From positions 62,001-92,214 of the forward strand of contig JALDZX010000070.1 of assembly GCA_022813865.1 (NCBI GenBank): a DNA stretch of 30,214 nucleotides, read 5' to 3'. Under the pieces are notes generated by a model. That model searched no databases. It saw nothing but the letters and a program-made list of their open reading frames with translations, and was not told the origin of the DNA. Origin of the DNA: Xylographa opegraphella. Taxonomy: Eukaryota. Each line of letters begins with the position of its first letter. The stretch's first letter is position 1. The position numbers and the translations under genes were made by a program. This document shows positions 1 to 30,214 of this stretch, piece after piece.

Positions 1-751
1 CCGGTCAATCTACTTCGAGCTTCGAGGATACTGATGTACGAACAGCCAGCGGGTATACGAGCAAATATGAAGGATTCGTTGTCCACACTGGCTACACGGC
101 CGACAGAGCAGCCTGTGGAGAAGGCCAGACTCTACTTGTTGCTGTCCTTTTTGCATGCTGTCATTCAGGAGAGGCTTCGCTATGCCCCCACACTGGGTTG
201 GAAGGGATTCTGGGAGTTCAACGATAGTGATGTGAGTCGAATCCCCCCCCCAAAACCTGTAGAGATTAGCTAAGAGATCGTAGTATGAATGTGCTGCATT
301 CATAGTCGATACGTGGATGGATGCGGTGGCACAGGGTCGATCGAATGTCGCTCCCCTGAAGATGCCTTGGGATCTCATCCGAACGCTCGTGACCGAGACG
401 TACGGCGGGAAGATCGACGACGACGAGGACTTCGGGCAACTCCGTCGTCTGGTCAACCGTTTTCTGACGCCGGAAGCATATGAGGATGACCACATGCTCG
501 TGCCCGGGACGCAAGACGGAGGCGGGGACGCGATTATAGGAGGCTTATCGGTGCCGGGTGGAACAGGGATGAAAGGTTACCTGAAATGGGTCGACGAGTT
601 GCCGGAACGAGAGCCACCGACATATCTCGGATTACCAGCGAACGCGGAGAAGTTGCTCCTGGTCGGTCATGGTAAGAACATGATTCAGAACCTGTCCAAA
701 ATCACCGAGGTCCTCGACGAAGGAGAGCAGCTCATGGGTGAGGAGGCATAG
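1..751 (+). CDS. DYN1: Cytoplasmic dynein heavy chain, C-terminal part (5'-truncated by window). Exons 1-231 and 284-751
   Basis: The translation [27 protein letters not shown]...[36 protein letters not shown]...[11 protein letters not shown]...[21 protein letters not shown] matches the AAA6/lid region of fungal dynein HC (nudA/ro-1). Intron 232-283 (GTGAGT..GCTAAG..TAG) joins the two frames. Confidence 0.95.
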
Positions 752-1200
752 CAGGATGGAGCGGTTGGGTGGAAGAGTTGTGGATCGGGGGCGGTGCTTT
801 TGCTGTTTGACCATCTGCAGCGTTCTGGCGAGCATTGGCGGCGTCGGCTGGGCACATCGAGCACACTGGGAAGGGCATTCATTGATCTGATCTTGATTCA
901 AATTGTTCTGGTAGCTGGCGTTGAGCTGTCGACCGCTCGGGTTTGAGCGGATATACCCCACATGCATGTTGCCTGTTTCGAGATTGCTTCTCCACTTCTG
1001 TCGATAGCTTTTGTGTCTGTCGTGTACATAGTTGCCGATAACGATGGGCTTCGCTGGCTATCACGAGTGCCTCCGACTTATCTCGCTACTAGGATAGCTA
1101 TGCCCCTTTACTAATGCCCCGTGGCATGGAAATGTTGGTGTTTGCACAAACGGCACAGCGACGCAGTCTAATGCACACGCATCCCAACCCTCGCTCTGCC

Positions 1201-1223
1201 TCTATCTCTCTCTATCTCTCTCT
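1201..1223. repeat. Imperfect (TC)n microsatellite / pyrimidine tract upstream of the GNAT-like gene
   Basis: tctatctctctctatctctctct is seen directly. Confidence 0.6.
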
Positions 1224-1438
1224 CCTAGAAACCCTCACGCGCCTTGCTTCAGCCATCACCATCCATGGCCCCAAAACCCTTATCAGCCAAGCCCTCGCCC
1301 CTTATCGCTCCCGTCCTCTTCCCGCCAAGCACGACCCAGCATCCTATGCCTTAAGAACGTGCGCCCGCCCACCCCCACCCCTGCCCCACTCACCAAATGG
1401 ACCTTCTTTTTTCCTACCATTATTCTCTGCCGTGAGCG

Positions 1439-2837
1439 ATGGGCAGACACTCTTCCTTCCACCACCACCACCACCACCGTTCCTCCTCCACCGTGACACC
1501 CTCCGTGCAGACGCTGCGCCGCATCCGCGCCCTCAGCGACGACCACGAGCTTGACGGCGGCAAGGCGACGACGACATCGGCGGGCAAGAGCTGGGAGTGG
1601 GAACGCTGGGACTTCGTCGACGCGCAGGCGGGCGTGCTGGGTTCCGTGGGCGCGCGCATCGAGCTCGGGGCTGGGTTGGAGAGGATTGGGGGCTGGATAC
1701 CCGGGCTGAAGGGGACGGCGGGTGAGTGGAGCTCCTGCAGTGGTCGGGCTTGGAAATTGGGGTGCCGGGCGTAAAACGGGGGCAGGAAGGGCGATGGACT
1801 GCAGGTTTGGAAAGCGTCGAAGGCTGACTTCCCGTGCAGCTTTCCTCTCGACGCTGCGCCAGAACCTCACGCTCACGACCTCGCTCCTGCCGCCGGACTC
1901 GCCCGCCACCACGGCCTCGAGTATGTCGACCCCGCCGTCGCTGCACTCGTCCGCCACGCTGCCCCCGCCGTCTCCGCTGTCCGCATCGCCACTCACCCCG
2001 CCCTCCTCCTCATCCACATCCTCTCCCTTGTCCGCCACCCCTCCCCCCACCTTCACCACGCCCGCCGCCGCCGATGACCTCCCCCCCCTCACCACCATCC
2101 CCGCCACGACCTCCGCGCACAAACACGCCGCCCTGCACCTCCTCGCCTCCTCCCTCGCCCAGCGGCGCCAACTAGCGAGCGCGCTCATCATCCGCTCCAC
2201 GCCCTTCCTCGCCCTCGCCGCCCTCGCGCTCGCCATGCTGGTGCAGACCACCTACGCCGGGCGGGCCTCCGTGCCGCTCATCGTGACGACCTTCGCCGGC
2301 ATTGTCATGGCGCTGCTGCTCGGCGTGCGCTGGCTCGCGGGCGGCTACCTCGACCTCGCCGAGCGCGTCGACTGGGCCTGGCTGGCCGAGGACGAGGTGT
2401 GGGTGAGCCTGTGGGGCGTGGACGAGGCCGTCGTCGGCGCGGCGGTCGTGCGCACGGAACGCGAGCGTACCGGGAAGAGGAGGAGGAGGGGCGTGCTGCG
2501 CGGGTGGACCGTGAGGTTGCGCGAGCGGGGCAGGGGCGTCGGCAGGGGCTTGATGGAGGCCGTGGCCGGGGTGGGCAGGGAGAGGGGGTGGGAGGGGCTA
2601 GAGTTTGAGGATGGGGGCGTTTGTGGGTTTTTCCTCTCGCTTTCTCGTTTTTTTTAGGGGGTTTTTTTTGCGCTTCCTTGAGCGTGCGGTTGGCTGACTT
2701 TGGGTACGGTGCGCTTAGTCGATGAGAGGGTGTTGCCGAAGATGTTCCATGCCGAGTTTGAGCGACGGGCGGCGCGAGGGAGGGCTTTGCTGGAGGAGGT
2801 GTGGGTGGAGCAGGGGGGGAGGAAGAGGAGTCGGTAG
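1439..2837 (+). CDS. Fungal GNAT-fold (acetyltransferase-like) protein with two TM helices. Exons 1439-1721, 1840-2622, 2719-2837
   Basis: Introns 1722-1839 (GTGAGT..GCTGAC..CAG) and 2623-2718 (GTGGGT..GCTGAC..TAG) keep the frame. The protein has ALHLLASSLAQRRQLAS, a hydrophobic hairpin, and an acetyl-CoA-binding-like motif LRGWTVRLRERGRGVGRGLME. It ends RVLPKMFHAEFE...RKRSR*. The start is uncertain and could be the internal MSTPP ATG near 1923. Confidence 0.7.
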
Positions 2838-3187
2838 GTTGGGATGGAGTGGATGTTTAGTATAATCATGGGGGCGGACGTAGAGATAGTTAGCGGAGAG
2901 GGTTTGGATACAGCAACCGATTTGTGAAAGAAGCTGTATGGATTGAGTATTATACCACGGATACCGCAGCAGCAGGGCTTTGCTTTGTATAGAGCCAGCC
3001 ATATCGTGTAGATGCCAATAAACGCCACCAGCCCGCGAGCACCTCGTCGACGGGTAGTCATCATCATTTCCATCCATGCCGAATCCGGTCCGCGTCCGCA
3101 AGACTCCTCCCAACACCACAACCACGAAGATTTCAAAGCGTGACAGACCGCAGCAGACGCGGGAACAATATACGTGCAGCGCCCTTG

Positions 3188-4264
3188 CTAACGACGGGCG
3201 GCTACTCGAGCCTTCGGCCTCGCCAAGCTTTTGGTGACGTCCGGATCGAAACCTTTGACTCGAGTCAGTAACTGATGGCATTCCAGGAACGAAGATATTT
3301 CGCTTGCGTACCATATATGGGATTCCCGAGCTAACGTAGAGCAAAGCAAGGCGTGTTAGCGAATGGTATCGGATGAAATGTGAGATCATGGGATGATAGA
3401 GGTGTCGACGTACCCTCTTTAATGCAAAGATGACCTGTGCCTTGTCAGAATGGGTGGTGAGTCAAGTGGGTCAATTGTAGCTTACATCGGACACTGTGAC
3501 GGCTGTACGAAGACAAATGATCAGTTTCAAGCAGCCTCAAGCGCAGAAAGAACTGCACTATCCGGTATGGTTTGTGGTAGTCTACATACTTTTCCGCTTA
3601 GAGTGCTCCACGAATATGACGCAATCTCGGATGAGCTGAAAGTTTGACATGTTAGCTAAGAGCTCGGCTCGGCGAAGCTTGACTTACGACTTCGAGTCTA
3701 TTCTTGAGAGCTGCCCTGACCTCTGGGTAGATCATGGCGGAGATGCGCTTGACACCTCCACGGCGGCCAAGACGTCTAATGGAATCAGAGAATTAGTGAT
3801 TGGCTGATTTGCTTTGGATACGAGTGAATTGCCCTTAGAATACCATAACTACAAGGGCCAAGTCTCAAATAGATGATCCGGCATCAAGATAAAGGAAAGA
3901 AACAAATTGGCACCTCACGCTAACAACGAGAGAGGTCCATACCTAATATCTCCTTTCGCTACATGACCACACCGAAGTCAGACCCCAACCAATCGAAAGA
4001 GCCCGTACTAGCAAAAGAGCACTCACTAATGCCACAGATGTTATCGCGTAGAACCTTGCTACTCAAAATAAGTATCTATACCTAGAGATAGGACGAATGC
4101 GGTCCTAATACATATCGGCCTATTCTAAGCAAGACGTACCGATGGCGTCGTGTTCCCGTCAGGCCCTTTCCCAGGCCTCCTGACTTAATGACTGTGATCT
4201 CTTTCCCTCCTGTGCTCTTGCCACCCACATGGTGGCTGGAGTTCGGGCCCCAGGTGGGACGCAT
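3188..4264 (-). CDS. Divergent histone H4 variant (H4v/H4E-like), 142 aa, 9 exons: 4264-4140, 4058-4027, 3958-3943, 3775-3688, 3635-3590, 3502-3486, 3434-3414, 3330-3312, 3252-3188
   Basis: Eight GT-AG introns, most with clear branch sites, give a 429-nt in-frame [145 protein letters not shown]. It is colinear with canonical H4 ([31 protein letters not shown]...HAKRKTVT..DVVYALKRQGRTLYGF). Confidence 0.93.
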
Positions 4265-4622
4265 CCTGTTCAGTGGTTCAAGCGCAGGAGGGCGATCTGT
4301 GACGATCCTACTGAAGATAGCACGAGCACTAGAATCCTCTGATCCTCTGCAATTGGTACAGATGGCTGGATTTGTATGCTAGCCTGTACCTTTACCTGAA
4401 GCCGTTGATGTGTGTCGAATGAGACGCGCCTTTCGCCAAGACTGATGCCTGAGCTAACGAGTAGGGCTATCGCTTAACCCTTGGCTAGCTCGCTAGGTGC
4501 CTTAGGCTGCAACGCGCAGGAATTACAAGACATAAGTAGTGCAGATTCACAGCGACAAATTCCCTGTTCACTACGACAGATGACACGATGACAGATATAC
4601 GACGATAGATTCATTTACAGAT

Positions 4623-5887
4623 TCACGACGACAGAGTCCCCCCACTCCCACCAACGTATCCATCCAACGCCTTCAAGCAGCTTTCTAGCGCCAGCGCCCC
4701 CTCATCCCGGCCTTCCCCTTCCTCACAATCCTCCACCACAAAATCAAACCCATGATCCTTCCCCTCCACCGCAAAGTAATCCACCCTTCCCCCCACAGCC
4801 TTCACCCGCTCCACCAACCTCTCACTCTCCTCCACGCCGACCCCACGGTCCTTGGTCCCATGCACCACCACTAGCGGCGGATACTCCCTTGTGATGCCAA
4901 AATCCAAGGGGAACAACTCATGCATCGCCTCCGTCATCACCTTCTCTCTCCCCTCGTTCCGCACTCTCTCTCCCAATCCTTTGATTCCTGTGACGTAATC
5001 CGCGAATAACCCCTCCTGCAGTATATACCGCAGATACGGATACCGCTGATGCGTACTCATATCACCGTCCTTCGGGAACGTCTCCCCGAAACTAATCTCG
5101 CCATTCGCCTTCCGCTGCTCCATCTCCTTCAGCGTCGGGGCCGCATCCTCCACCTTGACATCCGGCAGAGGGATCCCCGGCGTGATCCAGCGCTCCGCCG
5201 CCGGGTCCACAATCGGATAAATCGCCCAGACAGCTTTGGGCACTGGGTTGTGGAACTGCGCGCCTCCGAGAACAGCGCAGTATCCACCGCCACTGGAACC
5301 GGTGACAATGAGCCGCGACGGGTCAACGAGGTTGGGAAAGTGCGTGTTGAGCTCGGTGGCCACCCAAGCGTAGGCGGAGCGGAGATCGGCAAGAAGATCG
5401 TGGCCAGTGGATTCAGGGAGAACACGATAGTCGGCGCTGACGAAGGTCCAGTGACGACGGAGAGATGCTTGGAGAAGCCATGGGCGGACGGCGGCGCGGG
5501 AGCCGCTGATCTGAGAGATATTCAGTAAGGGTTTTGGGACAAGACCCCCGGCAAACATGCAGAAAGGGCGGGAAAATAGTCGGCTCATTTGAGAAGTTCT
5601 CAGTACAAAAGACTACCGCACATGCCACGACCTCCAAATACCCAACACCAGTGCAAAACAACTAAAATGCGAGAAATTGCATCACAATAGTGCTCTCCAT
5701 GAGGTCCGCGTAATCACACCTGTACTAACATATAATGAAAAACACTCACGATATAACCACCATGGAAATAGAGTATCAACGGTCTGGGCGTCGTTGGCTT
5801 CGGATCGGTCACATAGACATCCAGCTCGATCGGCTTGCCCTGGACATGCTTATAAGCAAACGTGTGTACGGTGTGTGCAGGGACCAT
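4623..5887 (-). CDS. Alpha/beta hydrolase (HSL-like esterase). Exons 5887-5750 and 5510-4623
   Basis: Exon 1 is MVPAHTVHTFAYK...PLILYFHGGYI, joined through intron 5749-5511 (GTGAGT..CAG) to ISGSR. Motifs seen: HGG oxyanion, DYR, nucleophile elbow GSSGG, HGTKD and DHGFD. Confidence 0.85.
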
Positions 5888-6586
5888 CGTGCTTCTAGTC
5901 TCTACAACAATTCTTGTACGACAATACAAGCGACTGGAAAAAGGGTGAGGAACTTTTCGCTGCATTCGATTTTAGCCGCGCCGGCCCGTTCGCGGCCCGA
6001 ATATCAACGAACAATGATGACATCTGATCATTGGTCGGAGGTCTATGTCTTCCCAGGGCTCTCCTACTTTGTAGGCACAGGACAATTGATCTCCGGATTG
6101 AAATCAGGCCAATGCAGAAGAGTCGATGTATAGTCCGTCCCGGTGGCTGATCCTCGCACCTCAAACAGGATAACAATTGATCGAACAGAGACCCGCTGTA
6201 CAATGGTAGCCTTGCACACGCGTTTGTCAGGCACTTGAGACAGATTGACTTCGTAGCCGACGATGATTGAATGTCTCTGTATCATTGCCTCGAGTTAACA
6301 ATATGTTTTTGTTCCAGAATCCACAATCGCGAAACCTCACTGTCCTCTTGTTCCTCCCTCTGTTCCCCCTTTTCAAACTCGACTCATTCTCTTGTCCGCA
6401 CATCCCACAATCCCATTGTCCAGGCCTCCACCCCCGAGACAACCAAACCCCTCCAGTACATATAACATGAGCATCTCCTATCGACCTCATCTCTTCCTCC
6501 TAAGCTTCCAGCATCCCACAAGTTACTCACTCAACCTGCTCACCCAACCTTTGCCCAACTCCAAGATCATAGACGCCTCACGAACC

Positions 6587-6841
6587 ATGTCGTCCACAGC
6601 AGAATTACTGACGTTCTTCCCTCCGGATATGCGCCTCTACTACGAAGTCTTCGGCCAGACCTACACTCCCTTCCTCGAACGGTGCGTCGATGACGGTCTG
6701 ACCTTCTGGGAAGTCATCATTGTGTTCCAGGCCATCCGCGCAAGAATGGAGACCCCGCTTCCTCACTTCAATCGCTTTGTGTTCTTGCTTCTTGGTGAGT
6801 TTGGTTATCCTGGAGCTCCTCCACTTCTGGGTGGGCACTAG
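6587..6841 (+). CDS. Small hypothetical protein (~84 aa)
   Basis: ACCATG start context follows a C/T-rich leader. Codon usage looks coding (C-ending). Translation MSSTAELLTFFPPDMRLYYEVFGQTYTPFLERCVDDGLTFWEV...; no family recognised. Confidence 0.45.
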   Translation: MSSTAELLTFFPPDMRLYYEVFGQTYTPFLERCVDDGLTFWEVIIVFQAIRARMETPLPHFNRFVFLLLGEFGYPGAPPLLGGH

Positions 6842-8108
6842 TTCGTGCGAGTCATGCGTGCCGGTGAGATAGAGTGGATAATGTGGGGGGTAGGCGTGCT
6901 TTTCGACATGTCCTGCAGATAAGGTGGCAAGACTGGCAGTAGGGCAGGGGAATGGGATGGAATCGGTTGGTCACTTTGCTGCTTGATGCTCCCAGAATGA
7001 AAAGTCATTAATTTCCCCAATCATTATTTTTCCTAGGCTGGAGTGCATGGGCCGAATGGACAAGAGACACAAACGGCGAAACTGCGCCCGGATAACCACA
7101 AATTTGATTGATAGAGACAAGCATCGGTTTAGTATGTAGAAAAATCGAGTTGGGCCTTCTTACTTGGTCGGTATCATCTCAAATAACGGCTCTGTAATAA
7201 AATCAAGTGAGAAATAAAACACAAAGAACTTAGCCTAATAGATCCGACTTTGTCCCTTGGTGAACGGAAAATCCATCGTGCATAAATCAAACATAGGACT
7301 AGTAGCCACATCATCTTGCTTCCACTCACAATTCAAACTCACTCTCCCTCCAAACCTTGGTGACCCTCAGAAGCCACCAGGAATCTCCCCGCAACTCGGC
7401 ATCGACACCACAAACTCGGTATAGGTTCGAGCCGTAGCAAAGGCAGAGTCATTCCAAACATGGCGGTCTCCAGCATCGAAGAATGCGAAGAGCACATCAG
7501 GGAAGTCTGCCAAAACTGCACCGCATAAACAATGGCTGGAACAGGAGCTTGTGATATGGCCGGATGCTTGAACTTGTCAATTAGTTGATAAAGAATCTAG
7601 TCCGCACGACGAACGGAAACCTTTAACAACACGTGCGAGAGAAATCTGATTGTTATGAAGAAAGAGTAATAGTATTCGGGTACTCCTCCGTGAGCGAGCG
7701 AGCGTATATCTGGATTGCTGTAGTTGACGGATTTGACTAGGATTGAAAGTAGTAAGTCACTGCTTTCAGTACCGTGTCATAATCTTGTATGTGACACAAT
7801 GATTATTTCGTGGTTGAAGGACCATCACTGTGTAAGTAATCCTTCTCCACCAGCGCTTCTCCGACTTGGATTAACCGCGGAAAGGAGCTGAAATTGAGAG
7901 GAGCCATTGATAATAGCGACGGTCATTGGACCAGAAATTGCAAAATTCTGACTGCTATCCATATTCGCTCTCACGTGTTGTGGCAATAGTGAGCATGCAT
8001 AAGATATTCGGTACTTTATTTGGGCTTCATCATCAATCTTAGTATACCCTGTGCTCGTTCTCGGTAAGATTCAGACTGCCAGTCGGTGAGATTCAAAATA
8101 CCAATATG

Positions 8109-9526
8109 TCATGACGCAAACAAAGTGTTGATAGCGGTCGCCACTGCAATTGAGTTCGTGTTTTCAACCTTGTCGATGTTCAAAATATTCGGAAAAATTT
8201 CCGACGAGCAGGATGGAATAACATACGTTACGAGTCGCGGGTCCATGAAGCTGGCCATCTCTAGGATAGATGGACCTACAGTCACATCCTGCAATGTTCT
8301 GTGAGTCAGCGTCCAGTCGAGGCTGAAAAGCGGTTTATCTGGATCGTCCCGCTGGCGGCGTAATTTCTGGAGTTGATCTTCCATCATAACGTTTGGATCG
8401 TTCGAATTCGCATAATTATCATAAAATGGAAATTGAGAAATGTAATAGAATCCGCGACCAGCAAAGTTGCCCAGAGTGAGGTGAGACCTGTCTAAAGAAA
8501 CAACAACAATGACCGCGGCTTGCTTATTTCCAATAAGCTGATTCATAGTGAGGAGTGTTAGATCATTTGTACTCCGCGGATGCGTGAAGAGATGCTCTAG
8601 CTCTGCCAGCTCCTGGAACAATCCATCCCATTCATCCTGGGTGAATGCTCTGTAATCCCGGCCCTCATCTGTGTTGAAATCGTGGGAAATGCTCAAGATC
8701 ACGAGTTCTTTATTGACTGCGGTGAAGACGTTTATCTGCTGTACAATCTGACTGATTGATTGTCCGTTCACACCTTGCCAGCCCAGTCCAGGTAGGTTAC
8801 CGTAGTGGCCGGTGTAGTACCTACTACTTGCAATGACCGGTCTGATGTCGAAGAACCTGATGCCAAAGGCAAGTTGATCTGCAATGGATTTAACCTGCGT
8901 CTGGCAGACTCTTGCATCACCAAATAAAGTTCCACCATTGATGACACTGATACCAGAGTCGTGAGAGCCGGGCATGCAGACATGACGAAGAGGTCTTTGT
9001 CCAATCATTCCCAGGCTCGCTTGCATCCATGAGACCGAAAGCGGTCTGTTGGAGGTCGATACAAAGTTGGGTCCAGTTCCAGAAAGGACAAAGCACACAC
9101 CGTTGAACCGAGGGTAATGGGTGCCTCCGTCAACCCAAGAAAGGTCAATGATCGCACCCTGATGGTCGTTCCAAGTACTTATCCCTCCCAGCCGAACTAA
9201 AAGTTGGAAGCCTCTGGTAGCTCTGGCCTCCAGCTGGAAATTATGCTCGCTCGCTGCAAACGTGTAACTGAGGTCGCCTTTGTCTCGAGTTGGATCGTGT
9301 CCATGAAATTGGCCCCACTCAATGTACACCTCTTCCACGGAGCCTAATACATTATCTAATGAGCAAGCTCTCAAAAAATTGTATCTGCCGACGAAACGGT
9401 TACTTTCATACCAGATAAGATCATGCTGGGAAATGTCCATCGCTCCATGAACTCTGACGTTTGATTCGATAGATGCCAATCATAAGTAGTGCCATTCACC
9501 AGATACAGATAGCCTCCGTGACCCAT
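8109..9526 (-). CDS. PLC-like phosphodiesterase (PI-PLC X domain). Exons 9526-9412 and 9343-8109
   Basis: MGHGGYLYLVNGTTYDW...FPSMILS is joined through intron 9411-9344 (GTATGA..TAG) to GSVEEVYIEW. X-domain motifs: WM..LRHVCMPGSHDSG, QTQVKSIADQLAFGIRFFDIRP, TGHY, ELVIL, WTLT, PNILNID. Confidence 0.88.
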
Positions 9527-10580
9527 ATCGTGTCGCCGGCGCCATATGGGGAGCCGACCGAAAACGTTTGTATGCGTTGTGACAGATCCGAAAACGCGTC
9601 CCACACGCTAGTCAGAGAGTTCTCGTTGTATTTACGCACCTGCCCTCATAAGAACGGCTATAACAATATTAACCCAAAGGAAGTAATGCGCTTAAAGCGA
9701 GTCCTAAGAATGCAAGCAAATATCGAATCGAGCAAGTTACCATCATAGTCATGCAGCCACAACGTCGAGTCAAAACCGATCCTTAGTCTACTATGGAGTC
9801 ACAAAACCCCCTAATAATTCCTTGAAGGACTTTTTAGGATGTACTCTGTTCAATTGACCAAAACAGCAACCTTGATACAAGGGGCGTCACGGTGTCCCTT
9901 GCCGTGTTTGCTTAGGCCTATTTCAAACGGTCCAAAAACGAGCATTTCAAGACTCAAATCGTGCTTCTTCCTGACATACGGCATGGCATGTACATTCGTC
10001 CTCTGATTAGTTCTCGTGGCGAATAATAGTAACTTGATCCTCAACTAGGAATGAACATCTCGAGGACTACAGGCTAGAATTACTATGACCTAGCTTCCTT
10101 TTTATCACGCTGAATGACATCCACCCGAGAAGCGTGCAACCTTCAGTGCAACTTGTGGAGCTTCAAAGAGACACTTTACAGAAGCCCGTCCCTGTGCATT
10201 ACTAACCCCACAATGATCGGAAACACATAACACAGCGATACGATGCTGAGATCATAAGAAAGAAAGCTCTCGCAGATGTCAGACATAATGTAGGTGTATT
10301 CCTGATCGACGATCCAGCACAATGGCAAAATCGAACCCCGAGTAAAGCGAAGGAGATTGAGAAAGGCTGTAGAAACATCCAATGCCTACACAAGTTGCAG
10401 TAGCAAAAGCCCGAGTGGAAGGCAGTCTTTGCTTGTTGCAAGCCACAACTAGCCCAGAACGCAGCTGTATATCATAAAGAGACAGGACTTGTGATTGTAT
10501 ACGGTGACGAAGGGGAAAATCGAGGTGTTGCCAAACTGCTGTGCAAAGACGTGATAAAGGAATGAAACCGAGGCGTACAG

Positions 10581-10643
10581 GATACTGTCGATGTCGAGAT
10601 GCTGCCGATATCGAGATGCTGTCAATATATCGAGATGCTGTCG
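10581..10643. repeat. Short imperfect tandem repeat (~17-19 bp period, core TCGAGATGCTG x3)
   Basis: Core copies at 10594, 10611 and 10630, preceded by a degenerate GATACTGTCG. Confidence 0.6.
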
Positions 10644-10749
10644 TAGGCAACAGAGATATACGTCTGTTCGAATTCAATCCAAATATTATAATTCCCATAA
10701 ATCGCGTCGCGTTATTGGTTGGATGACCAGTTGCTGGCCTGCAAAAGCC

Positions 10750-11304
10750 TCATAGCTTCTCCGTCGATTCATCGATCCTCATAAACAATGCTTCTGCCTT
10801 GGCTAATACGATGCCACTGTTGTCTCTTACCATTGCCTCAAGGTATAGCTTCCGGCCCTTTATGTCTCCGAAGGTTGCGGTGACAAGAACTACCTGCGGA
10901 GTCCACACAGGCTTCATAAATCTGACATTCAATGAAGCAGTGACTGCCCCGCCAGACACCCCATCTTGACTTTTGTTCACTGACAATAACGTGCTCATAA
11001 CTTCATCCATTAGAGTTGCCACAATACCGCCATGACAAATGTGAGGGTAGCCATTGAGACCGTGCCCTAGGCTGACAATTGTATGGACCTCCTGCACCTT
11101 TGTGGCTTCTGGTGCAGGCTGCCGGAATAGAGCAATCCACGCCTGAATGGTGTCGCTTGTCTTCAACGTCTCCGCGAACAGCGCATCTTCAGTGCTCTTT
11201 TTAAACGTTCGTGTTGAAGTGGGAATGAGGACGAAATCAGGGTCAGCAAGGAGCTTTGCGCACCAGGGGATTGATCGGAGGTATTCAGTATCCGCACCAG
11301 CCAT
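10750..11304 (-). CDS. Hotdog-fold (PaaI/THEM4-like) thioesterase
   Basis: Intronless 184-aa ORF containing GLNGYPHICHGGIVATLMDEVM, TASLNVRFMKPV and GRKLYL...AKAEALF. Confidence 0.9.
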   Translation of the reverse strand: MAGADTEYLRSIPWCAKLLADPDFVLIPTSTRTFKKSTEDALFAETLKTSDTIQAWIALFRQPAPEATKVQEVHTIVSLGHGLNGYPHICHGGIVATLMDEVMSTLLSVNKSQDGVSGGAVTASLNVRFMKPVWTPQVVLVTATFGDIKGRKLYLEAMVRDNSGIVLAKAEALFMRIDESTEKL

Positions 11305-12497
11305 TGCTGTGAATTGAAAGAAAACAGCTGTAGATCACCGCCAAAAGCTTTGCCATGAGTATGGCTGATCCATGCAAACTTGATGCGAGTGCCTCTGCCG
11401 AGTTGTGCGTTGTGGGTAACCTCACGCGGCAAGGAGCTTCACAGGTATCTAGTTCCCATCCGCTAGTTCGTAAGGTGTTTTTAGGCTAGCTAGCTATCCT
11501 GACGTAATTTTATACGCTAGCCCGAAACAACAAAGATTGAATAGCACCTATCACGAGTCCAATCGTGCTTTCGAGGTACTATTCTCCCATTACGAATTCT
11601 TGATGGCGACATGACTACAATGTCCGGCGCACCAGTAAAATCCGATGAGGTCTTATCGCTGCCAAACGACCTCAGCGAAGAGAAGAAGAGCACTTCATAG
11701 AGGAACACACATGCGCCTCATCTTCTCTTGTGAAGGCCATTGACAGATATGAGACCTACTAGCAGCTCAGTAAAAGTCGATAATGTTGGGTCGTTCGGTG
11801 TTGGGTCCTACTACAACACGCCCCAGCTGTCGATGGACAGTGACTACTGTTCTCTAAAAATGTGTGGTAGTATAGTTACATCCGATTTCTGAAAGCTCTC
11901 TACGGACATACCGCTAACAGCTGACGTTTCTGGCCGTTAATGCGCTTTCTTGAGAAACGCTTTTGGCTGTCTTTCACCCCTCGAACTCACACCTTTGCTT
12001 TGGGATATTATGAGGCTTATGGAAGACAAAGAACTTCACAAAGCCAGACTCGGATGATGGCTGATTGCGAAGGCATGCTGTTTTCAATTCCTCGAACTTG
12101 ATCCTCGAAGGTGGTAAGGACAGAACTTGTTGGGCGGGGTTCCCGTCTGAGCTCCGCATGTAGTTCGCGCTTTTCTGCTTGCGAGATTCCTGTGTCTTTG
12201 TGGTCTCGTGTTTTCCTCAATGAATGTCCCATAATTGAAGCATGATGCTTGCAATTTGAAGGTTTTATGATTTTAGATGAGGATCCGAAAGGAGCTGAGA
12301 GACAAAGTTGTGAGCGACCAATGAACAGCTGTGCTTTGTTTAGTTGGGAACATGGTACGAGGCCATTAGTTGTTCAAAGTCCTCTGACAGACAGGTATAT
12401 CTAGTCCGACAACCAATTACTTTTTGATCATTTACCTGGCAGTGGGTGACTTTTATCGATTGGGTGAACTTGATCATTACTTACCCAGATACCTAAG

Positions 12498-13610
12498 ATG
12501 TGTATAAGGTGTGCTATCAAGGAGTTTCATCCTGTATGGCATTGCACCAGGACACGATATTTCCTTGAATGTTACCATGTTGTGGAAACTCAACCATCGG
12601 ACTGTGCATATAACTGTAGGAATGTTCCGCGGGTCCAGCCTAGAGATCCACATCATGTCTGTCGTGCATGTGATATCCAGGAGAGTCTTTTCCAGTTCCT
12701 CCATGCACTCTATCCGATCACCGCGCTTGAGGACCAAATACTCGCGTAGACGAGTTTCGGGTCCGGCTCCAGCACGGGAGAGCTCCAAACAATGAGAGCC
12801 GAACTTCGGGACCAAAAGGAACAACTACGAAGGATAACACCTCGCATGTTTTGGATGGCTTACTCGCGGAACGGTTCATGGCAATTACATAAGCTATTGT
12901 TCCAAATGTGGCGAGCTGCACGAAGAAGAAAACGAGCTGCAAGACGTCAGAAGTACAAGGCCTGGTTGGATAAATGGGAACGCAAATCGGCCATGTACTA
13001 TGCGAAAGGGTTACATTATATCCGCAAGAGGCTTCCTCACGTCGTCGTGAAGAAAATGTCAGAGCGACCATCTCGCTTCGAGGCTTACGTACAAACCAGA
13101 GCACCAGTTAACGAGCCGTACGAATTGACAGAGCTTAGGTACCGCATAGGCATCGTCAACAAGATTATGACACATTGTGGGTATATGCCGGAACGGGGAT
13201 GGGAAGATGCGGATGAGGAGAAAATAAGAATTTGGACACATCTAGCCAGGAAATTTTCTCCTTGCTTTGCGGAAGCCCTTCCATTGGACATACCAGAACA
13301 ATTTCAAGACATCGTAAATAATTACGTGGACGACCCTTTGGTTCCTACCGATTTTTTCCCAGAATTGGTAGATGAAGTAATGAATAGCGATGGTGAGCTG
13401 GAGGACGAAGTGGATCTATACTTGCCAGGGGGTGACAGTTACTGGGGAAGCATCAATGGATCGATGGACGATGTACGACGTCTACGACTACAACCATTTG
13501 GTCCACATACGGATGTTGATTTAGCCATACGAGAAACGGAAGAATTTGACCTACCGCCTGGTCGATTGCTGAATAGTGGTTTAACGCCATCTGAGCCCCC
13601 ATCCCAGTAG
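12498..13610 (+). pseudogene. Orphan gene with N-terminal Cys/His motif, interrupted by an in-frame TAG at 12747-12749 (or intact from ATG 12792)
   Basis: ORFs 12498-12749 and 12792-13610 are in the same frame and separated by one TAG. The N-terminus has CxxC, C-x9-CYH, CxxxC and CxxC. Downstream is a basic helix followed by an acidic region. Confidence 0.5.
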
Positions 13611-15439
13611 CTCTAACTGATCCGGAGTTATCCGATGAAGAGGAATGGCCCTCCGATACAGACTCACCCCATCCACGTTAATTATAATTCAATTTTATCT
13701 GGACTTGGTCCAGATGACGTCGATGAAACTTCCTGATGATGTTTAAGAGAAGCTAACCGGACGAACTTTTCGGTGCGGTACGACAAAATCACTGAGAGAG
13801 AGCAGAACTGGCAAACGCAATTGGAATCATACCAAAAACGGGACAATGAAACTCTATCAGATGCAAATGATGAATAAGTTTCCCGTGGATCGTGGAGGTC
13901 CCTACTCGGACTGGAGAAAGGTAGAGGTGGCGTGCATCAAACATTTTGATTTACTTAGAGACATCATGCACCTATTCCCAGAGAAATACCAGTCATTCTA
14001 CTGCAAAGTCAGTAGAAAATCAGATCACAACCTAGACATTACATACAGAGTTTCGTCTCACTTCGTCGGATGTGACCTACCATGGAATGGAATTGGTACT
14101 GGGGAATATATCTTGTACATTGGACCTAATCTATCATTACTCTTCTCGTTGCGCAAGTCCTCTGGAGTCTAGTTCTAGGTTCTCTTCGTCTGGATTTGAT
14201 AGAGTTAAATCAATGATGCTATTAACAGGTGCCAATACTGCAAGGCTGCGGTTGATGCGATATCTCTACGATACACCCACAACGAGTAGCGTCAACATTC
14301 TATCTCCCATATGCGAATTGTATTGTGAAATGTTTATCTAGATTCGCCCATAGGCCCACTGCTTGTGATTGTTGTTGTTACAAGGTTTAGGGTTGCCCCT
14401 GCACGTGATGAATTACTAAGCTTGCATCTCATTCCCACGTTGAAGGCCACTGTGAACAAGACAAATTGTGCGAGCACGCACACTGCTCGACTGGCGTAAT
14501 AAGAACAGATTTTGACCGCAATATATCATATAAGTGGACAAGAAGGAGTAGGCCGACTGTACCTCTCTACAGAATTTACTATAGGATTCTGGAGGGGCGA
14601 GGAAACCAAATTAGGCGTAAAGTCAGTAGAGCTAGACCTGAGCGTTATCGGCGATATCGCTCATAGCTTTGCGATTCGTACTTGAGAAGCAAGTTAGTGA
14701 ATCTACAAGCGGGTCTTATTAGCATTAGTAGTTGACCCGATGACCGTGCGCAGACATATATATGATTGACTACAGGAGCTTCGGGCAGTGGCAACCACAA
14801 TACGTTGAGGAGATTATCTTCCGAGCTGCTCAGAAATAGCCGCATACTGGCTCAGTTTGGGAGCAAGGGAAAAGGTCCTGGTGAAGTGATGGCATCCTCT
14901 AGCTATGCAACATTGAGTACAGGTATTCGATGATATAAAACAAGGAGTTATCAGACGGCGCACACCCATTCAAGAATCTGGTGCATGTGAAAGTAGAAAG
15001 AAGTGGTGCTTGACTAATGCAATTTGCGGATATGACCTCCAACACAGAGGCGAGTACGAATTCTGATTCTCGCGTGGTAGCTTTTCGCTTCGAAAGCGAC
15101 CTTCATGCAGACGCTTGTGCTCACTGGTCCGAAGTCACTTTTGCAAGCAACCATCGCAGGCTAGATTGCAGCAAAGGTACTGTCTGGTGTTCTCGTTTCT
15201 TTCCCTAACATTTGACTGACCATAGCAGTTGCTTCGCGTGTGTCGACATCGTGTAAAAGGGTTTGGCTGATGTCTTTATGTTCTCCTTGAGGTACACTAA
15301 CTCTATTAGTTGGTTCGAAAGACGTCTTGCACACGATCATCACAACAAACATTATATTCGAAGGTACCATCTGATCCGTTTCTTTACTCCCCTAGTCTTT
15401 GACTGAAGTGAACATCAGCTCCATTAGGACATCTGCAGA

Positions 15440-16369
15440 ATGTGGTCTGCAATCTCAGAATTGTCGAGGGGTGCACTATTTCGAAGCCGCACCAATGTTT
15501 CCGTTCCAACAACGACGCTGCACATGGTTCCTGCGCCAGAACGTGATCCCAATGGAATGCCTATTGTTTATGAAGAGTACAACCTGGATAGAGACATTCT
15601 GTTAGAAGCACTTACCGATGTCTCTGACTACATCCACAGCCACAACAAGCATATCACGATGTTAGTATATTTCCATATGAACTCTTTGATTTCTGCGTGA
15701 CATTGACATCCGAGAGATGATTCTGGGATGTTCAGACACTGAGATCTTGCATGCTGGACATACGTCCAAAACTCTTCGTACACTTATCAGTCCCGATTAT
15801 TAGAGGCATGCTGACAGCAATATCCTTATAGTGTGGCCATAGGGGGCGCAGTCAATGTCATGATGCTCAAATCGCGAAAATTCACTCACGATATCGACTT
15901 TTTTATCGCAGATAGCACGAATGAAGATGCCGAAATGCTTCGTGATGCCGCCAAACAAGCCACCCTTCGAACCAAAGTGAAGCTCGGCGGTAATTGGTTG
16001 AACAACTCGGTAGCCCTCATGATTCCTCGTGCTCTTCGAGCAGAGCTTGTACTAGAAGCCATCGAACAGAATGATGTGCTCCATCGTGGATACGGACTGA
16101 CAGTTATAGCTGCTCCGTGGAAGTACGCACTTTGTATGAAGCTGAACCGCATAGCTGCACATAAAGATAAATTGCATGACCCAAAGGACGCGGCAAGATA
16201 TTTTAGAGAACATATCATCAGGGAAGGACTTAACCAAGTGACAGTGAAAACAATTCAAGAGTGGGCAACATATTATACGACGCAAGCTCCGGTAGAAGCC
16301 ATTCGTAAGATGGACATCAGTTATTACACTGTTTTCATGGAGCACGGGGTTTTGTTGGAGCATGATTAA
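15440..16369 (+). CDS. Pol-beta superfamily nucleotidyltransferase-like protein (AbiEii/DUF6036-like motif). Exons 15440-15660 and 15832-16369
   Basis: Intron 15661-15831 (GTTAGT..GCTGAC..TAG) gives ...LLEALTDVSDYI..HITIVAIGGAVNVMMLKSRKFTHDIDFF...NWLN...MKLNR...HDPKDA. This contains the GG, R-x-x-T-x-DxD, K-x-x-R and terminal D-x-x-D motifs. Confidence 0.75.
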
Positions 16370-16371
16370 GT

Positions 16372-16407
16372 GACAGAACAGACAGAACAGACAGAACAGA
16401 CAGAGCA
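16372..16407. repeat. 9-bp tandem repeat (GACAGAACA), ~4 copies
   Basis: gacagaaca x3 followed by gacagagca, directly after the stop codon. Confidence 0.85.
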
Positions 16408-16432
16408 GGTCATGCTTAAAGAGACAACAAAA

Positions 16433-16529
16433 GAGACGAGACAAGGCCTTACTTTGAATGAACATACGATTGAAGAGGAGACGAGACAAGGCCTTACTTT
16501 GAATGAACATACGATTGAAGAGGAGACGA
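16433..16529. repeat. Exact 45-bp tandem duplication plus a 7-bp partial third copy
   Basis: GAGACGAGACAAGGCCTTACTTTGAATGAACATACGATTGAAGAG at 16433 and 16478, then GAGACGA at 16523. Confidence 0.9.
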
Positions 16530-17064
16530 AAAGCCAGGCCTCATGAGACAAGGAGGACGTAAGGTAGTCGGCAGGGGTTGATCCATCAGTACGCAATATG
16601 TCTCATGGGGTGAGTCAGAAAATGAATGGTCGTCGACAAGCACGCTCCTCTAGCGTGACTACTACTACCACGTCTTGCGCGTACTCCTCGGAGCGCCTTT
16701 TGGATAGCCACTATCTCGGCCCGTCTACCTCCGTACCAATCATCATGGTGTTTTGCCGAGGATTCAACATCAACAACTCCAATCATCCAACACTCACCTA
16801 CAATTTCAAACCATGAACTCTTCTTGTTCAAAATCAGAAGAGTAGTACCGATGACCTCTTCCAGCAAGATCGTCGAAATACTCTTAAGGCACTTCTGTAT
16901 TCCCACGACTGCACTCTGACCCACTACATTGACATTTCTCTTCTGTGAATCCTGGCCATTAGAAAAATCATTCTTGTGTTACTGCTTCAAAGCATCGATT
17001 AGGACTCACAAACCTTATTCATTTCTTTTTCCTACAAAGAAAGAAAAACAGCACTACACCTACC

Positions 17065-17997
17065 ATGAAGACACTTCATCATCAGCCTTCGGGCCCGATA
17101 TCTCAGCATGCATCCCCTTCAAGGCCATTGCCGACTCTTGCAGTCAAGCTCTACAAGTGGTGTGGAATTACCAAGCTTCCAACAGTACCTGAACACCCAA
17201 TTACAGTGGTCTGCATATCAGACACTCACAGCTCTCAACCAGTAGTCCCTGAGGGCGACCTTCTCCTACATGCTGGCGATCTTACTCAGTCCGGATCTTT
17301 CAGCGAACTCCAAGATCAACTTGATTGGCTCAACACACAACCTCACAAGTACAAAGTTGTGATTGGAGGCAACCATGACCTACTCCTCGACCCCGTTTTC
17401 ACCGACAGGTTTCCAGAGCGGATCTACGAGAGACCTGGGAGCTGCCGCGCTGACCTCAAATGGGGCAACATCATCTATCTTGAAAAAGGATCAATCAAAC
17501 TCGACTTCGTCAACGGACGCTCACTCAACATCTTCGGCTCACCATTGACACCTCAGTTTGGCAACTGGGCTTTCCAACACCCACCAATCCGGGACGTGTG
17601 GACCAACGTCATCCCGAAGGACACAGACATACTTCTAACACATGGACCCCCAAAGTGCCATCTCGATCTCGGAGGTAAGGGAGACCCATTTCTGACAAAA
17701 GAACTCTGGCGTACGCGGCCTAGCCTGGTCGTATTTGGACACCTGCATGCAGCTCGTGGGGAAGAACTCGTTGTTTTCGATGGTATACAGGCTTCCTACG
17801 ATAGCATAATGATGGGTGAAAAAGGCTACTTATCCTTGGTTGGCATGGCATTGCTTTCTGTCTACCATAAAGCAGTCGGGCATCTCGGAATGGGGCGAGG
17901 AACATCCAAGTCCAAACCTACGAGACTGATCAACGCCGCAATTGTGGGCGATAAAGTAGACATGAAACCAAGAGACGGGATAGCAGTTACTCTATGA
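17065..17997 (+). CDS. Calcineurin-like metallophosphoesterase (MPPED1/239FB-type)
   Basis: All metal motifs are present: VVCISDTH, LLHAGDLT, IGGNHD, LLTHGPP, VFGHLH, LINAA. Confidence 0.92.
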   Translation: MKTLHHQPSGPISQHASPSRPLPTLAVKLYKWCGITKLPTVPEHPITVVCISDTHSSQPVVPEGDLLLHAGDLTQSGSFSELQDQLDWLNTQPHKYKVVIGGNHDLLLDPVFTDRFPERIYERPGSCRADLKWGNIIYLEKGSIKLDFVNGRSLNIFGSPLTPQFGNWAFQHPPIRDVWTNVIPKDTDILLTHGPPKCHLDLGGKGDPFLTKELWRTRPSLVVFGHLHAARGEELVVFDGIQASYDSIMMGEKGYLSLVGMALLSVYHKAVGHLGMGRGTSKSKPTRLINAAIVGDKVDMKPRDGIAVTL

Positions 17998-19848
17998 GAG
18001 GCACCATAACGATAATGATGCGGTTCTACTTACCAGGACCAGCGTATCAAGAACATTTTCAAGCCTTGCTGGTATGTTGTACCAAAATCTCTCGGCATCT
18101 TCTGTCGACAATGGACAACTTTTTCGACATTCGGTCTGGTTGCATGTTATGCCTTTGGACATGGTGGTTAACCTATGAGCTGCATGCTCAAAGATGTACT
18201 CATAAAATCGGTGGATCGCTTTGCAGAAGTTGGTCTTCGAGGAAGGGAAAATGTATCAGGTAATACTTGACGCTCATGTGGTTGTCGCCATAGCCAGCTG
18301 GAGCACAGCAAGATCTGCGAATGATCCTTTTGCTTATCGAAGCGTCATCTCCAAAGTGTATACACGTATCTGACTAGTTGTAAGCACTACTATCAAAAGA
18401 TGTCAACCAAAAAATCATGCCATACCACCGGGTGAGATGGGAGTAGCGGTCTATTGCATAGTAAAATAATCGATCTGCTTACAGCTCCAGCTGATTTGGA
18501 TTGTTCTAACTGGTCTTCGAATTACAGGTTCGCTTCACTGCCTATAATGCTCATGTGTGCCCAAGTTTATGTAATTCATCTGTGCTACTCGTGTGCCCAA
18601 AAAACTACTTTAAAGCCGAGGATCAGGCACATTATTCCTATCATTGAACTTCCGCACTATACCCATGAATCACAATTACGCGTCGGCTTATCCAGAATAT
18701 CGATCTCTGCGGGAGTAGACATGGTCGGAAGATGAGCACTAAGTATGCAAAACGCGTACTGTTCGAGGCTATTCCTTGTTTGTCAATTATGTAGCCAAAC
18801 TTTACTGAAGGCCGACGTGGTCTCCATCCGTCCTAGAACACAAAGATCTACGGAATTTACAATATAAGACCATTCGTAGCAGCCGTTCCTGGTTTGGAGC
18901 AGTTCTGATGATGTATATTTCCATAAACCACGACCTTCGAGCTATTGAATGATCGCGGCCCGATAGCAGCGCGACGCCAGATACGGATTAGCGCAGAAAC
19001 TATCGTCATGATTAGCCCTAAGCGTGTTTACCTTGGAGTGATACTGCGCTGGCGCTATCTCTGGTCATTTTGGTGCGATCAATCATCGCAAGAGGTAGAA
19101 ATGATTATTCCATGTTCGACCCCAGAAGCCCTTATGCCAGATTCAATCCCATATATGTTGGTTGCCTAGGCAACGCCACCAGAAACAGTCAAGCAGAGGA
19201 TTTCAGTCTGGAATATCCAGGAACGAAGTCTCCCGAGTCCCCCTCACCGTGACATGATGAGTTCCACTCGCCTGCTAATTATCTATGATAGGATACGTGA
19301 AGCTTTGCCGCTGCTTGATCTTTCCGTGTTCCATTTCACTACATTCCTAGCTCTGGGCCTTTTCTTTTCTCTGCTCATGGATGTAGAATGCTAGAACGAC
19401 TTCTATCCTAAAAACCCTCTCGGGTACAGCTTTTTCGATCATCACACAAATCTCAACTTACCGTATAGAAGCGTCTATAGAGAACGTCTTGGCGCTGATT
19501 ATGCCATTAGATTATGGTGGAATTATCAAGCCCCTACCTGCATCCTCTCCTCAGGTATGTTATGCTCAGCTTCTGGGGACTTGGGATCACCCAGATCCAG
19601 GATTACTAAGACGAAGCATTCTCCGAGGTTACAAGCTTTATTAATCTTCTCTGGAGAGCCCGAAGCGTGAACTCTACATCTCTAACTGCGTGAGGTTGGT
19701 CATATTTCGAAGATTGAGATAAGAATAATACCGTGCTTTGCAGCGTGCCAAGACAAGACAAATTTTTGGAGTACCGTAGGTAAGATAGATAGCGTGGCAC
19801 GTCCATACTGGTCCGTCTTCGTTTGTATCCTTCCATGGTCTATGCTTC

Positions 19849-21272
19849 CTATTTCAAAGGACCATAGGTCGATGCCCAAGAATCATAGTCTTCAGATAAC
19901 ATCAACTGCTGCATGTGTCACCGCCTGATCCCAACATTCCCTCCGTCAAATATCGGCAGCACCATAGCCGTTTTCAACAGACCTGCAAACGGCTGGTCCG
20001 CATCGTATGCAGTACTACAGCGCAATAGTCAGCCATTTGAAGGTGTCCTTGTAGCAAAGGACTGAAGCCGCACATTCCAACCACACTGATTGCCTCCGTG
20101 ACAACCCGCGTGCACGTATCCGAGCAATAGATCTTCGCCGCCAGCGCCAACTCACGTCTAGCGTTATAATTGCCTGGTCCGTTCTCGAGACAATTCGCCG
20201 CTTTCCATGTCAGCGCTCGACAGGCTTCGGTTTGCATCTTGATGCCGCCCAACAGGTCTGCCACCGCTTGCCTCGTCAGCAACTCCGAGGCCCCTCGGCG
20301 GTTGTCGCGTTTTGCGAACGCCAATGCGGCATCGAAAGCGGCCTGCATGATACCGACACTCATTGCGCCCACCAAAACGGCGGTACTGTCAAATGCGGCC
20401 GAGACAATAGCTGCGCCAGTCCCTGGTGGGCATAAGATGTTCTTGGTCGGTACTCTGAGGTTCGTGTATTTGATGTGGGGGCCTGAGCAGGCCGTGTGGC
20501 CGACTGTGGAGACTTGGCCCAGGACTTTGAAGGCGCCTGGAGCATTGCGTTTGATGTCTGCAATGGTGACAAGGAGAATCATGATCGCATCGGCAGGCTC
20601 TTCGGAGCTTGGGGTCGTAGTTCGGCAGACAACGCATTGTAAGTGTGCACCTTCAAAGTCCCAGCCAGCGCTGTTTGTGGCCCATATCTATACTTTGGCT
20701 CAGCCACCGGAAAATAGGTTGTAGGATAAGTGTCGAGATCAGATTGGTTGTGAAGAATTGCTTATATTTATCTTTTCTCCGTTGAGCACCCACTCATCCC
20801 CTTCGAGTGTCGCTGTTGAGAGAAGGCCTGGAGCACCTTTCTAGAGATAATTTGCGACACCTCCAGGTTCCGAAAATACCAAGCTTGCCAAAGGCTCCCC
20901 GTCTCCACTCAAAAAGGGTGCCAAGAATTCCTTATGCTCTGGCTTTCCCGCCAAGTTGAGGGGTGTTATTCCAAGCCCAGTCGAGAAAATTGTCAACGAC
21001 ATTGAAGGTTCAACTGAGTACATCTCTTCGACCAAAATGGCTGCCTCGATCAGAGTGCCTCCAGCTCCTCCCAAATGGGGCGCAATTTGGCCTTTGATCA
21101 ATCCTTCAGCAACAGCTTGATGGTAAGTAGGCCGCGTTGACTGAAATCTTTGTTGGTGGCTCTGGTATTTCATATAAGTCTTTCTAGCATCTTGAAGTGA
21201 ACCTGCCGCAAAGGCAGAGGCAGCACTGCGGATACTTTGCTCCGATGTGGAGAGGTGAAAGTCAATAGGCAT
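19849..21272 (-). pseudogene. Nitroalkane oxidase (acyl-CoA dehydrogenase superfamily) pseudogene. Exons 21272-20772, 20687-20074, 20014-19849
   Basis: It is colinear with Fusarium NAO: RFQSTRP..GLIKGQ, EPLASLVFSEPGGVAN, NGEK|IWATNSAGWD, SGPH, PIFDGGNVGIRR, W..TYG. Lesions: TAG at 20843-20841, intron donor reading ATAAAT at 20771, and TGA at 19920-19918 in place of an Arg. Confidence 0.88.
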
Positions 21273-22007
21273 AATAGCAAGGTACGATATTTTGAGCCGT
21301 CACTGATGCTTCCAACTTGCCGGCTTTATAGGTCATTACAGAGGACGAGGTCAAAGCGTCAGAGGGTGCTCTTTGTGTCTTCTACACCGACCTGCACGTC
21401 AGAGAATATTATGACTCGTATTTGCTGACTGTGTCAGAAGAAGCGCTACACCATCTCAAAGACAATTCAACGTGCCATCAGCCTATCGACCAATGCCGAG
21501 TGTTTGCGCCCGTAAGCTACATGCTCTTGCGTAAGCGTATTATACCTTAATGATTGCAATCCTATATTGCTCGCACTATGGCGATTAGAGCTGCACGTTC
21601 TTGCATATTGCTGCCTTTATCAGCTGCTCGAGCTCACCAAGCGGAGTCCGAAATCTAGCCCTGAATAAGTTGTCTCTCTCCAAGCATGGAAACCTCCGAG
21701 CGGGGTCGCTCGAAGTTTTCAGATCATATCTCAATTCTGCTATCGAGAATGGTTCTCTCGAAAGCGCTTTCATCATTTCAGATGGATATACAAGGATGCT
21801 CCTCTGAAAGGACATGAAGGTAGTCAATGAGTTCTGGATAGTGTGCCAAGGCGCTAAGGTCTTGTCGGCGCGATTCGAGGCTATGTCAAGAACAGCAACA
21901 GCTTCTGAAAAGATACGTTCCAGCATCCAGCGCGGCTGCGCACGCTGTAATACCGCTGGGCTCGTATCTCGGCCTCTCTTCCGCAAGTTCCAGCGTCCAT
22001 ACATGCC

Positions 22008-22445
22008 ATGTCCTCTTCCAATCGCCCACCTTCCAAATCCCCTTTCGAGCAGCAGCGCGCTGCCCTCGTTGGAGAAATCGCCACCGTAAACAACCCTTTC
22101 TCAACTATTCGTCATAAAAAAATGCAAATCAGCTGACGTGTCATGTTTGCGCACGTAGGCTCTCGAAAACGTTCTGCAAAACATGAATAAGCTAAACCGG
22201 TCGCTGGAGGGGATCATTGCAGTGAGTGGTTTCTGTGATTTTATACATACCCGGCTGGGGAGCAGGGCTGAATTGATAGTTGAATTAAGGTAGGGGATGA
22301 GTTTGGGTCGGTGGAGGCTTTGTGGTCGCAGTTTGAAGGTGTGATGGCCAAGGAGGGTGAGGGGTTGGAGGAGCGGGCAAGAGAGGTAGAAGAGGGGAAT
22401 GGAAAGGAGGAGAACGAGACGATGAGGCTGGATGATAAGACATGA
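22008..22445 (+). CDS. DAD1: DASH/Dam1 complex subunit Dad1. Exons 22008-22085, 22159-22221, 22290-22445
   Basis: The spliced product MSSSNRPPSKSPFEQQRAALVGEIAT|ALENVLQNMNKLNRSLEGIIA|VGDEFGSVEALWSQFEGVM... carries the Dad1 signature. Both introns are GT-AG and phase 0. It is not in the ORF track. Confidence 0.93.
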
Positions 22446-22839
22446 TGGGCCGGTGCAAATGCTCAAGGGGATGAAACCATTACAGGCTGATGGGACGCTT
22501 GATATGTTTGTAGAACCACAAAACTTCGAGACACGATCTGACGAATGTCCAAAGGCTACGAGTCAGGGCAAATTTGGAGAAGCCATATTCCGACCACCAG
22601 ATCATGAAGAAAGGGCCTCAAATCATAAATACTCGTGTACGGACCCCAGCTGGCACGCTTTTGCAATCAAGCAACGCCACTTGCTACATACAAGAACATC
22701 GATATCGGAAAAGAAAAGATCAGAGCCTGGTACCACACAACCTGGAGCCGGGTCCAAGACTAATCAATTCGTATAGATCATTGCTCCATACAATGCATGA
22801 TCATAACTATACAGGACTCCGTGCGGCCGTTCGCGGTAT

Positions 22840-23788
22840 TTACAAAATCTTGCAACTCCGCTTCTTGATCTTTTTGCTGCTGCCACCAGAGTTTCGCGAG
22901 ACGTTTTGGTCTCTACTGACTATCTCATGTCCGACGGCTGTGTTGATTGCGAATTCAAAGATTTCCTCGACCCCTTTCATCTCTTTGCTGCTGCATTCCA
23001 TGTATATGGCGTTCATACGCTTGGCGACGGCTTGTCCCTGTTCAGGCGTCACAGGTGTGAGACCTTGTGTTCTTAAGAGATCGATACATGTACGTTTAGT
23101 TCGGAGGTCTGATTTGAGCCCAACAAGGATGATTGGTGTGGTGGGGCAGAAATGAAGGACTTCAGGGTACCACTGTTACGATGGTCAGTATTTGAGGTCT
23201 CGATTGGGTCGTGCTAAATACCTTGTCCATGACGTTTTCCAGCGAATTTGGGCAGTCTATAGCGAAACAGACGAAGAGCAGATCCGTCTCGGGATAGGAG
23301 AGCGGCCGAAGGCGGTCGTACTCTTCCTGACCTGCAGTATCCCACAAGGCCAACTCGACTGTCTTTCCTGATGGTCGATGTGGTTTGTGAGTGATATAGT
23401 TCTCGAATACTGTAGGGACATATTTCTGAGCAAGACATGTTAGATGTCACAAACAATTCGCAGTGACCTTTGTCTGTACCTCTGGGAAATAGCCTTGACT
23501 GTAGCTGATCAACAGGCAGGTCTTGCCACAGCCTCCGTCTCCTACAACTACAAATTTCTTCGAGAAAGAAGGCATTTGTGCGATACTGGAAGCAGCTGTC
23601 GTCTCGGACAAGCGATCCGAGGAAGTTGTCATATATGTGCTCGTTGTGCCATTGCTGGTTCGCACACTTTGTTGACGGAGAGGCTTTCTTTGCGGAGAGA
23701 TCGAAACAGATATTGGAGTCGCTTTCTCGCCCATGACCGATGCATTGCGCCGTAGATCACCATAATTTTCATATACTTGGGTTGACAT
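22840..23788 (-). CDS. RHO4: Rho4 GTPase. Exons 23788-23480, 23425-23222, 23172-22840
   Basis: Motifs: N-terminal extension, [61 protein letters not shown], and a polybasic tail with CAAX CKIL. Confidence 0.93.
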
Positions 23789-24298
23789 CTTGAACGTTTA
23801 TGCTTGTCAGAGAGCAGATACGAAGGCCCTTCGAGGGTAGAAACGCTTCGGAAGCACAGAATGTTGATACCTCTTGGTAAGCAAAACGAAAGAATGAAGT
23901 AAAGCTGCAACCCGGAGCAAATGCCAGCATTAATGGATTTGAAATGAAGAACTGGATCTTGTATGTTCGTACTGTCCTTTCGCTGTTCATAAAAAGAAGA
24001 GTTAGAATACGACGGAGTTGTCACAGCAACCGATCCCACCTCAGCCCTAGCCGTTGAACTCTGTGACAGGGATGAGCCTTGGTGCAACGTCACTGGCGCG
24101 CCTCAGATACGCGTGAGTTTCAACACCAGGTGTTTCTGCTTCCGGACCAGAACAACACCAGCCTCCATTTTCACACGGCATCGTTACTATTGCTACATGC
24201 ATTGATAGCGGGCGGCTTGTTAATTATCCAGCAACAGCGCCGTCATGCAATAAAAGCATTCCATAACATCCGGCTGTGTAAGGGCGTGGTGGGGAATA
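23789..24298. promoter_or_regulatory. Likely shared divergent promoter region of rho4 and nud1
   Basis: There are 510 bp between the head-to-head start codons. This is inferred from geometry only. Confidence 0.45.
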
Positions 24299-27200
24299 AT
24301 GGAGCTGGGATCACCCGAATCGCTGCCCTCCGAGGACTGGATCTCGCAACCCCGCTCTTCTGCTCCAGCATCGGAAAAGAATGATTCTTTTTCAGTCATA
24401 ACACACCCGAGCAATGTGACACAAAGCCGAATACCTCGCCTCAGCAGTCGATCCATATCCAATCCCAGTCTTCCCATAAGTCGCCTGCCGGGATCACCGA
24501 TGTCCCTGCCTGGTCATCGTCGAGGACCTGTTCTTGGCGAGCGCACAGCTTCCGACATAAATATCAGCCAGAGGCAAAGACATGGGCCTGCTACGAAATA
24601 TAACGGACTCCATGAAGGATCGATACGTTCGCCATTGGGACGGCCACAACACTCTGCCAAATCCAACAACTCGGCACCTCTAGGAACGGTGCAGATGAAA
24701 GATAAACCATCGTCAGATTACAGAGAGCTTAAACCACACGCGACACCCGAGTGGAAAAGAAGAGTTCTTGCCGGAGGTGGCACAACTGGTGGACAGCTAG
24801 ACTTATTCAGTCCTATAGGACTAGAATCCGTATTCAGAGCGCCAATCTCAAAACAACGTTCCTCGAAACAACAGCAAAGTTCAAGGGGCGGAGGTTTTGA
24901 GCCTACAGCAACGAGCGACTACCCCTCAAGCCCACCGCCACTTCCTTCAACTATGCCAGCACCAACTACAGGGAAGGAAGCAGGGCGTCAGAAATTTTCA
25001 GGCAACCCACACCCATCAGTTCCAATACCTGCTACTCGGAGTCGTGTCGAAAGTGGAGAAAGCGTGTCTCGTAATGAGGAAATCAGTCTTGTACAGGTTG
25101 CTAATGGACGAATCAATTATACGGCAAGCACTAGAACAGATAGTCGAGAGCTAAACAATAACGTCGGACAGAATCTAGGAAGGGGCCATACCCGAAGGTC
25201 CTCGCATTCGAATCCTAGCAGGCTCGGGCGATCGATGAGCTCTGCTAAGTCCCAATTACGCGAGGATGAACCATGTTTCGATCTGACGTCTCATTCTCTA
25301 CCTGAAGGACTGTCTATCGACACCGAGGCTTTTATATCCAAAGGTGGCTTCGTGAATGTTCTTCGTGGCGGCTGTCCAGTCGACGATTCATTTCAAAGGA
25401 GGCCCCTGAGCCCATCTTCCTTCCAACCTTCCGATATTCTAAGCTCGGTCCCAAATGCCAGATCTCAGGAAATTACTCAACATGGCGCTCCTAGTGATCT
25501 CTCACCACATCGCTCTGGTCTGAGCCCATTGCGAGCTCTGCCTACATCTACCGCCCCCCCGATCACCCCCACCAAAAATCAGTCTTATGATAACGAACCG
25601 CCGAAGTCTTCTGGTAGTCCTCTGAAATTGTTCGACGCATATGACACATACACAAATGACCGTCTCATACGACGAATGAGCCAATTCGCCGAGGGGATCC
25701 CAGATAGCCCTGACAATGATCTGCTTAGGAATGAACAGCACAGCAGTCCATCATCGCATATGTTGCTTCATAGCAAGAAGTCAATTGGGTCAAATGAGGA
25801 GCGAAGAGCGACCAGCTTTGGGTCAGGCGATTTTGATGAATACGATTTTACACATCGTCAACTGGCCGTTCTTGACCTGTCCTCTGATGGCTGTGGGGAT
25901 GTTCAGGAAACATCGCCGACGCTTCCGGATATACAGGGAAGGCCTCTATCGCGGAAGAGGTCTAATCAATTGTCTGTTGTAAGCTCGCAAATACGTCGGG
26001 GGACCTTGACGATACCATATGACCAGAAGCTGAAGCTCCGGGCTGAAATTTCTTTCTCTAAGCAACCACGACTTGTTTCGAATGAAGATGATTTGCACGG
26101 TGCGGAAGCTGTCAAGACCGCATCTCTCGAGCTTGCCCGTGAGTACCATAATACACACAACTTTGAGGGCAAACGTTTTCCATCTTCACCCATTCGTGAT
26201 CCTACCCCTAAGCGCCGGCGTACGATCACCCGCTCATTGCATGAAGCCGAAAACGGTTCAAATTCGATGGTTGGGTTCTCTGCTACAACGTCGATTGTGA
26301 GCCGAAAACGTAAAGACGCACGGTATGACAGTATCAGTCAAGTAGCCGATCCTAAAGTACTAGCTTCGCGTTCTATGTTACGCCCACGAATGTCGTCTTC
26401 GAATCAAATGCAAAACACTTACGGAGAAGCTTCAATTCAGCAACCGAAAGGATTTGCTATTCATGGACAAACTGGCGCCTCATCCACACAGCTAGCAACG
26501 ATGTCACATATACGTTCGACCCTAGACGATGCGCCTATTCAAGCACTTGCTGGAGAGCTGGCTCATTTTGCTTACGATGTAGCCCAGGATATCACAAATG
26601 GAGACCGCAAAACCTCAGTGACAACCGCCGATTTTACCACTGCAGCAAATTTGATTATGCAGAACATTCGTGCTCAAGCTAGGCCGCGAAGTGGCCGCAC
26701 GAGTGGGGAGGAGTCGGAAATGGAACCACTTGCCCTTATAGAAGAATCAGTAAACGAAGGATCCACAATTGAAGAATTCTCGAGACCTCCAAGCAGAGTC
26801 CGTGGAGGTACATTGCGGAGATTAAGAGATACCAAACAGCTGGATCCAAGAGTCATCAGCCATCTTCGAAAGTTCGAAGAACACGATGAGACCGGTATTG
26901 TGCTCTCTTCATCATTACGGTCCTTGAAGCTTGGGCACGAAAATGTATCTATAGACTCTCTTATTGTGGACAGTGACCCTCCGAACATCCGCATCCGTAA
27001 TAGTCTAGATGTCCTTCATGTTGACGATCGAAGGGACGGTATTGACAAAAGTATCAGCGAAGGACCTGCTAAGGGGCGCCAAAGCACTTCGCATCCCTCC
27101 AAGTCTTCCTCTGGGCCGTCAACTACACGGTCTATTCCCACAGGTTCGTCCAGCGGATCTGGTAACAAAGCGATGATAGCCCCCGACAAAGTCTCACATC

Positions 27201-29915
27201 TCATTTCTGACAACATCGGTGGCATGACCTTTGATCGAACAAGACAGGTATGGACCCGCAAAAGGAGTGCCGACAACACGAGCAATGAAGATCTGGATAG
27301 GCATGAGAGTGAGCTCACCGAGGATGATCCCCTGAAAGAAATCCCAGATCTGAGTGTTGATGAGCTTGAAGAGTTGAAACGAATCCAGAACACTACTATG
27401 AGTTTACAACCATCGACAACGCACCTACAAAGTAACGATAGCGCACGAGCTGGTGTGAAATGCCTTCCGCCAGACGGGCTTGAACTTCACCCTCCAGCAC
27501 CATCGCCTGAGTCGAATTCCTCGATACCATCAAAACACCCCGACATAGTATCTAACACATCGAGAATGGAAACTGCAGCGACATCGTTAGAACATCAAAC
27601 ACCAACGAACGGGAACATCTTGCATGAGTCAGATGAAGTCCCGGAAATACCGGAGGAGCGGCGAAGTGCAGATTTTGAAGAGGTTGAACATGAGATCAGT
27701 ATCCTGGAAGGTCGTCGCCCAATCACCCCCAAGCGGCACTATCAAAGACACCGACAGCCGCGCGTAGTCACCGTTGCGTTTTCTTCGCCACTGACTGTCC
27801 CGGTGCCGATGGAGGAAATAGGCGCACATGGGTTTGAGGAGATATGGGAAGATAATAGTGATCTCAATTCTGATTGCTCGCCTGACGTGCAAAGACTCGA
27901 AAAGTATCATACTTATTCGAGGAAAGTATCCATTGGGTACCGATCCCGTGGAAGTTTACGAGCACGACGCAGGGTGTCGGCTTCCAAACGGAACTTTACC
28001 ACACGTCCTGTTTCTCGGATTGATGAAAACGACGAATTGTCTATGGATCAGAACAGTGATCAAATTGGAAAACGGAGCACAGGCGTCATCGTATCCACTC
28101 CTCAACACTTTGGCTACCGTCCAAGCGACATATCAATGCATTCGCTTTCTACAGGCCTTCATTCGAACATAAGTTTTCATTTGAGCCCATTGTCAGACTT
28201 CACAATACATCATGAAGATGTCATTAAGCCACTTGCGCAAGAAAGTCGGATCAGGCGATATTTGTCGTTGCACGAATGTGAAGAAAAGTATTCTCTTGCG
28301 ATCAAGGAACTTGTGGAGAAAATAACTGATGTTGAGCCTTACGAGCCATACTGGGAATGTATACGCAAGCTCAACCTCCAGAGAAAGAGTCTCGCCACTC
28401 TTCATATGCTTGATGATTTTTGTGCTCGTATTGAAGAGCTCGATGTGTCTAACAACAACCTTGGACAATTAGACGGGGCGCCGTGCAGTGTTCGTGCCCT
28501 TCAAGTGCGCCATAATTGCCTCTCAAATCTTACAGCTTGGGGCCATCTTCACAACCTTCAATACCTTGACGTATCTGGGAACCAAATCCAAAGCCTTCGT
28601 GGTTTCAGCAGTCTCGTTCATCTACGTGAACTGACGGCCGATGATAATCAGATAGAATCGCTTGACGGCATTGCCAACCTTAATGGCCTCCTCAAACTGG
28701 GACTTAGAAGGAACGCGCTGAAAAGTCTCGACTTTAGCGGTTATGATCTGTATGTCGCTCTATGGTTTTCTTGCTGTACTGGTACTAATTTTTTCATAGG
28801 CAGCGATTGATCGAGTTAGACGTTCAAGATAACGAAGTTGCCAAGATTAGCGGTTTTCATGAACTGCCAGAGATTTCCCATCTGAACCTTCGTAATCCTC
28901 ACTAGCAATAGCTGAAAGTTGGCACGCTGACTCATCTCTAGGAAATAATAAGCTCACCGATTTTGCTAATGAGATGGCATTCGTGATGTCTACTCTCCGC
29001 TTCCTAGACATCTCTGACAACAATATCACCAACATGAACATAAGCAACTTCCCAAACTTACAAACCTTGTACCTCGACGACAACAATGTGATCCATATCA
29101 CAGGACTGCAATGTTTGGCCAGTATAACCACACTAAGCTGGCGAAATCAGACAATTTTAGGTATGAACGATAATGAATCGATTCAGCTCGAAGGCTGTTA
29201 CGATTTGAGAACATTGCAATTATCGGGAAACAAAATTCAATACTTTGATCCCAAGACAACCTTCCTCAATTTACAGAGACTCGAGCTTTCATCTGCTGGT
29301 CTTGCTTGTCTCTCCAAGGACTTCGGCATCCAAATGCCCAACTTGCGATTCTTGAATCTCAACAACAACGCTGTGAAGGACATTCGGCCTCTCCTGGGAA
29401 TCACAAAACTAAAGGAGCTACATATCGCATGCAATCGGATCTCAAGACTTCGTCGAACTACTGCTGTGCTACGTAAAGTGAGCGGAGCGCTCGAGTCAGT
29501 GGATCTGCGAGGCAATCCACTCACAGCTGGCTTTTATCGAAACTCTTCACTACCTTGCAATACACAGCGACAACTCGTTGTAAAAAATCATCAGGCACTC
29601 GAAAATGTGGAACATAAAAATGCTGAGCAATGTACTGCGGCCACTTACGTTATCCCGCTGGTTGACAGTGTAGCTGATCAGCAACATCGGGAGACTCTCA
29701 ATGAGGACACAGCATTGAGACGACGGGTGTACGAGATGCTTATCCTGGGAGGTTGTCATATGTTAAATCAACTGGACGGGCTTCCTGTTGAGAAGGGCAT
29801 GGTTGGAAGACGGGATGTGATCTGGGAACGATTGCTCGAATTAGGCGTCCTGAAGGAGAAGGATACGAAAGGCAAATCGGATTGGCTCGAAACAGGGACC
29901 TCGGAAAAGCAATGA
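24299..29915 (+). CDS. NUD1: Septation initiation network scaffold Nud1/Cdc11/SepK (LRR protein). Exons 24299-28749, 28800-28891, 28942-29915
   Basis: A long S/P-rich N-terminus carries conserved islands (SEDWISQ, TPEWKRR, DLFSPIGLESVF, SPLKLFDAYDTYTN, GMTFD..W, DVEPYEPYWE). C-terminal LRRs end in DLRGNPLTAGFY...RRRVYE...LDG. Introns 28750-28799 and 28892-28941 restore the frame. Confidence 0.9.
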
Positions 29916-30214
29916 TTCATTGATGGTGTATTGGCGTTGATAGATTGCTGGAGCAGACTATTGCTCGCAATCGGGTTGCATCCGGGATATGCGAGTCTGG
30001 AAGTCGTAAAATAGATAGCCGGGCAGCGAAGAGAGAAGAGATACAGGCACTCTTTGCGTGTCAAGAATACTGGTTCTACAGGTATTCAATATATGAACTG
30101 GTAGCGACTAATCTGCAAGCTGTCGCTTGAGCCAATATACGGGTTCCGTAGGGTCCGTGCACGGCTCGGGGGTATGCACACCCCCCCCCAAATTGATACC
30201 ACTTTTTAGAAATT

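Follow-up and report, generated by a model that had tools for sequence, protein, structure and literature searches.

A nine-exon gene in the lichen-forming fungus Xylographa opegraphella that very probably encodes the Pezizomycotina histone H4 variant H4E/H4v

Canonical histone H4 is a protein of about 103 residues, and H3 and H4 are a textbook pair. A variant of H4 named H4E was described by Flipphi et al. 2024 (PMC10878826) as occurring throughout the Pezizomycotina, with the Neurospora crassa protein H4v named as its orthologue, and the accessible text of that paper calls the intron/exon structure of H4E genes "completely different" from what is seen in canonical H4 genes. In the typical H4E gene, as given there, a phase-2 intron is followed by a second exon of 29-32 nt, a phase-1 intron, a third exon of 16 nt, a phase-2 intron and a fourth exon of 88 nt, after which the introns are of phase 0. 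The running text places a 63-nt exon between phase-0 introns and the legend of Fig. 1 a 21-nt exon, and the early-diverging classes together with the Lecanoromycetes are reported to carry an extra phase-1 intron located 19 nt 3' of the last phase-0 intron (PMC10878826). For one species, the same legend gives "60, 18 and 21", figures that are hard to square with the running text of the paper. In Aspergillus nidulans, H4E is reported to be nuclear, to interact with H3 and to be induced at 37 C upon nitrogen starvation, to be unable to replace canonical H4.1, and to show no visible phenotype when deleted (PMC10878826). For the N. crassa orthologue, the accessible part of a preprint (bioRxiv 10.64898/2026.08.11.744009) reports that H4v is present in MNase-resistant nucleosomes and in a complex with H3 and ASF1, that its deposition occurs only with the ATRX orthologue SAD-6 present, and that a perturbed tetO array requires it for both silencing and H3K9me3.

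Here we describe a locus of Xylographa opegraphella, a lichen-forming fungus of the Lecanoromycetes (Baeomycetales), which lies in a window of 30,214 nucleotides, the whole stretch of DNA that was analysed and to which all positions refer. We consider it very likely that this locus is the X. opegraphella orthologue of the Pezizomycotina H4 variant H4E/H4v, an intact gene whose nine exons, separated by eight introns, encode 142 residues, with a function of the Neurospora type ascribed to it by orthology. The H4E/H4v family as such, including the tails and the richness in introns, has been published before (PMC10878826). When the nine minus-strand stretches between 4264 and 3188 were joined by coordinate, they gave 429 nt, that is 142 codons and a TAG stop (Table 1), and everything that the original prediction had said about the gene model was correct on rejoining: the nine exons, the micro-exons of 16, 17, 19 and 21 nt, the GT-AG junctions, the phase arithmetic and the coordinates. 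The introns, all eight of them GT-AG, range in length from 51 to 167 nt, and their donors (GTACGT, GTGAGT, GTATGG, GTAAGT, GTATGT, GTAAGC, GTACGT and GTACGC for introns 1-8) are of the fungal GTANGT type, with CTAAC/CTGAC-like branch motifs that can be recognised by eye 5' of the acceptor in most introns.

Table 1. Exons of the H4-variant gene, listed 5' to 3' along the minus strand, and the neighbouring open reading frames in the window.
Feature	Position	Strand	Length (nt)	Description
Exon 1	4140..4264	-	125	ATG and variant-specific N-terminal tail; ends at phase-2 donor GTACGT; 100% match to MMC26_006861
Exon 2	4027..4058	-	32	encodes (R), 10 residues, (T); absent from the public 126-aa model; 9/10 residues identical to P0003
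Exon 3	3943..3958	-	16	micro-exon; encodes (T)KGDI(R); absent from the public 126-aa model; 6/6 residues identical to P0003
Exon 4	3688..3775	-	88	encodes 29 residues; phase-0 intron next
Exon 5	3590..3635	-	46	first part of the 63-nt exon of the H4E family; ends at phase-1 intron 5
Exon 6	3486..3502	-	17	micro-exon; encodes (T)VTVSD; 6/6 residues identical to P0003
Exon 7	3414..3434	-	21	micro-exon; encodes VIFALKR; 7/7 residues identical to P0003
Exon 8	3312..3330	-	19	micro-exon; encodes LGNPIY(G); 6/6 residues identical to P0003; phase-1 intron next
Exon 9	3188..3252	-	65	C-terminal extension, (G) and 20 residues, and TAG; aligns with C-termini of Xylographa-group relatives
GNAT acetyltransferase-domain ORF	1710-2654	+		28.4 bits; convergent to the H4-variant gene, ~530 nt between stop codons
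alpha/beta-hydrolase-domain ORF	4626-5612	-		same direction as the H4-variant gene

Judged from the sequence, the nine-exon model is more than a chance assembly. In the six-frame translation of the 30-kb window there is a single match to each of the peptides encoded by exon 2 and by the four micro-exons, located at the respective exon and colinear with the others, and 200 block-shuffled windows gave 0-0.165 matches per peptide. All four micro-exons agree at every residue with an independent relative, P0003 (Table 1), and the whole 142-aa product is identical to this protein at 115 of 142 positions. Furthermore, the retention of a single intron would lead to a premature stop for seven of the eight introns.

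The translation of exon 1 (P0001) has a single longer match of 100% identity, MCJ1287509.1 (MMC26_006861), a 126-aa "hypothetical protein" of X. opegraphella, so that the gene, which had been predicted to be hidden in an apparently empty gap, already has a model in GenBank. The accompanying expectation that an automated annotation would overlook it or break it up was largely right, as the GenBank model skips two exons and two congeners, X. bjoerkii and X. carneopallida, are represented by models of 70 aa that start inside exon 4 (P0015 and P0017). The model MMC26_006861 consists of exons 1 and 4-9, three of the four micro-exons included, with exon 1 joined straight to exon 4, and in the alignment it is without the 16 residues encoded by exons 2 and 3.

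That the protein belongs to the H4 family can be seen already from this shortened model (P0002), whose best matches in the PDB by phmmer are all histone H4 (E 2e-23, residues 41-107), with a core identity to the PDB H4 chains of ~60% over the same residues. The 126-aa model misses the gathering cut-offs of Pfam for both Histone (PF00125; 18.1 vs 26.4 bits) and CENP-T_C (PF15511; 19.2 vs 28.1 bits), TAF (PF02969; 22.3 bits) being the sole Pfam model that it passes. The same pattern, with Histone and CENP-T_C below the cut-off and TAF alone above it, is found for the full-length relatives and for the N. crassa protein. The sub-threshold scores show that those profiles perform poorly on the H4 variant and are not evidence against the fold, and the label "hypothetical protein" is probably a consequence of them. 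A word-index search returned 375 proteins at E<=0.001, and the 120 of these that were listed are mostly Pezizomycotina proteins of 120-165 aa; among the matches listed are members of the Sordariomycetes, the Leotiomycetes, the Pezizomycetes (Tuber, Morchella, Geopyxis), the Dothideomycetes and the Lecanoromycetes (Lambiella, Lepraria, Xanthoria). They also include the 163-aa N. crassa protein P0031, which from its organism, length and description we take to be H4v.

We then compared the product with both kinds of H4 in a quick maximum-likelihood tree of 50 rows, namely the 142-aa product, 27 variant-type and 22 canonical-type sequences, the source of the canonical-type rows being a search of representatives with 4448 matches at E<=0.001, of which 2131 reached E<=1e-10, a mixture of canonical and variant H4. 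The split between variant and canonical sequences received an SH-aLRT of 98, and the product was placed outside the canonical side, among the variants, adjoining P0003 and P0004 and then Lambiella. H4 phylogenies are described as unstable by the authors of PMC10878826. At the eight diagnostic columns, where the 80% consensus of variant and canonical H4 differs, the product is variant-like at six, canonical-like at one and like neither at one, a count with some circularity at one or two columns, as the canonical rows were chosen by motif and one diagnostic column lies inside the sorting motif. At the columns where the consensus is common to variant and canonical H4, the product keeps 31 of 32. 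Neither consensus includes the Xylographa-group rows, which had been set aside on purpose. Taken with the listed relatives and with the match to published exon lengths and phases described below, the tree bears out the proposal that the gene belongs to the divergent lineage of H4 found in filamentous ascomycetes.

Some of these features could also be expected of a decaying duplicate of canonical H4, in other words of a pseudogene. The alignment shows that the tails of the 142-aa product are longer and divergent at both the N- and the C-terminus, the product and its counterpart in the congener X. trunciseda are identical at only 113/141 residues, and the Histone and CENP-T_C scores lie under threshold. 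We nevertheless regard decay as extremely improbable, since the frame of 142 codons is intact with canonical ends at all eight introns, the columns shared by variant and canonical H4 are kept and the diagnostic columns are mostly variant-like at the counts given above, orthologues are present across many classes among the matches listed, and the architecture of the gene is that of the old and conserved H4E family and unlike that of canonical H4 in the accessible text of PMC10878826. The identity of 113/141 to X. trunciseda indicates that the variant evolves much faster than canonical H4 would.

The predicted fold is compatible with a reading of the locus as an H4 variant. An AF2 run was made on the closest full-length stand-in, P0271, which shares 116 of 140 aligned residues with the 142-aa product, with an alignment of 40 rows, and it gave a model with a mean pLDDT of 66.8 and of 80-92 in the core. 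Helices are predicted at residues 55-63, 66-100 and 107-116, a further short one lies in the C-terminal extension at 126-133, and the best Foldseek matches of the model are nucleosomal H4 chains (probability 1.00, ~60% identity), so that this predicted structure supports an H4 fold for the variant.

The model also bears on the two exons that the public annotation leaves out. Exons 2 and 3 have a joint length of 48 nt, which means that skipping both does not disturb the frame, and the identical 16-residue gap recurs in the public models of Sordaria macrospora (P0005) and of an Aureobasidium pullulans MAG (P0070). The 126-aa model could accordingly be correct, or the two exons could be skipped in a regulated manner to give an in-frame isoform minus 16 residues, which would amount to the splicing-level control that had been suggested for this gene; if true, this would produce a variant without the segment equivalent to K20-R35, a splicing switch on a histone. 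We hold this to be very unlikely. The 16 residues fit the family, at 9/10 and 6/6 positions against P0003, and the segment RKVLRDNI.GITKGDIR is found ungapped in P0003 (JGI, 142 aa), P0004 (JGI, 124 aa), P0271 (Logan, 141 aa) and P0270 (142 aa), the last being X. trunciseda MMC11_001625; in all, the exon 2-3 residues are kept in four of four full-length Xylographa-group relatives and also in N. crassa P0031. In the AF2 model of P0271 the helix predicted at 55-63 starts within the exon-3 residues, which include the start of helix alpha-1, so that the 126-aa model would cut into this helix. For A. nidulans H4E, moreover, a manually deduced multi-intron model was confirmed by sequencing of RT-PCR products and the database model was wrong (PMC10878826). 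The repeated 16-residue gaps, together with the 70-aa models, suggest that gene finders repeatedly mishandle the 16-32-nt exons of H4E, a weakness that fits the recurrence of the gap in predicted models better than biology does. The absence of exons 2 and 3 from the public 126-aa model is therefore most likely an error of gene prediction, and MMC26_006861 is due for correction from 126 to 142 aa and for the name histone H4 variant.

With both exons in place, the architecture of the gene can be set against the published H4E model. The internal exons of X. opegraphella, of 32, 16, 88, 46+17=63, 21 and 19 nt, with intron phases 2, 1, 2, 0, (1), 0, 0 and 1 for introns 1-8, match the H4E structure given in the accessible parts of PMC10878826 plus one extra intron, the phase-1 intron 5 in brackets. 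The extreme intron density to which attention had been drawn thus stands as a description, with eight introns in 429 nt, and falls as something special to the X. opegraphella gene, as such a density is the norm of published H4E genes (PMC10878826).

A metagenome scan with P0003 returned 20 loci, most of which are canonical-type H4, and the 920-nt contig of P0003 itself was not returned. One of the loci (L019:9-340) is an environmental genomic H4E, in which by eye an 88-nt exon whose borders coincide with those of exon 4 of X. opegraphella is followed by an exon of 84 nt that corresponds to the 63- and 21-nt exons fused. This locus has no intron after GNPIYG in its last exon and is without equivalents of introns 5, 6 and 8. 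On another, a 1172-nt contig of the metagenome collection, an uninterrupted 142-aa ORF (L001:206-634) is nearly identical to the H4E of Tuber (P0114), a gene that is multi-intron according to PMC10878826, and from its sequence this ORF looks like a spliced transcript. A further match (L020:1516-1554) was considered as an H4 variant and rejected, being an LGNPIYGFDPD-like peptide inside an unrelated long frame on a GC-rich 60-kb contig and hence a chance match.

The additional intron 5 measures 87 nt (GTATGT...ACAG), lies in phase 1 and splits the 63-nt block of H4E into 46|17. Its placement is unambiguous under the GT-AG rule, it must be removed because its retention gives a stop at codon 105, and the public model MMC26_006861 removes it too. 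A split of the same block into 45|18 by a phase-0 intron "only occurs in Eurotiomycetes", usually with extra codons, according to PMC10878826, so that intron 5 lies one base away from an intron position described there as limited to Eurotiomycetes. Eurotiomycete H4E proteins with the insertion were looked for among the proteins retrieved, and none was present. The 46|17 split is absent from the running text of PMC10878826, in which "17 nt", "46 nt", "eight introns" and "nine exon" do not occur; it may be drawn in Fig. 1c of that paper. It is conceivable, though we would rather doubt it, that intron 5 (46|17, phase 1) is both real and an undescribed intron position in a Lecanoromycete. If this were true, it could be a shared ancestral intron displaced by one base, or else introns may have been gained at this site more than once.

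Turning to the surroundings of the gene, the original prediction had noted that no H3 is adjacent, and the same result was obtained across the whole 30-kb window, where tblastn with an H3 taken from one of the other loci (L007) gave 0 matches at E<=1. The nearby open reading frames carry other domains (Table 1). In Eurotiomycetes and Dothideomycetes, a nudA-hheA-svf1 synteny is reported (PMC10878826), and among the 12 large ORFs scanned in the window neither nudA nor svf1 was found. Further along, at 24254-29912 on the plus strand, there are two long open frames of 1518 and 339 aa with leucine-rich repeats, which are probably exons of one large gene.

What the protein may do can be proposed from its orthologues. 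By analogy with them, the X. opegraphella variant would pair with H3 and enter a subset of nucleosomes, and, as in Neurospora, ASF1 would bind it and its deposition would rely strictly on the ATRX orthologue SAD-6. Deposition could take place at perturbed or repetitive chromatin, where the variant would be needed for de novo H3K9me3 silencing, and the variant would be expected not to replace canonical H4. As a mechanism for the Xylographa protein, we hypothesise that SAD-6/ATRX-dependent deposition with H3 and ASF1 is the best candidate at hand and, as it comes by analogy from one preprint on one species, we give it about an even chance of being correct. Now that a function of this kind has been put forward for the orthologue in Neurospora, it is useful to have H4E/H4v documented in another lichen-forming fungus.

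Compared with canonical fungal H4, the X. opegraphella protein shares ~60% identity in the core and keeps the motifs RRGGVKRIS and KRKTVT, and it differs in its longer tails, in being variant-type at six of the eight diagnostic columns, in the eight-intron pattern of its gene and in not being paired with H3. With N. crassa H4v (hH4v, NCU04338) it has in common that both are orthologous variants, P0031 being identical to the product at 75 of 142 aligned residues and standing on the same side of the tree. The two differ in that the Neurospora protein, of 163 aa, has a longer and acidic C-terminal part, whereas the tail of the Xylographa protein is short and basic, and dependence on SAD-6, binding by ASF1 and post-translational modifications are known solely for Neurospora. 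The differences from the H4E family as described in the accessible text of PMC10878826 are the split of the 63-nt block into 46|17 by a phase-1 intron and neighbours other than nudA and svf1. In other respects the gene resembles A. nidulans H4E (hheA, AN12228) and the H4E family at large, with which it shares the H4 core, the longer divergent tails, the intron pattern, the Lecanoromycete phase-1 intron and the lack of a neighbouring H3 gene, and by eye the position of canonical K16 is occupied in X. opegraphella by Arg, as it is in many H4Es (PMC10878826).
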